From: a virus
DNA length: 45,946 nt
Virus record (IMG/VR): IMGVR_UViG_3300029682_000009
Coordinates: 1 to 45,946 of that record
Direction: 5' to 3' (one strand)
The position numbers were made by a program, and so were the translations under genes. This document shows positions 1-45,946 of this stretch, piece after piece. The first letter of the stretch is position 1. The number at the start of each line of letters is the position of its first letter. The notes under the pieces were generated by a model, which searched no databases, was not told where the DNA came from, and saw only the letters and a program-made list of their open reading frames with translations.

Positions 1-99
1 TGTAGTAGTGACACTTCCTGTGTCTCCGATTCGTGCGCCTGCTGCCGCCGAATGTCTGTACTGGTTGCCGAGAGAATCTTGAGCGATCGCACCATAGGG
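1..99. repeat. Terminal overlap, identical to 45848..45946
   Basis: Read directly: tgtagtagtgacacttcctgtg...gcaccataggg occurs at both ends; falls inside one continuous ORF (baseplate J), so the molecule closes in frame. Confidence 0.95.
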
Positions 100-444
100 A
101 ATAACCGTCCCCTTCAGGCCGGTCAGAACGCAGTTGACTACCGTGGGCTCGGAGATTTTGCGGTCTAAACCGTAAAGCGCCGCCAGCGCATCTAAGAATT
201 TTCCTGTTGCGAGATCCGGATTAACCATGTTCGACAGAAAAAGAATCTCAGAGTTTTTGGCCTCGATTTCGGCCACGATCAGATCAAGGACCTGCCCCAT
301 CGGGGAACTGGGCTCGATGTTCAAAAGCGGATCTGTGGGCGATGTTTGAAACGCCTGCTGAATACGTGAACCGAGATCAGAACGAATCTCTTGCGTGCTG
401 GGCAGTTCAACGCCGACCAAAGGATTAAAAATGATTTGAGCCAT
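1..444 (-). CDS. Baseplate J-like protein, N-terminal part (gene wraps to 45077..45847)
   Basis: ATG at 444 (cat at 442..444) gives MAQIIFNPLVGVELPSTQEIRSDLG...; 148 codons to position 1, then in frame through the overlap into the 45077..45802 ORF; combined 404 aa. Confidence 0.8.
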   Translation of the reverse strand, partial: MAQIIFNPLVGVELPSTQEIRSDLGSRIQQAFQTSPTDPLLNIEPSSPMGQVLDLIVAEIEAKNSEILFLSNMVNPDLATGKFLDALAALYGLDRKISEPTVVNCVLTGLKGTVIPYGAIAQDSLGNQYRHSAAAGARIGDTGSVTTT

Positions 445-450
445 AATTTT

Positions 451-822
451 TTAGAACACAAAAGAAACTGTTTCGTCCTGCTCTGTCGTTATCGTGATCT
501 CTCCGTGGAGTGTCCTCGTTTCCTCATTGAACTCGGTAATGTCAACAGAATCAACGGACTTCACACCATCAACCCTATTCCCAGCCTCATGGATCAATTG
601 AGCAAGGACGGAGGAATCCAGCTTTTTGGCGAGTTGGGCTTCCTTCCATGCAATGCCGTTGGCCTGCTGGAAATAAGCGTCGTTGGTCCACAACCGAATC
701 TCGTTAGCCAAGTTCTGAGCTATAGCCAAAGCTCCGGACGTTAGGAGAATGTTTCCTTCCTTTGTCAGCTGAAGATCCCATGACTGAGGACTCAGAAGAG
801 CTGTTTTTGCTGTATGCGGCAT
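451..822 (-). CDS. Baseplate wedge protein (gp25/W-like by position)
   Basis: 123-aa ORF between spike and J genes; stop 451 abuts J start; call by synteny and size. Confidence 0.5.
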   Translation of the reverse strand: MPHTAKTALLSPQSWDLQLTKEGNILLTSGALAIAQNLANEIRLWTNDAYFQQANGIAWKEAQLAKKLDSSVLAQLIHEAGNRVDGVKSVDSVDITEFNEETRTLHGEITITTEQDETVSFVF

Positions 823-838
823 GATCTAACTTCCTCGT

Positions 839-1549
839 TTACTGCGGGGCGCCGGTGCTTGAATTTCCGCTTTGGACGCCTGTGTGCGTGTGGCTGGTGA
901 GGCTGATGCCCTTCGCATTTACATCACCTGTGAATGTTGCATCAGCACCGCCAGAACCACCGCCGGAAATCGGTCCGTTCAAATTGATCTGAGAAGAATT
1001 GACTGTGAAACTGGTGCTCGCATTGACCTCACACTCCGGAGCCTCCATCGAGATCTTTGTCGGAGCTTTAATCTTGATAGTTCCCTCATCTTCCAAATGA
1101 ATAAAGACTTCCGGAGCTTTTCCCCAAAATCCCCCGATGTAGAACGAATCGGATGGATCAAATTTTCGGTAAGTTGCAGGGACCTTTGGAGTCGTGCTGC
1201 CGTTGATGTTTGAAATGTCTTGCTTTGCCACAACTGCCAATCCGATGTCTCCCACCTTAGGATCACAGATAATCGCGGCTTTGCCATGCTGAAGACGAAA
1301 ATACGGGAGCTTTGGAATAGTAGTCACTTCCAAACCGTCTCCTGAATTATTTCTTGGCTGGAGAAGTGGCTTGACCGTGACATATCCGGCGCCAGCTTCT
1401 TCTCCTTTACGTTCCACTGCCGTCACAACAACAGGCAAGGAGGTACTTACCACTTGAGAGATCAGCGAACGAATAAAAAACTCCATCGAGTTCAACGGAT
1501 TGCTGGAGGCGAAGTTGTCATAGTTCGCACTAAGTTCTTTGTCTGACAT
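839..1549 (-). CDS. Baseplate central spike (gpV / Mu gp45-like)
   Basis: 236 aa; FRLQHGKAAIICDPKVGDIGL OB-like region and C-terminal SLTSHTHTG His-x-His apex motif typical of spike tips. Confidence 0.65.
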   Translation of the reverse strand: MSDKELSANYDNFASSNPLNSMEFFIRSLISQVVSTSLPVVVTAVERKGEEAGAGYVTVKPLLQPRNNSGDGLEVTTIPKLPYFRLQHGKAAIICDPKVGDIGLAVVAKQDISNINGSTTPKVPATYRKFDPSDSFYIGGFWGKAPEVFIHLEDEGTIKIKAPTKISMEAPECEVNASTSFTVNSSQINLNGPISGGGSGGADATFTGDVNAKGISLTSHTHTGVQSGNSSTGAPQ

Positions 1550-2410
1550 TTACCACCTCGGATAAATTCCGGAGATTGAAGTTTTCCAAGAACCACCGGC
1601 CGGATCATTCGCACTCAATTCATGTTTTAGGGCGACGATCTTCCAAGTTCCGGAAGCATGAGGAACGATAGATTCCAGTTTGAAATTCGCTCCGATCCTC
1701 AACTCCGGACGGAAAAAACATGAGACGTTGATCCCGTTGTTCGAGAATGTTGGATAACCAATCATGCCGTTAGAGGAGTTAATCAATGGCAATTCGCCTT
1801 GTGTCTTCCGGCTCCCTTTCTTCGGCATGAGAACAACTTTCTCATCATCAAACAAAAGATTTGCACCAACTGCATCTGCAATTCTGCGCATTTTTGTCAC
1901 TGGGTCACCGTTGATAATGCAATCACGGATTGAAGCAGTGACTTCATTATTTTCGAGAACGTACCCGACTTCTTTTGAAATCTGCTCAATCAAGCCTGAA
2001 ACAGTTTGGTTACCTGTGACAGAAATCGGAGGTTGAGGAATTAAAGCGGGAAAAAGGCCACAATTTGCCTCGACCTTGAACACCGGACTCGGAGCTGTAT
2101 TGAAGTCCGCCCAAGCATTTATGATCTCGCCTTTAAAGATAACCGATAAGGTCTTCCCCTTCTGTCCCGCAGAAATATTGATTTTGTTCCGCTTCAAAGA
2201 AAAGGATTTGAAGCCAAGATGTGTCAACCGCTCCATGGTGTTCAGGGACAATCCTTTCAGAACAACTGAAGCTTTTGGATATGCCGGACAACCTGATTTA
2301 TCAATGGAGACAGACATCGCAAAGTCTTTGAAAGTGATCGCTTCTTGTCCATCCATGGCGACCGTTACAGCAATGTCTTTCTGTGTGTAAGTAGTCTCAT
2401 TGAGCACCAT
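1550..2410 (-). CDS. Baseplate hub protein (late-control D / Mu gp44-like by synteny)
   Basis: 286-aa ORF directly upstream of spike gene, 14-nt overlap with preceding gene. Confidence 0.5.
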   Translation of the reverse strand: MVLNETTYTQKDIAVTVAMDGQEAITFKDFAMSVSIDKSGCPAYPKASVVLKGLSLNTMERLTHLGFKSFSLKRNKINISAGQKGKTLSVIFKGEIINAWADFNTAPSPVFKVEANCGLFPALIPQPPISVTGNQTVSGLIEQISKEVGYVLENNEVTASIRDCIINGDPVTKMRRIADAVGANLLFDDEKVVLMPKKGSRKTQGELPLINSSNGMIGYPTFSNNGINVSCFFRPELRIGANFKLESIVPHASGTWKIVALKHELSANDPAGGSWKTSISGIYPRW

Positions 2411-2711
2411 TTAAAACCTCGTTCTCGCTTGCATACACAAGGATCCATCGGTCGTTTAAGCCTTCATATTGAGGATCTGAGTTGCCCAAAGTGTCGATCA
2501 TTCTGAGTTTGCCTTTAAAGTTCGGAGAAGGATAAGTATTGATGTCCGTTCCCACGCAAACCTTGCGGCCTTTGAATATTTCGACCTCTTCACAAGTCAG
2601 ATTGCAGTACATGTGATCAGCTACCTGCCTTAGGCTGATGACGCAGTTCTGCCCGTCCAACACGACAGAAAACTCTTGCCATGGAAGAGCTGAAATATTG
2701 ATTTGAATCAT
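2397..2711 (-). CDS. Small tail/baseplate protein
   Basis: 104-aa ORF in the TMP-to-hub interval, co-oriented and overlapping next gene. Confidence 0.5.
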   Translation of the reverse strand: MIQINISALPWQEFSVVLDGQNCVISLRQVADHMYCNLTCEEVEIFKGRKVCVGTDINTYPSPNFKGKLRMIDTLGNSDPQYEGLNDRWILVYASENEVLNGAQ

Positions 2712-2749
2712 GTTTCACCACCATTGCAACCAGATGGTTAAAAAGGTTT

Positions 2750-3283
2750 CTACTTGCCGAGGCCTCCAGCCCATTTGATCAAGCTTTGAGCCATCGTCGG
2801 TTTTGTTTGGGCCTGCCCTGTGTTTACCTTGACTGCAGAAGTCGCTCGCTTTGGCGAATAAGCGATTTTCTGTTGGTTTAGATTGACCGTGATGATCTCA
2901 ACGAAAGAGGCGTGTATCGACAACATACAGGCATTAGATGTCTGAGTTCTGGAGAAGTCATAGTGCTCCAAAGCCATATTCCGCCAGATTTTTGCCGGAG
3001 AAAAAATCGTACAAGTGTCTGTACTGTTCATCCTCCGGTCTAACATTGCGAGCGCCAAAACCTGTACGGCATAGCTTCCATTGAACAAAAATTCGACGTT
3101 TACCCGCTCAGGTTCCCGCACAATGTTGTAAGCGGCCAACTGGCCCTTTTCGATCGGTTCAGTTGGAATCCGAGAACTCTGGTCTGCGTCAACTGCAGCA
3201 ATCGAAACGTAGGGAATAAACGGGAGCAGATTGTTTCCAACGACTGCCCACGACAATCCCATGATTGAATTTATAGACGCCAT
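2750..3283 (-). CDS. Tail protein following tape measure (distal tail/DNA-circulation position)
   Basis: 177-aa ORF; start overlaps TMP stop at 3283. Confidence 0.5.
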   Translation of the reverse strand: MASINSIMGLSWAVVGNNLLPFIPYVSIAAVDADQSSRIPTEPIEKGQLAAYNIVREPERVNVEFLFNGSYAVQVLALAMLDRRMNSTDTCTIFSPAKIWRNMALEHYDFSRTQTSNACMLSIHASFVEIITVNLNQQKIAYSPKRATSAVKVNTGQAQTKPTMAQSLIKWAGGLGK

Positions 3284-4980
3284 CAGAAATCAACCCCCGA
3301 AGCGGCGTTATTCAACATGTCTGTAGATCCTTGCATGGCCTGAGAGACACCTTGATTAACTCCTTGAATAACTTGTTCCTTGTCCGGATTTCCGTTGAAA
3401 TTGACTACAGTCTGGTTGGAAATCGGAGAGTTTATGTTTGTCGTTCTGCCTTTTTCTTTGACAACTCCTCCGGCATTTCCGACAGTAGCCCCAGCCGGTG
3501 CCACCACAGCCTTCTTCTTGTCATCACTTCCGAACCAGTTCATGGGATTAACCCACGAAGGCATTTCAAAATTTGTGATGTCTGACAGAGCACTGGAGAT
3601 CCAGTCAACGATCGGCTGAATGCTGCTTTTGATAGATTCAAAAGCACCAACAAACTTATCCCTTAATCCGGATACAGAGTTGATGACCTTCGCGATAACC
3701 TCAGCAACCTTCCCTATCGTCAGAACGATTGTCTCAATAGCTACCTTGATGACAGATCCGAAAGCCTGCAGAAAAAGATCTCCGACAGGCTTTAGGGCGT
3801 CCATCAGATCTTGGATGGCTTTCCACGCATCTTGGAAGCTTTTGCGAAGCTCCTTGATTTCATCGTCAGAAGTGCCCATTGATCTGAGCAGGTCTTCAAA
3901 CGCGCTTGGTCCGCCTTTTGCAAAACTGATTAGGTCATCTAATGCAAGGGCTAAAGCAACAATGCCGGCAACAACCAACCCAACAGGACTGGCTAATAAA
4001 CCCAACGCCTTCCCACCCAGCATTAACGCCGACTTCGGACCTAACGCTAATGCCGCGGCTCCCGCAACCAATTCCAGTGCTATTTTGATGAACTCACTAT
4101 GTTGCGCAACAAAGTCCGTGAACTCACCAAATTTTTTCATCCCCTTGTCGACGTACGGAAGAAACACCTTGGCAACCTGATTGCCGAGGTTCTTCATCGA
4201 CATGGTTGTGATTTCCCATTGGATTTTGAACCGTCTGGCGTTTTCCGCGTCTTTAGGAGACAGTGCCATTTGCCGGTACTTTCCAACAAGCTCGTTCATT
4301 TGCTTGTTGTTCTGAAGAAATACCGCAGCACTTTCCCGGGTAAGGCCGAGATACTTCAAGGCATAGTTGGCCTGGGCATCGTTCATGCCATTGAGCTGTT
4401 TTCCCATGCGCAGAAAAACAGAAGCACTGGCGCCGGTGCGGTCGGTGAACGATTTCAGAGCATTAGTGAACGCATCTGCAGAACCTCCTGCAGCCACGTT
4501 CGCTTTTCTCCAAGCATCCAGCTCAGAGACATTCATCCGGACTTCTTTTGAGAGCTTGTCTAACTTATCGCCCTCATCAATGAAGTTTGTGAACATCATC
4601 TTGGCGCCGAACATGGCCGCCAAGGGACCGGCATATCCCTTTATCGCTGAGAAGACCTTTGAGGCCATTGAGTCGAGTTTTTGCAGGGCCTGAGATCCCT
4701 GTTTTGCTCCCTTCTCAATGTCTTTTCCAGCCTTTTGACCTGCTTGAGAAGCTTGCCTCATTGAAGCAGTAGCAGCGTCAGAATTATTTTTGACTGATTC
4801 GACTGCCGCAGCCGTTTGATCGCCAATCGGATTGCCCAGAAGTTCATCAAGATTGTCTCCGGCATCCGCAGACTTTTTGATCAAGAAATCGATCTTCTTT
4901 GAGAGACTATCGAAAAACTCAATGATCCCATCGGCATTTAAACCAATGTCGATTAACAGACTGTCAGTTGTTTTTGCCAT
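3283..4980 (-). CDS. Tail tape measure protein
   Basis: 565 aa, Ala/Gly/Lys-rich helical sequence with hydrophobic core LVAGAAALALGPKSALMLGGKALGLLASPVGLVVAGIVALALAL; sits after chaperone pair. Confidence 0.8.
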   Translation of the reverse strand: MAKTTDSLLIDIGLNADGIIEFFDSLSKKIDFLIKKSADAGDNLDELLGNPIGDQTAAAVESVKNNSDAATASMRQASQAGQKAGKDIEKGAKQGSQALQKLDSMASKVFSAIKGYAGPLAAMFGAKMMFTNFIDEGDKLDKLSKEVRMNVSELDAWRKANVAAGGSADAFTNALKSFTDRTGASASVFLRMGKQLNGMNDAQANYALKYLGLTRESAAVFLQNNKQMNELVGKYRQMALSPKDAENARRFKIQWEITTMSMKNLGNQVAKVFLPYVDKGMKKFGEFTDFVAQHSEFIKIALELVAGAAALALGPKSALMLGGKALGLLASPVGLVVAGIVALALALDDLISFAKGGPSAFEDLLRSMGTSDDEIKELRKSFQDAWKAIQDLMDALKPVGDLFLQAFGSVIKVAIETIVLTIGKVAEVIAKVINSVSGLRDKFVGAFESIKSSIQPIVDWISSALSDITNFEMPSWVNPMNWFGSDDKKKAVVAPAGATVGNAGGVVKEKGRTTNINSPISNQTVVNFNGNPDKEQVIQGVNQGVSQAMQGSTDMLNNAASGVDF

Positions 4981-4983
4981 TTT

Positions 4984-5573
4984 CTAATCCGATTTATTTG
5001 CAAGCCACGCGTTGTAGTTTTTGACTAGAAGGATCTCATCGAGCTGGTACGCTTCTTCAAGCGTGATCGTTGTCTGCAACTCCGTGAGGGTTGCCATTCC
5101 TCCGGATATAAGCCGGGAGAACAAAGGCGGGAAGTTGCTAACTTGGGCAACTCCCCGAACCTTCGCGCAATCTGCTAGGAACTCGGCTCTACGTGGGAGA
5201 ACAGTTTCCCGAAATTTTGAAAAAAACTGAAGTTCACCTTCAGGGATTCAACACGAAGGCGGATCAAAGTCATCGGGTTACTAATGTAGCCGTCGGCATC
5301 GTCATACGAAAATTGACGCTCATTGTTGCCATCAATCTTGTACACACATGTCAGAAGCTCATCTAGGAGGGCCTTCGCTTCCATGTGAGGGACGGATGCC
5401 AGCGCCCTAATAATTTCTTTATACGAAACAGAGGCGTCTAAATCGAGGTTTTTTCCTGTCAAAAGGAGAATCCGGATTAAGAGGTCTTCTGATTTCGTTG
5501 CTGGGAACGGGTAAATTTTGAACGTCAGCTGCTTATCGCCGTCTGTTGTTTTGAAGATAACCGGCTCTCTCAT
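4984..5573 (-). CDS. Tail assembly chaperone, -1 frameshift extension product (G-T type)
   Basis: After slip on T7 (5220..5226) the -1 frame is open for 78 codons (SKFRETVLPRRAEFLADCAK...LLVKNYNAWLANKSD) to TAG 4984..4986, just before the TMP ATG. Confidence 0.6.
5175..5573 (-). CDS. Tail assembly chaperone (zero-frame product)
   Basis: 132-aa ORF between tube and TMP, canonical position. Confidence 0.7.
   Translation of the reverse strand: MREPVIFKTTDGDKQLTFKIYPFPATKSEDLLIRILLLTGKNLDLDASVSYKEIIRALASVPHMEAKALLDELLTCVYKIDGNNERQFSYDDADGYISNPMTLIRLRVESLKVNFSFFQNFGKLFSHVEPSS
5220..5226 (-). promoter_or_regulatory. Slippery heptamer T TTT TTT for programmed -1 frameshift
   Basis: Zero-frame reading AGT TTT TTT CAA; A7 on the + strand at 5220..5226. 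Confidence 0.6.
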
Positions 5574-6011
5574 TTAGATGCGCTCCATAGATTCGAAGTG
5601 GAATACCCAGGTCGTGGCAGCCAAGACTTTATTAAGTCCGGGCATGGGGTTTGCTGTCTGCAATACACCGTTGGAGAACTGGTAGGTCTTGCCAATTGAT
5701 GGAATCTTGATTGTCAGATTGCAAACGTAAAGCTGTTTATTTGAGCTCATAGCCTCAAACAGCGTTGTAAATGCGGCCGCTGTCGGAGAGTTTGCTTCAA
5801 GCGTGATTGTGACTGGATAAATATTCGGTGTGACTCCGGCGGCCATACGACCGTCAACACCCATTCGGGTCTCGGCAACCTGCTGGGAATCGGCAACAAT
5901 AGCCGCATCTGTGGAGAATCTTTCCAGTTTCAGACCGTTCGGGTAAAGCTCTTCAATCGTCATCACTGCTGACGCATTGGCGGATGTGATGTCAAAGTTT
6001 TGTACGGGCAT
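5574..6011 (-). CDS. Tail tube protein (DUF3277-like recall)
   Basis: 145 aa, immediately downstream of sheath gene, MPVQNFDITSANASAVMTIEELYPNGLKLERFSTD. Confidence 0.7.
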   Translation of the reverse strand: MPVQNFDITSANASAVMTIEELYPNGLKLERFSTDAAIVADSQQVAETRMGVDGRMAAGVTPNIYPVTITLEANSPTAAAFTTLFEAMSSNKQLYVCNLTIKIPSIGKTYQFSNGVLQTANPMPGLNKVLAATTWVFHFESMERI

Positions 6012-6029
6012 TTTTATTCATTCCTAAAT

Positions 6030-6054
6030 GAAAAACCCGCCATCACGACGGGTC
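6030..6054 (-). terminator. Hairpin plus U-tract between sheath and tube genes (attenuator)
   Basis: Minus strand ACCCGUC-GUGAU-GGCGGGU followed by TTTTTCATTT. Confidence 0.5.
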
Positions 6055-6075
6055 TTTGCTGTTGTGAAATTTTGA

Positions 6076-7572
6076 TTACATTACGGCTGTCAAAGGCATC
6101 TCAATTCGTTGGATGCTGCCAGCATAGGTGTACCAAAGTCCCAAACGAGGGCTTCCTCGCTGGGTTCTCACATTTGCCGACGGAGATTCAATGAGGTACC
6201 AATAACCTTTTGAGTAGAGATCCTGCTTGATCGTTGAGTTGTTGGTTTCTGTCAACAATTGCTGAATCTGGGAGTTGGACAATGCCAGCCCTGTATCAAT
6301 CACGCCATTACGTTTGGCATCGTTGATGGGATCAAGCAACCACGCCTCAACATAAGCAAAGCCAATAGCGTTGTAGGGAGCGCGATTGATAGCCGCGAAC
6401 CCGTCCATAATCTGCCGCTGAATTCGTGCTTTGAACCAAATCATGCCGTACAGGGCATCAATCCATTGATAGATTCCGGAGAGCAAGCAACCACGGTTGA
6501 TAAAGTCAAACTCTGCATTGCGTGTTGCAAATGCTCCGACATAGTTGACCTTGAGATCATCCAAGGCTTCGGCCACTTCGTCGCTGAGAACGGAAGCCTT
6601 AATTCCGGAAGCAGATTTTGCGAACCACGTCTTAATACCCTGAATTGCAGACCAATCTATTGAGGCACCAACTGCAAGGAAGGCCGCGGCATCCTGAGCG
6701 GTACCGTAAACCATCGCCAAACAGTTGTAGTTGTTCTCCGCTAATTGGGCGGCTTTCGTTGTGGACTGGGTAGATTGATCAAGCATCTTTGTGTCTGTTG
6801 ACCAATCAAAGTACACGTAGTCATCATCAATGTCGGCCCAAGCCGCTAAAGCGGAAGCCTCAGCAACCTCTGTTGCATACAAGGTTGTGAATCCGACCCA
6901 GTTGCGAGAAACAGAAGTCACAAGATTCATGTTCTGAGCAGGTGTCAGAGCATCGGAACCTTGAGAGAGAACGGCGCCGGAATCCTCAGTCAATCCAAGT
7001 AATGCGGAAACATCCGTTCCTGTTGTCGCTTTTGTAGCGAAGGAGATTGAAGCGGTATCGCCTGTCTCTGTGGTGGTCAGGATGATGGCATTTTGAACAG
7101 AGTTAAAGGCGCCGGAAACCGCGCCTACTGCAGAAGCCAGCTCAGTGGCAACGTCACTGAAAGACTTAGCCGTGGAGAAGTCGAGGTTCACGACTTCTTT
7201 TTCTGTGCCATTGACCGAAATTGTCAAGGATCCTGTCTTGATTGCTGTCAGTTCGGAAAGTTGAGCAGTGATCGGAGCTGACTTAATCCAAGCGGCGGAA
7301 TCCGCATTGATTCTTCGGGCCACAAAAAGACGGTTAATTGCCTTTTGCTGATTGTTCACTCCGGAGAAGTACTGATTAGCAAAGTCAGCCTCAGGGGACT
7401 CGGCACCAAAATAATTCCCGACAGCGGCGGCGGTCACAAATTCCAGTGCCGGAGAATCTGCAGGAATCAGAGCATTCTGGGTCAGCAGCAGACCGTTTGT
7501 TTCAAGATCGGCGCTCCCAGCGCTTATCACTCTCGGAGTGATAGAAACGAGTCGCGATGCATTGATTGACAT
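6076..7572 (-). CDS. Tail sheath protein (DUF3383-like recall)
   Basis: Start moved to MSINASRLVSITPRV (ATG 7572) with GAGGA RBS; upstream part of the tracked ORF spans a terminator; 498 aa. Confidence 0.75.
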   Translation of the reverse strand: MSINASRLVSITPRVISAGSADLETNGLLLTQNALIPADSPALEFVTAAAVGNYFGAESPEADFANQYFSGVNNQQKAINRLFVARRINADSAAWIKSAPITAQLSELTAIKTGSLTISVNGTEKEVVNLDFSTAKSFSDVATELASAVGAVSGAFNSVQNAIILTTTETGDTASISFATKATTGTDVSALLGLTEDSGAVLSQGSDALTPAQNMNLVTSVSRNWVGFTTLYATEVAEASALAAWADIDDDYVYFDWSTDTKMLDQSTQSTTKAAQLAENNYNCLAMVYGTAQDAAAFLAVGASIDWSAIQGIKTWFAKSASGIKASVLSDEVAEALDDLKVNYVGAFATRNAEFDFINRGCLLSGIYQWIDALYGMIWFKARIQRQIMDGFAAINRAPYNAIGFAYVEAWLLDPINDAKRNGVIDTGLALSNSQIQQLLTETNNSTIKQDLYSKGYWYLIESPSANVRTQRGSPRLGLWYTYAGSIQRIEMPLTAVM

Positions 7573-7583
7573 ATTTTTCCTCA

Positions 7584-7607
7584 AAATAAAAAAGCGCCAG
7601 ATGGCGC
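7584..7607 (-). terminator. Rho-independent terminator just upstream of sheath RBS
   Basis: Minus strand GCGCC-ATCT-GGCGC followed by TTTTTTATTTT. Confidence 0.6.
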
Positions 7608-7654
7608 CGACGATAATTTTTATGGAGCGGCTATGAGCCACACCAGAAACTCAT

Positions 7655-7804
7655 CTATTTGAAAATATCCTTTACAGCCTTAATCGCTTTCGCAATCACC
7701 CAAACTGCGAACCCGTAACCGATTAGGTAAACAGGAAGAGCTGCATACAAAGGAACGGCAGTGACCATGGTTAGGGCCTCCGCTAGGTCGTGTAAAATGT
7801 TCAT
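7655..7804 (-). CDS. Small hydrophobic protein (49 aa), not in ORF track
   Basis: MNILHDLAEALTMVTAVPLYAALPVYLIGYGFAVWVIAKAIKAVKDIFK; AAGGGA RBS-like upstream; flanked by two hairpin terminators. Confidence 0.45.
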   Translation of the reverse strand: MNILHDLAEALTMVTAVPLYAALPVYLIGYGFAVWVIAKAIKAVKDIFK

Positions 7805-7874
7805 ATTGACTGATTCCCTTGCAATCAGTTAACTCAAACCCCGCTCAGCTACCAACTGATCGGGGCTATTTTTT

Positions 7875-8723
7875 TCATAGAATTCTTATTCTTAGGACTG
7901 ACATCTTGACCGGCTCTTCGGGCCGTTCTAAAATCTCACCTATAGCTAGAGATTGTTCTGTTGACCGGTGTAAACCTTTCACCGAGCCCTTAGGTGGCGG
8001 TAATAGCACAGCGTCTCTGGCTTTTCTTTTTCTCATTTCAATTTCAAAAGAAGCCTTTTTCTTATCAAACCATCGGTTTCCTTCGGTGTTGACGTTGTAC
8101 GCATGGAAGTCAGTGCTTGACGTTTCTCCTATATCGACAGCCACTGTTTTTTTAATGCCATTAACCCTTACGTTTTTCATTTTTGTATGAAAGGCCACTT
8201 GCGGAGTATGGTTGACAGCCTCTTTCCTCCCGAAGTAGGAGCCTTTTTCTATTACTTCTGGAACAAAAGGAAGAACCTCTAGTATTTCTCGTAGGTGCCC
8301 GGAAAATTTCTTAAATTCCTTTCTCCCTTTGCCATCGAAAACGACAGAAACTGTTTGCTTCTTCCCAGATATCTCCACCTCAGTGCTAACCGAACCTCCT
8401 CGCAGTTCATTGTCGTAATAGAGGACGATAGCTTTAGCGGGATTACCTCCGGCCTTTTGCAAGTAACTATGAATATCCTTTGACGGCGGACTCTCAATGA
8501 GATTTTTCCCCGATTTCGGATAGGACTGCTGGCTTTCTACCTTCTTTCCTACTTTCCCTTCCAGTTTGCCATTCTTACCGACTGGTATATGAGTGCCATT
8601 CACCGTTATCCACTTTGCAGCATCCTGAGCATCACCAGGGTTTGTTGCGTAAGTTCTCCCAAGCCCATACATTAGTCCAAGCTTGAATGCACGCCCAAGT
8701 TTGAAAGCAAGTTGCGCGTTCAT
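7875..8723 (-). CDS. Lys-rich 282-aa protein inserted between neck and sheath genes (possible virion-delivered effector)
   Basis: ATGA overlap with upstream gene; visibly more AT-rich than neighbours; WITVNGTHIPVGKNG motif near N-terminus; own hairpin after stop. Confidence 0.6.
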   Translation of the reverse strand: MNAQLAFKLGRAFKLGLMYGLGRTYATNPGDAQDAAKWITVNGTHIPVGKNGKLEGKVGKKVESQQSYPKSGKNLIESPPSKDIHSYLQKAGGNPAKAIVLYYDNELRGGSVSTEVEISGKKQTVSVVFDGKGRKEFKKFSGHLREILEVLPFVPEVIEKGSYFGRKEAVNHTPQVAFHTKMKNVRVNGIKKTVAVDIGETSSTDFHAYNVNTEGNRWFDKKKASFEIEMRKRKARDAVLLPPPKGSVKGLHRSTEQSLAIGEILERPEEPVKMSVLRIRIL

Positions 8724-9298
8724 TGCTTTTCCTTCGGCGGGTAGCTCACATCAACGTTTTTCAGGTCCACATCAACCGCACTAAAGAATCCCATCGACAC
8801 CTTGATCTGGCTCTGCATGCTGAGGTGAATCATCAGCGTGGATCTCCGGACATAGTTATCGGAGTCTCCGATAATGGTTGTGTCTCTCGGATCATCCGCA
8901 TGAAGCAGGCTGATTCCTCTATCAACGAAGAACTTCACGCCGACCTGAGACCTGCATACGGTCTCCAAGGCCTGAGCCCTCAGCATCGCATTCATGCCGT
9001 CCGAGCCGTTTAATGTCGAGGCGTAGCAATCGACCTGAACCAAAACCTCTGTAGTCGTTGAGAGGTAAACATTGTCATCGGTTTGGTCCTTCTCCCAATC
9101 CTCAGCACTCGTTCCATGGCGGACGCTTGAGATGTAGGAATAGATGACGTAATCGTTTCCTTCAGGAGGCAAAGCTAGATTATTTTGGTTCCCGTAGAAG
9201 ATGTTTTCCGGCGCCACAGCCGGAACTGCAAATATCTCAAGAAACTCCTGGATTGCTGTCCGGATGTTCGGGGTCAGGTTTTGTGCTTTCATCTTCAT
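8720..9298 (-). CDS. Neck/tail-terminator region protein
   Basis: 192-aa ORF in head-to-tail joining block; start uncertain (overlaps upstream ORF by about 60 nt). Confidence 0.5.
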   Translation of the reverse strand: MKMKAQNLTPNIRTAIQEFLEIFAVPAVAPENIFYGNQNNLALPPEGNDYVIYSYISSVRHGTSAEDWEKDQTDDNVYLSTTTEVLVQVDCYASTLNGSDGMNAMLRAQALETVCRSQVGVKFFVDRGISLLHADDPRDTTIIGDSDNYVRRSTLMIHLSMQSQIKVSMGFFSAVDVDLKNVDVSYPPKEKQ

Positions 9299-9719
9299 CT
9301 TCCGCGATATTCAACTTCTGAGGCGTGGTTTGGAGTGTGCAGCGGACCGCCTCCCAACCGGCATCGGAAAAATCTTCAATCACCGCAGTGATCAGCCACT
9401 GGCCTCCCTTGGAGTCTTCGACATAATCTCCCGACCTCGCTAATGGCCTATAGATTGCCCAAGGTCGCTGCTTCTGGTCGCTCGATGCGAAGAGATACAG
9501 GCGCCGGATGATGGTGTTCTGTCCGGCTAAGTTGGCATGATCCAACGCGCTATCGCCTTCGCTTTGAAAATTCCCTTGAATCTCCTCTGCTGGTGCGTAA
9601 TACGCTTGGACAATCCCTCCTACATTCTTTTGACCGACCGATCGATACAGCTTGAAGGTTTCGTCAGCATAGTTGGCGTTTATTGCCTGACGGACAATTG
9701 CATGTAGGTTGAGAGACAT
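9237..9719 (-). CDS. Head-tail joining protein
   Basis: Start set at MSLNLHAIVRQ (TAATG overlap with upstream stop). Confidence 0.5.
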   Translation of the reverse strand: MSLNLHAIVRQAINANYADETFKLYRSVGQKNVGGIVQAYYAPAEEIQGNFQSEGDSALDHANLAGQNTIIRRLYLFASSDQKQRPWAIYRPLARSGDYVEDSKGGQWLITAVIEDFSDAGWEAVRCTLQTTPQKLNIAEDEDESTKPDPEHPDSNPGVS

Positions 9720-10294
9720 TAGGAAACCTTCCAAGTTATTGAGCTTTGCAGGACGCCACTCAGCGTCAAAGGCTTCGTGGTCATCACGTTATTAGGCAGA
9801 GTGCCTTTCCCTTTAGCTTTCTTGGCCTTGTCCATTTCTCCTCTTGCCTGCATCAGTGCCATCGTTAGCTCTGATCGTTTAGGAAATGAACCAGCAGGAA
9901 TACCTGCTTCTCGAATCGTTTGCTTGATGTCATCGGTAGCCATTTGCCCCATGACGCCTAACGAATGCGTTATGTCGAACGTTTTTAGGAAGCGGGACCT
10001 AAATTTCTCCTGCCAATCCATTCGTTTTTGAGCGTATGTGGCTCTCATAAACGGACGCGGAGGCATGTACAGGGTCGTGAATTTGCTGTTCGGAGGAAGT
10101 CCTAGCTGGGCTGACAGATAGTGTCCTTGCTTACTCGTCACTGATTGGGGCCACCCATATTCCAAATACATCCCAATGGTGGCAATGTCCGGAATCATTA
10201 TTCCGACCTCTAGTTTTTTATTGCTATCGGCCTTGAGTTTCTCTGACAGCTTTTTGAACGCATTGTTAGATGTGATTTTGATGCCCATCATCAT
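9719..10294 (-). CDS. Head-tail joining protein
   Basis: Start set at MMMGIKITSNN, ATGA overlap with upstream stop 10291..10293. Confidence 0.5.
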   Translation of the reverse strand: MMMGIKITSNNAFKKLSEKLKADSNKKLEVGIMIPDIATIGMYLEYGWPQSVTSKQGHYLSAQLGLPPNSKFTTLYMPPRPFMRATYAQKRMDWQEKFRSRFLKTFDITHSLGVMGQMATDDIKQTIREAGIPAGSFPKRSELTMALMQARGEMDKAKKAKGKGTLPNNVMTTKPLTLSGVLQSSITWKVS

Positions 10295-10719
10295 CCCCAC
10301 GGATGGTAATTGTTTCCCGGATAAACTCGGCCGCCGATTCGGTATTTGGCAGTCAGCGTCCAGTACATGGCGCCGCATTGTGTTTGAGCCCACCAATCTC
10401 CGACAAAAGTATTCGTTTTCAGAAGATCAAAGCTGGTACTCACACTTCCCTGCGTAGCACTAGCAATCCTGCCAACCTGACCGTTCGGCTGCTGGCTGAG
10501 TGTCAGCAGGTGGCAGGTTGCAAGATCAAGAAGGCGCTCCCTTGTATAGATCTTGTTGTCCGGATCATAGGGAGCAAAGCTGTCGGCGTCCGTATTCCCC
10601 ACGAACTCCACCGCCACATCAAAGTAGAACTGAAGAGTTTCGTCCGGGAATTTAACTTCATCCGAAAACGCAGGATGAAGGATTCGAAATTTTTCAGGAT
10701 CAAAGACGACGACAGCCAT
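10291..10719 (-). CDS. Head-tail connector protein (DUF4054-like recall)
   Basis: MAVVVFDPEKFRILHPAFSDEVKFPDETLQFYFDVAVEFVGNT; start 10719 or 10752 uncertain. Confidence 0.55.
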   Translation of the reverse strand: MAVVVFDPEKFRILHPAFSDEVKFPDETLQFYFDVAVEFVGNTDADSFAPYDPDNKIYTRERLLDLATCHLLTLSQQPNGQVGRIASATQGSVSTSFDLLKTNTFVGDWWAQTQCGAMYWTLTAKYRIGGRVYPGNNYHPWG

Positions 10720-10723
10720 TTTG

Positions 10724-11197
10724 TTAACCTTCTTCGTTCTTAACTTCTTCAACGTTGACCGATTCAGGATCGATCGGATTGAGGCCGTGGGACGCTTCTT
10801 TTAACTCGTCCTCGCGGCCTCTGAATTCTTGAACTGATTTCATCTCAAGCAGGCACGGAATACCGCCATTCACGCCTGTGAATACAGCCTCCTGACCATG
10901 CATGCTCTTGATGTTTTCCCAGTCCTCTTTATCGATCTGGAATGCGACAGAGTTTCCCTTGCCCAGCAGGATCCCGTCACGTTTTCCTCTAAGCGAATCA
11001 TTTACGCCCGGAAAAACGATCGTTTTTGTTCCGCCATTGCCATTCGGCACATCATCAAATTTGAGGCCGTGTGCCAGAGTGCAAGCAATGATCACCGTGG
11101 ACTGAGTTTTAGCAGTGCTCTTCTTCTGGGTATTGCTGAAATTGTCTGCGACAACCTTTCCGGATGTTGCTTTCTGAGTTGTGTTTGTACGAGCCAT
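10724..11197 (-). CDS. Head-associated protein of unknown function
   Basis: 157-aa ORF after the capsid-gene attenuator, good RBS AGGAGA. Confidence 0.5.
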   Translation of the reverse strand: MARTNTTQKATSGKVVADNFSNTQKKSTAKTQSTVIIACTLAHGLKFDDVPNGNGGTKTIVFPGVNDSLRGKRDGILLGKGNSVAFQIDKEDWENIKSMHGQEAVFTGVNGGIPCLLEMKSVQEFRGREDELKEASHGLNPIDPESVNVEEVKNEEG

Positions 11198-11211
11198 TAT
11201 TTCAATCTCCT

Positions 11212-11240
11212 AAGAAAGAGGCCCGAGAGATCGGGCCTCC
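11212..11240 (-). terminator. Hairpin attenuator after major capsid gene
   Basis: Minus strand GAGGCCCGA-TCTC-TCGGGCCTC followed by TTTCTT. Confidence 0.55.
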
Positions 11241-11258
11241 GTAGCTGGTTAGTTCAGG

Positions 11259-12332
11259 TTAGATGCCGAGCATCGTGGCAACGAGGCTGGGACGACGAAT
11301 AACAGCGCCCCAAGTTCCGCCAACGACCTTTTGCTTGTAGCTTGACATTTCCGGAACCACACGACCCAAGAAATACTTCTCAGAGAATGCGCAGATACCA
11401 GTCTCAATGCCAAACAGGTCAGGAACAGTCATGTACAGCATTTCACCAGCCGTTGTAGTCAGCTCAGGAAGCTGAACAACCTCGATGTTGGGGAATGACT
11501 GCTTGAGCATAGTCATAGCCGTAAGACCGAAGGAGTTCGGCTCGGTCAGGTAAGGAGCTCTGGTGTTGCTGACAGCGAGAATGATGCGGGAGTTCTGATC
11601 AACCAAACCGCCGTTATTCTTGCTAATTTCAGCCCAAAGCTTGTTAATGTCGTTATAGACAATGTTGGCAGTCTTCTCAGGCTGTGCAGCGCACTTTGCT
11701 GTCCACGTAGAGTTAGCGGTAGATCCCGTGGTGATGGAGATCGGAGAAATCGAAGCGTTCAGGTTCGGGTCATTTAACAGACCGTAGACCTTCTTACCTT
11801 CGACACCATAAAGCGCAAACTTGTTGTGAGCCATCGCCATAACGTAGGCAGAGGCCTGTTGTTTAGAAGAAACAACATTCAACTTGGCCTTAGCCGCAAG
11901 ACCCACCTCACGATCACCATACTTGATGACAGTTTGGAACAAGAAGTTTTCGCGAGTCGGGTACTCCACGTTCACATCTGTAGAGACGTTCTCCGCGAAG
12001 TCAGAGTAAGGAGTCACATTGCCCGCATACTCTTCGACCGGGAAGGTGAAGAAGTTATCTGTCCAGTCACCCTTTCTTTCTTCGCCGAAAATCTTTGTAG
12101 CGTTCTGGGCGGCAAACAGGATGGGGACGACCTGCGGGTCAATGAATGTCGTGAAGACTGACGGGACGCCGACAGACACAGGAGTCTGCAATGCAGCATC
12201 TCGAGCCATTGCCTTAACCGTTGCATCGTAATCGACGTTGATCTTACCTTTGGCGTCTGTGGAATAGGACATGAATCCTTTTGCTTCCACACCATGCACG
12301 CCTTTTTGCTTTGCTAATTCAAAATCGTTCAT
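11259..12332 (-). CDS. Major capsid protein
   Basis: 357 aa, follows protease/scaffold and small decoration-like gene; followed by attenuator hairpin typical of abundant capsid genes. Confidence 0.75.
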   Translation of the reverse strand: MNDFELAKQKGVHGVEAKGFMSYSTDAKGKINVDYDATVKAMARDAALQTPVSVGVPSVFTTFIDPQVVPILFAAQNATKIFGEERKGDWTDNFFTFPVEEYAGNVTPYSDFAENVSTDVNVEYPTRENFLFQTVIKYGDREVGLAAKAKLNVVSSKQQASAYVMAMAHNKFALYGVEGKKVYGLLNDPNLNASISPISITTGSTANSTWTAKCAAQPEKTANIVYNDINKLWAEISKNNGGLVDQNSRIILAVSNTRAPYLTEPNSFGLTAMTMLKQSFPNIEVVQLPELTTTAGEMLYMTVPDLFGIETGICAFSEKYFLGRVVPEMSSYKQKVVGGTWGAVIRRPSLVATMLGI

Positions 12333-12345
12333 TTTTTACCTCAGA

Positions 12346-12861
12346 TTAGGATCCACTCGCGGCAGGCTGATAACCGAGGCCGTGATTGGAAATGATGATC
12401 GTGTCGCCTTTTGCGCCAGCCGTCTGAACCGTCCAACCAGTGTCATTTGCGGCGCCGGCATCACCAAACGTGATGGCGCCGGTAGTCGGATCACAGAGAA
12501 CAGCTTGACCGAGAGTTGCGGCCGCAGGTGCGACGATGTAGTAATCGCCTCTCACTGCAATCGTCAGTTCAGATCCTTTCGGATAAATGTCCGGAGTATC
12601 TGTGCCCAGCTCGATGGACGCCGTGAACGTGCGCTCAACAAAACCGATCGGTTTGGCCCCTGCAGAGCCCTTCAAGGATGCGATTGGGAATTTCACGGCT
12701 GTTCCGGTTGGGGAGGCGGCTACAGCAAACGCAAAACCACCGCATTGGACAGTACCGTCAGACAAGTAGTTCTGAGGCGTGTAGACGGCCTGATTGAATG
12801 CAACCTGCTGTCCCGGAATACCGATAGCAGGATAGAGACCTACAGATTTTTGAAGCATCAA
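12346..12861 (-). CDS. Head decoration/cement-like protein
   Basis: 171 aa Gly/Ala-rich beta-type sequence between scaffold and capsid genes; call by position. Confidence 0.45.
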   Translation of the reverse strand: MMLQKSVGLYPAIGIPGQQVAFNQAVYTPQNYLSDGTVQCGGFAFAVAASPTGTAVKFPIASLKGSAGAKPIGFVERTFTASIELGTDTPDIYPKGSELTIAVRGDYYIVAPAAATLGQAVLCDPTTGAITFGDAGAANDTGWTVQTAGAKGDTIIISNHGLGYQPAASGS

Positions 12862-12873
12862 AAAATCTCCTAT

Positions 12874-14331
12874 TTATTTAACATTGTTCAAAATTGCGCT
12901 GACGGCAGTCGGCTTCTCGGTCACCTTGGCGCCGGAGTCTTTCGCACCAGCTAAGGCCTTTCGACCCTGCATGTAGGCGCGATACGCAGAACGAGCTTCG
13001 GATGCGGGGATGTTTTTCAAACCGAGTTTCTTGAGTGCTGCCACATAGATGGAACCTGCGGAGTCATAGGATCCGGCACGGATAACACCTAACACCGGCT
13101 TGACTTCTTCGATTGCGGCCAGTTCAGAGTAGATGGCGTTTCGGAGAATCTTCATGGAGTCAGAGGCAGAACTCTTTTCTTCTTTGCCATCATCAGGTTT
13201 CGGATCTTCATCTTGTGCGCCTTCATCTTTCTTCTGGGCGTAATTCAATCCGGCAGCAAAAGCCTTCTTCTCTTCTTCAGAAGCTTCATCAAGACCACAG
13301 GATTTCAATGCATCTTCCGCTTCTTTTTCGAGATAGCGTTCTTCGCCTTCGCGTTCGTGATCAGAATCGATGCGTTTAGGATCGTCCTTTTCACGTTTTT
13401 CGCCGTAGAGAACGCCAGCTTCAAAACCAGCCTTGAAGTTCGGATCCTTCATCTTTTCATCAAGTTCCGGATCGTCGTCCTGGGCCTCTTTTTGTTCATC
13501 GGGCTTAGGATCTTCGTCTCCTGTAGCCTGAGAGTAAGCCAGGTCAGACAGAGTGGTCTTAAGCTTTTCAGCTTCTTCGTCCGTCAGGCCTTTTGCCTTC
13601 AGTCCTTCGATGATTTTTTGAATCATCGCGTCTTTGTCATCATCTTGAGCGCCGTCAACGATTTTTCCGTTAGGATCAACGGAATGCAAATCGATAATCG
13701 CCTTTGCTAACGTCACTTCAGCCTGCTCAACAGCGTCATCTTTTTCCATATTGAGAAAGTCCTTATTAGAATCGCGAACTCTTACCTCAGGCCCAGCGCG
13801 CCCAGTTTCAACAAGCGCAAGATGGTTCGCTCTGATCTTGCGTTGCACATAGTCGTATTTCTCTCCATCAGGTGTCTCACCCGGCGAGAAGTCGGGCTCG
13901 AACGTGTACGCAAGACTCAACTCACGCATTGAACCGTCTTCGATCCTGCTGCGTGCGTCCTTGTCGTAAATGTGCAGAGAGTTAACTAAAAACGGAGCCT
14001 CAAAAGCTCCGTCCGTTCCGGTAGTGCCGACCCGAGTTTGTTTGTTCTCGGGGGCTCCGTGATCATCGTGATGCTCAAGATGAATCGGGATACCGTTAAT
14101 TGATTGAATCGTTTCGGGAGAGCTGAGTTCTTCGGGCGGTCGATAGGCGTGATAAATCTTCTCCGGATCAAGTCCGAGCTCTCGCCAGCCAGCGATTTCT
14201 TTTCCGTAATACGGAGCAACTTGAACACGCGTCAGCGGAGATTTTTCGACATGAAGGAATCCATTGTCATCTACGGTTCTGACGCTTGTAGAGTCAAGTG
14301 CAACACTTCTGCTTTCTTTACTTGTTTCCAC
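12874..14331 (-). CDS. Prohead protease/scaffold protein (DUF2213-like recall)
   Basis: GTG start with AGGAG RBS; N-terminus DDNGFLHVEKSPLTRVQVAPYYGKEIAGW...IPIHLEHH; acidic repeats GDEDPKPDEQKE / QDEDPKPDDGKE in centre. Confidence 0.65.
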   Translation of the reverse strand: METSKESRSVALDSTSVRTVDDNGFLHVEKSPLTRVQVAPYYGKEIAGWRELGLDPEKIYHAYRPPEELSSPETIQSINGIPIHLEHHDDHGAPENKQTRVGTTGTDGAFEAPFLVNSLHIYDKDARSRIEDGSMRELSLAYTFEPDFSPGETPDGEKYDYVQRKIRANHLALVETGRAGPEVRVRDSNKDFLNMEKDDAVEQAEVTLAKAIIDLHSVDPNGKIVDGAQDDDKDAMIQKIIEGLKAKGLTDEEAEKLKTTLSDLAYSQATGDEDPKPDEQKEAQDDDPELDEKMKDPNFKAGFEAGVLYGEKREKDDPKRIDSDHEREGEERYLEKEAEDALKSCGLDEASEEEKKAFAAGLNYAQKKDEGAQDEDPKPDDGKEEKSSASDSMKILRNAIYSELAAIEEVKPVLGVIRAGSYDSAGSIYVAALKKLGLKNIPASEARSAYRAYMQGRKALAGAKDSGAKVTEKPTAVSAILNNVK

Positions 14332-14477
14332 TTCTTCTGCTCCTAGCCCATAAATTCAAAATCTCCTAAACCGTTTCTTCTTCACGGGCTAAAATATCGA
14401 CAAGTCGAAATAAGCCTCTTCCGTACTCCTGGATTTTGATTTCAGACCGGTACGGATTGAGGCTTTTTCGCTTTTGA

Positions 14478-15374
14478 TTAATCAGGTAACACGGCCCTGA
14501 ATTGGCACCTGCAAAAATAAAGTTCTCCTGGCATCACATTTCTTCCGACTTCTTTGTCGTACATGCCCTTAGACAAATCAAACTCTTTTCCATTCATTTC
14601 GATGTGACTCTCTCGGCTTGTGTACTTGCCGGGGACGTGAATCCAAATTCCGCGAGTGACACCGAGACCTTTGCAATTAGCCTGCTGAATCTGCTGATTC
14701 AGTTTTAGCGTTTGGTCAATTGCCACACGCTGAGCTCGTTGAGCCGTGAATGAAGAAGATCGTCCAAGGGCCTCGACAATCTGCGAGTAGGTCCCGTGAC
14801 CTTCATACGCATCCATAAAAGCACCACGGATATTTGCAAGCTCGGATGTTGTGATGTTGCTGATGAGACTTGTCGTGTCGGCGACCATACGCGGAAGCTC
14901 ATTCACTGCCTGTGGTGTAATGAAAAAGTGCTTCCGCGTCTGCCTCATCTCGTAGGCAAAAACCGAAGCCGGAACTCCTGCAGCCAGCAGTGATGCTTTC
15001 TGAGCCGTTGAGACATCAGTAGCGAGATTCTTCACGTACCATTCCGCGATCTGACGCGTTTCCCGATCTGCGGTTTTCATCCAGTTACCCATGTTGCGGG
15101 CGATGAAGTCATCAACATTGCGACGGAATCGATCAGGATCACGAAGAACCAAGCGGTTGATTCGTTCCTTGATATTCCGAAGCCGTGCGCGATCGAGAGG
15201 ATCATCCGGACGGAACGTTAAGGAAGCGTCCTCGGTCAATCCTCCAGCATCAGACAGATAAAGAAGTATCTCGTTGAGAATCCTATTTCTGAAGGACTTC
15301 AAGAAGGTGTCGAGCTTCCTTTTGAACTTCGCTTGTCTGCCTAGATTCGGCTGAACGGCACGAGCAGTCTTCAT
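14478..15374 (-). CDS. Head morphogenesis protein (Mu F / SPP1 gp7 family)
   Basis: C-terminal SHIEMNGKEF...PGELYFCRCQ motif; follows portal. Confidence 0.7.
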   Translation of the reverse strand: MKTARAVQPNLGRQAKFKRKLDTFLKSFRNRILNEILLYLSDAGGLTEDASLTFRPDDPLDRARLRNIKERINRLVLRDPDRFRRNVDDFIARNMGNWMKTADRETRQIAEWYVKNLATDVSTAQKASLLAAGVPASVFAYEMRQTRKHFFITPQAVNELPRMVADTTSLISNITTSELANIRGAFMDAYEGHGTYSQIVEALGRSSSFTAQRAQRVAIDQTLKLNQQIQQANCKGLGVTRGIWIHVPGKYTSRESHIEMNGKEFDLSKGMYDKEVGRNVMPGELYFCRCQFRAVLPD

Positions 15375-16960
15375 TAGAAAATCTCTCCAGCTTTGTCTTC
15401 ATCAGTCTTCGGCGCCGGCGCCACGTTCTCAGCCGATCGCTGTTTCAGGAAGTTGTTCATCAGCTCATTCTGCTGACTGGGATCGTCCGTCATGAGCTCC
15501 CCTTCCATTCCTTCAGGCAATTCCTCAGGAATGAAATCGAGACCCATATCCGAATCACGACGAACAAACTCACGAACCTCTTCAGCGCTCAGAACATTGC
15601 GATCCTGCAACACAGCCAACATGTCGACCTTTGTCTTAGCTGTGATTGCTGTAGCAGCGGCATCAGCTTCTCCAAGCTCATTGAACTTGAATGTAACGGA
15701 CGGATCAACATGACCAAATTCGACAAGCTGAATGGCCTTCAAGACGGTTTGTATTGCGTCTCGATTGAGCTCCTGCTTCGACTTGATATGGTCGTAATAG
15801 TTCCGGATGTCACTCTGTCCGGTCGCGTTGAAACCACTCGGAGAGATTCCGAGGAGCTTGACCGCCGGCGTTCGGTTGATAGCCGCAATGAATTCCAATG
15901 CCTGCCGGATGATGCCTTCAACTCCTGAGATCGTCAGAGTGATGTTCTGCAGATCCTCCGAAGAGTCACATGCAAAAATGGCCTCATTCGAACGGTAACG
16001 CTGTAGAAGCATCATCTTCGCGTCTAACTGCTCAATCCCGCCAGCCTCAAAAGCCTCAGCGAAATTTGTTTTGAATACCGTGAGGTTGAGTTTCTCCAGA
16101 ATGCTGACCCCTGTTTCCCGGGCTTTGTTCCAGTGGAGAACGTAATCCCAAAGGATCTGAGCCTGTGGGATTCCAAGGAAGTTATAGGCAGGCCTCAGAA
16201 GCAGCGGAGGTTCATTGTCAACTAGTCGAATAAGACGAGATGCATGCACCTCTTGGCCAAGAACGAACCAAGATCTCGGCTTCAAATAATCGTCTTTGAG
16301 CGGCTGGCTGGCGTTGTAAAATCCCGGCGAGACATTGACCGGATCAATAACGATAAATTTGATCGCCTTATCCTCGCCCACTAGCTCGGCTGACTTGTCG
16401 GAATAATTGAGAGGAAGCTTTAGCGCTTCTCCTTCAACTCCTGTGTCAACGAAAATGAAACATCCTCCCATGAAACCAACAATGCTCAGAGCTTCATTAA
16501 AGAGCTTCCTCAGTCGATATTTGTTCTCCTGAAGATCTTGTAGCTTCTTTACGTTGTCTGCCGATTCGTCTTCTCCGCCCTCGACCTGAATCCATTCCCG
16601 GCACATATCATCTGCAACGGTCTGAATGCAGGTGCGGATCATGCCGTTCTGGGCGATATTCTGCAGGACGCCGTAGCCGACGAATGAAGTCATCGGGAAC
16701 TGGCCTAAATCCAAAGCGTGCTGTGTCAGTGAGGCATAGTACGCATTGAAACTCGAGCCAATCGCGGCATCATTTGTAAAACGAGACTCTTCTTTCTCCG
16801 GCTCTTTTGTGTTCAAGGTAATCGGAGGATAAAAGAGCGTTTTGGCCTCTTCGGTTGAGAACGATCTTCTAGGAGGCACGAAGCGAGAGCTTACCGCATC
16901 GATGATCTTTTGATTGATCTTTCGGCGTTTGTTTTCGTCTAGTTGATTCATGATTTTCAA
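15374..16960 (-). CDS. Portal protein
   Basis: 528 aa, ATGA overlap with TerL stop, acidic C-terminus; canonical position. Confidence 0.8.
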   Translation of the reverse strand: MKIMNQLDENKRRKINQKIIDAVSSRFVPPRRSFSTEEAKTLFYPPITLNTKEPEKEESRFTNDAAIGSSFNAYYASLTQHALDLGQFPMTSFVGYGVLQNIAQNGMIRTCIQTVADDMCREWIQVEGGEDESADNVKKLQDLQENKYRLRKLFNEALSIVGFMGGCFIFVDTGVEGEALKLPLNYSDKSAELVGEDKAIKFIVIDPVNVSPGFYNASQPLKDDYLKPRSWFVLGQEVHASRLIRLVDNEPPLLLRPAYNFLGIPQAQILWDYVLHWNKARETGVSILEKLNLTVFKTNFAEAFEAGGIEQLDAKMMLLQRYRSNEAIFACDSSEDLQNITLTISGVEGIIRQALEFIAAINRTPAVKLLGISPSGFNATGQSDIRNYYDHIKSKQELNRDAIQTVLKAIQLVEFGHVDPSVTFKFNELGEADAAATAITAKTKVDMLAVLQDRNVLSAEEVREFVRRDSDMGLDFIPEELPEGMEGELMTDDPSQQNELMNNFLKQRSAENVAPAPKTDEDKAGEIF

Positions 16961-18405
16961 AATCTAAAACGTGCCTGCTGCATCTGCTCTCGGGTCAAAA
17001 TGACGCCTGAGCCGTTGCGGAAATAGTTCAATGCCTGAGTTGTGCTATCTACCTGGTCATCGTGAGAACCCGCAGGAAACTCAAGCAACTCACTGACGTA
17101 ATGCGGCACCCAAGGCGCTTCAGTGTCTTCCGGAATAAAAACATTCCCTGCCTCGAAGTAAGGAGTGACGGACGATGCCCTTGCCTCCTTTGATTCGGTG
17201 GGCGTTATCGGAACAAACCCAGAAACCGTAGATTTCAGCTCTGAAATAACCGCCGAGCCGTTAGCTTTGTCTTCAACCAGTTTCCGGACAACACGCGGCC
17301 ACTTTTGTGCAAGAACGCGGACCATCTCTTTTGTCTTCACAAAATCCCATTGGCCTCGTACTTGATCAAGCAGGTAAAAATTCGGACCTTTTTTGCCCCA
17401 AACCTGACCGACCACATAGTCGGAGTTTTTGGAATCCTTGAACGTCATATCCCACGACATGAGCGTATGGTCAAACTCGGGAGGCAGGCTTGATGCTGTC
17501 CATCGTCTAAACCATTCAAGTTTGAACAAAGCTCCGCCATCGGGCACTGGATGCTGCTGATACAGAGCCTCCCAATCTCGACTGCCTATCGTTTTCTGGA
17601 TCTGCAGCAGAGTTGAGAGCGGATAACGCTCAGGATGCAGAGCTTCCCCAGCTTTGCGGTGTAATTCGTCATGCTCGGCGATAGCCGGATAATTTACGAT
17701 CCGGAATGTATCGCCCTCTCCCATCCTCTGGATCAGTCGACCAATCAGATCGTCTGTGTGCCAACGGGTGGCCATTACGATGACTCCACCTCCGGGAGAC
17801 AGTCGGGTGTAGGCGGTAGATGTGTACCAGTCCCAAATGGAGTCTCGGATAGTCTTAGAACCTGCTTGAGCTCGGTCTTTAATCGGGTCGTCGATAATCA
17901 AAATATCGGCACCCTGACCCGTTATACCGCCACCCACACCGCAAGAACGATAGGCGCCGGCATGACCAACAATCTCGAAGAGGTCAGAGGTTCTTATATA
18001 CGATCCTCGGGAGTCGGTACGCACTCTCGAATTGCTGAGCCGAGTATTCGGGAACAGCTCAAAGTATTTCTCATCATCTATTACGCGTTGAACATCTCTG
18101 TTGAAGCGCTGTGATAGGTCTGAAGAATACGATGTTGCGATGATTTGAAGTTCTGGATTTCTCCCAAGAGCAAAAGCCGGAAAGCGCCTAGAAACAAGCT
18201 CACTCTTCCCGGATCTCGGAGGCATCGTGATAATTAGCCGAGGAGACTTTTTATCTGCCACGTCCTGCAGAAACCTGTCCAGCTCATCACAAATTTCTTT
18301 GTGTACCCAGCCGAGCAGGTAGTCAGGTTTTGTGTGCAGTGTGAAAAAAGACAGGCCCTTACGGGCCTTAGCTAGTCTGATCTCCTGTATCGTTGGAAGC
18401 CGCAT
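16957..18405 (-). CDS. terL: Terminase large subunit
   Basis: Walker A ITMPPRSGKS, Walker B ILIIDDP, C-terminal nuclease-type acidic residues. Confidence 0.85.
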   Translation of the reverse strand: MRLPTIQEIRLAKARKGLSFFTLHTKPDYLLGWVHKEICDELDRFLQDVADKKSPRLIITMPPRSGKSELVSRRFPAFALGRNPELQIIATSYSSDLSQRFNRDVQRVIDDEKYFELFPNTRLSNSRVRTDSRGSYIRTSDLFEIVGHAGAYRSCGVGGGITGQGADILIIDDPIKDRAQAGSKTIRDSIWDWYTSTAYTRLSPGGGVIVMATRWHTDDLIGRLIQRMGEGDTFRIVNYPAIAEHDELHRKAGEALHPERYPLSTLLQIQKTIGSRDWEALYQQHPVPDGGALFKLEWFRRWTASSLPPEFDHTLMSWDMTFKDSKNSDYVVGQVWGKKGPNFYLLDQVRGQWDFVKTKEMVRVLAQKWPRVVRKLVEDKANGSAVISELKSTVSGFVPITPTESKEARASSVTPYFEAGNVFIPEDTEAPWVPHYVSELLEFPAGSHDDQVDSTTQALNYFRNGSGVILTREQMQQARFRF

Positions 18406-18817
18406 TCACAATACCCTCCAGCGCGTCTAACTGTTCCAAGGTGAGCTTGCTTAGATCCAGCTGGTTAACCTTATCGACCTTGACCGGTTCACCGTCTTTT
18501 CCAGTGATCTCCTTCCTGTCAGTCTCTTTCCACCCACAGCGACTCTTCATGTAAAAAATGGTCGCTGCCGGATTGCCCTCCCTAATGAGGGACATTAGTT
18601 TTCCGCCCACAAAGGCGTTTGCCTTAGCCTTTCCCTTTTTTATGGCGGTGGCAAAATTGGCAAAATCTTTTTTTCGATTTCTCAAGGTCCGATAACTGAT
18701 CCCGAGCGCGAGAGCGATCTCTTCCTCGTTGTCACAAACCTGAGCCAGTTGTTCAACCTTCTCTAAGTCAATCTGAATGCGTGGACGAGTCCGCTTCTTT
18801 TGAACTTTTTCTTCCAT
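18368..18817 (-). CDS. terS: Terminase small subunit
   Basis: 149 aa with HTH ALALGISYRTLRNRKK, directly upstream of TerL. Confidence 0.7.
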   Translation of the reverse strand: MEEKVQKKRTRPRIQIDLEKVEQLAQVCDNEEEIALALGISYRTLRNRKKDFANFATAIKKGKAKANAFVGGKLMSLIREGNPAATIFYMKSRCGWKETDRKEITGKDGEPVKVDKVNQLDLSKLTLEQLDALEGIVNAASNDTGDQTS

Positions 18818-18836
18818 GCCATCATCCTGCCTCTAG

Positions 18837-19415
18837 TTAACTGGTCATATCGATGATCTTCTGAATTAAATCCTCGGGTCCGAAACTCTTAACGAAATCC
18901 TGAACCTGCTCTTTGTATTCGATCGGAATTGAGAGCGTCAGATTAAAGCTATCTGCCTCGGGCTCCTCTTTTTCCGGTTCTTCCTCTTCCTCAGCGAGTT
19001 CGGTAGTTCCACACAACAAAGCGTTCAACTCTTCGTCTGAGAAACCAGTGACCGGCGCCAAATCTGTATCCTGCAATTCCTGCAGCTCAATTCTCAGGAG
19101 ATCAATATCCCAACCGGAATTAAGAGCAATTCGGTTATCTGCAAGGATGAAAGCCTTCTTCTGAGCTTCAGACAATCCGGTTAATTCAATTGTCGGTATT
19201 ACCTTCAGCCCGAGTTTCTTAGCCGCCTTCAAGCGTCCATGTCCGGCAATAACTCCGCCCTGTTCATCAACCAGGATTGGATTGTTGAACCCAAATTCCT
19301 TGATCGAACTGGCGATTTGATTCACCTGTTCCTCAGAATGCGTCCGGGCATTGTTTGCATACGGAATCAGGTCATTGACCGGCCTGTAGAGAATTTTGAG
19401 TTCAGATTCTTTCAT
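18837..19415 (-). CDS. ParB-like nuclease domain protein
   Basis: YRPVNDLIPYANNARTHSEEQVNQIASSIKEFGFNNPILVDEQGGVIAGHGRLKAAKKLG; acidic C-terminal tail. Confidence 0.7.
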   Translation of the reverse strand: MKESELKILYRPVNDLIPYANNARTHSEEQVNQIASSIKEFGFNNPILVDEQGGVIAGHGRLKAAKKLGLKVIPTIELTGLSEAQKKAFILADNRIALNSGWDIDLLRIELQELQDTDLAPVTGFSDEELNALLCGTTELAEEEEEPEKEEPEADSFNLTLSIPIEYKEQVQDFVKSFGPEDLIQKIIDMTS

Positions 19416-19566
19416 AGCTTAAAAAAGGTGCGCCCGACATCTTTCAGCCGAGCGCAACCCCAACCAACCCCAAGGAGATAGTTTGTTAAGGCGGTTTTCT
19501 CCGCCATTCTCGTCAGGAGAATTAGAAATCCAGCGGAGTGAGCATCGTTTCCATAAGAATGAAAAG

Positions 19567-19791
19567 CTAGGCTTGCTGGATGTTGTAAATGGCTCGGTGC
19601 TTAAGCCCACCGAGAGGCTGGCGGTTGTCGATAATCATTGAGGTCAATGAAACCGCTGAGATGTTAGCCGTCCGCCAGTTCTTTAATAATTCGATTTTGG
19701 AGTACGGGAGGACAATCGAAGATTGAGCGAACGGCCGAAAAACAAAAAGCCCCGAAATCGGAGCTCTTATGTAATCGATTGGCTTAATCAT
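19567..19791 (-). CDS. Hypothetical protein
   Basis: Start set at MIKPIDYIRAP; 74 aa. Confidence 0.35.
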   Translation of the reverse strand: MIKPIDYIRAPISGLFVFRPFAQSSIVLPYSKIELLKNWRTANISAVSLTSMIIDNRQPLGGLKHRAIYNIQQA

Positions 19792-19927
19792 CGTATCCTC
19801 TTTTCTTTGGATACACGGGCTCCTCCGCAAGGAACCCGTTCAGATTAAGCCTATCGGCGCCTGAGTATCACAGGCTTGAAATTGTCTTATTGACGATACC
19901 ACACCGAGACACCCATTGCAATAAATG

Positions 19928-20629
19928 CTATTTCTTAGCCGGTGCTTCCACTTCCTTTAATTCTCTATCCGGGAATCTCGTAACACTAACCACGCCCCTC
20001 CGGAGCAAGGAGGCAGAGGCTACGTCACTCAATGTCATATACGCGGCCAACCCAGAGTTAAACTTGGCATTCTTCACGTTATGCACTGGAATCGTTTCTT
20101 TCCCATCACTCAAGAAGAGACTTATGTAATCGATTCCGAGAGCCTGATTTGTATCGTTCTTAAAGACCAACCGTACCTTCACATCCTTCGGACCATAAAT
20201 CGTGGCAGATCGCGATAACTCATCAATCTTGGTTTTTATGTCTTTTCCAATAAAAACATTCATGAACTGATTGTTTTGAGAGGAACCGATGCAAATCTCA
20301 TTGGCATTGCAATCCTTCAGCCCAATACCGCCCACTTTAAATGGGAGTTCAAACTGGGCGAAAGTGTCTATCCCGCTTCCTCTCTTGCACCCCAAATAAG
20401 TGGCATTTGGGAAAACGTAGTTAATTTTTTGCTTGGCCTCTAAGACAGAAGAACTTTCTAAGTCGCTCTTGTACTCTTTGCATGCCGGAACTTCAATATC
20501 CAATCGGGCATTCTTAATGACCGGAGCGCCAAAAACTTCAGAGTATGTGACTGGCATCGTGATTTCAGATTTGCATCCAGCCAATAGAAGTGCAGTCAGT
20601 CCAACTAGGACAGAAAGGGATTTATTCAT
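19928..20629 (-). CDS. Lipoprotein (moron)
   Basis: MNKSLSVLVGLTALLLAGC lipobox; flanked by about 100-nt non-coding regions, AT-rich. Confidence 0.7.
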   Translation of the reverse strand: MNKSLSVLVGLTALLLAGCKSEITMPVTYSEVFGAPVIKNARLDIEVPACKEYKSDLESSSVLEAKQKINYVFPNATYLGCKRGSGIDTFAQFELPFKVGGIGLKDCNANEICIGSSQNNQFMNVFIGKDIKTKIDELSRSATIYGPKDVKVRLVFKNDTNQALGIDYISLFLSDGKETIPVHNVKNAKFNSGLAAYMTLSDVASASLLRRGVVSVTRFPDRELKEVEAPAKK

Positions 20630-20737
20630 TTTCGATCTCCTAGGGTTTGTATGTAATTTTTAAATTTTATCAGGGCAAGTTGAGAAATAATCCGGCGAAT
20701 ATCCCATCTTTACCTGAGACATTCGCACTGTTTTCCC

Positions 20738-21223
20738 TTATTGTTTTTCTGCTTTATCCTTTGCCGCTTCATAAGCTCTTAGCCTAAGGGCAAAGATAAT
20801 CAAAGATTCTTTGATCCAACCTTCTAGTTTTACATCCTTTACCTTCCAGATTTTCCGTCCAGCTCTACGCAGAGCATAGTTATTGGAAAATACATAAAGG
20901 AGGATGATGTTCTTCGCCGTCTTAACGGTTAGCCCTCCCTCACCAATAGTAAAAAAATCGGCACCCGGTACATCCAAGTATTGCCAAACCAAGTTGAGTA
21001 AATCCGCGTCTTTTTGGTCAACCTTCATCGCAAAATCTTCTGAGCGATCATCCGGACCAGAATAATCCTCAGAAAAATCAGTCTTATTTCTCGTCAATGC
21101 GAGGGCTTTCTCTACTGCGTAGGCAATCGAGACGTTTTTAACAACACGATCACGGTACGCCCGGCGCCAGTTATCCAAACGAGGCCTGAGATCATCAATG
21201 AGTTTTTGTTCTGTTTCTGTCAT
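20738..21223 (-). CDS. Hypothetical protein in the late-regulator position
   Basis: 161-aa ORF, last gene of early-right block; no motif recognised. Confidence 0.4.
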   Translation of the reverse strand: MTETEQKLIDDLRPRLDNWRRAYRDRVVKNVSIAYAVEKALALTRNKTDFSEDYSGPDDRSEDFAMKVDQKDADLLNLVWQYLDVPGADFFTIGEGGLTVKTAKNIILLYVFSNNYALRRAGRKIWKVKDVKLEGWIKESLIIFALRLRAYEAAKDKAEKQ

Positions 21224-21429
21224 CCAAGAGTCCTCACGTAGCTAAACATGCAGTAGAGATAAATAATCCCGATGGCCGAGAGCCCAAAGAAATCCAACTT
21301 TTTCCTGAGCTTGTCGCGGTGCTCCAAAAAATCCGCAATCTTCTTAGCGACCCAAAGAAGGGCGTAGATTGCCATCACAGAATTGATCCACCAGAAAACA
21401 AATGCTTCAACGTTAAAATGCCTGAACAT
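21220..21429 (-). CDS. Small two-TM membrane protein
   Basis: Start set at MFRHFNVEAFVFWWINSVMAIYALLWV. Confidence 0.4.
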   Translation of the reverse strand: MFRHFNVEAFVFWWINSVMAIYALLWVAKKIADFLEHRDKLRKKLDFFGLSAIGIIYLYCMFSYVRTLG

Positions 21430-21769
21430 TCCAGCCCCCACCCTCTTTCTTTGGTCTCGGTGTGACGATAAACAACGGAATCGGACACTCATCAGCACAG
21501 ACTTTGCATTTAACTTTTGCGTCGTCAGCGAAGATTTTTAGAGAGCCCTTGACCTCGTGCAGCTCAAGCGTTTTATCTGGACGCATGACAAGAAAATCAG
21601 GCGTATACGAGCATCGGTTTGAGGCAATCTTCCACGTGAAGCGCTCGAACCAGTATTTGAGGATTAACCCAGCGTTTTTCTGTTGTTCTAAGTGGTCTCG
21701 ATAGGCGGCCTCGGTCCGGTTCATTTCTCCTACTTTTAACCTGCCCTTTGCTTGTAAAAACCTTTTCAT
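21413..21769 (-). CDS. PD-(D/E)XK-type nuclease, DUF1064-like (putative junction resolvase)
   Basis: NRTEAAYRDHLE...YTPDFLVMRPDKTLELHEVKG motif pattern. Confidence 0.55.
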   Translation of the reverse strand: MKRFLQAKGRLKVGEMNRTEAAYRDHLEQQKNAGLILKYWFERFTWKIASNRCSYTPDFLVMRPDKTLELHEVKGSLKIFADDAKVKCKVCADECPIPLFIVTPRPKKEGGGWNVQAF

Positions 21770-22108
21770 TTATCCCTCCTGATTGAGTTTGTGTTGTTTG
21801 GTTGAATTCTTTAATGCTGTTTCCAGAACATTAGAGTTCCGTTGAGCGATGATCTGAGCGTGTGAAGGCCAACGCTCAAACTGCGAGAAGAAGTCTCTCC
21901 TGCGTTGAATTTGCTCGTCTCCTGCCTGCTCGAACACGGAGCATCGAGCAAACGAGACCGGATAGCACTCGATTCCGGCGCCTTTGTCCGGATGGTGACA
22001 GTAGATGTTCATGTCCCCAAAGGACTGTTTTGGAGGCAGATGCTTCTTCCCGTCAGGTCCTATCCAAAAGGCCTGAGCATGAATGCAGTAGAGGCAGCAC
22101 CCGCTCAT
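21770..22108 (-). CDS. Cys/His-rich hypothetical protein
   Basis: MSGCCLYCIHAQ...YCHHPDKGAGIECYPVSFARC. Confidence 0.4.
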   Translation of the reverse strand: MSGCCLYCIHAQAFWIGPDGKKHLPPKQSFGDMNIYCHHPDKGAGIECYPVSFARCSVFEQAGDEQIQRRRDFFSQFERWPSHAQIIAQRNSNVLETALKNSTKQHKLNQEG

Positions 22109-22356
22109 TCAGACTTCCTTCGGAAAGCACAAACGAAATCGACAGCAATAACCATCCCCAAAATCTTCAGGCTGTAATCAATGTTCGATCCTGAGTAGGC
22201 GAACCATGCAAAGTCGATAAGGCTTAAGACTCCACCGGATAGACCTACCAGAGCGAAGAAATTAAGGACATCAAAGTTCATTTCGTTCCCTGCCAAATAG
22301 CAACCGATCACACAGCATCCGAGCACGTACACGCAAAAATATCCAAAAACGTCCAT
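22105..22356 (-). CDS. Small membrane protein
   Basis: 83 aa, three hydrophobic segments. Confidence 0.45.
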   Translation of the reverse strand: MDVFGYFCVYVLGCCVIGCYLAGNEMNFDVLNFFALVGLSGGVLSLIDFAWFAYSGSNIDYSLKILGMVIAVDFVCAFRRKSE

Positions 22357-22359
22357 GCT

Positions 22360-22503
22360 TTAACTCCTTTTTAACCGATCGGTTAATTTGGTTTCTTTAC
22401 TGATCTGAAGCGCCGCCCTCACGAGTAGCCCAAACAGCACCAGATTGATGAACACCACCGGCGCCAGCAGGATCATCAGCAGTGTCCAGGCAGAATCACT
22501 CAT
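22360..22503 (-). CDS. Small membrane protein (47 aa), not in ORF track
   Basis: MSDSAWTLLMILLAPVVFINLVLFGLLVRAALQISKETKLTDRLKRS with GAGGTGA RBS. Confidence 0.4.
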   Translation of the reverse strand: MSDSAWTLLMILLAPVVFINLVLFGLLVRAALQISKETKLTDRLKRS

Positions 22504-22511
22504 AGTTCACC

Positions 22512-23342
22512 TCAATCGAAAAGATCAGCAGTAGCGGGTTTACGCATGGATGGCCCGGCAAAAAGCATTGGCACGCATTTAGATCGCACACGGTCATAAA
22601 GACGGTCGCCGAGTAGTTCAGCCAGCGCCTTGGGCCCGAGATTGCTCATTAGGATGGTCGGCTTGTTTGAAGTCACTCGATTGTCGAGAATGGAAAAGAG
22701 GATTCTCTTTTCAGCCTCGGAGCCTTTTTGAACACCGACTTCATCAATTACCAAAAGCTGAATCGAAGAAAAGAACTTCAGCGTTTCCTCTTCGTTTGTT
22801 GAAGCTCCAGCCTGGTATGTGCTGCGGACGGCCGAGAAGATTTCGCTTGCTTTGTAATACCTTGGATAAGAGAATGCGTACTCTTTGAGAAGCTCGATCA
22901 TGATTGCGCAGGCAAGATGTGTCTTCCCAGTCCCGCAGCTTCCCAAAAACAGAAGTCCATATCCGCCTGCTTTTGCCTTCTCCCAGCCTTTAACAAAACG
23001 TCTTGCCAATTTGAAAGCGGCCTTTTGGCTGTCTGTCTCTTGAATGAAGGTTGAGAAGTCTTTGGTTTGATACTCAAGAGGCATACGGGTTTCTACAATT
23101 CTTTGCTTGCGGTTTCTCTCGGCTTCCTCTTTCCTTGCCTTCTCTTCATCAATAGCCCTTCGAGCTTCTTTGAGCTTAAAACATTCAGGACATTCGCTTA
23201 CTTCCTTGATCTGTCCGCTTAACCAGACTTGATTTGCAAGGTATTCCCCGTGCAATGGGCACATTGTTTTAACTTGCCGTATTTCCAATTTTCCGAGAAT
23301 GGTATTAACGGCTTTGAGATTTTTGGTTTCGGTGTTGTTCAT
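22512..23342 (-). CDS. DnaC/IstB-like AAA+ helicase loader
   Basis: Walker A GSCGTGKTHL, Walker B LLVIDEVG; N-terminal CPLHGEY..CPEC zinc-ribbon-like. Confidence 0.8.
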   Translation of the reverse strand: MNNTETKNLKAVNTILGKLEIRQVKTMCPLHGEYLANQVWLSGQIKEVSECPECFKLKEARRAIDEEKARKEEAERNRKQRIVETRMPLEYQTKDFSTFIQETDSQKAAFKLARRFVKGWEKAKAGGYGLLFLGSCGTGKTHLACAIMIELLKEYAFSYPRYYKASEIFSAVRSTYQAGASTNEEETLKFFSSIQLLVIDEVGVQKGSEAEKRILFSILDNRVTSNKPTILMSNLGPKALAELLGDRLYDRVRSKCVPMLFAGPSMRKPATADLFD

Positions 23343-24349
23343 AGTATTAAGTTCCCGTCTTTATCAAACTCGCACTGCTCCCGGTAGTACTCCTCAGTGA
23401 ATCCGCCAGGAGGTTCGTACTCGAAGGACGGAGCGTTGTTGAATTGGTTCTGGCTCTTCTTCTCTCGCTTAGCTTTGTCATTGATGCAGAATGTTGTGAA
23501 CGCCGCTTTGTAGTCTGCGTACTCAACATCCTTGGCTTTGCAGTAGGCGATCAGAGAATCAAACAGCGATTGCGGGTCTGGGACCCCGTACCGCTTGGCT
23601 ATCGCCAAATAATCCTCCGGGATCTGATCTCCGTCTTTGAAGGGACATGGGATCTTTTCCTTCTTCTGCCGTTTGGCCTTTGTCTTCTTCTCAACAATTT
23701 CTGTTTTGGAAACAGTTGTCTTCTGCAGCGGGAGCTCTTGTTCAACAGGAACGGTTTTTAAAGGAGTCTCTTTTTCACACGCACGCCCCGCGAAAGTTTT
23801 GGTGGCTTCTGGATGGTGTCCGTGGGTGTGTATTTCCTTATCCTGTTCCTGGTCCTGCTCCTGTTCCTGAATGCAACATGGTTGCCCGTTGGTACGTGAC
23901 ATGGCATCCTTGATGGCATCAATTAAGTCATTAGGGATGGCATTTCTCATTCCTACAGAAAGGCCATCGACAAAGGTTTTCAGGCGTGCAACATGCTTGT
24001 CCAAGAGGTCGCATTCGGGCATCAGATCAATCAATTCGCACCATGACTTGAATGCATTAGGAGAAGAAGGCGCGTTGTACTTTAGGAAGTTATTTATGAC
24101 AATTAGCCCTGCCTTCTCATCAGCATCAATCATGCCGTTTAAAGTGACTTCTTGGATGGCATGCGACATGGCATCTCGTTGCCAACCCAATTCGTCAGCA
24201 AGGTTTGAAACTCGTGTCCGGATAGTTCCTATCTGCGTGGTATCTGGATGAGTCAGGAGCAAAATAAAGGCAAGTTTGCCGTTATCCGAAAGCTCCCTGA
24301 ACTTCCTGTCATTCCACATTCGGACGTCTATTTTTCTATAGCGAGCCAT
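23339..24349 (-). CDS. Replication initiation/organiser protein
   Basis: 336 aa, between cro and DnaC-like loader; acidic EQEQDQEQD linker. Confidence 0.6.
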   Translation of the reverse strand: MARYRKIDVRMWNDRKFRELSDNGKLAFILLLTHPDTTQIGTIRTRVSNLADELGWQRDAMSHAIQEVTLNGMIDADEKAGLIVINNFLKYNAPSSPNAFKSWCELIDLMPECDLLDKHVARLKTFVDGLSVGMRNAIPNDLIDAIKDAMSRTNGQPCCIQEQEQDQEQDKEIHTHGHHPEATKTFAGRACEKETPLKTVPVEQELPLQKTTVSKTEIVEKKTKAKRQKKEKIPCPFKDGDQIPEDYLAIAKRYGVPDPQSLFDSLIAYCKAKDVEYADYKAAFTTFCINDKAKREKKSQNQFNNAPSFEYEPPGGFTEEYYREQCEFDKDGNLIL

Positions 24350-24361
24350 AGCGACTCCCAG

Positions 24362-24562
24362 TTAGTTGGCGACAGCGTGTTTAATCACCGGAATGCGTTT
24401 GAATTTTTTCTGCAAGAACAAAAGGCGACCTTCTGGCATTCCAGACTTAAGCCATCCAGAAACGCTGGCCGGTTTAACTTCACAGATGTTTGCAACAGCT
24501 GTAGTTCCGCCTAAAGAATCAACGATTAGGCGGGCTGTCTGAGTATCGGTTTTTTTGCGCAT
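24362..24562 (-). CDS. cro: Cro-like HTH regulator
   Basis: 66 aa, divergent from cI-like gene, LGGTTAVANICEVKPASVSGWL. Confidence 0.7.
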   Translation of the reverse strand: MRKKTDTQTARLIVDSLGGTTAVANICEVKPASVSGWLKSGMPEGRLLFLQKKFKRIPVIKHAVAN

Positions 24563-24574
24563 AGCTAAATTTTT

Positions 24575-24667
24575 CCTAATTTTTGCCTTATTAAATTATA
24601 AGGTTTTCCGAATTACTTAATCAATGCGCCTAATTATTTTTCTTTAAAATGTATTAGGAAAACCTAA
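24575..24667. promoter_or_regulatory. Immunity switch: rightward promoter and three operator-like sites
   Basis: Minus strand TTGATT-18-TATAAT (24619..24624 / 24595..24600); CCTAATTTTTGCCTTA 24575..24590; TAAGGTTTTCCGAA 24599..24612; TTAGGAAAACCTAA 24654..24667. Confidence 0.65.
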
Positions 24668-24686
24668 TAAAGAAAGGGTTACTCAA

Positions 24687-25370
24687 ATGAACGAAAAAAC
24701 AACATTGGCAGAGCGTTTAACCTTGGCGTTGAGTGATTCCGGATTAAAGAAAAGTGACATCGCTAGGTTATGTTTTATCTCCCCGGCATCTGTATCAGAT
24801 TGGTTTTCCGGTAAGTCAAAAAGCATCAAGTCCATTTACCTTCCCAAAGTTGCCAAGGTTCTTGGCGTCTCCTCGACATGGCTTGCGACTGGGAACGGTC
24901 CCATGAAATCCCCAAACGTACTGGTGACAGAGGATGTGTGTGATGACGATGATTGGGTAGAGATTCCTGAGTACAAAATCCGATTTGCGGCAGGTTTCGA
25001 ACAAAACTCCACATTGGAAGAACTGGCTTCTGAATACAAAGCTGCTTATCGTCGTTCATGGTTCCAGAGAAAGCACGTCAATCCAGAAGACTGCAAGCGC
25101 TTCAAAGTAAAAGGAGATTCCATGGAACCTCTTTTGCTAGACCATGATGTTGTCTTAGTTGATTGCTCCAAAACTGAGATCATCGATGGCCGAATCTATG
25201 CCTTTGTTTTTGGGGATGCTTTAAGAGTAAAGCGGCTTTATAGAAAAATCGACGGCTCGATAATGGTGCATTCAGAAAATCCAAACTTTCCGGATGAAAC
25301 CATTAAGCCAGCAGACACTGAGCAAGTTCAAATTATCGGAGAAGTCATTGAAAGATCTGGATCAGTTTGA
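24687..25370 (+). CDS. cI: CI-like repressor (XRE HTH plus S24 LexA-type peptidase domain)
   Basis: N-terminal LKKSDIARLCFISPASVSDWFSG; C-terminal VKGDSMEPLL ... LRVKRL. Confidence 0.85.
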   Translation: MNEKTTLAERLTLALSDSGLKKSDIARLCFISPASVSDWFSGKSKSIKSIYLPKVAKVLGVSSTWLATGNGPMKSPNVLVTEDVCDDDDWVEIPEYKIRFAAGFEQNSTLEELASEYKAAYRRSWFQRKHVNPEDCKRFKVKGDSMEPLLLDHDVVLVDCSKTEIIDGRIYAFVFGDALRVKRLYRKIDGSIMVHSENPNFPDETIKPADTEQVQIIGEVIERSGSV

Positions 25371-25391
25371 TAAAGATTTAGGAGAAGAAAA

Positions 25392-25958
25392 ATGCTTTTC
25401 TGTGAACGAGGCATCCGTGCTCCCGAACGCCTTTATTCTTTAAATAAATTTTATGTGATACCGTCTGAAGCAGAGAAAAAATGGAAACTCATGGGTATAT
25501 ACGTACCCATATTTTTCTTTTTCATATCTCACGCTAAGGCGGGCATGTCGGCAGAGATCTTGAATCAAACTGCGACTTTATTATGTGAAGCCTTGTTCAA
25601 GAAGAAATACAAAAGAAGCTTTTTCTTCTTCAAAAAACTTATCGAAGACCCTTTTGAAGATTATTGGGATGAAGTCATTGGCATAGCATTTTCAGCAGTT
25701 TGGCAACAAGCGAAATGGGGCGACTTCATGGAAAAGGGATACAGCATGTCATGGCACCTGGGCAGACAATTTGAATATATGTCGGTTTTGAACTTTCGCC
25801 CAAATTTCCTTAGATCTAGGTTAGAAGTCGATGAGGAATTGACAAGAATTTATCAGTCCGAGTGCAAAAAGGAAAAAGAAATTTCAGCCCTTGCGTGGAG
25901 GCTATCTCGGATGCCTGCTTCAGAAAGAGAGAAGCTGTTGCAACGAAGATACCAATAA
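25392..25958 (+). CDS. Hypothetical protein, first gene downstream of repressor
   Basis: AGGAG RBS 7 nt before ATG; contains weak hairpin plus T-run at 25491..25522, so alternative start at 25545 (MSAEILNQ) is possible. Confidence 0.45.
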   Translation: MLFCERGIRAPERLYSLNKFYVIPSEAEKKWKLMGIYVPIFFFFISHAKAGMSAEILNQTATLLCEALFKKKYKRSFFFFKKLIEDPFEDYWDEVIGIAFSAVWQQAKWGDFMEKGYSMSWHLGRQFEYMSVLNFRPNFLRSRLEVDEELTRIYQSECKKEKEISALAWRLSRMPASEREKLLQRRYQ

Positions 25959-26049
25959 CTCACCCAAAAGAGAAGGACAGCCGAAGGTTCGGGGCTTTGT
26001 GCGACACATATCAACGCAAGGACATTTATAAAAGAATTTAGGAGGCAAA

Positions 26050-26514
26050 ATGTCTCAGTACGATGTTCCAGAAAACGATGCAAGAGAAATAATGCTACTG
26101 CCAAAGGAGGGAGAACCAAATGACTGGATTGCAAATGATGGCTCGGAGAATGTTATTTCAATGGCTTTCCCTGCCGTTGTTACTAAGGGTCCTCCGTTAT
26201 CTGGACTGAAGGTTGTTTTTGATTACAAATACCCTCGCGACATTCCTGGCGAAAGGATACGAGCAACACTCTTTCAAGAAACAGGTAAAAAGAGACAACG
26301 AATGCGGCAGCGCGTCTATCAAATCGAGGTCAGATCTGGGAAGATTTCTTCTGCTCACCAATTGCCACATGAGCACATTGGAACGCTAAGATTAAACTTT
26401 GACAAAGTACTTAACTTTAGCGAGTGCTTGGATCTATTTTGCGAAAGATGTAATTTAACAATTTGTGGGGATCAGGAGATTCTTGATCCCGGAAAATTCG
26501 AGTTATTGCCATGA
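26050..26514 (+). CDS. Hypothetical 154-aa protein
   Basis: TAGGAGG RBS; ATGA overlap with next gene; no family recognised. Confidence 0.55.
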   Translation: MSQYDVPENDAREIMLLPKEGEPNDWIANDGSENVISMAFPAVVTKGPPLSGLKVVFDYKYPRDIPGERIRATLFQETGKKRQRMRQRVYQIEVRSGKISSAHQLPHEHIGTLRLNFDKVLNFSECLDLFCERCNLTICGDQEILDPGKFELLP

Positions 26515-27278
26515 TGAACGAAAGATTGCCTGATATTCTAGGAGAAAGCTTTCAGTTAGTACTAATGCAAGAGAAATCTTCCATTTGGCAACTCTCTTTG
26601 CCTATCAAAACTCTCGATAACGACAACTTTGAAATCTATCTAAGAAAAACGGGCAAAAACTATCACCTCTTCGATGATGGGAACACATTGTGGACCGCCA
26701 CTGGCTTAGGTGCGAAATCTAAACTCTTCAAAGAGAAGCTTGCACTTGTAGCTCACATAAATGAACTAAACCTAGATAAGTTCGGCGAGTTGAATGCTAC
26801 CTGCACTGAAGATAATTTGATTGAAACCGTCGGAAAGTTCATTAAAGCGTTAAATCAAACAGATTTATTTTTAGCTACCGACCCAGAGCTTTTCCAGGTT
26901 AAAGAAAACCTATATGAAATTGCCAAAAACATGTTGTCTGAGCTAACCACCGCGTTAATTTGTAAGCCAAAGGTTAGTTTCACCGGATACTCGACCAATA
27001 AATATTCTTTCGATTTTAAGATCAACGATTTACTAGTCGATGCCTTACCGCCATCCGGAAACAGTATCAACTCTTGCATAGCTAAAGTAGTCGATATCAG
27101 AGCAGCGCTTTCCGATGAAAGGGAGAAAAACTTTTATCCAACTGCTTTAATTGACGACAGATTCGTTGATAAAAAAGACAAGCATATAAATGGATTTTTG
27201 AAAAAATTAACAACAATAATGAGCGCCTATACTTTTTCCCAAGCTCCTAGTCTCATTGAAAGATCTTCTTTCCTTTAA
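26511..27278 (+). CDS. DUF1828/DUF1829-like protein
   Basis: LPIKTLDNDNFEIYLRKTGKNYHLFDDGNTLWTATGLG...LNLDKFGELNATCTEDNLIETVGKFIKALNQTDLF matches my recollection of the DUF1828 pattern. Confidence 0.5.
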   Translation: MMNERLPDILGESFQLVLMQEKSSIWQLSLPIKTLDNDNFEIYLRKTGKNYHLFDDGNTLWTATGLGAKSKLFKEKLALVAHINELNLDKFGELNATCTEDNLIETVGKFIKALNQTDLFLATDPELFQVKENLYEIAKNMLSELTTALICKPKVSFTGYSTNKYSFDFKINDLLVDALPPSGNSINSCIAKVVDIRAALSDEREKNFYPTALIDDRFVDKKDKHINGFLKKLTTIMSAYTFSQAPSLIERSSFL

Positions 27279-27288
27279 TTCAGCTGCA

Positions 27289-27332
27289 CCGCCTCCGGGC
27301 GGTTTTTTATTGCCGCGAGAGCGGCTTTTTTT
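27289..27332 (+). terminator. Tandem rho-independent terminators ending the repressor operon
   Basis: CCGCC-TCCG-GGCGG-TTTTTT then GCCGC-GAGA-GCGGC-TTTTTTT. Confidence 0.85.
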
Positions 27333-27386
27333 GTTGCCTAAAAGCGCAAACACAGACATTCAGATCAATGAGAACTAAGAAAAATT

Positions 27387-27449
27387 TTAGGAAAAAATTT
27401 AGGTTTTCCTAATTTTTCCCTTGTTTCTGCCTAATTTTTACCTTATACT
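27387..27449 (+). promoter_or_regulatory. Leftward-type early promoter with operator sites matching those at 24575..24667
   Basis: TTGTTT-17-TATACT (27421..27426 / 27444..27449); TTAGGTTTTCCTAA 27399..27412 is the exact reverse complement of 24654..24667; CCTAATTTTTACCTTA 27430..27445. Confidence 0.65.
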
Positions 27450-27965
27450 TCTCCTTAATGATTTTAAGGAGATAACTAATGTTTCTCTAAGGTAAACAAT
27501 TTCAGAATCTGGGCCATGGAGTACTAAACCCGGACGCAGCAGACAGAAGCAGAGTCTGTGAGCGAAAAAATTCGAAACGGCCAAGTGCAGGCGGTGCTGG
27601 TCACGCGAAGACAGACAATCGAACACCAGCAGTCAGTGAAGTGAATGAGTAAGGCAAACGGTAGCCACGAAACACTTTTCAGCTAGAGACCTCTGACAAA
27701 TAAAGGCATTTGAGATGCACGCAGTATCAAGAACAGCAAACCTGCGTTGAGGTCCCGAGAAGCTAACCAGATGAGGAAATCAAAACCAAGAACAGAAACT
27801 CGGGCGTCCCAGTCTCGTGAACTGGGTGAGCTAAGCGCTCTCGCAAGAGTAAGAGAAGAGCGCAAACAAAAGCGCCTTCTTTGTCACTCACCCAAAGACG
27901 AACGATCTTTAACTTGGAGGGCGCTTCTATTTGTTAGTTGAGCTATTAGAAAAATTCTAATAACT

Positions 27966-28044
27966 CATTCATAAGCCTCCGCGCACGGGTCATGTACTGC
28001 TAATCAACCCGAAATCGCAAATACAGCGCGGGGGCTTATGAATG
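27966..28044 (+). other. 19-bp stem / 41-nt loop RNA hairpin at the end of the long leader
   Basis: CATTCATAAGCCTCCGCGC ... GCGCGGGGGCTTATGAATG, one G-U pair; ends 34 nt before the first good start codon. Confidence 0.6.
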
Positions 28045-28077
28045 TGGTCTTTCTTACATAGTTTTAAGGAGAGAAAA

Positions 28078-28374
28078 ATGGACCTGTTAGTAGATGAACA
28101 AAAACAGATTTTTGATGTTGCTGTTGAAGACATTTTGAAAGAGCGCGGTTCTGCAATTTGTCTCACTGATGCTCTTCAGTATGCCGAGCGCGCTGTGGTC
28201 TCCGCCCTGCTCTCTGGAAAGAAAGAGATAACGCTTGACCTGGCTCACGTTGTTTCGACTGCTGAGGCCCAGAAGGAAGTCAAGGCGCTCTTTAAAGAGT
28301 ATGCGTCGAATTTCATTTCAGATCTGGTGTGGCAAACGATTGACCGAGACATCTATCCAGACGTTAAAAATTAA
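28078..28374 (+). CDS. Hypothetical protein, first early-left gene
   Basis: Start set at MDLLVDEQKQ with AAGGAGAG RBS; tracked start 28042 lies in the hairpin arm. Confidence 0.55.
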   Translation: MDLLVDEQKQIFDVAVEDILKERGSAICLTDALQYAERAVVSALLSGKKEITLDLAHVVSTAEAQKEVKALFKEYASNFISDLVWQTIDRDIYPDVKN

Positions 28375-28448
28375 CTTTCTCTCTCCTGGCCCTCGTTAGC
28401 GCGGTACTCCTTGATGCGCTTTCGGGGGCTTTTCTTTTGGAGGTTGTT

Positions 28449-28589
28449 ATGAAGAAGTTTCTGACTGCAAAAAATTCGGACAGAGATAACTACTGCCTGC
28501 TCCTTGTTGCCATGGCTCTCATTCTCACTATCGCCTATGTTGCATTAGCAGCAGACGACATTCAACGGAGTTTCGGAATATGCATGTAA
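28449..28589 (+). CDS. Small membrane protein (46 aa), not in ORF track
   Basis: MKKFLTAKNSDRDNYCLLLVAMALILTIAYVALAADDIQRSFGICM with GGAGG RBS. Confidence 0.4.
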   Translation: MKKFLTAKNSDRDNYCLLLVAMALILTIAYVALAADDIQRSFGICM

Positions 28590-28813
28590 CACCTCGCACA
28601 TGCCCCGGGCCCGGAGACCTTTGGCAACTAAGTTGGCAGGAAGAAAAACGGCAAGCCGAATATGAGAGGCTCCTTGAAAGATTTTTTGAGGAGTACATAC
28701 CGCGTTACTGCGATGAAAGGATCAACCAACTTGCTGAAGAGGGTGAAGATGAACGGCATCCTGAAATTGAGCCTTTGTTTGACGAATTTTTGAAGGAAAA
28801 CGAATGGCAGTAA
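28580..28813 (+). CDS. Hypothetical acidic protein
   Basis: 77-aa ORF, overlaps neighbours by 10 nt each. Confidence 0.45.
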   Translation: MHVTPRTCPGPGDLWQLSWQEEKRQAEYERLLERFFEEYIPRYCDERINQLAEEGEDERHPEIEPLFDEFLKENEWQ

Positions 28814-29031
28814 TTACTGACGCAGAGCGTAAAAAACAGCGCAACCGAGAAGTGAAGCGCGAGTACTACGCAAAAAACAAAGAAAAGAGGGTTGCGCAGA
28901 GCAAAGAATGGTATCGCAAAAGACGCGAAGAAGAATTAGCCCTGAGAAACAATAAAACGCCAATCCTCCCGCAGACCCCTTTTTCAGCACTATTTACAGA
29001 TTTTTTTATTGATAGGAATCCGAAAAAATGA
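28804..29031 (+). CDS. Hypothetical basic protein
   Basis: 75 aa, Lys/Arg/Glu-rich helical. Confidence 0.45.
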   Translation: MAVITDAERKKQRNREVKREYYAKNKEKRVAQSKEWYRKRREEELALRNNKTPILPQTPFSALFTDFFIDRNPKK

Positions 29032-30059
29032 CTAACGAACAAAGAGCCGCTTGGTTAAAGGGGCGCCGTACAGGTATCGGCGGCTCCGACGTGGCTGCCG
29101 TCCTCGGTCTGAATCCTTGGAAGACGCCGCTTGACGTTTGGAATGACAAGCTCGGGATCTCTGAGGACAAGGGGATGACCGAGCCTGCGTACTGGGGAAC
29201 GGTGCTTGAAGACACGGTCGCAAAAGAATTTCAGCTGCGCACCGGCAAGAGAGTTCAAAAGGTTTCTCACCAGTTCGCAGATCCGGAAACTCCTTGGGCA
29301 ATCGCAAACATCGACCGAGCAATTATCAATCCGGAGATTGCCAAAAAAGTTCGGCCGCTACTGAAGGTTGAAGAAATTGAGAAGTATGCCGACATCACGG
29401 GCGTCGAGCGCATTATTAACACGGATGTCGCATTTGAGGCTAAGACGGCAAACGCTTTTACTGCTGACCTTTGGGGGCCTTCTCAGGAGCTTGAGATCAA
29501 ACAGCACAATCTCAGAACCGAGCATGTGATCCCACTTTATTATGAGACGCAACTTCAGTGGTACTGCGGCATTCTGAAGCTCAAGGGAATGTATCTCGCG
29601 GTGCTCATCGGAGGTTCCGACTTTCGAATGTACTGGGTCGATGCTCGTCCGGATGTGTTCCAAGTGATCAAAGAAAAGTGTTCTCGATTCTGGAACGAAA
29701 ACGTTCTGAAGAAAATCCCGCCCGATCCAATCAACATTGATGACGTACTTCAGCTATATGGAAAAAGTAACGGAAAAGCTGTGGAAGCTCAGGGTGAGCT
29801 TGCTATTGATTATGGTGAGTATGCACGTATTGCTGGTGAAATTAAGGAACTCAAGAAGCAGCAGGACGCGCTCAAAACCAAGATTGCAATAAGCATGAAG
29901 GATAACGAGATTCTCACTCTCGATGGCAAGAAAGTCCTCACCTACAAAACTCAAACCTCAAAACGTTTCGATTCGGATTCCTTCCGGGAAGACCATCTGG
30001 ATGACTACTACGACTACCTCAAGGAATCCTCAACTCGTGTAATGCGCGTTTGCGCTTAA
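29028..30059 (+). CDS. YqaJ-type recombination exonuclease
   Basis: RAAWLKGRRTGIGGSDVAAVLGLNPWKTPLDVWNDKLG signature; paired with RecT. Confidence 0.85.
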   Translation: MTNEQRAAWLKGRRTGIGGSDVAAVLGLNPWKTPLDVWNDKLGISEDKGMTEPAYWGTVLEDTVAKEFQLRTGKRVQKVSHQFADPETPWAIANIDRAIINPEIAKKVRPLLKVEEIEKYADITGVERIINTDVAFEAKTANAFTADLWGPSQELEIKQHNLRTEHVIPLYYETQLQWYCGILKLKGMYLAVLIGGSDFRMYWVDARPDVFQVIKEKCSRFWNENVLKKIPPDPINIDDVLQLYGKSNGKAVEAQGELAIDYGEYARIAGEIKELKKQQDALKTKIAISMKDNEILTLDGKKVLTYKTQTSKRFDSDSFREDHLDDYYDYLKESSTRVMRVCA

Positions 30060-30092
30060 TCCAAAACTCACTCGCAAAAAAAAGGAATAATT

Positions 30093-30926
30093 ATGTCTAC
30101 AACTGACCAACTCGCCGCAGCAGTCGGCGCTCCCTCCGCACCAGTCGCCAAACCAAAAACGAAAGCGCCGATCATCGTGCAGCAGGTCTTGTCAGACCAG
30201 TTCAAAAAACAATTAGCGCTAGCGGTTCCGAAACATATGAGCGCTGACCGCATGGCAAGAATTGCCGCGACCGAATTACGAAAGACTCCGGCCCTGCTCA
30301 ATACAACTCCGGCTTCGTTCCTCGGAGCGGTTATGCAGTCAGCCCAATTAGGTTTGGAGCCCGGTTCCGCCCTCGGTCAGGCTTACCTTGTTCCCTATGG
30401 CAACCAGTGCCAACTGATTCTTGGCTACCGCGGCATGATTGATTTGGCTCGTCGCTCCGGACAAGTTTTGTCTCTTTCTGCATTCGCAGTGCACGAAGGT
30501 GACGAATTCAACTACCAACTCGGCCTCCATCCGGACATCCACCACGTACCAAGCGTCGAGGCTGATCGCGTTAAAAAGCCCATCACGTTTGTCTACGCAG
30601 TCGCTAACCTCAAGGGAGGCGGATATCAGTTTGAGGTTATGTCCAGAGCTGAGGTCGAGGCTGTTAAAGCCAAGGCCAAGAGCAAAAACATCTGGAACTC
30701 GTATTTTGAACAGATGGCTCTGAAAACAGTGATCCGTCGTCTATTCAAGTACCTCCCTGTTTCTATCGAAGCGCTGCAGGTAGCAAATGTGGACGCCAAA
30801 CGAGAGGCCGGAGAGGAAGTTAAGCCTGAGGACGTGATCGACATCAACGCCGTCACCGTCGAGGATTTCAAAGACATCGAAGATGGCGAGGTCGTTGGAA
30901 CATCTCAGGACGCTCCTGCGAACTGA
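30093..30926 (+). CDS. recT: RecT-family single-strand annealing protein
   Basis: 277 aa, AYLVPYGNQCQLILGYRGMIDLARRSG ... ALKTVIRRLFKYLPVS. Confidence 0.85.
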   Translation: MSTTDQLAAAVGAPSAPVAKPKTKAPIIVQQVLSDQFKKQLALAVPKHMSADRMARIAATELRKTPALLNTTPASFLGAVMQSAQLGLEPGSALGQAYLVPYGNQCQLILGYRGMIDLARRSGQVLSLSAFAVHEGDEFNYQLGLHPDIHHVPSVEADRVKKPITFVYAVANLKGGGYQFEVMSRAEVEAVKAKAKSKNIWNSYFEQMALKTVIRRLFKYLPVSIEALQVANVDAKREAGEEVKPEDVIDINAVTVEDFKDIEDGEVVGTSQDAPAN

Positions 30927-30990
30927 TCGACCCAACTCCGATGATTGATCGCTTGGCCTTCTTAATTCAAAAGTCAAAGGATGAAGACAA

Positions 30991-31179
30991 ATGAACCGTC
31001 TATTGATACGAGACTACATTTTCAACACAGATCAGATTGCGTGCATCTTTTGGGACCACGACGAAAACGTCTTAATAGTTTCATTGAGTTCCGGTAAGTA
31101 CAAGGAGTTCAAAGACTTCCCTGAAAGCGAATGGAAGAGACTTCGAGAGATGTTAGGCTTTACGGAGGAGAAAGAATGA
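30991..31179 (+). CDS. Hypothetical protein
   Basis: 62-aa ORF. Confidence 0.4.
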   Translation: MNRLLIRDYIFNTDQIACIFWDHDENVLIVSLSSGKYKEFKDFPESEWKRLREMLGFTEEKE

Positions 31180-31248
31180 TCGAGAAAGGAAAGCTATGGA
31201 GGCTTTAATGGACATCCGGAACGAACCTCTTTTTGCAGGCCTTTAAAA

Positions 31249-31731
31249 ATGACAGATATCAGTTATGTTGACCGCTGGAAGAATTACCCAGGAGGCTCAA
31301 TTCCCGAACATCGCATTGTTATGTCCATCAAGCGGTCCCCGAAATTTGAAGATCTGGTAGATATCACGTATTACTCAGTGCTGGAGCCGATCCCAAGATC
31401 TTCATATACAACCCATTTCTTCCGCTTCCTGCCGGTCAAATTTAGCGAATATCCTCAGACGCCGGATGAAAGATATTGGGAAGACCGCAACAACCAAACT
31501 CCTTCTTTGTTCGATGACATCGAAAACGAATACCTTCCTGAAGAGCGATGGTTCGGTTATCCGGGGTTCAAGCCGCAGCAGGATCAAATCTGCATATTCA
31601 GGTACATAGACGAGGGCTTCAATTTTTATGACGTTGATTTCTTCGAAGGAAGAACCTGGCGGCTTCGGGAGAAGACAATTTTCGTCTTTATGCCAATAGC
31701 TTCACCGGAAGGATTTCACCGGCGCCGGTGA
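31249..31731 (+). CDS. Hypothetical protein
   Basis: 160-aa ORF. Confidence 0.45.
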   Translation: MTDISYVDRWKNYPGGSIPEHRIVMSIKRSPKFEDLVDITYYSVLEPIPRSSYTTHFFRFLPVKFSEYPQTPDERYWEDRNNQTPSLFDDIENEYLPEERWFGYPGFKPQQDQICIFRYIDEGFNFYDVDFFEGRTWRLREKTIFVFMPIASPEGFHRRR

Positions 31732-31784
31732 GATTTATAGGCTCAATTGAAAAAAATAAGCGAAGGGCTTTAAAGGAGTCTAAC

Positions 31785-32255
31785 TCAGAAATATTGGGTC
31801 ATTTGATAGGATGCCTCGGTATGGATTCTAAAAATTGAGTCACATGTGAGCGTTATCTTCAAGGTCCCTTTCTCTTTATCTGTGGGTTTAACTGCAAAGT
31901 ACAAGTTTCGTTTTTCTCCTGCTTCGTAGTCAATATTCAAGCCTATCTTTTTTCTCGTGCACTCTATGCTTTCAGTTGCTTCCCCGAAAGAAAACATTGG
32001 AAGTTCTCCCAAGAGTCCGCCTTTTATTTCGATCTGTGATATTCGGCAGTTTGATTGGCCTCCGTGAATTTCAACGACCAATTGATAATAACCTTCCGCT
32101 TGAAGTCGCTCAGCATCAGAGCCTTTTATTTCTGATCCAGAGAGATCAAGAACATCAGCACGTGCAAAGGGACGCTTCTTCAAAAGTTCTACGTACATAA
32201 ATACTGCAGAACAACCCGTCGCAACTGCTATGAAAATTTGAACAAATAATTCCAC
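31785..32255 (-). CDS. Membrane-anchored protein on the opposite strand (moron)
   Basis: N-terminal TM MELFVQIFIAVATGCSAVFMYV; only minus-strand gene inside the plus-strand early block. Confidence 0.55.
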   Translation of the reverse strand: MELFVQIFIAVATGCSAVFMYVELLKKRPFARADVLDLSGSEIKGSDAERLQAEGYYQLVVEIHGGQSNCRISQIEIKGGLLGELPMFSFGEATESIECTRKKIGLNIDYEAGEKRNLYFAVKPTDKEKGTLKITLTCDSIFRIHTEASYQMTQYF

Positions 32256-32336
32256 TTTTGCTCCTTGGTTTTAGATTTGATTTCTTGACAATCTCAATTC
32301 TAGGACCGAGGAGCTTTCTTCTCTTTAGGTACTTAA

Positions 32337-32507
32337 ATGAACTTTTCAACCACTGAACTTGTTTTCGACATTTTGTGTCTGGTCGTCAGCATTGCCTGTT
32401 TTTCCGGACTTGTTTTTTTCTCATCGCAACGAATTTGCGGATTATTAAGCAACGTTATCAAGCGACTGGAATCCGTTGAAACGACTCTGAAGGGAATAAA
32501 GAAATAA
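32337..32507 (+). CDS. Small TM protein (56 aa), not in ORF track
   Basis: MNFSTTELVFDILCLVVSIACFSGLVFFSSQRICGLLSNVIKRLESVETTLKGIKK; upstream CCGAGGAGCTT box shared with next gene. Confidence 0.45.
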   Translation: MNFSTTELVFDILCLVVSIACFSGLVFFSSQRICGLLSNVIKRLESVETTLKGIKK

Positions 32508-32542
32508 ACCGAGGAGCTTATTTTCTATCTAGGACTAAAACA

Positions 32543-32746
32543 ATGACCTTAACTTTTCAAAGCATTTTCTTATTGGGCTGTTTCTGCGTTTGCGTGGCCT
32601 GCTTTTCCTGCCAGCTCTACCTCTTGGGCAAGCATGTCCGGTTCGCTTTCAAGATGATTTTGGACGAACAGCGTGACCTGCAGAAACAGGTAAAAAGCAT
32701 CCAGTTAAATCAGAATTCCTTTACAGATCGCCATGAAAGTCGCTAA
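32543..32746 (+). CDS. Small TM protein, same architecture as 32337..32507
   Basis: MTLTFQSIFLLGCFCVCVACFSCQLYLLG then charged helix; same upstream CCGAGGAGCTT box. Confidence 0.5.
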   Translation: MTLTFQSIFLLGCFCVCVACFSCQLYLLGKHVRFAFKMILDEQRDLQKQVKSIQLNQNSFTDRHESR

Positions 32747-32795
32747 ACTTTTTTCAGGAGGATGAGCCTCTCACCAGTTCAAACACCCAGTGAAA

Positions 32796-33113
32796 ATGAA
32801 AAAACTCCTTTTGCTGCTACCCATAAGCTTTTTAACTTTAACTAGTTGTACCGTCATCGATGGTCAGACAGTTTGGTTAGATGAAATAAAAACGTATCGA
32901 GTCTTTCAAGTTTTGCCGGATGGTAATGCTTTGGCCTTTGAATGTGATTCAGAATACGACAAATACTGTTATGGAGATGTAGCTCTACTTGCTAAAAGAG
33001 AAAAGCCTTTCTATGACGGGATTAAAGTAAACATTCCTAAGCCGACTATAGAAGGAACCTACCGCTACGAAACAAGGAACAACTTTATAAAGACAGTTCC
33101 AATAGTACATTGA
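32796..33113 (+). CDS. Lipoprotein
   Basis: MKKLLLLLPISFLTLTSC lipobox; start set at the ATG, not the tracked GTG. Confidence 0.65.
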   Translation: MKKLLLLLPISFLTLTSCTVIDGQTVWLDEIKTYRVFQVLPDGNALAFECDSEYDKYCYGDVALLAKREKPFYDGIKVNIPKPTIEGTYRYETRNNFIKTVPIVH

Positions 33114-33166
33114 CAGTTCACACCTAAAGAACTCAATTACGGCAAGAAACCAACAAACACCATTCC

Positions 33167-33192
33167 GCCCCTCAATTTGAGGGGCTTTTTTT
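33167..33192 (+). terminator. Rho-independent terminator
   Basis: GCCCCTC-AATTT-GAGGGGC-TTTTTTT. Confidence 0.8.
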
Positions 33193-33206
33193 ATTGGGAA
33201 TACAAA

Positions 33207-33761
33207 ATGAATGAATTAACCACTCTGCCGCCACCGACGTTAGAAATTATTGATGGCGTGCCCACCGTCCTGTCAACTGTCGTGGCGGATTATTTTGGAT
33301 ACCGTCATGACAATTTGCTCCAGATTATTAGAGGCCTGATCGCTCGAAATTCGGAGCTTTTATGTCTCCTATATTTTCAGGAGACAACCACAAGCCGTCC
33401 ACATCCTAAAAATCCGGATGTCTTTATTGAGTCCCCAGCATTCAGAATGAATCAAACGGGCTTCAATATTTTGGCAATGAAGTTATCCGGAAAAAGAGCA
33501 GAACGATATCAAATCAGATTTGCTCAAGCCTTCGAAGCAGCGGTAAAGGCTTTACAGAACATCAACCTGTCGACGTACCAAAAGGCCCTACGACTGGAGG
33601 CAAAGTTCGACGAACGAAAACGGCAGATTAGTTTCTGCGCCTCTTCTCTCGCCAAATGGAAAGATGAAAAGAAAGTGATGCTTTTAAAAATGGACGAGTA
33701 TCAAAAAGACGTTCAGATGTCTCTTCCTTTCGATTCAATCCTTATCGAAGTTCCGCACTAA
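33207..33761 (+). CDS. Rha-family phage regulatory protein
   Basis: Start set at MNELTT after the terminator; VPTVLSTVVADYFGYRHDNLLQIIRGLI resembles Rha N-terminal motif. Confidence 0.55.
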   Translation: MNELTTLPPPTLEIIDGVPTVLSTVVADYFGYRHDNLLQIIRGLIARNSELLCLLYFQETTTSRPHPKNPDVFIESPAFRMNQTGFNILAMKLSGKRAERYQIRFAQAFEAAVKALQNINLSTYQKALRLEAKFDERKRQISFCASSLAKWKDEKKVMLLKMDEYQKDVQMSLPFDSILIEVPH

Positions 33762-33780
33762 ATGAACAAATCAAAACTCA

Positions 33781-33810
33781 GAGCATCCGTTTCCCGGATG
33801 CTCTTTTTTT
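33781..33810 (+). terminator. Rho-independent terminator
   Basis: GAGCATCCG-TTTCC-CGGATGCTC-TTTTTTT. Confidence 0.8.
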
Positions 33811-34203
33811 ATGGATAAAACAATGACAGAACCAATGGAATTTACAGAAGCCGTCTTCCAACAGGTGGTCGGGAAGTATCGAATCAGGGTTGAGTTCAGA
33901 AACTACTGGAGCCCTCCTATGGCATGTTGGGCTCAGACATTCAACTCCTATTTTTGCGAAGCCTCTGATGTCTACATGGATGAATGCTACGACTATCCCT
34001 GGCGTCCATTTATTCACTCTACAGGCTACTCAGACGACGGGAAACCAATCCCCATCACAAGAGAAGCAGCCGCTAAGGCCATCACCAATGCTTACAAGGA
34101 ATTGACGTTAACACCGGAAGAACGACAGGCAAGGCGCGAACGATCAGAAAAGATCAAACGGGAAGTCAGAGAACGGCTTAGAAAACAAGGACTCATCAAA
34201 TGA
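33811..34203 (+). CDS. Hypothetical protein
   Basis: 130-aa ORF; start 33811 or 33823. Confidence 0.5.
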   Translation: MDKTMTEPMEFTEAVFQQVVGKYRIRVEFRNYWSPPMACWAQTFNSYFCEASDVYMDECYDYPWRPFIHSTGYSDDGKPIPITREAAAKAITNAYKELTLTPEERQARRERSEKIKREVRERLRKQGLIK

Positions 34204-34547
34204 ATTTACAAGAAAAGCTACAAGCTATTGCGAACCATTACGGCATGGACCTTCAGGCCATCAAACTGGCCGAAGAAGGCGCAGAACTGGCTGCTGCTAC
34301 TTTGAAGAACGTCGGTCTCATGATTCAACAAGAGAACGGTGAAGGCGGCGAATCAATCGCTCAAAAACGAGCTGAGGCTATGGAAAAAACGGACGAAGAA
34401 ATAGCTGACGTTCTCTTAGTGTCTCGGCAAATGGAATATCTGTTGCTTGAGTCCCCGAAATATGACGAAAAAATCACTCGGCTAATGAACGAAAAAGCCG
34501 ACCGCCAGTTATCAAGAATCAAGGAAGAAGAAAATGAACATTACTAG
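34200..34547 (+). CDS. MazG-like nucleotide pyrophosphohydrolase (small all-helical type)
   Basis: AIKLAEEGAELAAA and DEEIADVLLVSRQMEYLL motif pair. Confidence 0.5.
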   Translation: MNLQEKLQAIANHYGMDLQAIKLAEEGAELAAATLKNVGLMIQQENGEGGESIAQKRAEAMEKTDEEIADVLLVSRQMEYLLLESPKYDEKITRLMNEKADRQLSRIKEEENEHY

Positions 34548-34806
34548 AATCAGCCTGAAGCAAACAACCGAAAATATTCAAATCCCCGACTGGGCGAAAA
34601 CTATCGTCATCCACGCTGACACAACGGCACCGTACTCGGAGAAAAAATTACAGCACATCTACTGGTTGTTTTTCAAAACGCTAGGTATCACTGATGAGTC
34701 AAGAAAAAAGTACACGCTTCGTTTTCATGTGAGATTCGCTCGTCCTGACTGTGATTACTACGTCGAGTTTGCTGACATGATCATCAATGACCGCGTGAGG
34801 TTCTGA
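34534..34806 (+). CDS. Hypothetical protein
   Basis: 90-aa ORF. Confidence 0.45.
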   Translation: MNITRISLKQTTENIQIPDWAKTIVIHADTTAPYSEKKLQHIYWLFFKTLGITDESRKKYTLRFHVRFARPDCDYYVEFADMIINDRVRF

Positions 34807-34808
34807 CA

Positions 34809-35318
34809 ATGCCCAGGAACAAGAAACCTCGGAAGAAATTCACGTGTCGAAAGATTGAGATTCCGCGCATTTCTGAAGAGCGAATTGATGTGATTATCGA
34901 CACGATGACGAATGTCGGATTCTCAGTTGAACTTAAATTGCCTAATGGCACGTTTGATCGAGATGATATGAGAGCTCTGGCCGATTTCAGTAACCTGACA
35001 GGCGTGACCTTTAGTGAATTGGGAGAGGATCGTTTGAGTGAGGAAGATCTGATTTCTTCCAATGAGCTGCAGTGTGCTCTCTCAGATAGCCTGACATCGT
35101 TATATCTCCGGACATACAAGAACAAAGCTAAGTTCTACGTTCCGACCGGAGAAGAACTCAAAACGATTCAGGAGGCTGTCACTTTCTTTCTCCCGGTAAT
35201 GGAGGAAATTGTTAAAGACAGCCCAAAACTAATCATCAAATTCTGGAACAAAACAAAGAATCTAATGACGCGCCCGGATGGTGCGTATAACGGAGTAAAG
35301 GTATCTAGCTATGAATGA
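34809..35318 (+). CDS. Hypothetical protein
   Basis: 169-aa ORF with basic N-terminus MPRNKKPRKK. Confidence 0.5.
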   Translation: MPRNKKPRKKFTCRKIEIPRISEERIDVIIDTMTNVGFSVELKLPNGTFDRDDMRALADFSNLTGVTFSELGEDRLSEEDLISSNELQCALSDSLTSLYLRTYKNKAKFYVPTGEELKTIQEAVTFFLPVMEEIVKDSPKLIIKFWNKTKNLMTRPDGAYNGVKVSSYE

Positions 35319-35610
35319 CATTGACTATGACAAATTGTCCAGCATGGTGGCAGATAAAGTCTCCAGCCAGATCGCTGAAAAGCTGATTCAGAAAACAACA
35401 AAGCTCACACTCTCTCGTCCAGAAGTAGAGGTTAGGATCGGTTTTGCTCCTGGCTCTTCTGCCGCCCGTGAAGTAATGAAGGATCCGAAGTTCCCTAAGC
35501 CTGACGCATTCTCCGAGAACGGGCGCGATCGTTGGTACACAAAAGACATTGACGATTACATGGAAAGCAAAAGACACGCCCGAGCCAAGCTCGCTATTTC
35601 AGCCGCTTAG
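35311..35610 (+). CDS. AlpA/Xis-like excisionase candidate
   Basis: LTLSRPEVEVRIGFAPGSSAAREVMKDPKFPKPDAFSENGRDRWYTKDIDDYM; converges on int with 17-nt tail overlap. Confidence 0.55.
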   Translation: MNDIDYDKLSSMVADKVSSQIAEKLIQKTTKLTLSRPEVEVRIGFAPGSSAAREVMKDPKFPKPDAFSENGRDRWYTKDIDDYMESKRHARAKLAISAA

Positions 35611-36670
35611 CAATTTCTTCTGCGCTCGCTCTGTAGTATCTCTGGAGCATCTTTAAATCTTTGTGCCCCGTTTGTCTAGCAAGCGCCAGGACATCTAAAC
35701 GGGGCGCCCCTGTTTCTGGATCAGGGCTGGCGGCCCAAGTCGCAAAAGTTGCGCGGCCGTCATGAAAATTCAGCCCTTCTTTGATTAGTCGGTTTTGAGA
35801 ATCATATTCAGGTCCAAGGCCGGCTCTATCCCGAACTTTTCGGAATAACGTATCTCTGTTGTGATCGTTAAGTCCGCCAAAAATCCGTGGTTCATACTCG
35901 AGCTCCATAACTAATTTAAGAATTTCCCGAGCTCTTGCAGACAAGGCCACGTCTCTTCTTGACAATGTTTTTGTAGCCTCCGCCGGCACATGTAGCACAT
36001 TGTCACCTAACCAAGAATATTCAATCTTTAAAAGCTCCCCTGCTCGCATTCCTGTTTGACAACTAAAAAGGAAGGCTGCTACCGCAAGTTGCATTTTGTT
36101 CTTTGGCACTGTGTGGCCGTCCCAACCGCTAGCCTGCAAAAGTTTCTCTATATCCTCGTCTGAAGCAACTCTCTCGCGGTGCTCTGGCTCCCGTGGTTTC
36201 TCCACACCCCGGCAAGGATTCACATCTGTGAGTTCGTTTTTAATAGCAAATTGAAAAACGTCAGAGAGAATTGTCAGCTCTCTATTAACAGTGGACGGTG
36301 AAATATAGTTGTCTCGGTTTTTGGCACGTTCGCTGAGGCGACGTTCAATGTAGTTCTCAATCGTTCTGTTTGTAAAAGAAGATAGAGTTTTAGCCGCCAG
36401 TTTATCTCTCTGGAGGCGTCTCAGTCGGATTTCTTCTGTACGTTTGGAGCGTTTCTGTGAAGTGACTTCGCTGATGTATTCGTCAATCAGCGCGGCCAGA
36501 GTAATCGAAGAAGAGCGTTCTTCGGCGCTAATGTCCAACTCTGCCGCAAAGCGTTTTGCCTCAGCTCGAGTTTTAAATGTTTTGGAGAATCGCTGTTTGT
36601 TTCCGTCCGCCTGAAGTCTATAGCCATAAACTTCATACGTACCGCAGAGAGTTTTTCTTATTCCTGCCAT
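35594..36670 (-). CDS. int: Tyrosine integrase
   Basis: Start set at MAGIRKTLCGTYEVYGYRL (ATG 36670); C-terminal HDGRATFATW ... GHKDLKMLQRYY catalytic pattern. Confidence 0.85.
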   Translation of the reverse strand: MAGIRKTLCGTYEVYGYRLQADGNKQRFSKTFKTRAEAKRFAAELDISAEERSSSITLAALIDEYISEVTSQKRSKRTEEIRLRRLQRDKLAAKTLSSFTNRTIENYIERRLSERAKNRDNYISPSTVNRELTILSDVFQFAIKNELTDVNPCRGVEKPREPEHRERVASDEDIEKLLQASGWDGHTVPKNKMQLAVAAFLFSCQTGMRAGELLKIEYSWLGDNVLHVPAEATKTLSRRDVALSARAREILKLVMELEYEPRIFGGLNDHNRDTLFRKVRDRAGLGPEYDSQNRLIKEGLNFHDGRATFATWAASPDPETGAPRLDVLALARQTGHKDLKMLQRYYRASAEEIAKRLK

Positions 36671-36684
36671 ATCCGCCTCGAGAA

Positions 36685-36716
36685 TTTCCGTTAGCGTTTC
36701 CGTTAAATTTCCGTTA
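36685..36716 (+). repeat. Three direct TTTCCGTTA repeats (arm-type Int-binding site candidates)
   Basis: 36685..36693, 36697..36705, 36708..36716, spaced 11-12 bp, just upstream of int. Confidence 0.65.
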
Positions 36717-36803
36717 TCTAAACCTGAATATAACGAGATATGCCAAAACGGACAACAAAAAATCCCGTAAAACCGAGGCTTAACGGGATATGACAAGTAT
36801 GTC

Positions 36804-36890
36804 TGGTGCCCGGGACTGGACTCGAACCAGCACGCCCGCGAAGGCGCTAGCACCTGAAGCTAGTGCGTCTACCAATTTCGCCACCCGGGC
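36804..36890 (-). tRNA. tRNA-Leu (anticodon CAG), complete, CCA encoded
   Basis: GCCCGGGTGGCGAAATTGGTAGACGCACTAGCTTCAGGTGCTAGCGCCTTCGCGGGCGTGCTGGTTCGAGTCCAGTCCCGGGCACCA: 7-bp acceptor stem, CTAGC/GCTAG anticodon stem, loop TTCAGGT, long variable arm, TTCGAGT T-loop. Confidence 0.9.
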
Positions 36891-36904
36891 AACAGAGAAA
36901 TGAA

Positions 36905-36933
36905 ATTCTATCTTCAAAAATCAGTTTTTGCAA
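36905..36933 (-). promoter_or_regulatory. Sigma70-like promoter for the tRNA
   Basis: Minus strand TTGCAA-17 nt-TAGAAT, 14 nt before tRNA 5' end. Confidence 0.55.
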
Positions 36934-37014
36934 ATGCTGCTACCTGATCTATTTGTAATTAGTTGTTAATTGAGAAAGATGGGATTTAAAATGCGACAAC
37001 AAGAATTTCGAAGA

Positions 37015-37044
37015 CGTAAAAGAAAACCTCGCAAATCTGCGAGG
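37015..37044 (-). terminator. Rho-independent terminator following the 14-nt tRNA 3'-end copy
   Basis: Minus strand CCTCGCA-GATT-TGCGAGG-TTTTCTTTT. Confidence 0.75.
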
Positions 37045-37058
37045 TCTGAAATCGTTTT

Positions 37059-37072
37059 TGGTGCCCGGGACT
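37059..37072 (-). repeat. 14-nt duplicate of the tRNA 3' end (candidate att core)
   Basis: tggtgcccgggact identical to 36804..36817, 255 bp apart, same orientation. Confidence 0.7.
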
Positions 37073-37108
37073 AGCACCACATTATCAATAATATTCAATC
37101 AGATAACT

Positions 37109-37175
37109 TTAACGGTTCCGTTAGATTTCCGTTATATGGATGTAAAACGGAAATTTTTGAGGGTTTTAACGGAAA
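37109..37175. repeat. Cluster of TTTCCGTTA-type repeats in both orientations (arm-type sites)
   Basis: TTCCGTTA 37116..37123, TTTCCGTTA 37126..37134, AACGGAAA 37146..37153, TAACGGAAA 37168..37175, TTAACGG 37109..37115. Confidence 0.65.
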
Positions 37176-37210
37176 TTTTCGGTTGTTGCATAAAAGCCGA
37201 AAGAGCAAAT

Positions 37211-37384
37211 TTATTTGCGACAGCTGCACTTCTTCTCGTCAAAATATTTGCGCTCGGCCACTTCTCCCTGCTTTCCGATGTTGAAAGAAGAAATCGGACG
37301 ATGGTAACCCATCACACGAGTCCAAATTTCGCATCTAGTGCGCTCGCTATTCTTAATCCCATATTGTTCTAAATCGCTGGTCAT
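37211..37384 (-). CDS. 57-aa stand-alone NrdD C-terminal (glycyl-radical loop)-like protein, not in ORF track
   Basis: MTSDLEQYGIKNSERTRCEIWTRVMGYHRPISSFNIGKQGEVAERKYFDEKKCSCRK; perfect AGGAGG RBS; RVxGY...RP...FN.GK..E...R..F pattern of class III RNR C-termini. Confidence 0.6.
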   Translation of the reverse strand: MTSDLEQYGIKNSERTRCEIWTRVMGYHRPISSFNIGKQGEVAERKYFDEKKCSCRK

Positions 37385-37395
37385 AATTTGTCCTC

Positions 37396-37872
37396 CTAAA
37401 GATCTTGAAGCTTGGTGCCATCAGCTACGTAAAGCGGGTGCGTCGGTTCCCCAGTCTGGTTCAATGCCAAACATTTAATGTCGTAGCCCTTGAATGTTTC
37501 TTTGAACTGGGAACTGCGATCTAAATAGCTGCCATAGTTTCCCCATGCGGCAATAACAATATCAGCCGCTTCAATCATCCTTCTCAAGTGCTCATCATTC
37601 TCAGGTCCTACTGGATCCTTCGCTGTGTACAAGTCATTGCGATTTTTCGATCTGAAGGCAAAGAGATTCCCAACTAAAAGCCGGCCGCCTCCAAATTGAC
37701 GGGCAAAATTGATCATACGGCGGACAGTCGCATCATCTTCTACAGCATCGGCAGTGGAGGGATTAAGACAAACAAAAAGGACTGTCGGTTTGTCCTCGTC
37801 CCATGTGCGTTCTAGGGAGTAACGATACAGACCGTCCGGTGAAATTTCAGCAGATTTTTTAATATCAGACAT
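37396..37872 (-). CDS. DUF1643 family protein
   Basis: LYRYSLERTWDEDKPTVLFVCLNPSTADAVEDDATVRRMINFARQFGGGRLLVGNLFAFRS. Confidence 0.7.
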   Translation of the reverse strand: MSDIKKSAEISPDGLYRYSLERTWDEDKPTVLFVCLNPSTADAVEDDATVRRMINFARQFGGGRLLVGNLFAFRSKNRNDLYTAKDPVGPENDEHLRRMIEAADIVIAAWGNYGSYLDRSSQFKETFKGYDIKCLALNQTGEPTHPLYVADGTKLQDL

Positions 37873-37889
37873 TTCTCCTCCTTCTGGGT

Positions 37890-38129
37890 TTACTTGCTAC
37901 TGTAGCGCTTTTCGACAGTATTCAATAGGTCCTCGAACCTCTTGCAGTAATCGTCGACACTCTGCTCCCAACTCAAGACATCGAACTGTGTCTCGATCGG
38001 CAGCGCTCTTGGCTCTTTTTTCAAGACTGGTGATGCGGGAGCGCAAGCGGTCAGAGTCAGCGCGAGCGTTAGATTCAGCAGCACGCATCTCGGCGAGAGC
38101 GATAGCCTGATTTTTGTATTGTGTCTCAT
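37890..38129 (-). CDS. o-spanin (outer-membrane lipoprotein, overlapped in i-spanin frame +1)
   Basis: Start set at MRHNTKIRLSLSPRCVLLNLTLALTLTAC lipobox; lies within and 7 nt beyond the i-spanin gene. Confidence 0.65.
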   Translation of the reverse strand: MRHNTKIRLSLSPRCVLLNLTLALTLTACAPASPVLKKEPRALPIETQFDVLSWEQSVDDYCKRFEDLLNTVEKRYSSK

Positions 38130-38277
38130 AATTTTTGACCGTAGCTGTGAGTTCTGAGATTTGAGCTTGAGCAATTTTCAACTGCTCAGAATTCTGACCA
38201 TTGTGAAGGCCAAAAAAATAAGCGCCAGCAACTATCAAAGCGCCGGCGCCTATCTTTACCAATTCAAAAGGATTCAT
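37897..38277 (-). CDS. i-spanin
   Basis: N-terminal TM IGAGALIVAGAYFFGL followed by coiled coil; after endolysin. Confidence 0.7.
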   Translation of the reverse strand: MNPFELVKIGAGALIVAGAYFFGLHNGQNSEQLKIAQAQISELTATVKNYETQYKNQAIALAEMRAAESNARADSDRLRSRITSLEKRAKSAADRDTVRCLELGAECRRLLQEVRGPIEYCRKALQ

Positions 38278-38774
38278 CCCATCAATTTCACCTCGTCCTC
38301 ACGTCTATTCATGAGACCCGGAAGGATTTCGTACATCTGTTTCCCGTTTTCATCCTTAACCAGATTCCCGTTCCTATCCCTGATTTTCTTTTTTGCAAAA
38401 GATCGAAATCCTTCTTTTGCCAACTCGAGTTTTCCGGAATTCAAATATCCGAGTGTCTTAGATTTAGCAACTGCGCTCACTCCCAGGTTAAATGCCAAAT
38501 CTAATAATGCGATGTACTGTCCTTCAGTCAGTTTGCAAGTAACGTAAGGGGCAAGTCCCTCGGCGTGCTCGATCAAATCATCGCGAATCAGCTTTTCGGC
38601 CTCTTGTCTGGTGATAATTTGACCAGATTTAACCCCTTTTGTGTGTCCATAGCCGATAGTGAGAGTGCCTCCCGGACAACGGTAGGCCTTCAATCGCAGA
38701 CCCTCCCACTTCTTAACAAAATCCTCTGCGATGAGAGGGTTCCATTGAGAAAACGCTAATTTTTCCTCATTCAT
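38274..38774 (-). CDS. Endolysin, GH24 (T4/lambda lysozyme-like)
   Basis: VKKWEGLRLKAYRCPGGTLTIGYGHTKGV motif. Confidence 0.85.
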   Translation of the reverse strand: MNEEKLAFSQWNPLIAEDFVKKWEGLRLKAYRCPGGTLTIGYGHTKGVKSGQIITRQEAEKLIRDDLIEHAEGLAPYVTCKLTEGQYIALLDLAFNLGVSAVAKSKTLGYLNSGKLELAKEGFRSFAKKKIRDRNGNLVKDENGKQMYEILPGLMNRREDEVKLMG

Positions 38775-39252
38775 TTTGATTCCCTCCTAAATGAACCTTT
38801 CCTTTGATGCGTTTTTCGTGTTCAGTTTGAACGGTCTCCAACATTTCTCTGATTCTGTGGGGAATAATTTGACCGAACCCCGCTTTCTCAACGTTTTCAA
38901 GAATTGAGATCAATTCATTCAGAGAAAGAGCACCAATTGCCCACGCCCCGATCCATGGTTCATTGAATATCTGATCCACTCCATGAAACCCAATAGCAAC
39001 TAAGAGGATGATGAATTTCCGGATCAACCCTTTGAGTCCGACACGGCTCGACCAAGTTCCGGTTCTGGCAGCGGCTACGATCCCGCTCAGATAGTCGAAG
39101 ACAACAAAGCCAAACAACCAGTAGAAAAGGTTTTGATGCTCCCCCATGAGACTGCTTATGAGGGAAGTAAAACATCCAGCAATGGTTAAAAAGAAACTCT
39201 TGAGAACGCCGGAATCAAAACTGTTAAGACGGCTTAAAAATTGATCCCACAT
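38767..39252 (-). CDS. Holin (multi-TM, holin_4-like recall)
   Basis: 161 aa with several TM segments, 8-nt overlap with endolysin start. Confidence 0.65.
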   Translation of the reverse strand: MWDQFLSRLNSFDSGVLKSFFLTIAGCFTSLISSLMGEHQNLFYWLFGFVVFDYLSGIVAAARTGTWSSRVGLKGLIRKFIILLVAIGFHGVDQIFNEPWIGAWAIGALSLNELISILENVEKAGFGQIIPHRIREMLETVQTEHEKRIKGKVHLGGNQNE

Positions 39253-39310
39253 CTCTCAATCTCCCTATGTCGTCGATTTAGTAGATGCATGTTTCCTCCG
39301 ATATTTAGAT

Positions 39311-39340
39311 AAAAAAAGAAAGCCCCTCAAGTCGAGGGGC
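39311..39340 (-). terminator. Strong rho-independent terminator closing the structural operon
   Basis: Minus strand GCCCCTC-GACTT-GAGGGGC-TTTCTTTTTTT, directly after paralog 6 stop. Confidence 0.8.
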
Positions 39341-39347
39341 GGAGTGT

Positions 39348-39734
39348 TTAAGAAGCCGTTGCTCCAATGGAAGGAACAAAAAAGATTGTGGTTCCCTCAG
39401 TTTGATTAGTGCTTGCAGTAATTTGATAACCTAAAGTGCCACCTTTATTTACTGGAATATAGACAGCTGGCCATTGCAACAGGCTGGATTCGTTTGTTTG
39501 GATGCGAGAATGAACGGACGCTTGAATCGCTATAACGAGTATTCCGTTTCCGCCGGTAATGCAAAAATATCCGCTCGTGGGAGCTGTGTAGTTCCCCGTA
39601 AAACTTCCCATTGCATTTTCTTTTACAACGATTCGTCTATACCACCCATCTGGCATTACCTGGCCAACAATGAAATCTAAATCCGTTTTCTTAAAAAACT
39701 TAGAGAGGAGGAGCGTAAACAATGATTTCAGCAT
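39348..39734 (-). CDS. MLK-leader family paralog 6
   Basis: MLKSLFTLLLSKFFKK...APTSGYFCITG...IPVNKGGTLGY...IFFVPSIGATAS; GGAGG RBS. Confidence 0.65.
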   Translation of the reverse strand: MLKSLFTLLLSKFFKKTDLDFIVGQVMPDGWYRRIVVKENAMGSFTGNYTAPTSGYFCITGGNGILVIAIQASVHSRIQTNESSLLQWPAVYIPVNKGGTLGYQITASTNQTEGTTIFFVPSIGATAS

Positions 39735-40543
39735 GACGCACCTCCTAAACCCACCTCACGTTTGACTGACAAACGGGATGAAGTGAAGGATCGAATACTG
39801 TCCTCGGTTATCTGCTCTTGCCTTGAAAGAAACCGTTTGGCCTCTATTAACCTGCACTGTAAAACCTTGGTAAATTCCAGTGCCTGACTGATCGAGATTA
39901 AATCTCGCACCAGAGGCGATGACTTCCAAGTAACAAGCTCCTGACGAACAAGATTGCCCAAGCACAAGCAAACCGTCCGCTGGTGGAGTGTAAGTATGCA
40001 AGTTATTATCGTTTGGAAGCGAAAGCTCGACAGTGTTTGAGGGGGCCGTGTTACGCTGTTGAGCGACCCACTCCTTCTTACTAACAAGGAACTTCTCCGC
40101 AAAGAGCTGTACCAAGTTTTTAAGCATAGGCCACCTCCTTGCAGAAGAGCGTTCTTAAGAGATTGCCCCCCCCCGCCGATGGTTTTAGTAAACCAGCATT
40201 CAATGTTTTTAGCTTGTCTAGCGCATAACGTAAAGACTTGCCCTTTGGCTACCGGACAGGCGCACAAAAGAATGTCTCCCACAACTTGCGGAGTTGTAAA
40301 GACGTTTATGTTCGTTGTTTGGGCTGAGGCAATGCAAGTGGCAGTGTCTGCCGTAAACCTTATGCACGCGAAGCCATCAGTTGGGGCAACTCCGTTGAAA
40401 ACAGAACTCCATCCGTCAATAACCGTAGTTGTCGGAGTAAGTATCACGTTGTTGGTTGAAGGCATTGCCTGATGTCCTACAAGCTCGGATTCCTGTTTGC
40501 TGTAGAACCTGCTCAGCAGGAGGCTCAGAATGTTTTTCAGCAT
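39728..40543 (-). CDS. MLK-leader family paralog 4, as assembled read through a G9 tract into the +1 frame of paralog 5
   Basis: MLKNILSLLLSRFYSK...APTDGFACIRF...CPVAKGQVFTL...CWFTKTIGGGG then R/S/L-rich extension; family-like part is about 40175..40543. Confidence 0.55.
   Translation of the reverse strand: MLKNILSLLLSRFYSKQESELVGHQAMPSTNNVILTPTTTVIDGWSSVFNGVAPTDGFACIRFTADTATCIASAQTTNINVFTTPQVVGDILLCACPVAKGQVFTLCARQAKNIECWFTKTIGGGGQSLKNALLQGGGLCLKTWYSSLRRSSLLVRRSGSLNSVTRPPQTLSSFRFQTIITCILTLHQRTVCLCLGNLVRQELVTWKSSPLVRDLISISQALEFTKVLQCRLIEAKRFLSRQEQITEDSIRSFTSSRLSVKREVGLGGASC
39756..40127 (-). CDS. MLK-leader family paralog 5
   Basis: MLKNLVQLFAEKFLVSKK...PPADGLLVLGQ...VQVNRGQTVSF...LHFIPFVSQT; AAGGAGG RBS. 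Confidence 0.65.
   Translation of the reverse strand: MLKNLVQLFAEKFLVSKKEWVAQQRNTAPSNTVELSLPNDNNLHTYTPPADGLLVLGQSCSSGACYLEVIASGARFNLDQSGTGIYQGFTVQVNRGQTVSFKARADNRGQYSILHFIPFVSQT
40166..40174 (-). repeat. G9 homopolymer (coding strand) at C-terminus of paralog 4
   Basis: + strand gattg-ccccccccc-gccgatggtttt. Confidence 0.95.
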
Positions 40544-41334
40544 AATGCGCCTCCTGTTTGGAGGTTATTTAGACGATTCGTTGCGAACAAAAGTAAGGTT
40601 CCCCGAACCCGAGTAGACGCCAAGATCCGCAATGATTGTGTCACCCTTCTGTATCGGGATCGAGGCCCATTTCCACCCACTAGTGACGTTAGTGAGATAG
40701 CTAACCTTTCTTGTGGAGTTTTCAAGTCTGAACCACTTATTGGCGACGTCATTAGCCCCTCCAATCTGAAACACGGCCCAACCACTAAATGGGGCAATGA
40801 TATCTTGTTGACCTCCTCCCTGAACGTTTTGGTTCTGTACTGTTGTACCCGGCCCACATTGGTAAGCAATGTCAGGATACTTGCTTTTGAGAAAACTTTC
40901 GGCGAAAAGTTGAACGAGGGCTTTAAGCATGACAGAACCCTCCGAACAAATATATTATACCCCCCCCCGATGGTTTTCACTAATCGGACGGTAATTTGCT
41001 CTAGGTATCGGCCATAAACAGAAAAGCGCTGCCCTTTTGAAACGGGCGTGAATAAATTCAGGATTTCACCTCCCGGATTAGATGTCCCTGTAGTCGTAAT
41101 TTGCAACGCCTGAGTATTTATCTGGAAAAATCCTTTATCGGATGTAGTACGACCCACGGCCCAAATATAACCATCTGATACCGCGGTTGAATTAGATAAA
41201 ACCGGTCCCCAGTTGTCTACTGAAGCTGAAGGGTTGTAGTCTACAGGTACTGCCGAGCCGGGCTTAGAAGCGTGTCCCGCCTGTGCTGGTGTCGTTCGGC
41301 TATCGAGTAGCCGCTGAATAAGTTGTTTTAGCAT
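40537..41334 (-). CDS. MLK-leader family paralog 2, as assembled read through a G9 tract into the +1 frame of paralog 3
   Basis: MLKQLIQRLLDS...AVSDGYIWAVG...TPVSKGQRFSVY...VRLVKTIGGG then junk-like extension; family-like part is about 40960..41334. Confidence 0.55.
   Translation of the reverse strand: MLKQLIQRLLDSRTTPAQAGHASKPGSAVPVDYNPSASVDNWGPVLSNSTAVSDGYIWAVGRTTSDKGFFQINTQALQITTTGTSNPGGEILNLFTPVSKGQRFSVYGRYLEQITVRLVKTIGGGYNIFVRRVLSCLKPSFNFSPKVFSKASILTLLTNVGRVQQYRTKTFREEVNKISLPHLVVGPCFRLEGLMTSPISGSDLKTPQERLAISLTSLVGGNGPRSRYRRVTQSLRILASTRVRGTLLLFATNRLNNLQTGGALC
40565..40930 (-). CDS. MLK-leader family paralog 3
   Basis: MLKALVQLFAESFLKSK...APFSGWAVFQIG...IPIQKGDTIIA...LTFVRNESSK; GGAGGG RBS. 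Confidence 0.65.
   Translation of the reverse strand: MLKALVQLFAESFLKSKYPDIAYQCGPGTTVQNQNVQGGGQQDIIAPFSGWAVFQIGGANDVANKWFRLENSTRKVSYLTNVTSGWKWASIPIQKGDTIIADLGVYSGSGNLTFVRNESSK
40960..40968 (-). repeat. G9 homopolymer (coding strand) at C-terminus of paralog 2
   Basis: + strand tatattata-ccccccccc-gatggtttt. Confidence 0.95.
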
Positions 41335-41369
41335 TTAAGCTCCTTGCCGAGCCTAAATGCTCGGCGTTA

Positions 41370-41769
41370 TTAGATTGGGCAGAAATAGCAATAAACCATT
41401 CCGGCACTCATGCCATAGTGGTATTCAACTTGCTGTCCTTTTCTGATGTACATGTATGCTCCAAGATTGGAGCCAGGTAGTTGGAGTCTTGTTAGGGTCG
41501 GCCAATAATCTTGGTTTTTATTGCGGACACCAACAAATATCGCTTGCGTTGCATAAATCCAGGCAACCCCGTCTGCTGGAGCGACATAAATAAAAGCGTC
41601 TGTGCCCGTAGCTGTATGGACCAAGATATTTCCTGAAATGAAATCAGAAATGCCTATCTCTGACGACCTTTTCCCATATATAGTTAAACTACCCCCCCCC
41701 ACAGCCGCCGCTCACTGATCTGCGAGGAACGAATAAGCTACACAACAGACTTGCTAATTGTTTAAACAT
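41370..41769 (-). CDS. MLK-leader family paralog 1, interrupted at a G9 tract (phase-OFF as assembled)
   Basis: Leader MFKQLASLLCSLFVPRRSVSGGCGGG stops at TAG 41689..41691; body SLTIYGKRSS...APADGVAWIYA...IRKGQQVEY...VYCYFCPI open in the adjacent frame to 41370. Confidence 0.6.
41692..41700 (-). repeat. G9 homopolymer (coding strand) 23 codons into paralog 1
   Basis: + strand aacta-ccccccccc-acagccgccg. Confidence 0.95.
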
Positions 41770-42376
41770 TGAAAAAACCTCCTTGTCTCATAGAGTTGCG
41801 GGCATCAACTGCCTGCTCCAATTCGTAGGCCAAAGCTTCCGGAAATGCCGGATAGTCGATAAAAGGAAAGCTAGGCTTGTCCGGAAGATCTTTAAGTGCT
41901 TGGCGATAATTCAATAACGCCTGTCGATCTTCTTCAGTTAATTGAGCTCTCTTCGCCTTGGCGGCTGACTGCACAGTAATGTCCGGGAGCTGAACATACT
42001 TATCAGTGTCAGAGATTCGAGCATTGCGCTCTCCTCTAACTTCTTGTTCGTAACGCTCTTGGACAAATTTGTCATCCAGTTCAGGAAGTTCTGTTGAAAG
42101 GTAGTAATTACCGTCAGCACTGTGGAAATAGCCTTGAGGACTGGGCTCAAGCTTCCAATATTTGATGATTACTCCATCATCTCGCTTAAATCTTTCGGAT
42201 AGCTTGTAATGGCTCTCTGCGTACGCCTCATCTTTGGGATCTGTAAACGCGTGCTGACTCGGTGCATTGGAGGAAACAACAATTCTTCCGTCCGAGTCCT
42301 TCAGTGAGTATTTTGCCAGCGGCTGGCTCATTGCCTTGGCAAGCATTTCCTGCCTAACTTGTTCTAAGGTCTTCAT
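41762..42376 (-). CDS. Tail fibre assembly/chaperone protein
   Basis: 204 aa; C-terminal DRQALLNYRQALKDLPDKPSFPFIDYPAFPE resembles Tfa-type motif; follows fibre genes. Confidence 0.6.
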   Translation of the reverse strand: MKTLEQVRQEMLAKAMSQPLAKYSLKDSDGRIVVSSNAPSQHAFTDPKDEAYAESHYKLSERFKRDDGVIIKYWKLEPSPQGYFHSADGNYYLSTELPELDDKFVQERYEQEVRGERNARISDTDKYVQLPDITVQSAAKAKRAQLTEEDRQALLNYRQALKDLPDKPSFPFIDYPAFPEALAYELEQAVDARNSMRQGGFFNV

Positions 42377-42396
42377 TGTTTATCCTTCGGAATTGT

Positions 42397-43404
42397 TTAA
42401 TTTGTCGATGGTGTTTCTGACTCAGCAGAGTTTTTGGCATCATCAATTTCTTGCTGGGTACCACCGTTTTCAAGGATCAGTTCTTCGAGAATCGGACACA
42501 GGTAGTCATCAACGTGACCATTGAAATAAGTTTCAGCCCAAGATTCCGCACCGGCTGTAAAGTTGATATTCGACCGCGCAGTGGTCTGTTGCGTCTCTGT
42601 AAGGGCTTGAGCCGCCTCGTATGAGACACTCGGCGTTAAATCCGTGTAGTCCGCAGATAAAAGAGCTGTCCCGGCAGATGTGTCCACAGACGCAATCGTG
42701 AACATTCTTCCATCTGTTCCGACTACGGTGTCACCAGCTTTAATGTTGCCTTGAGGCTTCAAATCCGAGATTTGAATAGTGGCCGAAACTTGGAGCGCTT
42801 GATTGATTACTCTGACAGCATAGGCACTTGCCGCCGCCTCTAAAGCTTTCGCTTCCGCAGTCTGCGCAGCAGTCTGGGCGGTTGTTGCCGCCGTTTGTGC
42901 GGTTTCAGCATTGCTCTGGGCCGTTTCTGCTGCCTGTTGCGCCGCCTGAGCAGTTTGCAGAGATTGGGCCGCATTGTTAGCCGCTGTTTGGGCACTAGCA
43001 GCTGAACCTTGAGCGGCAGTCTGAGCCGCTGAAGCCGAAGTTTGTGCCGAGTTCGCCGTTGTAACTGCCACCGTGGAAGCATCGACCGCACTCTTAGATT
43101 GAGCAATAGCAGTCTGTATATCTGCATCCCAATCGTCGACTACTTGCTTCAAAGTCTCAACTTTTTCATTTGCAGCATTCGCTTCCGCTAATGCATTCGA
43201 AGAAGTTGAATTTGCTGTCTGTGCTGTTTGCCGAGCTTCCTTAGCGATCGATAGAGCTTCTTCGGAATTGTCAGAGGCTTGGTCTGCGTACGCGCCAACA
43301 TCGTTAATGGCGTCTTCCGTCTGCTGAAGAACTTCGGGGCCGCTGATAACTCCGGTTCCTGTCGGCGTGTAATGAAATTGGAATTTCGAATCTGCCATGA
43401 TCAA
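42397..43404 (-). CDS. Tail fibre protein with Ala/Gln-rich coiled-coil shaft
   Basis: 335 aa; AQTSASAAQTAAQGSAASAQTAANNAAQSLQTAQAAQQAAETAQSNAETAQTAATTAQTAAQTAEAKA low-complexity repeats. Confidence 0.65.
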   Translation of the reverse strand: MIMADSKFQFHYTPTGTGVISGPEVLQQTEDAINDVGAYADQASDNSEEALSIAKEARQTAQTANSTSSNALAEANAANEKVETLKQVVDDWDADIQTAIAQSKSAVDASTVAVTTANSAQTSASAAQTAAQGSAASAQTAANNAAQSLQTAQAAQQAAETAQSNAETAQTAATTAQTAAQTAEAKALEAAASAYAVRVINQALQVSATIQISDLKPQGNIKAGDTVVGTDGRMFTIASVDTSAGTALLSADYTDLTPSVSYEAAQALTETQQTTARSNINFTAGAESWAETYFNGHVDDYLCPILEELILENGGTQQEIDDAKNSAESETPSTN

Positions 43405-44448
43405 TTACTCCGGCAAGCGCAAGAAATAAGCGAGCGTGTAAAAAGGCGGCTCATTGGTAACGCCTGTGATCTTTGCGTTAGCTGTTAAGGTGTGCGTGTG
43501 CGTTTGACTTCCACCAGTAGAACCGATACTCAATCCATGCTGATGAGAGCCGTTAGAAGATGTTTCTCCCGTCCAAGTTCTGGACGCATCGATATTGAAA
43601 ACACCTCGACCATTTTGACGACCATCGGAGCATCCGGGATGATCGCCTACGTAAACAAGAGGACCGTTACCAATCACGCTCAACCAGTTGGCGGAAATTT
43701 GTCCGGTGATGTTCATTGAACCTCTTGTGTGGGTATGAGCACCTGCAGGAGATGTGCTACCTGAATGAGAATGTGCTGGCATCTGTGCGGCCGTCAGCGC
43801 AGTAGCACCAACTGTGCCGTTAACGGTCAAATCTGGAATCTCAATAGTTGAAGCACCGCCAGTTGTGCCCGAATCTTTTGGTAAAGAGCCTTTTATAAAT
43901 TTTCCAATCAAGTTTGGAGTTACACCATTCTTCCCGTCACTCTGGCCATCACAAAGGATCCAACCTTCGTCGGCTTGAGTAGTACCCCAAAAAACTGGGC
44001 GTCTCCCATCACTTCCACCTAATGTCACGTTATGAAACGGAACTACGGCGCCGGCTGGAACGGTAATGTCGATATTTTTCCAAACTGCTCTGTTAGTTCC
44101 AGGCGCCACCTTTGTGGTTGATGGTCCGTTGGCTTGGATGCAGCGGTACTTAGTCCCATTCTGCATAACCTCGTTCCCAACTTCGTAGTCCAAGAGAGCG
44201 GAATAATTCATAATCCCGCCCTGTTGATACCACAGCAAAAATTGAGAAAGCAAGAAAAAGACGCCATTGAAGTCCGATTTAAACGGAGGAATGCCGCCTT
44301 GTTCGATGGGAATAGCATTTTCTCGTCCCCAACCTATTTGCTGAGAGAGTCGTCCTAAACCAGCTTCTTCTGAAGTTAACGGAGGAATGGTAATTTCTCC
44401 GTCCTGGGCGATAGCCGCGCTTAATTGATACTTTGGATAATTACTCAT
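43405..44448 (-). CDS. Tail fibre / tail-collar domain protein
   Basis: GWILCDGQSDGKNGVTPNLIGKFIKGS collar-type motif; MPAHSHSGSTSPAGAHTHT and GSHQHG..QTHTHT His-x-His repeats. Confidence 0.7.
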   Translation of the reverse strand: MSNYPKYQLSAAIAQDGEITIPPLTSEEAGLGRLSQQIGWGRENAIPIEQGGIPPFKSDFNGVFFLLSQFLLWYQQGGIMNYSALLDYEVGNEVMQNGTKYRCIQANGPSTTKVAPGTNRAVWKNIDITVPAGAVVPFHNVTLGGSDGRRPVFWGTTQADEGWILCDGQSDGKNGVTPNLIGKFIKGSLPKDSGTTGGASTIEIPDLTVNGTVGATALTAAQMPAHSHSGSTSPAGAHTHTRGSMNITGQISANWLSVIGNGPLVYVGDHPGCSDGRQNGRGVFNIDASRTWTGETSSNGSHQHGLSIGSTGGSQTHTHTLTANAKITGVTNEPPFYTLAYFLRLPE

Positions 44449-45074
44449 ATCTCAATGACCTTTGAGGGATTGAAGACACCTTGATTAAAGGGCAATAAAT
44501 TGGATCCGAAGAATCCGAATACCAGATTGTTTGGAACGACCGTCTCCACATTTGCCAAAACCCCAGCAGGCCTGTTTAACAATCCGTAGTTTTGCAAAAT
44601 GGCGATTTGGACAGCAGAGGGATCTCCAACAATGCGAATCGTTATCGTCATATCCTGGTAGTCGGTGACAAATGCCGGCAGGCCTATCAACCGAGTAAGC
44701 AAAGAATTAATGGTTTCAGCCGTAGAGTTCGAGACGTTTACGACGGCTCGATAAAAAATCAGGAACCGGAAAAACTCATCATCCAGCCGAGTGTCCTGAC
44801 CGTCAACAACGAGGTTACGATTCACGCCTACGCGCTTCCCCCACCAATCCAGCCAAACCCCGGAGGCTGTATCAGGGTTCAATATGAAATTAAAAAACGC
44901 GTCCAGTTGAGGAGACGCGTCTATTTCGGCATTGAAAAGTAATCCTAATTGTCTGTATCGCTCTGAGTGCGAATACTGCGACTGGAGCGCTATAGAAATA
45001 AGCGATCGGACATTTGAGAGTTTTCTGAAATCCTCAACACTCAGAATATTCCGCCAAGTTGCAGAATCTGCCAT
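44445..45074 (-). CDS. Baseplate/tail protein (DUF2612-like recall)
   Basis: 209 aa following J; GVWLDWWGKRVGVNRN motif. Confidence 0.55.
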   Translation of the reverse strand: MADSATWRNILSVEDFRKLSNVRSLISIALQSQYSHSERYRQLGLLFNAEIDASPQLDAFFNFILNPDTASGVWLDWWGKRVGVNRNLVVDGQDTRLDDEFFRFLIFYRAVVNVSNSTAETINSLLTRLIGLPAFVTDYQDMTITIRIVGDPSAVQIAILQNYGLLNRPAGVLANVETVVPNNLVFGFFGSNLLPFNQGVFNPSKVIEI

Positions 45075-45076
45075 CG

Positions 45077-45946
45077 TTAGCCTCCTGTTTGGAATACAAG
45101 AGAGACATCGGACTCTTGAATCGTGGGCTCCACATTCGCAGGAATCTGGACACTGGATCCGAAAGCTCCGGATCCCAGAGCTACTTGGATGGATGCAACC
45201 GGAACGGCTGTAGCTGACTGAATTGCGGCATAGAACCGAGACGCGTAGACAGTCGACGCCAAAGAAACGCGGTCATTCGCACCCTGTCCTAGAACATCAT
45301 TGATCACAGTCTGAATGACGTTGTTTTTCTCGGTTGGATTCATTGAAGTGGCAAAGAATTCGATCTTTACCTTCAAGGCTTGATTCTGCGGCCTGACAAT
45401 GTTGTAGACGTAGGTGGCGTTGTAGAACCTAGAATCTGTGTACGAAACCTGATAAGTTCCAGTAGTCCCGCACCCTGCGTCCTTTCGCTGATAGATCGTT
45501 TGAGCGATCTGCTCATCCTCTCCGCCAACGATAGCGACCAGAATGGAATGAGGATTGATGCTCACGCCAAATTGAGTGATGGCGGCATTCGTCGGATTCT
45601 CTAAAACTCTGACATCGAGAACGCCCTCTAACGCGGCCAAATTTGCCTCAATCGCTTCGACATACCCGGTGGCATTGACAGCATAGCTTTCAACCATTCG
45701 GTTTCTAAGTTCTGCGTCCGTCTCTTCATCTCGGCCGATGACGCCGGCGGACGGATTGTTAATGGTGTCCCATCCTGCAATCGTTGTGACGATCCTGTTC
45801 ACTGCTCCCGCCGCTACTTCTAACGGTCCGTGTTCGATTGCAGTAAATGTAGTAGTGACACTTCCTGTGTCTCCGATTCGTGCGCCTGCTGCCGCCGAAT
45901 GTCTGTACTGGTTGCCGAGAGAATCTTGAGCGATCGCACCATAGGG
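45077..45946 (-). CDS. Baseplate J-like protein, C-terminal part (continues from 1..444 through the overlap)
   Basis: Frame open from window end to stop at 45077; 45848..45946 duplicates 1..99. Confidence 0.8.
   Translation of the reverse strand, partial: PYGAIAQDSLGNQYRHSAAAGARIGDTGSVTTTFTAIEHGPLEVAAGAVNRIVTTIAGWDTINNPSAGVIGRDEETDAELRNRMVESYAVNATGYVEAIEANLAALEGVLDVRVLENPTNAAITQFGVSINPHSILVAIVGGEDEQIAQTIYQRKDAGCGTTGTYQVSYTDSRFYNATYVYNIVRPQNQALKVKIEFFATSMNPTEKNNVIQTVINDVLGQGANDRVSLASTVYASRFYAAIQSATAVPVASIQVALGSGAFGSSVQIPANVEPTIQESDVSLVFQTGG
45848..45946. repeat. Terminal overlap, identical to 1..99
   Basis: Direct comparison of the two ends. Confidence 0.95.

What the first reader, a model, noticed from the sequence alone, without database searches (positions are those of the whole stretch)
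25392..27278. AT-rich three-gene module co-transcribed with the cI-like repressor and closed by tandem terminators (rexAB-like position)
Seen: three ORFs of 188, 154 and 255 aa follow directly after the repressor on the same strand. The last two are coupled by an ATGA overlap. This stretch is visibly more AT-rich than the rest of the genome. It ends in two consecutive strong terminators (27289..27332), right before the early-left operators. The 255-aa protein matches my recollection of DUF1828/DUF1829, and the other two match nothing I recognise. Established: genes in this position are expressed in lysogens and often encode exclusion or defence functions, such as lambda rexAB or P22 sieB. Inference: this is a candidate prophage-encoded anti-phage or superinfection-exclusion system.
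Basis: partly seen in the sequence, partly recalled or inferred. Interest (0 to 1): 0.7.

Follow-up and report, generated by a model that had tools for sequence, protein, structure and literature searches.

The report
Defence-candidate gene pair beside prophage repressor
Next to the repressor gene of a gut-bacterium (Parasutterella) prophage lies a swappable cargo slot; here it holds an orphan gene and a conserved two-gene cassette that is a divergent form of a predicted but never tested anti-phage system.

Summary

It is not one three-gene module. Phages with the same cI (96-100% identical) carry p188 and the p154/p255 pair independently. The slot from the cI stop to the terminators holds interchangeable cargo. 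That cargo includes canonical PDC-M24, a PD-Lambda-5-like ATPase plus methylase, PDC-S13, a HipA-like kinase pair and an Mrr-type nuclease.

The p154/p255 block (26000-27343) travels as a unit into phages with unrelated cI genes. It is under strong purifying selection (dN/dS 0.05-0.18).

p255 is a DUF1828/DUF1829 protein; Pfam places DUF1829 in the PD-(D/E)xK clan. It matches PADLOC PDC-M24B. p154 belongs to phrog_2017, has an invariant PHEH-G motif (PHEHIG in 9 of 10), and does not match PDC-M24A (DUF6978).

The A-to-B pairing held in all 13 lineages that could be checked. Most lie directly after a repressor, in Burkholderia, Pseudomonas, Helicobacter and Variovorax phages.

Best reading: a lysogen-expressed, nuclease-based two-gene defence candidate. 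The function is untested.

The parts
24362..24562 (-). Cro-like 66-aa ORF, divergent from cI. A sigma-70-like promoter (TTGATT-18-TATAAT) at 24624-24595 points into it.
   Evidence: The positional counterpart in L003 carries Pfam YdaS_toxin/Cro-type HTH.
24654..24667 (.). Operator-like palindrome TTAGGAAAACCTAA (OR side), 20 nt upstream of the cI start codon.
   Evidence: only two perfect copies in the window; repeats I4, I5 and D1.
24687..25370 (+). cI-type repressor, 227 aa (HTH plus S24 autopeptidase).
   Evidence: Peptidase_S24 E 1.4e-22, HTH_3 E 2.5e-5; dN/dS 0.04 against L008.
25392..25958 (+). p188, an orphan accessory ORF with an AGGAG Shine-Dalgarno sequence. It is linked to this cI allele and is present or absent independently of the pair.
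   Evidence: No family, PDB or phage match. dN/dS is 0.20 for codons 52-188. A 47%-identical homologue in L049 keeps the N-terminus in frame.
25491..25510 (+). Terminator-like hairpin followed by AUUUUUCUUUUUC, inside the 5' part of p188. It could be an attenuator or a coincidence.
   Evidence: -12.3 kcal/mol, z -3.6; in L008/L010 one pair is compensated (T-A to G-C) and one is broken.
26000..27343 (+). Mobile mosaic block: ribosome-binding site, p154, p255 and both terminators.
   Evidence: 91-99% nucleotide identity in L001, L006, L007, L011, L014, L016 and L017, whose cI genes are only 23-33% identical to the window's.
26050..26514 (+). p154, component A: a phrog_2017-family small protein. 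K19, Y90, Q91, S101 and P106-H107-E108-H109-x-G111 are invariant in the 10-sequence alignment, and I110 is nearly so.
   Evidence: relatives match phrog_2017 at E 1e-21 to 1e-53; alignments; dN/dS 0.09-0.18. No PADLOC or Pfam hit.
26511..27278 (+). p255, component B: a DUF1828 (N-terminal) plus DUF1829-type (C-terminal) protein, translationally coupled to p154 by the ATGA overlap.
   Evidence: DUF1828. PDC-M24B E 1.4e-13; phrog_1960 E 4e-16.. AF2 model, pLDDT 88.3. D55, K192 and D216 are 93-100% conserved; dN/dS 0.05.
27288..27309 (+). Terminator 1: ACCGCC-UCCG-GGCGGU followed by U6.
   Evidence: It is the right-hand junction of all cargo variants.
27312..27332 (+). Terminator 2: GCCGC-GAGA-GCGGC followed by U7.
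27399..27447 (.). OL-side operator-like palindrome TTAGGTTTTCCTAA, plus three 11-nt-spaced copies of the repeat that is also found at 24571-24592.
   Evidence: repeats D1 and I5.

Best explanation
The stretch is the cargo slot of the immunity region of a temperate Parasutterella siphophage. The slot is bounded on the left by the cI repressor gene and on the right by a conserved double terminator that precedes the OL-type operators. It holds two separate accessory units.

Unit 1 is p188, an orphan gene tied to this cI allele.

Unit 2 is a self-contained, horizontally exchanged two-gene cassette. p154 (A) is translationally coupled to p255 (B).

- B is a DUF1828/DUF1829 protein. Its C-terminal domain belongs to the PD-(D/E)xK, restriction-endonuclease-like, clan.
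- A is a roughly 150-aa protein with an invariant His cluster (S-H ... P-H-E-H-x-G, x being Ile in 9 of 10 sequences). It takes the place that DUF6978 holds in the PADLOC candidate system PDC-M24.

Inferred mechanism:
- The cassette has no recognisable promoter of its own and is read through from the cI promoter in lysogens.
- A and B form a complex.
- The complex senses an incoming phage, probably through the DUF1828 domain or through A.
- It then unleashes a nuclease activity (the DUF1829 domain of B, possibly with A) that stops the infection, by destroying phage DNA or by abortive infection.

What is shown: the anatomy, the mobility, the purifying selection, the conserved pairing, the family assignments and the hotspot context. 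What is inferred: expression in lysogens, the A-B interaction, nuclease activity and the anti-phage phenotype.
For: 1. Hotspot. 26 IMG/VR contigs with 96-100% identical cI carry different cargo between the cI stop (about 25368) and the terminators (27288). The cargo includes:
- canonical PDC-M24: DUF6978 A at E 7e-43 plus DUF1828/DUF1829 B at E 1.4e-79;
- an AAA_15/AAA_21 ATPase plus a PD-Lambda-5_B methylase (E 4e-112);
- PDC-S13 (E 1e-118);
- a HipA_2 kinase with a partner gene;
- an Mrr_cat protein upstream of the pair in L011.

2. Cassette mobility. Window 26000-27343 is 91-99% identical in phages whose cI is only 23-33% identical.

3. Conserved pairing at 20-25% identity. A lies immediately upstream of B, abutting or overlapping it, in every lineage that could be checked. 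Five of five loci found through A have B, and three of three found through B have A. Burkholderia phi644-2 gp48/gp47, Pseudomonas P7869, a Helicobacter pametensis prophage and L076/L077 show the same order.

4. Position. A repressor lies directly upstream on the same strand in 9 of 14 lineages. S. aureus phage 37 carries canonical PDC-M24 in its lysogeny module.

5. Selection. dN/dS is 0.05-0.18.

6. Family. p255 matches PDC-M24B. PDC systems were nominated because they are embedded in BREX, DISARM and type I RM loci. DefensePredictor lists E. coli DUF1828+DUF1829 proteins as predicted novel defence genes, with log-odds 5.6-6.3. Its table assigns DUF1829 to Pfam clan CL0236 PDDEXK. DUF1829 also occurs in the validated DS-6B/HipAD system.

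7. Structure. The AF2 model has pLDDT 88.3. Its weak Foldseek matches recur among PD-(D/E)xK folds: ERCC4/Mus81, Can2/Card1, Vsr, DUF559 and a 'PD-(D/E)XK nuclease' viral protein. An acidic/Lys cluster (D168, D177, K192, D195, D215, D216, R217) is conserved and intact in p255.

8. Transcription. No sigma-70-like promoter was found on the + strand between p188 and p154, and the spacer has no stable structure.
Against: - No member of the A/B family has a published phenotype in the literature that could be searched. PDC-M24 is one of 145 explicitly untested candidates. The E. coli homologue appears only in the prediction tables (S5 and S10) of DefensePredictor. It was not found in any of the other supplementary files held, some of which were stored only in part.
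- p154 does not match PDC-M24A or DUF6978. Profile-profile comparison gives only E 0.05.
- No structural match reaches E < 1e-3 in the PDB, and the canonical (D/E)xK triplet is not evident. Nuclease activity is therefore not established.
- The p154 model failed (pLDDT 32.6).
- A terminator-like hairpin lies between the cI stop and the pair and could limit read-through.
- The very tight linkage to repressor genes could instead point to a role in the phage's own lysogeny control.
Confidence: 0.55

Rival explanations
1. The pair is a toxin-antitoxin-type addiction module. It stabilises the prophage, or any element that carries it, by post-segregational killing and has no dedicated anti-phage role. 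One partner (A, or the nuclease-like B) is toxic and the other neutralises it.
For: - It consists of two small, translationally coupled genes that move as a unit.
- It also occurs as a stand-alone pair between housekeeping genes: L027 next to Fic and PhzF genes, and L028 between dehydrogenases.
- In DS-6/HipAD, a DUF1829-containing protein is proposed to be the antitoxin-like partner of a HipA kinase.
Against: - TA and defence roles are not exclusive; DS-6 itself defends.
- The slot's other cargo is mostly classical defence systems rather than TA modules.
- No toxicity data exist.
- In L003-5 the A gene is split at an A9 run while B stays intact. That is hard to reconcile with A being an essential antitoxin, unless the split is an assembly error.
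Confidence: 0.15
2. The pair belongs to the phage's own lysogeny or induction machinery. It might be a DNA-processing or repressor-associated function needed for establishing, maintaining or leaving lysogeny, rather than an accessory weapon.
For: It lies directly downstream of cI-type repressors in phages of Beta-, Gamma- and Epsilonproteobacteria, and within the lysogeny module of a staphylococcal phage.
Against: - Phages with 96-100% identical cI and conserved flanks lack the pair or carry unrelated cargo in its place, so it is dispensable.
- The same block serves five or more unrelated cI alleles.
- Some copies lie outside any prophage.
Confidence: 0.1
3. One reading: p188, p154 and p255 form one three-gene operon-level system, analogous to a three-component defence system.
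For: All three are on the same strand with short gaps, share low G+C and share the terminators.
Against: - p188 occurs without the pair in L046, L050-53, L055 and L056.
- The pair occurs without p188 in L001, L006, L007, L011, L014 and L016/17.
- Neither occurs in L059-62, L066 and L069-70.
- The homology block of the pair starts at 26000, after p188.
- None of the distant pairs has a p188 homologue.
Confidence: 0.05

Closest known systems
PADLOC candidate system PDC-M24 (Payne et al. 2024 bioRxiv, 'guilt-by-embedding'; cassette FAM_00129>>FAM_00065). A is DUF6978 and B is DUF1828+DUF1829.
   Same: - It has two genes, with a small A of about 150 aa immediately upstream of a B of about 250 aa on the same strand.
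- B is homologous: PDC-M24B E 1.4e-13, and 22% identity to a canonical B over 203 aa.
- It occupies the same slot in sister phages (L059/61/62) and the lysogeny module of S. aureus phage 37.
   Different: - A is from another sequence family, phrog_2017, with a PHEHIG motif. It has no PDC-M24A or DUF6978 hit, and hhalign gives only E 0.05.
- Since no PDC-M24A model matches p154, a PADLOC run would presumably not report this locus as a PDC-M24 system.
- PDC-M24 itself has never been tested.
Phage lambda rexA-rexB. Other cI-adjacent prophage defences, such as P22 sieB and BTP1 bstA, are cited from general knowledge.
   Same: The layout is the same: the accessory genes lie after cI on the same strand, are closed by terminators and are followed by the leftward operator and promoter region. 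The expected expression is from the repressor promoter in lysogens.
   Different: - There is no sequence relationship. The PADLOC scan returned only PDC-M24B.
- RexB is a membrane channel. Nothing comparable was recognised in p154 or p255 from their sequences, but no membrane-segment prediction was run.
- The inferred effector here is nuclease-like.
DS-6 / HipAD (DefensePredictor, Science 2026; PMC13092281)
   Same: It is a two-gene system in which one partner carries a DUF1829 domain (reported there at HHpred probability 0.78). It is experimentally protective.
   Different: - Its partner is a HipA-like kinase, and its DUF1829 domain is fused to DUF3037 rather than DUF1828.
- A HipA_2 kinase pair does sit in the same slot in L052/L056. 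However, its 271-aa partner shows no detectable similarity to p255.
PD-(D/E)xK (restriction-endonuclease-like) nucleases, Pfam clan CL0236
   Same: - DUF1829 is listed in this clan.
- The weak structural matches recur among ERCC4/Mus81, Can2/Card1, Vsr, DUF559 and a viral PD-(D/E)XK protein.
- A conserved Asp/Lys cluster is present.
   Different: - No match reaches significance against solved structures.
- The conserved Lys (K192) lies in a predicted helix rather than in a (D/E)xK strand motif.
- Catalysis is untested.

Membership tests
PADLOC PDC-M24 | The B component matches a PDC-M24B profile. | tested here: met
   PDLC04539, E 1.4e-13, residues 19-232 of 255. A canonical B (L059) scores E 1.4e-79, so p255 is a distant member.
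PADLOC PDC-M24 | The A component matches a PDC-M24A profile (Pfam DUF6978). | tested here: not met
   p154 and its distant relatives have no PADLOC hit at E <= 1 or <= 0.1. They have no DUF6978 hit in Pfam. hhalign of the A family against a 3-sequence DUF6978 alignment gives E 0.05, with the His motifs in register. This is suggestive only.
PADLOC PDC-M24 | A lies immediately upstream of B on the same strand. | tested here: met
   There is a 4-nt ATGA overlap. The same order is found in every related locus.
Pfam DUF1828 + DUF1829 architecture | An N-terminal DUF1828 domain scores above the gathering threshold. | tested here: met
   29.0 bits against a cut-off of 22, residues 31-114.
Pfam DUF1828 + DUF1829 architecture | A C-terminal DUF1829 domain is present. 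| tested here: inconclusive
   It is not detected in p255 itself, even at E <= 5. It is detected in 25 of 58 relatives that align over their full length and in the canonical B of L059. The conserved residues are retained in p255.
PD-(D/E)xK nuclease superfamily | A restriction-endonuclease-like alpha/beta core with a catalytic D...(D/E)xK constellation. | tested here: inconclusive
   Clan membership of DUF1829 comes from a published table. The Foldseek matches are only weak: PDB best E 0.028, and a BFVD PD-(D/E)XK protein at E 0.014 with TM 0.54 on the target. D168, D177, K192, D195, D215 and D216 are conserved, but no canonical triplet was identified.
Lambda Rex-type lysogen-expressed exclusion (positional class) | The genes lie between cI and the immunity terminator, are co-oriented with cI and lie upstream of OL. 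| tested here: met
Lambda Rex-type lysogen-expressed exclusion (positional class) | The genes are transcribed from the repressor promoter in the lysogen. | not testable with these tools
   The evidence is geometric only. No + strand promoter-like site was found before p154. There is a terminator-like hairpin at 25491-25510.
Lambda Rex-type lysogen-expressed exclusion (positional class) | Homology to RexA or RexB. | tested here: not met
   The only PADLOC hit is PDC-M24B. There are no Pfam hits apart from DUF1828 in p255 and a sub-threshold EF_assoc_2 match (E 0.026) in p188.
HipAD / DS-6 | A HipA-like kinase partnered with a DUF3037-DUF1829 protein. | tested here: not met
   None of the three window proteins has a kinase or DUF3037 domain.
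Type II toxin-antitoxin module | One product is toxic and is neutralised by direct binding of the other. | not testable with these tools
   This needs expression and toxicity assays. The p154 model failed, and no complex prediction tool was available.

The most novel reading that the evidence does not exclude
The phrog_2017-type small protein and the DUF1828/DUF1829 protein form a previously undescribed, widespread two-component nuclease system. Temperate phages from several proteobacterial classes keep it directly behind their repressor gene, and staphylococcal phages do the same with a DUF6978 partner. It would be a new repressor-linked immunity family. Since no PDC-M24A model matches the A component, PADLOC would presumably miss it; other tools were not checked. 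In addition, the slot between cI and the terminators in Parasutterella phages would be a compact defence hotspot. Its unannotated cargo (p188, a 333-aa protein, a 160-aa membrane protein, a 317-aa PDDEXK_5-like protein) would contain further new systems.
Probability: 0.4. Interest if true: 0.65.

Novelty: new variant of a known kind. Interest (0 to 1): 0.5.

Why it matters
If the pair protects lysogens, three things follow.

- It would give a function to two long-standing DUF families, DUF1828/DUF1829 and phrog_2017, which occur in temperate phages of Burkholderia, Pseudomonas, Helicobacter, Staphylococcus and gut Sutterellaceae.
- It would validate a PADLOC candidate (PDC-M24). It would also show that the partner of the DUF1828/DUF1829 protein can be exchanged, which bears on how such systems sense phages.
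- The cargo slot defined here has sharp, conserved borders at the cI stop and a double terminator. That makes it a practical 'bait' for mining new defence genes from gut viromes, including for hosts such as Parasutterella where no phage biology exists.

If the pair is only a TA module or has no phenotype, the finding is an ordinary moron locus.

Tried and rejected
- DNA and protein searches of the window against INPHARED phages found nothing. The phage is known only from metagenomes. The BFVD top hit is the identical protein of 'Siphoviridae sp. ctRg81'.
- A scan of GTDB genomes with the p255 alignment found no relative. The broader alignments A2 and A3 were too diverse to scan with.
It failed with pLDDT 32.6, so no fold search was run on it.
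- Sequence-profile searches of the PDB with the B and A families and with p188 gave nothing meaningful.
- I considered that p188 really starts at ATG 25545, giving 137 aa. The reasons were dN/dS of 1.27 for codons 1-51 and the hairpin at 25491-25510. This is largely rejected, because the 47%-identical L049 homologue conserves the N-terminus with an in-frame indel.
- I considered that the 14-nt identity between the 3' ends of cI and p255 marks a recombination scar. The p255 end is the same in phages with unrelated cI genes, so it does not track the local cI. This is left unexplained.
- I tested whether the partner of the HipA-like kinase in L052 is related to p255, as in DS-6B. No similarity was found.
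- I checked whether L003-5 are E. coli prophages, in order to link them to the DefensePredictor E. coli protein. There was no match.
- Literature searches for PDC-M24, DUF1828 and DUF6978 gave no functional study.
Full report
OBSERVATION

The window holds four co-oriented ORFs on the + strand: 24687-25370 (227 aa), 25392-25958 (188 aa, 'p188'), 26050-26514 (154 aa, 'p154') and 26511-27278 (255 aa, 'p255'). The first is a cI-type repressor with HTH_3 and Peptidase_S24 domains.

p154 and p255 overlap by ATGA.

The stretch 25392-27278 has 39.9% G+C against 46.8% for the window. It is the lowest-G+C stretch of its size in the window, in the bottom 0.3%.

Two GC-rich hairpins, each followed by a U-run, lie at 27288-27303 and 27312-27325. 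They are the best terminator-like sites in the region and fold as expected.

A perfect palindrome, TTAGGN4CCTAA, occurs exactly twice in the window. One copy lies 20 nt before the cI start codon and the other just after the terminators. The two regions also share a 22-nt repeat, which is iterated three times at 11-nt spacing on the downstream side. A divergent Cro-like ORF and a good sigma-70-like promoter face away from cI.

This is the lambda-type layout: OR, cI, cargo, terminator, OL.

HOST AND ELEMENT

The integrase (35594-36853, minus strand) is 98% identical to one in Parasutterella excrementihominis YIT 11859. A tRNA-Leu overlaps the integrase 5' end.

There is no match in INPHARED. The identical p255 is listed in BFVD under 'Siphoviridae sp. 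ctRg81', and many IMG/VR and Logan contigs carry close relatives. The window is therefore a temperate phage of a gut betaproteobacterium that is known only from metagenomes.

ARE THE ORFS GENES?

Against relatives with 8-10% DNA divergence, dN/dS is 0.09-0.18 for p154 and 0.05 for p255. It is 0.20 for p188 codons 52-188.

The first 51 codons of p188 gave dN/dS of 1.27, but on only 17 substitutions. They also contain a terminator-like hairpin at 25491-25510 (z -3.6). In L008/L010 one pair of this hairpin is compensated and one is broken. However, a 47%-identical homologue in L049 conserves this N-terminus with an in-frame 2-codon indel. The 188-aa reading frame is therefore probably real, and the hairpin remains unexplained.

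NOT ONE MODULE BUT A CARGO SLOT

Two kinds of comparison separate the three genes.

First, the DNA block 26000-27343 (p154, p255 and both terminators) recurs at 91-99% identity in phages whose repressors are only 23-33% identical to the window's. In those phages it sits behind different upstream genes:
- a 317-aa PDDEXK_5-like protein (L001, L006, L007, L014);
- a 493-aa Mrr_cat protein (L011);
- nothing at all (L016/17).

Second, among 26 IMG/VR contigs with 96-100% identical cI:
- seven carry p188 plus the pair;
- seven carry p188 without the pair;
- one carries a divergent p188 followed by a 160-aa membrane protein;
- the rest carry neither.

In all of them homology to the window stops at the cI stop or at the end of p188 and resumes exactly at the first terminator.

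The replacement cargo includes the following:
- canonical PDC-M24: a DUF6978 protein at E 7e-43 and a DUF1828+DUF1829 protein at E 1.4e-79;
- an AAA_15/AAA_21 ATPase with a methylase that matches PD-Lambda-5_B at E 4e-112;
- PDC-S13 (E 1e-118);
- a HipA_2 kinase with a partner gene;
- P63C and RhuM-type genes;
- a 333-aa protein of unknown function.

So the interval between cI and the double terminator is a hotspot of interchangeable accessory genes, many of which are recognised or candidate defence systems.

THE PAIR

p255 carries DUF1828 above the Pfam threshold. It matches PADLOC PDC-M24B (E 1.4e-13) and phrog_1960.

An exhaustive profile search found 74 representative clusters at E <= 1e-3, mostly proteins of about 250 aa matched over most of their length. 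A second profile search found 213 clusters. All 58 aligned members carry DUF1828, and 25 carry a detectable DUF1829.

p154 matches only phrog_2017, at E 1.2e-5. Its distant relatives match that family at E 1e-21 to 1e-53.

In loci retrieved through distant B proteins (20-25% identity), a 138-157-aa ORF abuts or overlaps the B start and aligns with p154. The motif Y-Q ... S-H ... P-H-E-H-x-G is invariant, with Ile at x in 9 of 10 sequences. Conversely, all five GTDB loci retrieved through that A family have a B gene immediately downstream.

Cultured phages show the same order:
- Burkholderia phi644-2: gp49 (repressor-like, phrog_3), then gp48, then gp47;
- Pseudomonas P7869: CI, then A, then B;
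- a Helicobacter pametensis prophage: an HTH regulator, then A, then B.

Further IMG/VR loci agree.

In total, A is followed by B in 13 of 13 lineages where the downstream sequence is available. In 9 of 14 lineages a repressor lies directly upstream. At least two copies (L027, L028) sit among housekeeping genes, and one (L025) sits at a prophage end next to a tape-measure gene.

In L003-5 the A gene is split, but the split falls exactly at an A9 homopolymer. It may be an assembly error or slippage.

RELATION TO PDC-M24

PDC systems are 145 candidates, explicitly untested, that were nominated because they are embedded in BREX, DISARM or type I RM loci. PDC-M24 is the cassette FAM_00129>>FAM_00065.

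The canonical A is DUF6978. p154 and its relatives do not match it.

A profile-profile comparison with a small DUF6978 alignment gives only E 0.05. It does put the His motifs and the C-terminal F..CN motif in register. In the two separate alignments both families also begin with an A..L..LPK-like motif.

I treat A as a possible remote homologue or an analogous replacement. Membership of PDC-M24 is met for B and for gene order, and not met for A.

S. aureus phage 37 carries canonical PDC-M24 between its repressor and integrase. The association with the lysogeny module therefore extends to Gram-positive phages.

WHAT THE PROTEINS MIGHT DO

The AF2 model of p255 is confident (pLDDT 88.3). It shows an N-terminal beta-rich DUF1828 part, a helical middle and a C-terminal alpha/beta domain.

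No solved structure matches at E < 1e-3. The weak matches recur among PD-(D/E)xK folds (ERCC4/Mus81, Can2/Card1 and others) alongside Rab-type Rossmann-like folds.

In BFVD the weak hits include a viral 'PD-(D/E)XK nuclease', ERCC4, DUF559, Vsr and a Holliday-junction resolvase.

A published domain table places DUF1829 in Pfam clan CL0236, PDDEXK.

The conserved polar residues in the C-terminal domain are D168, D177, K192 (93%), D195, D215, D216 (98%) and R217. D55 in DUF1828 is invariant. All of these are retained in p255.

DefensePredictor lists E. coli DUF1828+DUF1829 proteins as predicted novel defence genes. They appear only in its prediction tables (S5 and S10) and were not found in the other supplementary files held. 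Its validated DS-6B/HipAD protein contains DUF1829 fused to DUF3037, and is proposed to bind a HipA-like kinase and DNA.

The p154 model failed, so the role of its His cluster is unknown. It could be a metal site or a nuclease motif.

INTERPRETATION

The best-supported reading is that the pair is an autonomous, mobile, two-component system. It is placed where it will be expressed with the repressor in lysogens, and it most likely acts against incoming phages through a nuclease-like effector.

Expression in lysogens, the A-B interaction, nuclease activity and protection are all inferences. They are weighed in the rival-explanations section. The last is contradicted by the independent presence and absence of p188 and the pair.

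p188 remains an orphan with no detectable relatives outside this phage group.

VERDICT

The locus is a new variant of a known, but only computationally predicted, kind of system, and it sits in a well-defined prophage cargo hotspot. Interest is moderate.

Noticed in passing
window 25491-25510 (plus the U-rich tail to about 25523): A terminator-like hairpin lies inside the 5' part of the p188 ORF, about 120 nt after the cI stop. Its energy z-score is -3.6. In L008/L010 one stem pair is compensated (T-A to G-C) and another is broken. It could attenuate read-through from cI into the cargo, or it could be a coincidence.
   Followed up: partly
window 25345-25358 and 27253-27266: An exact 14-nt repeat, TCATTGAAAGATCT, lies in the same frame and at the same distance (9 nt) from the stop codons of cI and p255, encoding (V/L)IERS in both. 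The p255 copy is identical in phages with unrelated cI genes, so it does not track the local cI. It may be an old recombination junction or chance.
   Followed up: partly
loci L046-L071 (IMG/VR contigs with the same cI); slot equivalent to window 25368-27288: The slot between cI and the terminators is a hotspot. Its cargo includes canonical PDC-M24, an ATPase plus a PD-Lambda-5_B-like methylase, PDC-S13 (Bro-N), a HipA_2 kinase with a 271-aa partner, and P63C and RhuM-type genes. It also holds unannotated proteins: 333 aa in L046, and a 160-aa protein in L049 with long hydrophobic stretches that reads as a membrane protein.
   Followed up: partly
L003 7778-7786 (also L004, L005): In a 50-60% identical version of the pair, the A gene is split into two frames exactly at an A9 homopolymer. 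This could be an assembly error, a pseudogene, or slippage or phase variation. The B protein of this locus is indexed in 116 blocks of the contig collection.
   Followed up: partly
window 36804-36890 and 35594-36853 (minus strand): A tRNA-Leu (CAG) gene overlaps the 5' end of the integrase ORF. The integrase is 98% identical to one in Parasutterella excrementihominis YIT 11859. This suggests tRNA-Leu is the attachment site and Parasutterella the host.
   Followed up: partly
L001 6498-7451, L006, L007, L014; L011 3922-5403: In relatives, the gene between cI and the pair is a 317-aa protein with weak PDDEXK_5, PDC-S01 and phrog_5018 hits, or a 493-aa protein with an Mrr_cat restriction-endonuclease domain and a C-terminal match (residues 436-484) to a PHROG 'membrane associated protein' family (phrog_21287). 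These are further candidate defence genes stacked with the pair.
   Followed up: no
window 25376-25384, 26036-26044 and 27386-27403: The ribosome-binding regions of p188 and p154 share the string ATTTAGGAG. This contains the TTAGG operator half-site, which is also repeated at OL. It was not tested whether the repressor could bind there.
   Followed up: no

What the first reader, a model, noticed from the sequence alone, without database searches (positions are those of the whole stretch)
39348..41769. Tandem array of six diverged paralogous small genes (M-L/F-K-x-L leader family) at the distal end of the tail-fibre module
Seen: there are six same-strand ORFs of about 110-130 codons. At least the four downstream junctions I read (paralogs 3-6) carry GGAGG-type RBSs. 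The ORFs begin MFKQLASLLCSLF / MLKQLIQRLLDS / MLKALVQLFAESF / MLKNILSLLLSRF / MLKNLVQLFAEKF / MLKSLFTLLLSKF. They share internal motifs: A/P-P-x-D/S-G-aromatic in the first half, K/R-G-Q/D/G-x-hydrophobic about 30 aa from the end, and a hydrophobic F/V-rich last strand. The amino-acid motifs are kept while the nucleotide sequence is diverged (compare the starts of paralogs 3 and 5), so this is an old, maintained expansion. The array sits between the fibre-assembly gene and the terminator at 39311..39340 that closes the late operon. Inference: these may be exchangeable receptor-binding tips, adhesins or fibre accessory proteins. The motif pattern is reminiscent of C1q/TNF-like jelly rolls with an N-terminal docking helix, but I cannot verify that by eye. 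I do not recognise a named family.
Basis: partly seen in the sequence, partly recalled or inferred. Interest (0 to 1): 0.85.

Follow-up and report, generated by a model that had tools for sequence, protein, structure and literature searches.

The report
Poly-G-switched tail-fibre knob gene array
A gut-bacterium (Parasutterella) phage carries six small genes for alternative tail-fibre tip domains, wired together by three hypermutable runs of nine G's and by a stop-free "bypass" reading frame that probably lets ribosomes skip a gene, so the virus may vary its host-recognition proteins at random.

Summary
The only three G/C homopolymers of 7 or more bases in the 46-kb window are three G9 tracts, all inside this array. 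One splits paralog 1 after its leader. The other two sit at the 3' ends of paralogs 2 and 4, which therefore read on for 265 and 271 codons through paralogs 3 and 5 in the +1 frame and stop on the start codons of paralogs 4 and 6.

Near-identical contigs from other samples carry G7-G11 at these sites. Across 90 related loci, all 47 non-redundant genes that follow a tract have a stop-free +1 frame (5.6 stops expected). None of 79 other family genes does. The bypass peptide itself is not conserved.

The proteins have an N-terminal helix and a beta-sandwich. They are homologous to the C-terminal knobs of bona fide long tail fibres, and the array almost always follows the fibre-assembly gene.

Best reading: a phase-variable set of receptor-binding knobs in which each tract routes ribosomes either into the next gene or past it. 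The architecture is shown; the expression logic and virion role are inferred. It is a new variant of phage poly-G contingency loci, so far seen only in Sutterellaceae phages.

The parts
43405..44448 (-). Tail fibre protein (347 aa): N-terminal fibre attachment region plus a collar-type C-terminal part. It has no knob of the family described here.
   Evidence: PHROG phrog_12796/phrog_1800 and a weak Pfam Collar hit. The family HMM finds no match in it (WIN row).
42397..43404 (-). Ala/Gln-rich coiled-coil fibre protein (335 aa), also without a family knob.
   Evidence: Alanine_zipper hit and weak tail-fibre PHROGs. Homologues occur in 51 of 92 related loci.
41762..42376 (-). Tail-fibre assembly chaperone (Tfa-like, 204 aa). 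Its stop overlaps the start of K/P1.
   Evidence: PF16778 at 2e-11 and phrog_4912 at 3e-33. A homologue lies in 85 of 92 loci; the other 7 include contigs that begin within the array.
41370..41769 (-). K (paralog 1): the leader MFKQLASLLCSLF is split from its body by the G9 tract, so it is OFF here. G8 or G11 would give an intact 132/133-aa protein.
   Evidence: Intact 130-138 aa forms at 91-95% identity exist elsewhere (P0053, P0061, P0064, P0065).
41692..41700 (-). Tract T1: G9 on the coding strand, after codon 23 of K.
   Evidence: G9, G11 and variant contexts occur in near-identical contigs. Across the loci, K is OFF in 32 and ON in 7.
41346..41365 (-). Conserved stem-loop (GCCGAGC-ATTTA-GGCTCGGC) just upstream of the Shine-Dalgarno sequence of A1/P2.
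   Evidence: Compensatory variants occur in other loci (CGGGGC/GCCCCG, CTCGGGC/CCGGGCG). Function unknown.
40537..41334 (-). A1 (paralog 2) in its read-through (L) state: knob core 41334-40969, then 140 codons of the +1 frame of B1, with the stop in ATGCTGA of A2.
   Evidence: G10 gives a 126-aa form. G8 gives 136 aa, ending in ATGCTTAA of B1.
40960..40968 (-). Tract T2: G9 encoding the C-terminal ...KTIGGG of A1.
   Evidence: Near-identical contigs carry G8, G9 or G11 followed by a scaffold gap.
40565..40930 (-). B1 (paralog 3, 121 aa), leader MLKALVQLFAESF. Its +1 frame is stop-free.
   Evidence: 0 stops observed, 4.6 expected.
40517..40556 (-). Predicted hairpin pairing the Shine-Dalgarno sequence of A2 (CAGGAGGC) with leader codons 7-9 (GCCUCCUG).
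   Evidence: Predicted pairing probability 0.99. The same feature occurs in genes that follow B across the loci (mean 0.91). Prediction only.
39728..40543 (-). A2 (paralog 4) in its read-through (L) state: knob core 40543-40175, then the +1 frame of B2, with the stop in ATGCTGA of C.
   Evidence: AlphaFold2: knob pLDDT 91-96; block-mean pLDDT 30-52 over residues 131-210; one long helix (210-267, block-mean pLDDT 55-87) predicted on only two aligned sequences.
40166..40174 (-). Tract T3: G9 encoding the C-terminal ...KTIGGGG of A2.
   Evidence: Near-identical contigs carry G7, G8, G9, G10 and an interrupted GGGGAGGGGG.
39756..40127 (-). B2 (paralog 5, 123 aa), leader MLKNLVQLFAEKF. Its +1 frame is stop-free.
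   Evidence: 0 stops observed, 3.4 expected. AlphaFold2 pLDDT 86: helix 2-22 plus a beta-sandwich at 44-120.
39706..39746 (-). Predicted hairpin pairing the Shine-Dalgarno sequence of C (AGGAGG) with leader codons (CUCCUCC).
   Evidence: Predicted pairing probability 0.97. Prediction only.
39348..39734 (-). C (paralog 6, 128 aa): last member, with no tract. Its start overlaps the stop of the A2 read-through frame.
39312..39340 (-). Intrinsic terminator that closes the fibre/knob operon.
   Evidence: 8-bp stem with 6 GC pairs followed by a T-run.

Best explanation
The array K-(A-B)2-C encodes stand-alone versions of the distal knob (receptor-binding tip) of tail fibres. Each consists of a conserved N-terminal helix and a hypervariable beta-sandwich. 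They are made from the end of the late fibre operon. Three hypermutable G tracts act as contingency switches.

The tract in K is an ordinary ON/OFF frameshift switch.

The tract at the 3' end of each A gene is a three-way ribosome router:
- S frame: A ends at once, about 27 nt before B.
- M frame: A ends in the ATGCTTAA of B's start.
- L frame: ribosomes read through all of B in a stop-free +1 frame and terminate in the ATGCTGA of the next A or C gene.

The Shine-Dalgarno sequences of B genes, and of genes after B, are predicted to be buried in hairpins with their own leader codons. Their translation is therefore proposed to depend on ribosomes terminating nearby. Under this model S and M switch B on. 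L skips B but still delivers ribosomes to the downstream genes, so each switch is insulated from the others. Random tract changes would then yield phage progeny with different knob repertoires, a form of host-range bet-hedging.

Shown:
- the tracts and their length polymorphism;
- the three frame fates;
- the strictly conserved open frame, whose peptide is not conserved;
- homology to fibre knobs.

Inferred:
- B is silent in the L state;
- translational coupling operates;
- the knobs are incorporated into virions and bind receptors.
For: - The three G9 tracts are the only G/C runs of 7 or more bases in the window.
- Tract length differs (7-11, plus an interrupted allele) between otherwise near-identical contigs from different samples. 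Assemblies break at tracts.
- In 90 further loci, arrays of 3-8 members show the same layout. C-terminal tract lengths are 7:8, 8:32, 9:113, 10:13, 11:3. All three fates are observed in nature: L 89, M 40, S 36.
- The +1 frame is open in 47 of 47 non-redundant genes that follow a tract and in 0 of 79 others. Expected stops are 5.6 per gene, and summed log10 P = -147.
- A B-type gene that has lost its upstream A gene and tract has acquired a +1 stop.
- The +1 peptide is no more conserved than the non-coding +2 frame, and codon-position substitution ratios are normal.
- All 45 non-redundant tracts have one short-tail frame and one frame that stops on B's start. In 39 of 45, a third frame stops on the start of gene +2.
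- All 47 B genes begin ATG(nnn)CTTAAR.
- The spacing from B's stop to the next start is 21 or 24 nt in 162 of 165 cases.
- Predicted Shine-Dalgarno sequestration is 0.81 for B genes and 0.91 for genes after B. It is 0.02-0.06 for the gene after K, which has no bypass frame.
- Knob identity: AlphaFold2 models; the domain lies at the C-terminus of long proteins, three of which carry tail-fibre PHROG matches; the leader is conserved and the body hypervariable; a Tfa homologue lies in 85 of 92 loci.
Against: - There are no expression, read-level or virion data.
- Every member has a strong GGAGG and could initiate independently, so B may not be silent in the L state.
- The hairpins are thermodynamic predictions on 85-nt pieces, and codon-shuffled controls already give 0.46-0.63.
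- L is the commonest state (53%) and K is mostly OFF. Most genomes would then express only A and C forms.
- It is unknown whether A carrying a 140-aa tail still works.
- Consensus assemblies cannot prove high-frequency reversible switching, and homopolymer lengths are error-prone in sequencing.
- How a free knob would attach to a fibre is unknown.
Confidence: 0.55

Rival explanations
1. The G9 runs are programmed slippage sites for RNA polymerase or the ribosome. Every genome would then make fixed proportions of the S, M and L products, setting the A:B stoichiometry. DNA-level variation would be secondary.
For: G9 is strongly preferred (113 of 169 C-terminal tracts). The tracts are always G on the sense strand and never C. 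Long G runs are slippery for tRNA-Gly re-pairing (general knowledge). The three-fate design would serve this mechanism equally well.
Against: Heritable length differences (7-11) between near-identical genomes are directly seen, and all state combinations occur. Known programmed frameshifts conserve the trans-frame protein; here it is not conserved.
Confidence: 0.15
2. The switch acts on the A protein itself. The long, basic, unstructured C-terminal tail (L state) inactivates or re-purposes the A knob, and the open frame is kept because a full-length tail is needed. B expression would be unaffected.
For: The tract lies inside A. The tails are 127-151 aa, Leu/Ser/Arg-rich, with mean pI 10.7. AlphaFold2 predicts one long helix (residues 210-267, block-mean pLDDT 55-87) in the tail. 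Long forms make up 38 of 148 newly listed representative clusters.
Against: The tail sequence evolves like a non-coding frame. A disruptive tail would not need all ~122 codons open in 47 of 47 lineages, nor a stop exactly on the next start. In long fibres with tandem knobs, the chain continues after the same ...F-x-Y-A-x-G end, so extensions at that point are tolerated. The helix prediction rests on two sequences.
Confidence: 0.15
3. The small genes are not virion parts. They would be accessory or lysogenic-conversion (moron-type) genes carried at the end of the tail module, for example superinfection exclusion or host-surface modifiers, with phase-variable expression.
For: Regions between tail-fibre and lysis genes often hold morons (general knowledge). 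There is no Pfam or PHROG assignment. No virion data exist.
Against: There is no promoter-like site on the coding strand within or before the array. K's start overlaps the Tfa stop, and a single terminator follows C. The proteins have no signal-peptide-like N-terminus. The domain is homologous to C-terminal knobs of tail fibres.
Confidence: 0.08
4. The frameshifts are sequencing or assembly errors, or decay (pseudogenes) in a defective prophage.
For: Homopolymers are error-prone. Three of the six genes are out of frame in this window.
Against: Tract positions, the three-fate design and the open frame are conserved across about 90 loci and 47 diverged lineages. The cultured type strain P. excrementihominis YIT 11859 shows the same layout, with four G9 tracts. 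Family genes are under ordinary purifying selection.
Confidence: 0.02

Closest known systems
Hypermutable poly-G tracts in receptor-binding protein genes of Campylobacter Fletchervirus phages (Sorensen et al. 2021, Cell Rep 35:109214; as summarised in PMC12633550, and cited in PMC12823448)
   Same: Both are phage-encoded G tracts of 7-11 bases in host-recognition genes. Length changes shift the frame and are thought to create phenotypically mixed progeny.
   Different: Here the host is Sutterellaceae and the phage is temperate. The targets are tandem, stand-alone knob paralogs. Most tracts sit at the 3' end of a gene, not inside it. Each is coupled to a conserved stop-free bypass frame over the next gene, with stop/start overlaps. 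I found no description of such a feature.
Bacterial and phage contingency loci (simple-sequence-repeat phase variation in Neisseria, Haemophilus and Campylobacter; T2/T4 loci in PMC12633550). Multi-level switches such as H. influenzae lic1 are cited from my own knowledge.
   Same: Slipped-strand length changes in a repeat give heritable, reversible frame changes. Three repeat phases can give three outcomes.
   Different: Classic loci switch the gene that contains the repeat, usually from its 5' end. Here K does that, but the A tracts leave the A knob intact and change where ribosomes terminate relative to the downstream cistrons.
Alternative tail-fibre cassettes switched by DNA inversion (Mu G segment; van de Putte 1980, cited in PMC12823448; P1 C segment) and diversity-generating retroelements (BPP-1 Mtd; my own knowledge)
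   Same: Both are a phage-encoded way to present alternative receptor-binding ends from one genome. The cassettes lie at the distal end of the fibre module, next to a Tfa-type chaperone.
   Different: There are no inverted repeats around the cassettes. No recombinase or reverse-transcriptase component was looked for beyond that. Switching here is by homopolymer slippage and translation, not by recombination or mutagenic retrohoming.
Separate adhesins that cap a fibre, such as gp38 of T2/T6/S16-type phages (my own knowledge)
   Same: A small protein encoded just downstream of the fibre and chaperone genes would supply the receptor-binding surface.
   Different: There is no sequence relationship (no Pfam or PHROG hit). 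The fold is a beta-sandwich knob with an N-terminal helix. Attachment to the fibre is untested here.
Translational coupling by termination-reinitiation at overlapping stop/start codons with sequestered Shine-Dalgarno sequences (classical operon biology; my own knowledge)
   Same: ATGCTGA and ATGCTTAA overlaps, 21/24-nt spacers and predicted Shine-Dalgarno hairpins are the standard hallmarks.
   Different: Here the coupling partner is chosen by a hypermutable tract, and one route runs through an entire gene in a frame kept open solely for transit.
Programmed -1 frameshift of tail assembly chaperones (lambda G/GT; my own knowledge)
   Same: A frame change near the 3' end of a tail-module gene yields a long C-terminally extended product that overlaps the next gene.
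   Different: In G/GT the extension is a conserved functional domain made at a fixed ratio. Here the extension peptide is unconstrained and the frame is set by DNA tract length.

Membership tests
Contingency locus (repeat-mediated phase variation) | Homopolymer or short repeat long enough to slip (about 7 or more G/C bases), within or next to a coding region | tested here: met
   Three G9 tracts lie in coding sequence and are the only such runs in 46 kb. Tracts are conserved in position across about 90 loci.
Contingency locus (repeat-mediated phase variation) | Repeat length differs between very close relatives while the flanks stay the same | tested here: met
   G7-G11 and an interrupted allele occur in near-identical contigs.
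Contingency locus (repeat-mediated phase variation) | A length change alters the reading frame or the product | tested here: met
   Other assemblies call proteins of 126-142 aa and about 265 aa from the same gene.
Contingency locus (repeat-mediated phase variation) | High-frequency, reversible switching within a clonal population, with a phenotypic consequence | not testable with these tools
   Only consensus assemblies are available. A scaffold gap and a contig end at tracts hint at heterogeneity.
Tail-fibre distal knob / receptor-binding tip domain | Sequence homology to the C-terminal domain of bona fide tail fibres | tested here: met
   The profile matches the C-terminal ~100 aa of P0181, P0236, P0170, P0196 and P0247, and an internal ~85-aa stretch of P0213, at whole-library E of 1e-11 to 1e-13. 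P0181, P0236 and P0213 have tail-fibre or collar N-termini in PHROGs. Shared motifs MPS..YI.L, YTAPADGWF, PVxKGD and FxFVYAxG are seen.
Tail-fibre distal knob / receptor-binding tip domain | Encoded in the tail-fibre module and co-transcribed with it | tested here: met
   K's start overlaps the Tfa stop, there is no internal promoter-like site on the coding strand, and one terminator follows C. A Tfa homologue lies in 85 of 92 loci.
Tail-fibre distal knob / receptor-binding tip domain | Present in virions at the fibre tip and binds a host receptor | not testable with these tools
   This needs virion mass spectrometry, cryo-EM and adsorption assays.
C1q/TNF-like trimeric jelly roll | Confident fold match to C1q/TNF heads | tested here: inconclusive
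   C1q heads (2jg8_C, 1pk6_C, 6z6v) and a 'C1q-like' phage protein match at target-normalised TM 0.40-0.45 and E about 1e-3 to 5e-5. They rank alongside influenza HA heads, CBMs and other beta-sandwiches. No sequence hit in the PDB.
C1q/TNF-like trimeric jelly roll | Trimer formation | not testable with these tools
   No multimer prediction is available.
Translationally coupled cistrons (termination-reinitiation) | The upstream stop overlaps or lies within about 25 nt of the downstream start | tested here: met
   ATGCTTAA and ATGCTGA overlaps, an S stop about 27 nt upstream, and B stop to next start of 21/24 nt.
Translationally coupled cistrons (termination-reinitiation) | The downstream ribosome-binding site is closed by structure unless the upstream gene is translated | tested here: inconclusive
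   Predicted pairing is 0.81-0.91, against 0.02-0.06 for the gene after K. Shuffled controls give 0.46-0.63. No experiment.
Programmed ribosomal frameshift gene pair (G/GT-like) | A conserved, functional trans-frame protein segment | tested here: not met
   +1-frame amino-acid identity equals that of the non-coding +2 frame (0.54 vs 0.55; 0.64 vs 0.63). Third-position substitution excess is normal.
Overprinted (dual-coding) gene | Purifying selection on the protein sequence in both frames | tested here: not met
   Only the absence of stops is conserved.
Invertible-segment or shufflon fibre switch | Inverted recombination sites flanking the cassettes | tested here: not met
   Only two weak inverted pairs (74-80% complementary) were found, and no cassette-flanking repeats. 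All cassettes lie in direct orientation.

The most novel reading that the evidence does not exclude
This would be a new kind of gene switch. A hypermutable tract at the 3' end of one cistron decides whether ribosomes stop and start the next cistron, or are carried past it to the cistron after. The carriage runs through a reading frame that evolution keeps free of stop codons purely as a transit lane, with no constraint on the peptide it encodes. Chained in series (K-(A-B)n-C), such routers would let a phage express combinatorial sets of receptor-binding knobs from one operon without polar effects.
Probability: 0.45. Interest if true: 0.9.

Novelty: new variant of a known kind. Interest (0 to 1): 0.8.

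Why it matters
Phage poly-G contingency loci have so far been tied to a few lytic Campylobacter phages and, recently, to T-even phages. This locus would extend them to temperate phages of a common human gut commensal.

It also offers a clean, sequence-level example of selection for an open reading frame as such. Across 47 diverged genes there are zero stops where 5.6 per gene are expected, yet the peptide is not conserved. That is a testable case of translation itself being the selected function.

If the routing model holds, it is a compact design for insulated, combinatorial, stochastic control of tandem genes. It would also give a handle on how gut phages hedge host range. In addition, it defines an unannotated family of tail-fibre knob domains (1052 clusters at 50% identity; no Pfam or PHROG match for the six window proteins) that is useful for receptor-binding protein annotation.

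For annotation practice, it explains why gene callers report 265-275-aa 'fusion' ORFs and split genes at these loci.

Tried and rejected
- Pfam and PHROG scans of the six proteins gave nothing significant.
- Megablast of the region and tblastn of P6 against 50,697 phage records gave no match.
- A profile search of PDB sequences gave nothing.
- Foldseek against PDB and BFVD gave only generic beta-sandwich matches at TM 0.5 or below, so no structural family is claimed.
I replaced them with in-window pieces.
- The first genome-contig scan failed on a too-diverse alignment. The repeat with class-B sequences found only two species. It is pattern-limited to the B-type leader, so it is not proof of absence elsewhere.
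- The idea that the 140-aa extension is a real overprinted domain was rejected on the codon-position and frame-identity test. The AlphaFold2 model of the long form is uninformative for the tail, because that part has an alignment depth of two.
- Neisseria/Haemophilus-type hosts, suggested by the poly-G tracts, were rejected. There is one chance DUS 10-mer and no USS, and homologues are named Parasutterella.
- Inversion-type switching was rejected.
- The Sorensen 2021 paper itself is not in the held library. It is cited only through other papers' summaries.
- I considered a leaderless K body starting from the GTG at the tract edge. The context is not conserved in L003, so I dropped it.

Full report
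**What is in the sequence**

All genes of the region lie on the minus strand. Downstream of two fibre genes (44448-43405 and 43404-42397) and a Tfa-type fibre-assembly chaperone (42376-41762; PF16778, phrog_4912) lie six members of one protein family. No promoter-like site lies on the coding strand inside the array.

The window contains exactly three G/C homopolymers of seven or more bases. All three are G9 on the coding strand, and all lie inside this 2.4-kb array, at 41692-41700, 40960-40968 and 40166-40174.

- The first tract sits behind the leader of paralog 1, which I call K. As sequenced, K stops after 26 codons and its body continues in another frame. G8 or G11 would restore a 132/133-aa protein.
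- The other two tracts encode the C-terminal '...KTIGGG' of paralogs 2 and 4 (A1 and A2). With G9, these genes have no stop at about 126 codons. They read on for 265 and 271 codons, through the whole of paralogs 3 and 5 (B1 and B2) in the +1 frame. They end in the sequence ATGCTGA that holds the start codon of A2 and of paralog 6 (C).
- With one G more, A ends after one to four further codons.
- With one G fewer, A ends in ATGCTTAA, on the start codon of B.

**The tracts vary between near-identical genomes**

Contigs from other metagenomes encode exactly the same paralog 6 and have essentially identical flanks. They carry G9, G11 or a GT-insertion variant at the first tract. At the second tract they carry G8, G9 or G11 followed by a scaffold gap. 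At the third they carry G7, G8, G9, G10 or an interrupted GGGGAGGGGG. Gene callers accordingly report the same genes as 126-142 aa or about 265-271 aa in different samples.

**The layout is conserved**

A profile search of IMG/VR gave 80 further loci. One scan of species-representative genomes gave two more: P. excrementihominis YIT 11859 and an uncultured Sutterella.

- The arrays have three to eight members in the order K-(A-B)n-C.
- Sense-strand G tracts lie behind the K leader and at the 3' end of every A gene. Within the arrays the tracts are always G on the sense strand, never C.
- C-terminal tract lengths are 7 (8 cases), 8 (32), 9 (113), 10 (13) and 11 (3).

**The bypass frame is under selection**

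In the window, B1 and B2 have no stop in the +1 frame, where 4.6 and 3.4 are expected from codon resampling (P = 0.002 and 0.016). The other four members have 4-8 stops. None of 660 +1-frame open runs in 51 other window genes reaches 120 codons.

Across the loci there are 126 family genes that differ by more than 10% in nucleotide sequence. All 47 that follow a tract have a completely open +1 frame. None of the 79 others does, with a mean of 7.8 stops. The +2 frame is never open. Given their amino-acid sequences and family codon usage, 5.6 stops per B gene are expected, and the summed log10 probability of 47 open frames is -147. This treats the genes as independent, which overstates the figure but not the conclusion.

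A B-type gene that sits directly behind Tfa, with no A gene or tract before it, has acquired one +1 stop (L039 and three redundant loci).

**The bypass peptide is not under selection**

For pairs of orthologues at 70-97% nucleotide identity, B genes show the usual excess of third-position changes (ratio 1.6-1.8, as in A genes). The amino-acid identity of the +1 translation equals that of the stop-ridden +2 translation: 0.54 against 0.55 in the 70-80% bin, and 0.64 against 0.63 in the 80-90% bin.

The tails are 127-151 aa, rich in Leu, Ser and Arg, with mean pI 10.7. AlphaFold2 on the long form of A2 gives a confident knob (pLDDT 91-96) and a low-confidence tail. It also predicts one long helix, but that prediction rests on two aligned sequences and is uninformative. 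What is conserved is therefore passage through the frame, not a product.

**Three fates and hallmarks of coupling**

- Each of the 45 non-redundant C-terminal tracts has one frame with a short tail and one frame that stops on B's start.
- In 39 of the 45, a third frame stops on the start of the gene after B. Which tract length gives which fate differs between lineages.
- All 47 B genes begin ATG(nnn)CTTAAR. This keeps the +1 frame open and places a TAA in the +2 frame. A and C genes mostly begin ATGCTGA, ATGCTAA or ATGTTAA, which places a stop in the +1 frame.
- B's own stop lies 21 or 24 nt before the next start in 162 of 165 cases.
- Predicted local folding pairs the Shine-Dalgarno sequence with the gene's own leader codons (the CCUCC encoding 'SLLLS'). 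The probability is 0.81 for B genes and 0.91 for genes after B. It is only 0.02-0.06 for the A gene that follows K, the one position where an OFF state drops ribosomes with no bypass frame.
- These are predictions only, and shuffled controls already reach 0.46-0.63.
- All three fates are seen in natural assemblies (L 89, M 40, S 36) in many combinations. K is OFF in 32 and ON in 7.

**What the proteins are**

There is no Pfam, PHROG or PDB sequence match. AlphaFold2 gives an N-terminal helix (residues 2-22) and a beta-sandwich (44-120) for B2, with mean pLDDT 86. A2 gives the same knob. Foldseek finds only generic beta-sandwich or jelly-roll neighbours at TM 0.5 or below. These include influenza HA heads, C1q heads and 'C1q-like' phage proteins, CBMs, lactococcal phage tail accessories and a phage tail fibre.

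The informative result is the exhaustive profile search. It found 1052 clusters at 50% identity. Among the best 150 listed hits are long proteins in which the domain, often twice in tandem and each time preceded by a helix ending '...AAHAAMPS', forms the C-terminus.

- P0181 has the same N-terminal fibre family (phrog_12796) as the window's 347-aa fibre.
- P0236 and P0213 also score as tail or collar fibres.
- The window's own two fibre proteins lack this knob.
- Within the family, the leader is conserved (pairwise identity 0.60-0.81), a few scaffold motifs are kept, and the rest is at about 0.10.
- A Tfa homologue lies in 85 of 92 loci.

Together these results support stand-alone fibre knobs. 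They do not show virion incorporation or receptor binding.

**Most likely mechanism**

I read the locus as a phase-variable set of receptor-binding knobs.

- K carries a conventional ON/OFF tract.
- Each A tract is a three-way router. In the S and M frames, ribosomes terminate at or just before B's closed ribosome-binding site and start B.
- In the L frame, ribosomes traverse B in the stop-free lane and terminate on the next start codon. B is skipped, while the downstream genes, which are themselves closed by hairpins, still receive ribosomes.

This single idea accounts for five observations:
- the perfect openness of the frame;
- the lack of peptide conservation;
- the stop/start overlaps;
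- the 21/24-nt spacers;
- the contrast between sequestered and open Shine-Dalgarno sequences.

The steps from architecture to expression are inference. In the window as sequenced, K would be OFF, B1 and B2 bypassed, and A1, A2 (both with tails) and C made.

**Rivals**

- The G9 runs could be programmed slippage sites that give fixed product ratios.
- The long tail could switch the A protein itself.
- The genes could be non-virion accessory genes.
- The frameshifts could be sequencing artefact or decay.

The evidence for and against each is given in the structured fields. None of them explains the full-length open frame together with its unconstrained peptide as well as the routing model does. 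The slippage model is compatible with the architecture and could operate alongside DNA-level variation.

**Comparison with what is known**

Phage poly-G tracts of 7-11 G in receptor-binding protein genes are known from Campylobacter Fletchervirus phages (Sorensen 2021, as summarised in PMC12633550 and cited in PMC12823448). Contingency loci have recently been described in T2 and T4 (PMC12633550). Alternative fibre ends are known from the Mu G segment (cited in PMC12823448). Cap adhesins such as gp38, translational coupling and G/GT frameshifting are cited from my own knowledge.

The present locus shares the principle of slippage-driven variation of host recognition. It differs in five respects:
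- the stand-alone knob family;
- the tandem K-(A-B)n-C organisation;
- the 3'-terminal placement of the tracts;
- the three-fate design;
- the conserved transit frame.

Full-text searches for combinations of phase variation, translational coupling and homopolymer terms returned no title or abstract describing such a design. That is absence of evidence within a partial library, not proof of novelty.

**Verdict**

I rate it a new variant of a known kind (a phage contingency locus for host recognition). It also has a component, the ribosome-routing bypass frame, that may be categorically new if the inferred expression logic is confirmed.

Noticed in passing
window 36804-36890 (-): A tRNA-Leu(CAG) gene lies just beyond the lysis cassette, the DUF1643 gene and a small NRDD-like ORF. 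In a near-identical contig (L003) an integrase gene follows the NRDD-like ORF. This is probably the prophage end or attachment region.
   Followed up: partly
window 41346-41365 (-): A conserved stem-loop lies between the stop of K and the Shine-Dalgarno sequence of the first A gene. Other loci show compensatory stem changes (GCCGAGC/GCTCGGC, CGGGGC/GCCCCG, CTCGGGC/CCGGGCG). It has no T-run, so it is not a terminator. It may keep this one ribosome-binding site open, or stabilise the mRNA.
   Followed up: partly
L004 ~3560 and L009 (tract T3 position); L024, L048, L052, L081: Some genomes carry 'locked' or decayed tracts (GGGGAGGGGG, G6, GTGGGGGG), yet the downstream B gene still has an open +1 frame. 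These look like recent fixations of one state.
   Followed up: partly
L039, L042, L043, L044 (gene at 6001-6372 in L039): A different phage with collagen-like fibre genes carries a single B-type knob gene directly after Tfa, with no tract. Its +1 frame holds one stop. This is a natural control for the bypass-frame selection, and a possible minimal form of the system.
   Followed up: partly
L008 position 1; L004 ~2753-2775: One contig begins inside a G tract, and one scaffold has an N10 gap at a tract. Assemblers break there, as expected if reads disagree in tract length.
   Followed up: no
window 37890-38277 (-): An Rz-like gene (37897-38277) contains an embedded ORF in another frame (37890-38174) with a lipoprotein-like 'LTLTACA' motif, resembling Rz1. 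It lies downstream of the holin (38767-39252, Phage_holin_4_1) and the lysozyme (38274-38774).
   Followed up: no
window 42397-43404 (-) and L039 4671-5405: The fibre proteins encoded just upstream of Tfa in two otherwise different phages share a C-terminal motif, '...L.L.NG.TQ.EID.A'. This is a candidate docking site for Tfa or for the free knobs.
   Followed up: no
P0111 (131 aa): A B1-type protein from another sample switches into the +1 (bypass) frame in mid-gene, at '...IPIQK|RRTPSS...'. This is a frameshift away from any long G tract. It could be an assembly error or a second, unexplored slippage site.
   Followed up: no
P0199, P0254, P0257: The knob domain also occurs in several copies inside very large cellular-looking proteins with SLH, PPC and Big domains. 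The fold is therefore not restricted to phage fibres.
   Followed up: no

What the first reader, a model, noticed from the sequence alone, without database searches (positions are those of the whole stretch)
40166..41700. Three equal-length G9 tracts confined to the paralog array: candidate slipped-strand phase-variation switch
Seen: runs of nine C on the + strand (G9 on the coding strand) lie at 41692..41700, 40960..40968 and 40166..40174. Reading the rest of the window, I saw no other G or C run longer than about five or six. All three tracts have the same length and strand, and they lie within 1.6 kb inside three of the six paralogs. Two share the context AAAACCATCGG(C)-G9, encoding K-T-I-G-G-G. 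Established: G/C homopolymers of 8 or more are classic contingency loci in Neisseria, Haemophilus and Campylobacter. PolyG tracts in receptor-binding genes have been reported for Campylobacter phages. I do not know of a described multi-cassette arrangement like this one. Inference: +/-1 slippage stochastically changes which paralogs are produced, giving phenotypically mixed virions. Caveat: homopolymer length is also the commonest assembly or basecalling error.
Basis: partly seen in the sequence, partly recalled or inferred. Interest (0 to 1): 0.9.

Follow-up and report, generated by a model that had tools for sequence, protein, structure and literature searches.

The report
PolyG switches between phage fibre-tip genes
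A gut-bacterium (Parasutterella) prophage carries six alternative tail-fibre-tip genes, separated by slippery runs of nine G's whose length decides where ribosomes stop; this looks like an undescribed three-way genetic switch for varying what the virus can attach to.

Summary
The three G9 tracts are real. They are the only G/C runs longer than 5 in the window. They are conserved: about 230 polyG tracts (G7-G11, mode G9) lie at homologous positions in about 90 related Sutterellaceae phage and prophage loci. Tract length differs between near-identical genomes in about half of comparisons; A/T runs almost never differ. The same P2 and P4 alleles occur in public assemblies in all three frame states.

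Tracts 2 and 3 sit at the 3' ends of P2 and P4 and set one of three stops:
- just after the tract;
- overlapping the start codon of the next cassette (P3/P5);
- overlapping the start codon of the cassette after that, reached through a stop-free +1 frame across all of P3/P5.

That frame is stop-free in 106 of 109 such cassettes (25 sequence clusters), although its peptide is unconstrained.

Best reading: heritable slippage routes ribosomes so that P3/P5 are translated or bypassed, and it changes the C-terminal tail of P2/P4. The cassettes are probably fibre-tip receptor-binding modules. Switching rates and translational effects were not tested.

The parts
43405..44448 (-). Tail fibre protein (347 aa, His-x-His motifs).
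   Evidence: Matches tail-fibre PHROGs phrog_1800, 2097, 12796 and 1396.
42397..43404 (-). Ala/Gln-rich coiled-coil fibre protein (335 aa) with no recognisable distal domain.
   Evidence: Weak tail-fibre PHROG matches and the Pfam Alanine_zipper family.
41762..42376 (-). Tail fibre assembly protein. Its stop codon overlaps the ATG of P1.
   Evidence: PF16778 at 2e-11 and phrog_4912 at 3e-33. The overlap is read from the sequence.
41689..41769 (-). P1 N-terminal segment as assembled: a 26-aa ORF that ends at a TAG just after tract 1. This is the OFF state.
41692..41700 (-). Tract 1 (G9). N-terminal ON/OFF tract in the linker after the conserved N-terminal helix.
   Evidence: L007 has G8 here, with P1 in frame. 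Of the 54 N-terminal-type tracts in relatives, 47 are in an OFF state.
41370..41702 (-). P1 body (beta-sandwich part). It joins the N-terminal segment in frame only with G8 or G11.
41346..41365 (-). Seven-bp hairpin GCCGAGC-ATTTAG-GCTCGGC between P1 and the AAGGAG Shine-Dalgarno (SD) sequence of P2.
   Evidence: Read from the sequence. Not analysed further.
40969..41334 (-). P2, an X-type cassette. This is the domain up to the tract; as assembled the ORF runs on to 40537 (265 aa).
40960..40968 (-). Tract 2 (G9), a three-state junction tract.
- G10 or G7: stop at GTA TAA.
- G8: stop overlapping the P3 ATG.
- G9: read-through to the P4 ATG.
   Evidence: L007 has G10 and L011 has G8 here. All three states of this allele occur in public assemblies.
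40916..40943 (-). Predicted hairpin pairing the P3 SD sequence (GGAGGG) with P3 codons 4-5 (GCC CTC), with the ATG in the loop.
   Evidence: 91.8% of cells paired across 38 junctions, with two pairs showing compensatory changes. Suggestive only.
40565..40930 (-). P3, a Y-type cassette. Its own frame is under purifying selection, and its +1 frame has 0 stops in 121 codons.
40537..40959 (-). Stop-free bypass frame read in the G9 state. It ends at a TGA that starts 4 nt after the A of the P4 ATG.
40175..40543 (-). P4, an X-type cassette. This is the domain up to the tract; as assembled the ORF runs on to 39728 (271 aa).
40166..40174 (-). Tract 3 (G9), a three-state junction tract.
   Evidence: L007 has G7 here. 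All three states of this allele occur in public assemblies.
39756..40127 (-). P5, a Y-type cassette. Its +1 frame has 0 stops in 123 codons.
39728..40165 (-). Second stop-free bypass frame. It ends at a TGA that starts 4 nt after the A of the P6 ATG.
39348..39734 (-). P6, the Z-type terminal cassette. It has no tract and has 7 stops in its +1 frame.
   Evidence: AlphaFold2 model.
39322..39340 (-). Intrinsic terminator (GCCCCTCGACTTGAGGGGC followed by a T-run) that closes the array, upstream of the holin gene.

Best explanation
The array encodes six alternative small tail-fibre-tip modules. Each has a conserved N-terminal helix and a variable beta-sandwich, and each is probably a receptor-binding module. 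The phage is a temperate phage of Parasutterella (family Sutterellaceae).

The polyG tracts are hypermutable slipped-strand sites of two kinds.

**1. N-terminal tract in P1.** This is a plain ON/OFF switch. G9 is OFF.

**2. Junction tracts at the 3' ends of P2 and P4 (X-type cassettes).** Each sets one of three stop positions:
- Tract length 3k+1: translation stops 0-13 nt after the tract, leaving a native-like C-terminus.
- Tract length 3k+2: the stop overlaps the ATG of the next cassette (Y-type, P3/P5). This geometry suits termination-reinitiation.
- Tract length 3k (the state in this window): the ribosome runs in the +1 frame across the whole Y cassette. It stops at a TGA that starts 4 nt after the A of the following cassette's ATG.

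**Inferred consequences.**
- In the first two states Y is translated, through coupling that opens a hairpin sequestering its Shine-Dalgarno (SD) sequence.
- In the third state Y is bypassed or occluded, and X carries about 140 aa of arbitrary sequence and is probably inactive. Ribosomes are still handed to the next cassette, so each switch acts without silencing those downstream.
- Phage progeny would then differ heritably but reversibly in which fibre tips they make.

**Status of each step.**
- Shown: the anatomy, its conservation, tract hypervariability between genomes, and selection for the open frame.
- Inferred: the translational consequences, the receptor-binding role and the bet-hedging function.
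For: **The tracts are real, conserved and variable in length**
- 232 G/C runs of 7 or more in 90 loci (917 kb). Of these, 231 are G on the coding strand; all but two or three (e.g. a G7 in a tRNA-like flank of L001) lie in the arrays. Lengths: G7 x21, G8 x36, G9 x157, G10 x14, G11 x3.
- In locus pairs at least 97% identical, polyG tracts of 8 or more differ in length in 60 of 128 comparisons. A/T runs of 5-9 differ in 3 of 1765; G/C runs of 5-6 differ in 0 of 141.
- Window versus L007: 97.8% identity over 5 kb. From P2 to P6 the only indels are at the tracts (G9/G9 versus G10/G7); tract 1 (G9 versus G8) lies in a more diverged segment with other gaps. In L007 all six cassettes are in canonical frame. 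L011 is 99.2% identical, and its single gap is tract 2 (G8).
- Exact-allele look-up, contigs per state:

| Allele | Long | Short | Medium |
|---|---|---|---|
| P2 | 36 | 16 + 6 | 16 |
| P4 | 8 | 27 + 26 | 15 |

**The three-state design is conserved**
- 173 of 173 evaluable C-terminal tracts give exactly one short, one medium and one long outcome.
- In 139 unique junctions the medium stop starts 5 nt (109) or 8 nt (13) after the A of the Y ATG. The long stop starts 4 nt after the A of the next ATG in 125 of 133.
- Start-codon contexts fit this. Y cassettes start ATGCTTAAR, which lets the +1 frame pass and stops the +2 frame. X and Z cassettes start ATGCTGAAA, ATGCTAAAA or ATGTTAAAA, which stop the +1 frame.

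**The open frame is selected for, but not as a protein**
- 106 of 109 unique Y cassettes (25 clusters at 50% aa identity) have no +1-frame stop. 114 X cassettes have 3-14.
- Synonymous resampling of Y predicts 3.8 stops, with P(0) = 1.65% per cassette.
- The background rate in window genes is 5% per codon.
- Between Y orthologs, aa identity is 0.88 in frame 0, 0.71 in +1 and 0.70 in +2. The third-position substitution excess is like that of X cassettes.

**Coupling is plausible**
- An SD-sequestering hairpin is predicted, with some compensatory changes.
- Cassette starts are more structured than other starts in the window.

**The cassettes look like fibre tips**
- They lie directly after the fibre and assembly-protein genes.
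- The AlphaFold2 model of P6 (pLDDT 78) is a helix plus an eight-strand sandwich. It weakly resembles CBM35, C1q-like heads, the Clostridium perfringens enterotoxin receptor-binding domain and the haemagglutinin head.
- The same domain is the extreme C-terminal domain of 345-905-aa proteins. Several of these have N-termini that match tail-fibre PHROGs or PF24243.

**Host**
- Prophage copies occur in Parasutterella excrementihominis YIT 11859 and a Sutterella MAG. NCBI names for family members agree.
Against: - No reads, expression data or virion data were available. The switching rate, within-population heterogeneity and the effect on Y translation are therefore untested.
- Y cassettes have strong SD sequences of their own, so bypass may only reduce Y expression rather than silence it.
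- Covariation support for the SD hairpin is modest: two pairs show compensatory changes, and a second pairing register exists.
- G9 accounts for 68% of tracts. This could reflect a preferred fixed length that is decoded by transcriptional or ribosomal slippage.
- The OFF state of the N-terminal tract leaves about 330 nt untranslated with no compensating open frame. Avoiding untranslated mRNA therefore cannot be a universal requirement.
- Fold matches are weak (TM 0.3-0.5), and no receptor is known.
- Matched-length A/T control homopolymers (8 nt or longer) are few: 10 comparisons.
Confidence: 0.6

Rival explanations
1. The frames are reached mainly without DNA change. RNA polymerase stuttering or ribosomal slippage on a fixed G9 would give a constant mixture of short, medium and long products from every genome. 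DNA length differences would be secondary noise.
For: - G9 is strongly modal, 157 of 231 tracts.
- The three-frame architecture would be decoded equally well by mRNA-level indels.
- A run of 9 spans an RNA:DNA hybrid (general knowledge; not tested here).
Against: - Tract length does differ in DNA between near-identical genomes in about 47% of comparisons.
- The same alleles occur in all three states.
- G7, G8, G10 and G11 tracts are all maintained.
- Known bacterial transcriptional slippage sites are mostly A/T runs (from memory).
- There is no canonical X XXY YYZ heptamer.
- The two levels could coexist.
Confidence: 0.15
2. The stop-free frame exists to prevent polarity rather than to hand ribosomes on. 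When the frame shifts, continued translation across Y would shield the mRNA from Rho-dependent termination or decay, so the remaining cassettes are still transcribed. Y might still start independently.
For: - The frame is open over the full length of Y in 106 of 109 cassettes, yet its peptide is unconstrained.
- The array is one unit that ends in a terminator.
- Frameshift-induced Rho polarity is documented at a Neisseria polyC tract in siaD (recalled from the literature; not checked here).
Against: - The OFF state of the N-terminal tract leaves about 330 nt of P1 untranslated, and no open frame has evolved there.
- The long stop lies precisely 4 nt after the next ATG in 125 of 133 junctions. 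Shielding alone would not need such precision.
Confidence: 0.2
3. The 265-271-aa 'long' products are the real functional proteins. P3 and P5 would be overprinted by a second domain encoded in their +1 frame.
For: - The long state is the commonest in assemblies, 96 of 176 junction tracts.
- About a third of the best cluster representatives are 244-278 aa.
- The frame is stop-free.
Against: - The +1-frame peptide is no more conserved than the stop-filled +2 frame, 0.71 versus 0.70 identity.
- Y's third codon positions, which are the second positions of the +1 frame, vary freely.
- The extensions are Arg/Ser/Leu-rich, as out-of-frame sequence usually is.
- Only residues 1 to about 125 match the family profile.
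Confidence: 0.06
4. The cassettes are not virion receptor-binding parts. They would be cargo expressed from the prophage, such as exclusion or surface-modifying factors, and the tracts would vary a lysogen phenotype.
For: - The position between the tail genes and the lysis cassette is a common site for cargo genes (general knowledge).
- The family matches no Pfam or PHROG family.
- Most copies are seen as prophages.
Against: - The first cassette's ATG overlaps the stop of the assembly-protein gene, so it sits in the late tail operon.
- The domain is fused to the C-termini of tail-fibre proteins in other phages.
- No signal peptide or lipobox is evident.
- No promoter stands out above chance.
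Confidence: 0.12
5. The tracts or their length differences are homopolymer sequencing or assembly errors.
For: - Homopolymers are error-prone on some platforms.
- Only consensus assemblies were available.
Against: - Tracts lie at homologous positions in about 90 loci from ENA, JGI, Logan and NCBI assemblies.
- The flanking sequence is built around frameshifts at exactly these sites.
- A/T runs in the same contigs differ in 0.17% of comparisons, against 47% for polyG.
- GGG is the rarest Gly codon.
Confidence: 0.02

Closest known systems
PolyG tracts in receptor-binding protein genes of Campylobacter Fletchervirus phages (Sorensen et al. 2021, Cell Rep 35:109214; read only as summarised in PMC11868660 and bioRxiv 10.1101/2025.10.21.683753)
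   Same: - G7-G11 tracts on the coding strand of phage host-recognition genes.
- Length change shifts the frame and is thought to create phenotypically mixed progeny.
- The modal tract length is similar.
   Different: - Different host phylum, and a temperate rather than virulent phage.
- The proteins have no detectable homolog among GenBank phages.
- Here the tracts are spread through an array of 3-7 paralogous small tip cassettes.
- Most tracts sit at gene junctions with three defined outcomes and a stop-free bypass frame, rather than acting as an ON/OFF switch inside one gene.
Bacterial contingency loci (homopolymer phase variation in Neisseria, Haemophilus and Campylobacter)
   Same: - Hypermutable homopolymer within coding sequence.
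- Strain-to-strain length polymorphism.
- Frame-dependent expression.
- G9 is also the modal length in C. jejuni (from memory of Bayliss et al. 2012, cited in PMC10877375).
   Different: - The classical loci have two functional states, because both wrong frames hit early stops.
- Here the three frames have three engineered termination points, and one tract governs two adjacent genes.
Invertible host-range segments and shufflons (Mu G segment, P1 C segment, R64 shufflon)
   Same: Alternative fibre-tip or adhesin cassettes are clustered after a constant fibre part and an assembly protein. Stochastic, heritable and reversible choice gives host-range bet-hedging.
   Different: There are no inverted repeats in or around the array (no invertase gene was searched for). 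All cassettes lie on one strand. Selection acts through the reading frame, not DNA inversion.
Translational coupling by termination-reinitiation at overlapping stop and start codons (for example AUGA or UGAUG overlaps in operons, and the MS2 lysis gene)
   Same: Stop codons are placed within a few nucleotides of the next AUG, and the SD sequence is sequestered in a local structure.
   Different: Here a hypermutable tract decides which of three stop/start overlaps the ribosome uses. The bypass ORF spans a whole gene in another frame and has no coding constraint of its own.
Programmed -1 frameshift of tail assembly chaperones (lambda G/GT type)
   Same: Two products from overlapping frames within a tail operon.
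   Different: - There is no slippery heptamer.
- The extension is not conserved as a protein.
- Frame choice is fixed in the DNA and differs between genomes.
Contingency loci in T2 and T4 (Gomez, Barrick & Waters 2025, bioRxiv 10.1101/2025.10.21.683753)
   Same: Homopolymer slippage in phage genes is proposed as bet-hedging.
   Different: - Those runs are of 6 or more nt in many gene classes, and are under-represented in tail-fibre genes.
- Here long G runs are concentrated in, and almost confined to, the fibre-tip array.

Membership tests
Simple-sequence-repeat (homopolymer) phase-variable contingency locus | Homopolymer tract of about 7 nt or more inside a coding region or promoter. | tested here: met
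   Three G9 tracts within ORFs. About 230 equivalent tracts in relatives.
Simple-sequence-repeat (homopolymer) phase-variable contingency locus | Tract length is polymorphic among close relatives well above the background indel rate. | tested here: met
   Tracts differ in 60 of 128 comparisons, against 3 of 1765 for A/T runs. The same alleles occur in several length states.
Simple-sequence-repeat (homopolymer) phase-variable contingency locus | A length change alters the reading frame and the product. | tested here: met
   In-silico translation at lengths G6-G12. State table for 231 tracts.
Simple-sequence-repeat (homopolymer) phase-variable contingency locus | The tract is kept despite available synonymous alternatives, which indicates selection for mutability. 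| tested here: met
   GGG makes up 14.5% of Gly codons in the window, yet the tracts persist across 25 or more diverged cassette lineages.
Simple-sequence-repeat (homopolymer) phase-variable contingency locus | High-frequency, reversible switching within a clonal population. | not testable with these tools
   This needs read-level or single-plaque data.
Fletchervirus-type polyG-variable receptor-binding proteins | PolyG tract in a gene shown to encode a receptor-binding protein. | tested here: inconclusive
   A tip or receptor-binding role is inferred from gene position, predicted fold and fusion to tail-fibre proteins. There is no functional proof.
Fletchervirus-type polyG-variable receptor-binding proteins | Sequence homology to the Campylobacter phage proteins. 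| tested here: not met
   No blastn or tblastn match to any of 50,697 GenBank phage records. No PHROG match.
Invertible-segment or shufflon host-range switch | Inverted repeats flanking the cassettes, together with a site-specific invertase. | tested here: not met
   The only inverted repeats are 18-23 nt and 74-83% complementary, consistent with chance. All cassettes are co-oriented. No invertase gene was searched for across the whole window.
Diversity-generating retroelement | A template and variable repeat pair next to the target gene. | tested here: not met
   No direct repeats longer than 26 nt in 38700-45946. The rest of the window was not searched for a reverse transcriptase.
Programmed ribosomal frameshift site | A slippery heptamer, with both frames conserved as protein. 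| tested here: not met
   No X XXY YYZ motif at the tracts. The alternative-frame peptide is unconstrained.
Overprinted (dual-coding) gene | Purifying selection on the amino-acid sequences of both frames. | tested here: not met
   Identity between orthologs is 0.88 in frame 0, but 0.71 in +1 and 0.70 in +2. Only the absence of stops is conserved.

The most novel reading that the evidence does not exclude
Each junction polyG tract is a heritable three-way translational router. Its length modulo 3 decides whether ribosomes leaving cassette X stop before the next cassette, on its start codon, or one whole cassette further on.

The third route runs through an ORF that is kept stop-free purely as a track for ribosomes. 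It encodes no selected protein, so it is a 'non-coding open reading frame'. One hypermutable site would thus set the output of two genes while leaving downstream switches independent, giving a combinatorial repertoire of fibre tips.
Probability: 0.45. Interest if true: 0.9.

Novelty: new variant of a known kind. Interest (0 to 1): 0.8.

Why it matters
- **Scope.** It would extend polyG phase variation of phage host recognition from Campylobacter phages to temperate phages of a common human gut commensal. The family has 1430 cluster representatives.
- **A design not described before.** I found no description of a hypermutable tract at a gene junction with three engineered termination points, or of a whole-gene-length alternative frame conserved only for the absence of stop codons. 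This is a clean natural case of selection on ribosome traffic rather than on protein sequence.
- **Annotation.** Gene callers currently report the 265-271-aa 'long' ORFs as proteins.
- **Applications.** It gives a testable handle on phage host-range bet-hedging in the gut. It also offers a compact logic that could be reused in synthetic biology.

Tried and rejected
- **Known families.** Pfam and PHROG scans of the six paralogs found nothing. Blastn of the module and tblastn of P6 against GenBank phages found no match.
- **Genome scans.** The first genome-contig scan, with the P6 alignment, found nothing. The second, with the Y-cassette alignment, found two loci and identified the host.
- **Invertible segment or DGR.** Rejected: no suitable repeats.
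- **Overprinted second domain.** Rejected on substitution patterns.
- **Restart at the GTG at 41702 in the P1 OFF state.** Considered and dropped, because the GTG is not conserved in the other N-terminal tract contexts.
- **One consensus SD hairpin for all junctions.** Not possible. At least two pairing registers and several spacer classes (29, 40-41 and 44 nt) exist, so I treat the hairpin as suggestive only.
- **Literature.** Sorensen et al. 2021 could not be read and is cited only through papers that summarise it. Searches found no paper on Parasutterella or Sutterella phage tracts.
- **Within-sample heterogeneity.** I did not pursue this through contig look-ups beyond, because consensus contigs cannot resolve it.


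Full report
**1. Observation**

One search confirms C9 runs on the + strand at 40166-40174, 40960-40968 and 41692-41700. No other G or C run in the 45,946-base window (46.8% GC) exceeds 5. Under an independent-base model 0.154 such runs are expected, so P(>=3) = 5e-4 even before allowing for their clustering on one strand within 1.6 kb. GGG is the rarest Gly codon in the window's long ORFs, at 14.5%.

**2. Setting**

The window reads as a circularly permuted temperate phage genome. It has an integrase ORF next to a tRNA-Leu gene, and the structural genes lie on the - strand. Reading the - strand downward from 45802, the order is:
- baseplate J-like protein;
- a DUF2612 wedge protein;
- a 347-aa tail fibre;
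- a 335-aa Ala/Gln coiled-coil fibre protein;
- a Phage_tail_APC assembly protein;
- six paralogous ORFs (P1-P6; alignment A3);
- an intrinsic terminator;
- holin, lysozyme and spanin genes.

The paralogs match no Pfam or PHROG family.

**3. What each tract does in this window**

*P1.* It starts at 41769, and its ATG overlaps the stop of the assembly-protein gene. Tract 1 follows codon 23.
- G9, G10 and G12 give 26-28-aa stubs.
- G8 or G11 gives 132-133 aa.

*P2 (start 41334) and P4 (start 40543).* Their tracts lie at the extreme 3' end, after ...K-T-I-G.

| Tract length | Outcome for P2 / P4 |
|---|---|
| G7 or G10 | Stops at once, giving 125-129 aa; P2 stops at GTA TAA |
| G8 or G11 | Adds 11-14 aa and stops at a TAA overlapping the ATG of P3 / P5 (ATGCTTAA) |
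| G9 (as assembled) | Reads 140 more codons in the +1 frame across all of P3 / P5, then stops at a TGA overlapping the ATG of P4 / P6 (ATGCTGA) |

As assembled, then, the window encodes a P1 stub, a 265-aa P2 ORF, a 271-aa P4 ORF and P6.

**4. The unexpected feature**

The +1 frames of P3 and P5 contain 0 stops in 121 and 123 codons. The other four paralogs and nine neighbouring genes contain 4-20 each, and the rate over all long ORFs of the window is 5% per codon.

**5. Relatives**

Homologs of P6 and of the Y-type cassettes (alignment A2) led to 89 loci at that stage. Ten more, L090-L099, were fetched later. The 89 include prophages in Parasutterella excrementihominis YIT 11859 and in an uncultured Sutterella MAG.

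*Tract census.* Across 917 kb there are 232 G/C runs of 7 or more. Of these, 231 are G on the coding strand; all but two or three (e.g. a G7 in a tRNA-like flank of L001) lie in the arrays. Lengths are G7 x21, G8 x36, G9 x157, G10 x14 and G11 x3.

*Array grammar.* An optional cassette with an N-terminal tract comes first. Then follow one to three X-tract-Y pairs, and then a tract-free Z cassette.

**6. Hypervariability**

- In locus pairs at least 97% identical (487 kb aligned, 0.8% substitutions), polyG tracts of 8 or more differ in length in 60 of 128 comparisons. A/T runs of 5-9 differ in 3 of 1765, and G/C runs of 5-6 in 0 of 141.
- L007 is 97.8% identical to the window over 5 kb. From P2 to P6 its only indels are at the tracts (G10 and G7 against G9 and G9); tract 1 (G8 against G9) sits in a more diverged stretch that has other gaps. 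With these lengths all six cassettes are in canonical frame. L011 is 99.2% identical, and its single gap is tract 2 (G8).
- Exact-sequence look-ups show the same alleles in every state:

| Allele | Long | Short | Medium |
|---|---|---|---|
| P2 | 265 aa, 36 contigs | 126 aa, 16; 125 aa, 6 | 136 aa, 16 |
| P4 | 271 aa, 8 contigs | 129 aa, 27; 128 aa, 26 | 140 aa, 15 |

I could not examine reads, so switching within a population remains inferred.

**7. The junction design is conserved and selected**

- All 173 evaluable C-terminal tracts give exactly one short, one medium and one long outcome.
- In 139 unique junctions:
  - the short stop lies 0-13 nt after the tract;
  - the medium stop starts 5 nt (109 cases) or 8 nt (13 cases) after the A of the Y ATG;
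  - the long stop starts 4 nt after the A of the next ATG in 125 of 133 cases.
- 106 of 109 unique Y cassettes have no +1-frame stop. They fall into 25 clusters at 50% identity, and pairwise identities go down to 24-30%. By contrast, 114 X cassettes have 3-14 stops.
- Resampling synonymous codons in Y predicts 3.8 stops, with P(0) = 1.65% per cassette.
- The frame does not encode a conserved peptide. Between Y orthologs, amino-acid identity is 0.884 in frame 0, 0.710 in +1 and 0.703 in the stop-filled +2 frame. The excess of third-position substitutions equals that of X cassettes.
- A Y ortholog that sits directly after the assembly-protein gene, with no X cassette or tract upstream, has acquired a +1-frame stop (L048-L051 against L053/L054). 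This is a single lineage.

**8. Hints of translational coupling**

- In the 29-nt spacer class, the Y cassette's Shine-Dalgarno (SD) sequence GGAGGG pairs with Y codons 3-5, leaving the ATG in the loop. Across the alignment 91.8% of cells are paired. Two pairs show compensatory changes, for example G-C to U-A.
- Cassette starts are more structured than other starts in the window. Mean minimum free energy over -30 to +30 is -14.6 (Y) and -16.3 (X), against -9.2 for controls. The probability that the SD region is unpaired is 0.21 and 0.31, against 0.45.
- I regard these as suggestive only.

**9. What the cassettes are**

- The AlphaFold2 model of P6 (pLDDT 78, pTM 0.67) has N-terminal helices (residues 2-25), a floppy linker and an eight-strand beta-sandwich.
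- Foldseek matches are weak (TM 0.3-0.5). They fall on ligand-binding sandwiches: CBM35, C1q-like heads, the Clostridium perfringens enterotoxin receptor-binding domain and the haemagglutinin head. The top viral match is a 'C1q-like protein' of an uncultured myovirus.
- An exhaustive profile search found 1430 cluster representatives. Their lengths are bimodal, about 110-145 aa and about 244-278 aa. The longer ones are the 'long' ORFs, with the domain confined to residues 1 to about 125.
- The domain also forms the extreme C-terminus of 345-905-aa proteins. The N-termini of several match tail-fibre PHROGs, including the ones that match this window's fibre, or match PF24243.
- The cassettes are therefore most likely free-standing fibre-tip modules that dock through the conserved N-terminal helix. 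This is an inference.

**10. Mechanism proposed**

DNA slippage sets the tract length.
- *N-terminal tracts* are ON/OFF switches. Of the 54 seen in assemblies, 47 are OFF.
- *Junction tracts* route ribosomes. In the 3k+1 and 3k+2 states, termination occurs near or on the Y start, so Y is translated. In the 3k state the ribosome bypasses Y and is delivered to the next start codon, and X carries an arbitrary tail of about 140 aa.
- The requirement for an uninterrupted track explains why the frame is stop-free yet its peptide is unconstrained.

Junction-tract states in assemblies are long 96, medium 42 and short 38. Many genomes would therefore express mainly the constitutive Z tip, with the alternatives switched on in subpopulations.

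**11. Rivals**

- *mRNA-level slippage on a fixed G9.* The modal length favours it, but DNA-level polymorphism argues against it as the main route. The two may coexist.
- *Anti-polarity shielding.* It does not explain why N-terminal OFF states lack any open frame, or why the stop is placed so precisely at the next ATG.
- *An overprinted functional domain.* Rejected.
- *Prophage cargo rather than virion parts.* The operon position and the fusions to fibre proteins argue against it.
- *Sequencing artefact.* Rejected.

**12. Literature**

- PolyG tracts of G7-G11 in Fletchervirus receptor-binding genes are the closest precedent (Sorensen 2021, as summarised in PMC11868660 and bioRxiv 10.1101/2025.10.21.683753).
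- Contingency loci were recently reported in T2 and T4. In that study, homopolymer repeats were under-represented in tail-fibre genes.
- I found no description of Sutterellaceae phage arrays, of junction tracts with three outcomes, or of a stop-free bypass frame.

**13. Verdict**

- This is a new variant of polyG phase variation. It has an unusual, strongly conserved translational architecture that merits experimental testing.

Noticed in passing
window 37890-38277 (- strand): An embedded spanin pair. A 126-aa Rz-like ORF (37897-38277) contains a 94-aa ORF in another frame (37890-38174) with a lipobox-like ...LTLTAC motif, which suggests Rz1.
   Followed up: no
window 39322-39340 (- strand): A strong intrinsic terminator directly after P6. 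The array therefore closes a transcription unit ahead of the holin gene.
   Followed up: partly
window 41346-41365 (- strand): A seven-bp GC-rich hairpin between the P1 stop and the strong AAGGAG Shine-Dalgarno (SD) sequence of P2. It may uncouple P2 from the P1 switch.
   Followed up: no
L090-L099; L001-L089: The identical P2-P3 pair is joined in different contigs to different downstream cassettes and to different assembly proteins (204 aa versus 251 aa). This indicates cassette shuffling by recombination, in addition to tract slippage.
   Followed up: partly
L048-L051 6001-6372, compared with L053/L054 6001-6372: A Y-type cassette lying directly after the assembly-protein gene, with no X cassette or tract upstream, has one +1-frame stop. 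Its ortholog behind a G9 tract has none. This is one lineage only.
   Followed up: partly
proteins P0164 (2903 aa) and P0175 (1526 aa): The cassette domain occurs eight times within giant proteins, and as the C-terminal domain of 345-905-aa tail-fibre-like proteins.
   Followed up: partly
window 40916-40968 (- strand); In the window-type junction, RNAfold pairs the polyG tract itself with the CCCUC element that otherwise pairs with the P3 SD sequence. Tract length might therefore also tune SD accessibility.
   Followed up: no
window 41689-41769 (- strand), and N-terminal-type cassettes in relatives: In the OFF state the N-terminal-type cassette still encodes a 23-29-aa peptide that consists of the conserved N-terminal helix. 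Whether this stub is made, or competes for the docking site, is unknown.
   Followed up: no
L077 11502-11510: The only long C run found on the opposite strand: a C9 outside the array in a relative.
   Followed up: no
window 36804-36890 and 35594-36853: A tRNA-Leu(CAG) gene overlaps the 5' end of the mechanically listed 419-aa integrase ORF. This is probably the attachment-site region. In the relatives L001, L002, L004 and L006, a short ORF with a PF13597 (NRDD) match lies just after the lysis genes. L001 also has a tRNA-like sequence with a G7 run further downstream.
   Followed up: no
L001-L003 1-3339: In one relative lineage, a 2894-aa MuF_C/PBECR5 protein lies a few genes upstream of the array.
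   Followed up: no

What the first reader, a model, noticed from the sequence alone, without database searches (positions are those of the whole stretch)
40128..40971. C-terminal G9 tracts of paralogs 2 and 4 set three alternative outcomes, including termination inside the next start codon
This comes from translating each tract length by hand. For paralog 2, G10 gives ..VKTIGGGV stop. G8 gives ..TIGGGIIYLFGGFCHA, with its TAA lying inside the next start ATGCTTAAA. G9 (as assembled) meets no stop, and reading runs about 140 codons across paralog 3 to a TGA inside the ATGCTGA start of paralog 4. Paralog 4 behaves the same way. G10 gives ..TIGGGGAIS stop, and G8 gives ..GGGGNLLRTLFCKEVAYA, ending inside ATGCTTAAA of paralog 5. 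G9 gives the 271-aa ORF ending in ATGCTGA of paralog 6. Inference: tract length determines both the C-terminus of paralogs 2/4 and where ribosomes stop. They may stop before, at, or run through the RBS and start of paralogs 3/5. That would make this a coupling/occlusion switch linking neighbouring cassettes. The parallel behaviour of two diverged junctions is hard to explain by a random error.
Basis: partly seen in the sequence, partly recalled or inferred. Interest (0 to 1): 0.8.

Follow-up and report, generated by a model that had tools for sequence, protein, structure and literature searches.

The report
Poly-G tracts that reroute ribosomes between phage genes
In a gut-bacterium (Parasutterella) prophage, unstable runs of G at the ends of two tail-fibre-associated genes decide whether ribosomes stop before, at the start of, or read right across the next gene; evolution keeps that read-across frame free of stop codons, which points to a previously undescribed kind of genetic switch.

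Summary
The window is a temperate contractile-tailed phage of Parasutterella. Six paralogous about 125-aa genes (minus strand, 39348-41769) lie between the tail-fibre chaperone and a terminator. Three G9 tracts sit in p1, p2 and p4, and they are the only G/C runs of 6 or more in 46 kb. All simulated tract-length variants of p2, p4 and p1 occur verbatim in public assemblies, so the length polymorphism is real. In 95 related loci (142 junctions; 25 clusters at 70% aa identity) the three frames after the C-terminal tract behave alike. One stops 15-45 nt before the next gene (B). One stops at TAA overlapping B codons 2-3 (140/142). One stays open across all of B and stops at TGA/TAA overlapping codons 2-3 of the following gene (131/142). 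B genes specifically avoid the codon pairs that would create stops in that frame, yet the encoded peptide is not conserved. Genes after B have Shine-Dalgarno sequences predicted to be sequestered in hairpins. Best reading: a hypermutable three-way translational path switch that includes or skips B without breaking a coupled chain. The functional effect has not been tested. This is a new variant of phase variation.

The parts
41762..42376 (-). Tail-fibre assembly chaperone; the paralog array starts immediately downstream.
   Evidence: PF16778 with E 2e-11; phrog_4912 'tail fiber assembly' with E 3e-33.
41370..41769 (-). Paralog p1, with a G tract near its N-terminus. It is OFF as assembled (26 codons, TAG at 41691-41689) and ON (132/133 aa) at G8 or G11.
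   Evidence: The ON forms are found verbatim in public assemblies.
41692..41700 (-). G9 tract 1 (C9 on the + strand), a classical in-ORF ON/OFF tract.
   Evidence: The tract sits at the same position in relatives, with lengths 7-11.
40537..41334 (-). Paralog p2 (A-type) as assembled: the 265-aa read-through ORF. The native-length form would end at TAA 40957-40955.
   Evidence: The G8, G9, G10 and G11 forms all exist in public data, on 16, 36, 16 and 1 contigs.
40960..40968 (-). G9 tract 2, at the C-terminus of p2 (..KTIGGG).
40565..40930 (-). Paralog p3 (B-type, 121 aa). Its +1 frame is stop-free over its whole length. Its start, ATGCTTAAA, carries the TAA (40925-40923) that ends the G8 frame of p2.
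40517..40556 (-). Predicted hairpin that pairs the p4 Shine-Dalgarno AGGAGGC with GCCUCCU in codons 7-9. The ATG and the read-through TGA (40539-40537) lie in the loop.
   Evidence: z = -3.6; 0 of 200 shuffles fold as well. P(SD paired) = 0.99. The pairing is also predicted in related loci.
39728..40543 (-). Paralog p4 (A-type) as assembled: the 271-aa read-through ORF. The native-length form would end at TAA 40157-40155.
   Evidence: The G7, G8, G9 and G10 forms occur on 26, 15, 8 and 27 contigs, including WP_418578943.1 of Parasutterella excrementihominis.
40166..40174 (-). G9 tract 3, at the C-terminus of p4.
39756..40127 (-). Paralog p5 (B-type, 123 aa). Its +1 frame is stop-free. Its start, ATGCTTAAA, carries the TAA (40122-40120) that ends the G8 frame of p4.
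   Evidence: The AlphaFold2 model (pLDDT 84) shows an N-terminal helix plus a beta-sandwich.
39706..39746 (-). Predicted hairpin that sequesters the p6 Shine-Dalgarno. The ATG and the read-through TGA (39730-39728) lie in the loop.
   Evidence: z = -4.3; 0 of 200 shuffles fold as well. P(SD paired) = 1.0.
39348..39734 (-). Paralog p6 (128 aa, no tract), the last gene of the array.
39322..39340 (-). Intrinsic terminator (8-bp GC-rich stem followed by a T run) that ends the tail operon just after p6.

Best explanation
The window is a temperate contractile-tailed phage of Parasutterella (Sutterellaceae). The 3' end of its tail operon carries six paralogous small genes. Each encodes a conserved N-terminal helix followed by a hypervariable beta-sandwich head, and they are probably exchangeable receptor-binding or fibre-tip proteins.

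Three poly-G tracts in this array are hypermutable contingency loci. The p1 tract is an ordinary ON/OFF frameshift switch. The tracts at the extreme 3' ends of the A-type genes p2 and p4 work differently. They barely alter the A protein in two of the three phases. Instead they choose one of three conserved paths for the ribosome leaving A:

1. Phase 0: termination 15-45 nt before the next gene (B-type p3/p5). A has its native C-terminus.
2. Phase 2: termination at a TAA overlapping codons 2-3 of B, a termination-reinitiation site.
3. Phase 1: out-of-frame translation across the whole of B, ending at a TGA/TAA overlapping codons 2-3 of the gene after B (N). Ribosomes are delivered to N, whose Shine-Dalgarno is otherwise locked in a hairpin.

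Selection keeps the phase-1 frame free of stops but does not conserve its peptide. What matters is therefore ribosome transit. Phase 1 most likely skips (occludes) B and burdens A with a junk tail, while the translationally coupled chain to downstream paralogs stays intact. The combinations of tract phases give each lysogen or phage lineage a different set of expressed paralogs.

Shown: the anatomy, the polymorphism, and the conservation and selection signatures. Inferred: the effects on expression, the receptor-binding role, and the benefit.
For: **Anatomy.**
- All six genes have AGGAGG-type ribosome-binding sites, and the translations for each tract length were reproduced.

**Real polymorphism.**
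- Every simulated variant exists verbatim in public assemblies. p2 G8, G9, G10 and G11 occur on 16, 36, 16 and 1 contigs. p4 G7, G8, G9 and G10 occur on 26, 15, 8 and 27 contigs. The p1 ON forms occur on 7 and 2 contigs.
- Identical flanks carry tracts of different lengths, and the 133 junctions split 61/47/25 among phases 1/2/0.
- In 59 near-identical locus pairs, 50 of 175 indels fall in the tracts, and 30 of the 59 pairs differ in at least one tract.
- The tracts are conserved as pure G runs (lengths 5-11, mode 9) in 139 of 142 junctions.

**Three-frame architecture.**
- It holds in 29 of 29 junctions in the first 16 loci.
- Across all 95 loci the f0 stop lies before B in 141/142, the f2 stop lies at B+5 in 140/142, and f1 is open to N+4 in 131/142. 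These junctions cover 25 clusters at 70% and 17 clusters at 50% amino-acid identity.

**Selection against stops in f1.**
- 86 of 89 distinct B genes have 0 stops in the +1 frame. The genes after B have 5-13 each.
- In B, xTA codons are followed by A/G 7 times versus 43 times by C/T, and xTG is followed by A 2 times versus 126 times by other bases. Internal Met is followed by an A-initial codon 0 of 84 times in B, versus 36 of 156 in the genes after B.
- With amino acids held fixed, the probability of zero stops is 0.003-0.06 for each of 24 representatives.

**Natural controls.**
- The one B lineage with no upstream tract has acquired an f1 stop. So has a B gene downstream of an interrupted tract.

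**The f1 peptide is not conserved.**
- Identity between orthologues is 0.794 in f1 and 0.781 in the stop-filled f2 frame.
- Substitutions still concentrate at third codon positions of B.

**Coupling features.**
- The spacing from the B stop to the N ATG is always 21 or 24 nt, so the two genes are in frame.
- The Shine-Dalgarno of genes after B is predicted to be paired with probability 0.96-1.0. The value is 0.43 for other genes in the window and 0.0 for the p2-type start that follows the ON/OFF gene p1.
- The hairpin is 98.6% paired in 27 sequences.
- A terminator follows p6.

**Protein and genomic context.**
- The genes neighbour the tail-fibre chaperone and fibre genes.
- The predicted fold is a helix plus a jelly-roll-like head, and the top viral match is a 120-aa 'Complement C1q-like protein' of a Myoviridae.
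Against: - There are no expression, proteomic or read-level data, so the effect of each phase on B and N is unknown. A ribosome that melts the B hairpin in phase 1 could even help B initiation rather than occlude it.
- Shine-Dalgarno sequestration at B starts is not significant against synonymous resampling (0.82 versus 0.69; 30% of resamples reach the observed value). At N starts it is only marginal (7.6%).
- Covariation in the hairpin is weak: one pair in two sequences.
- A phase-1 stop placed in the spacer before B would seem a simpler safe design. Only 2 of 142 junctions use it. That favours a positive role for read-through but does not say which role.
- p1 OFF states leave about 105 codons untranslated, so polarity alone cannot be lethal here.
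- The receptor-binding role rests only on position and a weak fold match (TM 0.4-0.5).
- Homopolymer length calls in short-read assemblies carry some error.
Confidence: 0.6

Rival explanations
1. The switch targets the upstream A gene, and the downstream architecture is only a fail-safe. The tract turns p2/p4 ON (phases 0 and 2) or OFF (phase 1, junk tail). The stop-free frame and the embedded stops exist only so that frameshifting in A never disturbs the coupled translation of B and N. B expression is then essentially independent of phase.
For: - The same conservation data fit this view.
- All three frames end next to a start codon, so the chain is never broken.
- The f1 peptide is junk-like and not conserved.
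Against: - An ON/OFF tract would work anywhere in A, as it does in p1. Placing it within the last 1-4 codons in every lineage is unexplained.
- A phase-1 stop in the spacer before B would be an easier fail-safe, but it is used in only 2 of 142 junctions.
- Ribosomes traversing the B ribosome-binding site out of frame are expected to interfere with its use.
Confidence: 0.2
2. Slippage occurs at the RNA level. RNA polymerase or the ribosome slips on the G9 run, so one genome makes all three products in fixed ratios (recoding). DNA length variation is secondary.
For: - Long homopolymers are known slippage sites (general knowledge).
- G9 is the strongly modal DNA length, at 87 of 142 junctions, whichever frame it yields.
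- The three-frame architecture would be selected equally under this model.
Against: - DNA-level polymorphism is directly observed among otherwise identical sequences. It is sufficient to expose all three frames.
- No stimulatory element was identified.
- This model is not exclusive with the best explanation.
Confidence: 0.12
3. The long read-through products (265/271 aa) are the functional proteins. The +1 frame over p3/p5 is an overprinted coding region that adds a real C-terminal domain to p2/p4.
For: - The ORF is conserved as open in 131 of 142 junctions.
- Phase 1 is the most frequently assembled state, at 61 of 133 junctions.
Against: - The f1 peptide is no more conserved than the stop-filled f2 frame (0.794 versus 0.781).
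- Substitutions concentrate at B third positions, which are always non-synonymous in f1.
- The composition is R/S/L-rich, typical of out-of-frame translation.
- B bodies are hypervariable, so no common fold is possible.
Confidence: 0.05
4. The feature is an artefact. The G9 calls are homopolymer sequencing or assembly errors, the true tracts are G10, and the six paralogs are ordinary independent genes.
For: - Homopolymers are error-prone.
- G10 would give all paralogs family-typical lengths.
Against: - Error cannot create the selected stop-free frame in at least 24 diverged lineages.
- Error cannot create the type-specific Leu2 codons or the conserved stop positions.
- All phases recur on many independent contigs.
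- Tract lengths range from 5 to 11, with G10 in only 9 of 142 junctions.
Confidence: 0.03

Closest known systems
Poly-G tracts in receptor-binding-protein genes of Campylobacter Fletchervirus phages (Sorensen et al. 2021, Cell Rep 35:109214; known here only through citing papers)
   Same: - G tracts of 7-11 nt sit in phage tail or receptor-binding-region genes.
- Tract length varies within populations and creates phenotypic subpopulations.
- The host clade itself uses poly-G phase variation.
   Different: - There the tracts act as in-ORF ON/OFF switches, like p1 here.
- Here two tracts sit in the last codons of a gene and select among three conserved termination sites.
- One of those paths is a stop-free alternative frame across the next paralog.
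- The phage is unrelated: a temperate Sutterellaceae myophage with no BLASTN match in 50,697 phage records.
Bacterial contingency loci: simple-sequence-repeat phase variation in Neisseria, Haemophilus, Campylobacter and Bordetella (general knowledge); phage contingency loci in T2/T4 (Gomez, Barrick & Waters, bioRxiv 10.1101/2025.10.21.683753)
   Same: - A homopolymer causes reversible frameshifts by slipped-strand mispairing.
- The repeat is conserved as a pure repeat despite synonymous alternatives.
- The logic is bet-hedging.
   Different: - Known loci give two outcomes (ON or truncated).
- No described locus has all three frames shaped by selection.
- None has a downstream gene purged of stops in one alternative frame.
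Translational coupling by termination-reinitiation with sequestered Shine-Dalgarno sequences (trp operon overlaps, RNA-phage MS2 coat-replicase and lysis genes, the scanning-reinitiation model; general knowledge)
   Same: - Stop codons lie within a few nucleotides of the next start.
- The downstream Shine-Dalgarno is predicted to be paired with coding sequence, so an arriving ribosome would open it.
   Different: Here the coupling partner is not fixed. A hypermutable tract decides whether the ribosome is handed to the adjacent gene or carried past it to the next one.
Tail-fibre diversification systems of temperate phages: Mu G-segment / P1 C-segment inversion, and diversity-generating retroelements (BPP-1 Mtd)
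   Same: - Alternative receptor-binding modules are encoded next to the tail-fibre and chaperone genes.
- Switching among them is stochastic.
   Different: - This system has no invertase and no reverse transcriptase.
- Switching is by homopolymer length and acts at translation, not by DNA rearrangement or mutagenic retrohoming.

Membership tests
Simple-sequence-repeat contingency locus (phase variation) | A long homopolymer lies within or abutting a coding region and is conserved as a pure repeat. | tested here: met
   Three G9 tracts are the only G/C runs of 6 or more in 46 kb. G tracts of 5-11 nt occur at the homologous site in 139 of 142 junctions.
Simple-sequence-repeat contingency locus (phase variation) | Repeat length is polymorphic among otherwise identical sequences. 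| tested here: met
   The G7, G8, G9, G10 and G11 protein variants of this phage are found verbatim on 1-36 contigs each. Identical flanks carry different tract lengths. 30 of 59 near-identical locus pairs differ in a tract.
Simple-sequence-repeat contingency locus (phase variation) | Length changes alter the reading frame and the product. | tested here: met
   Simulated translations.
Simple-sequence-repeat contingency locus (phase variation) | A high, reversible switching rate is measured in a clonal population. | not testable with these tools
   This needs read-level or culture data.
Fletchervirus-type phage poly-G receptor-binding-protein switching | The tract-bearing genes encode receptor-binding proteins. 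| tested here: inconclusive
   The genes lie directly after the tail-fibre chaperone. They have hypervariable bodies behind a conserved N-terminal helix. The fold match to C1q-like and haemagglutinin-head jelly rolls is weak, with TM 0.4-0.5. There is no Pfam or PHROG hit.
Fletchervirus-type phage poly-G receptor-binding-protein switching | The tract acts by truncating the protein (ON/OFF). | tested here: not met
   This holds for p1 only. In p2 and p4 the tract lies in the last 1-4 codons, and two of the three phases leave the domain intact.
Translational coupling by termination-reinitiation | The upstream stop overlaps or abuts the downstream start. | tested here: met
   The f2 stop lies at B+5 in 140 of 142 junctions. 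The f1 stop lies at N+4 in 131 of 142. The B stop lies 21 or 24 nt before the N ATG in 131 of 131 cases.
Translational coupling by termination-reinitiation | The downstream ribosome-binding site is occluded by mRNA structure. | tested here: inconclusive
   At N starts, P(SD paired) is 0.96-1.0, against 0.43 for other genes, but only 7.6% of synonymous resamples fall short of this. B starts are not significant. Covariation is weak.
Translational coupling by termination-reinitiation | Downstream translation depends on upstream translation. | not testable with these tools
   This needs reporters or ribosome profiling.
Overprinted (dual-coding) gene | The amino-acid sequence of the alternative frame is under purifying selection. 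| tested here: not met
   f1 identity is 0.794 versus 0.781 for the non-coding f2 frame. 57% of substitutions fall at B third positions.
Programmed frameshifting / transcriptional slippage (recoding) | Products of more than one frame arise from a single template. | not testable with these tools
   A slippery run is present. No RNA or protein data are available.

The most novel reading that the evidence does not exclude
This would be a new class of phase variation: a hypermutable three-way 'points switch' for ribosomes. Homopolymer length at the end of one gene decides whether ribosomes are released before the next paralog, handed to it, or carried across it out of frame and handed to the one after. 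The population thereby expresses different combinations of receptor-binding heads from a translationally coupled array. The genomic signature is a downstream gene purged of stop codons in exactly one alternative frame. That signature could be searched for genome-wide to find similar switches elsewhere.
Probability: 0.45. Interest if true: 0.88.

Novelty: new variant of a known kind. Interest (0 to 1): 0.8.

Why it matters
Phase variation by repeat slippage is normally regarded as a binary ON/OFF device, and only a few cases are known in phages. Here all three reading frames downstream of a repeat carry clear signatures of selection. One of them is a 120-140-codon stop-free frame maintained across hypervariable genes whose encoded peptide is irrelevant. 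That implies selection on ribosome traffic itself.

If confirmed, three things would follow:

- It would add a mechanism by which temperate gut phages diversify host recognition.
- It would provide a clean natural system for studying translational coupling and occlusion.
- It would supply a searchable signature: a homopolymer at a gene's 3' end, a stop-free alternative frame in the next gene, and stops embedded in start regions.

It also warns annotators that the 265-273-aa 'fusion' ORFs and the variable C-termini in these prophages are real states, not errors.

Tried and rejected
- **Database identification of the paralogs.** There is no Pfam or PHROG family. BLASTN of 5.2 kb against 50,697 phage records gave no match. 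The species-representative genome scan gave one locus only, an uncultured Sutterella.
- **Promoter-spacer model.** The p2/p3 junction reads G9-TATAAT, which suggested a tract in a promoter spacer. The consensus scan finds no minus-strand promoter there. The p4/p5-type junctions lack the hexamer. Rejected as a general mechanism.
- **Antisense gene.** A 181-aa plus-strand ORF (40472-41017) lies opposite p3. An open antisense frame is seen in only 6 of 89 B genes. It is a by-product of avoiding xTA codons, plus chance.
- **Global codon bias as the cause of the open +1 frame.** My first context test examined the wrong frame (T3 before AA/AG/GA) and showed nothing. The correct contexts (xTA|R, xTG|A) show sharp, specific avoidance. 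Sister paralogs in the same loci have 5-13 stops.
- **Functional overprinted domain.** Rejected by the conservation tests.
- **Covariation support for the Shine-Dalgarno hairpin.** It is too conserved to be informative.
- **Polarity onto the lysis genes as the selective force.** Unlikely, because a strong terminator follows p6.
- **Literature.** No paper in the held library combines homopolymeric tract, translational coupling and phase variation. None describes Parasutterella phage tail-fibre switching. The Sorensen 2021 paper itself is not held.
Full report
**1. What is in the window**

All relevant genes are on the minus strand. The window carries phage genes:
- terminase, portal, a DUF3383 sheath-like protein and an integrase;
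- a baseplate/tail-fibre block at 42397-45802;
- a tail-fibre assembly chaperone at 41762-42376 (PF16778, phrog_4912);
- a holin, endolysin and Rz-like lysis block at 37897-39252.

Between the chaperone and the holin lie six tandem paralogs of 121-132 aa. Each has an AGGAGG-type ribosome-binding site and an MLK/MFK start:
- p1: ATG 41769
- p2: ATG 41334
- p3: 40930-40565
- p4: ATG 40543
- p5: 40127-39756
- p6: 39734-39348

A strong intrinsic terminator (39340-39322) follows p6, so the array is the 3' end of the tail operon. Homologues are abundant in human-gut metagenomes. The only named ones are hypothetical proteins of Parasutterella excrementihominis or uncultured Sutterella.

**2. Checking the observation**

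The window holds exactly three G9 tracts (C9 on the plus strand): 41692-41700, 40960-40968 and 40166-40174. There is no other G or C run of 6 or more in 45,946 nt.

| Gene | G10 | G8 | G9 (as assembled) |
|---|---|---|---|
| p2 | 126 aa, ..KTIGGGV | 136 aa, ends at the TAA in ATGCTTAAA of p3 | 265 aa, ends at the TGA in ATGCTGA of p4 |
| p4 | 129 aa | 140 aa | 271 aa |

For p4 the stops fall in the starts of p5 (G8) and p6 (G9). The embedded stops overlap codons 2-3 of the next gene and not its ATG. It lies at codons 23-26 and is an ordinary ON (G8/G11, 132/133 aa) / OFF (G9, G10) switch.

**3. Is the length variation real?**

An exact-sequence look-up among about 15 billion public proteins found every simulated variant of this same phage.

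| Gene | Tract length | Product (aa) | Contigs |
|---|---|---|---|
| p2 | G8 | 136 | 16 |
| p2 | G9 | 265 | 36 |
| p2 | G10 | 126 | 16 |
| p2 | G11 | 137 | 1 |
| p4 | G7 | 128 | 26 |
| p4 | G8 | 140 | 15 |
| p4 | G9 | 271 | 8 |
| p4 | G10 | 129 | 27 |
| p1 (ON) | G8 | 132 | 7 |
| p1 (ON) | G11 | 133 | 2 |

The p4 G10 form includes RefSeq WP_418578943.1.

I fetched 94 related loci from IMG/VR, a Sutterella MAG and gut metagenomes.
- The tracts sit at the same three positions and are 5-11 nt long, with mode 9.
- Identical 26-nt flanks carry different tract lengths.
- Among 59 near-identical locus pairs, 50 of 175 indels lie in the tracts, and 30 pairs differ in at least one tract.
- As assembled, 133 junctions are in the read-through phase 61 times, the TAA-overlap phase 47 times and the short phase 25 times.

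**4. The key comparative result**

I call a tract-bearing gene A, the next gene B, and the gene after that N. In the first 16 loci, all 29 A-to-B junctions behaved identically. Across 142 complete B genes in 95 loci:
- The frame in phase with B (f0) stops 15-45 nt before the B ATG in 141.
- The f2 frame stops at B+5, the TAA of ATGCTTAAR, in 140.
- The f1 frame has no stop anywhere in B in 134. In 131 of these its first stop is at N+4, the TGA/TAA of ATGCTGAAA, ATGCTAAAA or ATGTTAAAA.

B bodies are hypervariable. The 89 distinct sequences form 25 clusters at 70% and 17 clusters at 50% amino-acid identity. Only the first 20 or so residues are conserved.

The stop-free frame is not a compositional accident.
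- 86 of 89 distinct B genes have zero +1 stops. The sister genes that follow them have 5-13 each, and none has zero.
- In B, xTA codons are almost never followed by a purine (7 versus 43). xTG is almost never followed by A (2 versus 126), although xTC and xTT followed by A are common.
- Internal Met is never followed by an A-initial codon in B (0 of 84), versus 36 of 156 in sister genes.
- With amino-acid sequences held fixed and codons redrawn, the probability of zero stops is 0.003-0.06 for each of 24 independent representatives. For p3 and p5 of the window it is 0.003 and 0.02.
- The Leu2 codon is type-specific. CTT in B creates the f2 stop and keeps f1 open. CTG, CTA or TTA in N creates the f1 stop.

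Natural controls point the same way.
- The one B lineage that follows the chaperone directly, with no tract-bearing gene upstream (L076/L078/L080), has acquired an f1 stop.
- A B gene behind an interrupted tract (L057) also has one.
- The only multi-stop case (L039) is a degenerate B gene.

**5. What is being selected?**

It is not the read-through peptide.
- Between orthologous B genes about 90% identical in DNA, amino-acid identity is 0.889 in the B frame, 0.794 in f1 and 0.781 in the stop-filled f2 frame.
- 57% of substitutions fall at B third positions, which are always non-synonymous in f1. The figure for sister genes is 63%.
- The f1 peptide is R/S/L-rich, typical of out-of-frame translation.

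Selection is therefore on uninterrupted ribosome passage to the start of N.

Several features fit a translationally coupled chain.
- The B stop lies exactly 21 or 24 nt before the N ATG in 131 of 131 cases, so B and N share a frame and the f1 stop lands at N+4.
- At every N start, GGAGG is predicted to pair with a CCUCC in codons 5-11, with the ATG in the loop. Three different N-terminal coding contexts supply the CCUCC at different offsets.
- P(SD paired) is 0.96-1.0 at N starts and 0.43 for 26 other genes in the window. It is 0.0 at the p2-type start, the one gene whose upstream neighbour (p1) is routinely switched off.

There are caveats.
- Synonymous resampling gives only marginal support at N starts (7.6%) and none at B starts.
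- Covariation is weak because the stem hardly varies.

**6. The proteins**

AlphaFold2 on p5 with 59 family sequences gives a confident model (pLDDT 84). It has an N-terminal helix (residues 2-22) and a beta-sandwich. Foldseek matches are weak, with TM 0.4-0.5. They include influenza haemagglutinin receptor-binding heads in the PDB. In BFVD the top match is a 120-aa 'Complement C1q-like protein' from a Myoviridae (E 4.6e-6), followed by lactococcal-phage receptor-binding and neck-passage proteins. With the position after the fibre chaperone and the pattern of a conserved N-terminus plus a hypervariable body, a role as exchangeable fibre-tip or receptor-binding heads is plausible. It is unproven.

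**7. Mechanism proposed**

Shown: three hypermutable tracts, three conserved termination sites, and a stop-free transit frame under selection.

Inferred:
- Phase 0 gives native A and releases ribosomes upstream of the B ribosome-binding site.
- Phase 2 adds 10-14 residues encoded by the B leader and hands ribosomes to the B ATG by termination-reinitiation.
- Phase 1 adds a junk tail of about 140 aa to A, runs ribosomes across the B initiation region and body out of frame (probably occluding B), and hands them to N, so the rest of the chain is still translated.

Together with the p1 ON/OFF tract, this gives many expression combinations per lineage. As assembled, the window is p1 OFF with p2 and p4 in read-through. 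That predicts p3 and p5 skipped and p6 expressed.

The main rival holds that the tract targets A and the rest is a fail-safe that leaves B unaffected. The extreme 3' placement of the tract argues against it, as does the near-absence of a simple f1 stop in the spacer (2 of 142 junctions). RNA-level slippage could operate in addition. The overprinted-domain and sequencing-error explanations are contradicted.

**8. Comparison with what is known**

Poly-G tracts of 7-11 nt in receptor-binding-protein genes of Campylobacter Fletchervirus phages are the closest precedent. I know them only through citing papers. Contingency loci were recently proposed for T2/T4. The p1 tract is a member of that kind. 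The p2/p4 junctions combine a contingency repeat with termination-reinitiation coupling in a way I could not find described. I classify the finding as a new variant of a known kind.

**9. Verdict**

The functional consequences remain untested. Interest is 0.8.

Noticed in passing
window 41692-41702 (minus strand): In the G9 (OFF) state of p1, a GTG at 41702-41700 sits at the 5' edge of the tract. It is in frame with the p1 body (110-aa ORF 41370-41702) and lies 11 nt upstream of the TAG that ends the 26-aa N-terminal peptide. Reinitiation there could yield a p1 lacking its conserved N-terminal helix. Some relatives have GTG or ATG at this spot and others do not.
   Followed up: partly
window 40472-41017 (+), and 40059-40472 (+): Long antisense ORFs (181 and 137 aa) lie opposite p3 and the p4/p5 junction. 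The antisense open frame is present in only 6 of 89 B genes in relatives. It is probably a by-product of xTA-codon avoidance plus chance.
   Followed up: yes
window 40955-40968 (minus strand): The p2 tract is followed directly by TATAAT (G9-TATAAT), and many p2/p3-type junctions in relatives have TATAAT or TATAAC there. The TAA inside it is the phase-0 stop. No matching -35 element or promoter call was found on this strand, and the p4/p5-type junctions lack it.
   Followed up: partly
window 37396-37872 (minus strand): A DUF1643 protein (E 5e-43) is encoded between the lysis cassette and the integrase (35594-36853). Its role in this prophage is unknown.
   Followed up: no
proteins P0105, P0088, P0053, P0064 (relatives): Some relatives carry interrupted tracts (..KTIGRGV..KTIGVGGG....GGWGGG..). 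These are apparently 'locked' variants in which a base substitution breaks the homopolymer.
   Followed up: no
protein P0111; locus L039 116-514: These B-type genes themselves shift into the +1 frame part-way through, or are degenerate. P0111 ends with the f1-frame peptide ..NRLNNFASGGEAC. This shows that the open f1 frame also lets a frameshifted B run on to the next start.
   Followed up: no
window 39348-41769 as a whole: The spacings are multiples of three. If both C-terminal tracts were G10, p2 to p6 would all lie in one reading frame, with p1 and p2 starts already in frame at G9. In relatives the B stop to N ATG spacing is always 21 or 24 nt.
   Followed up: partly
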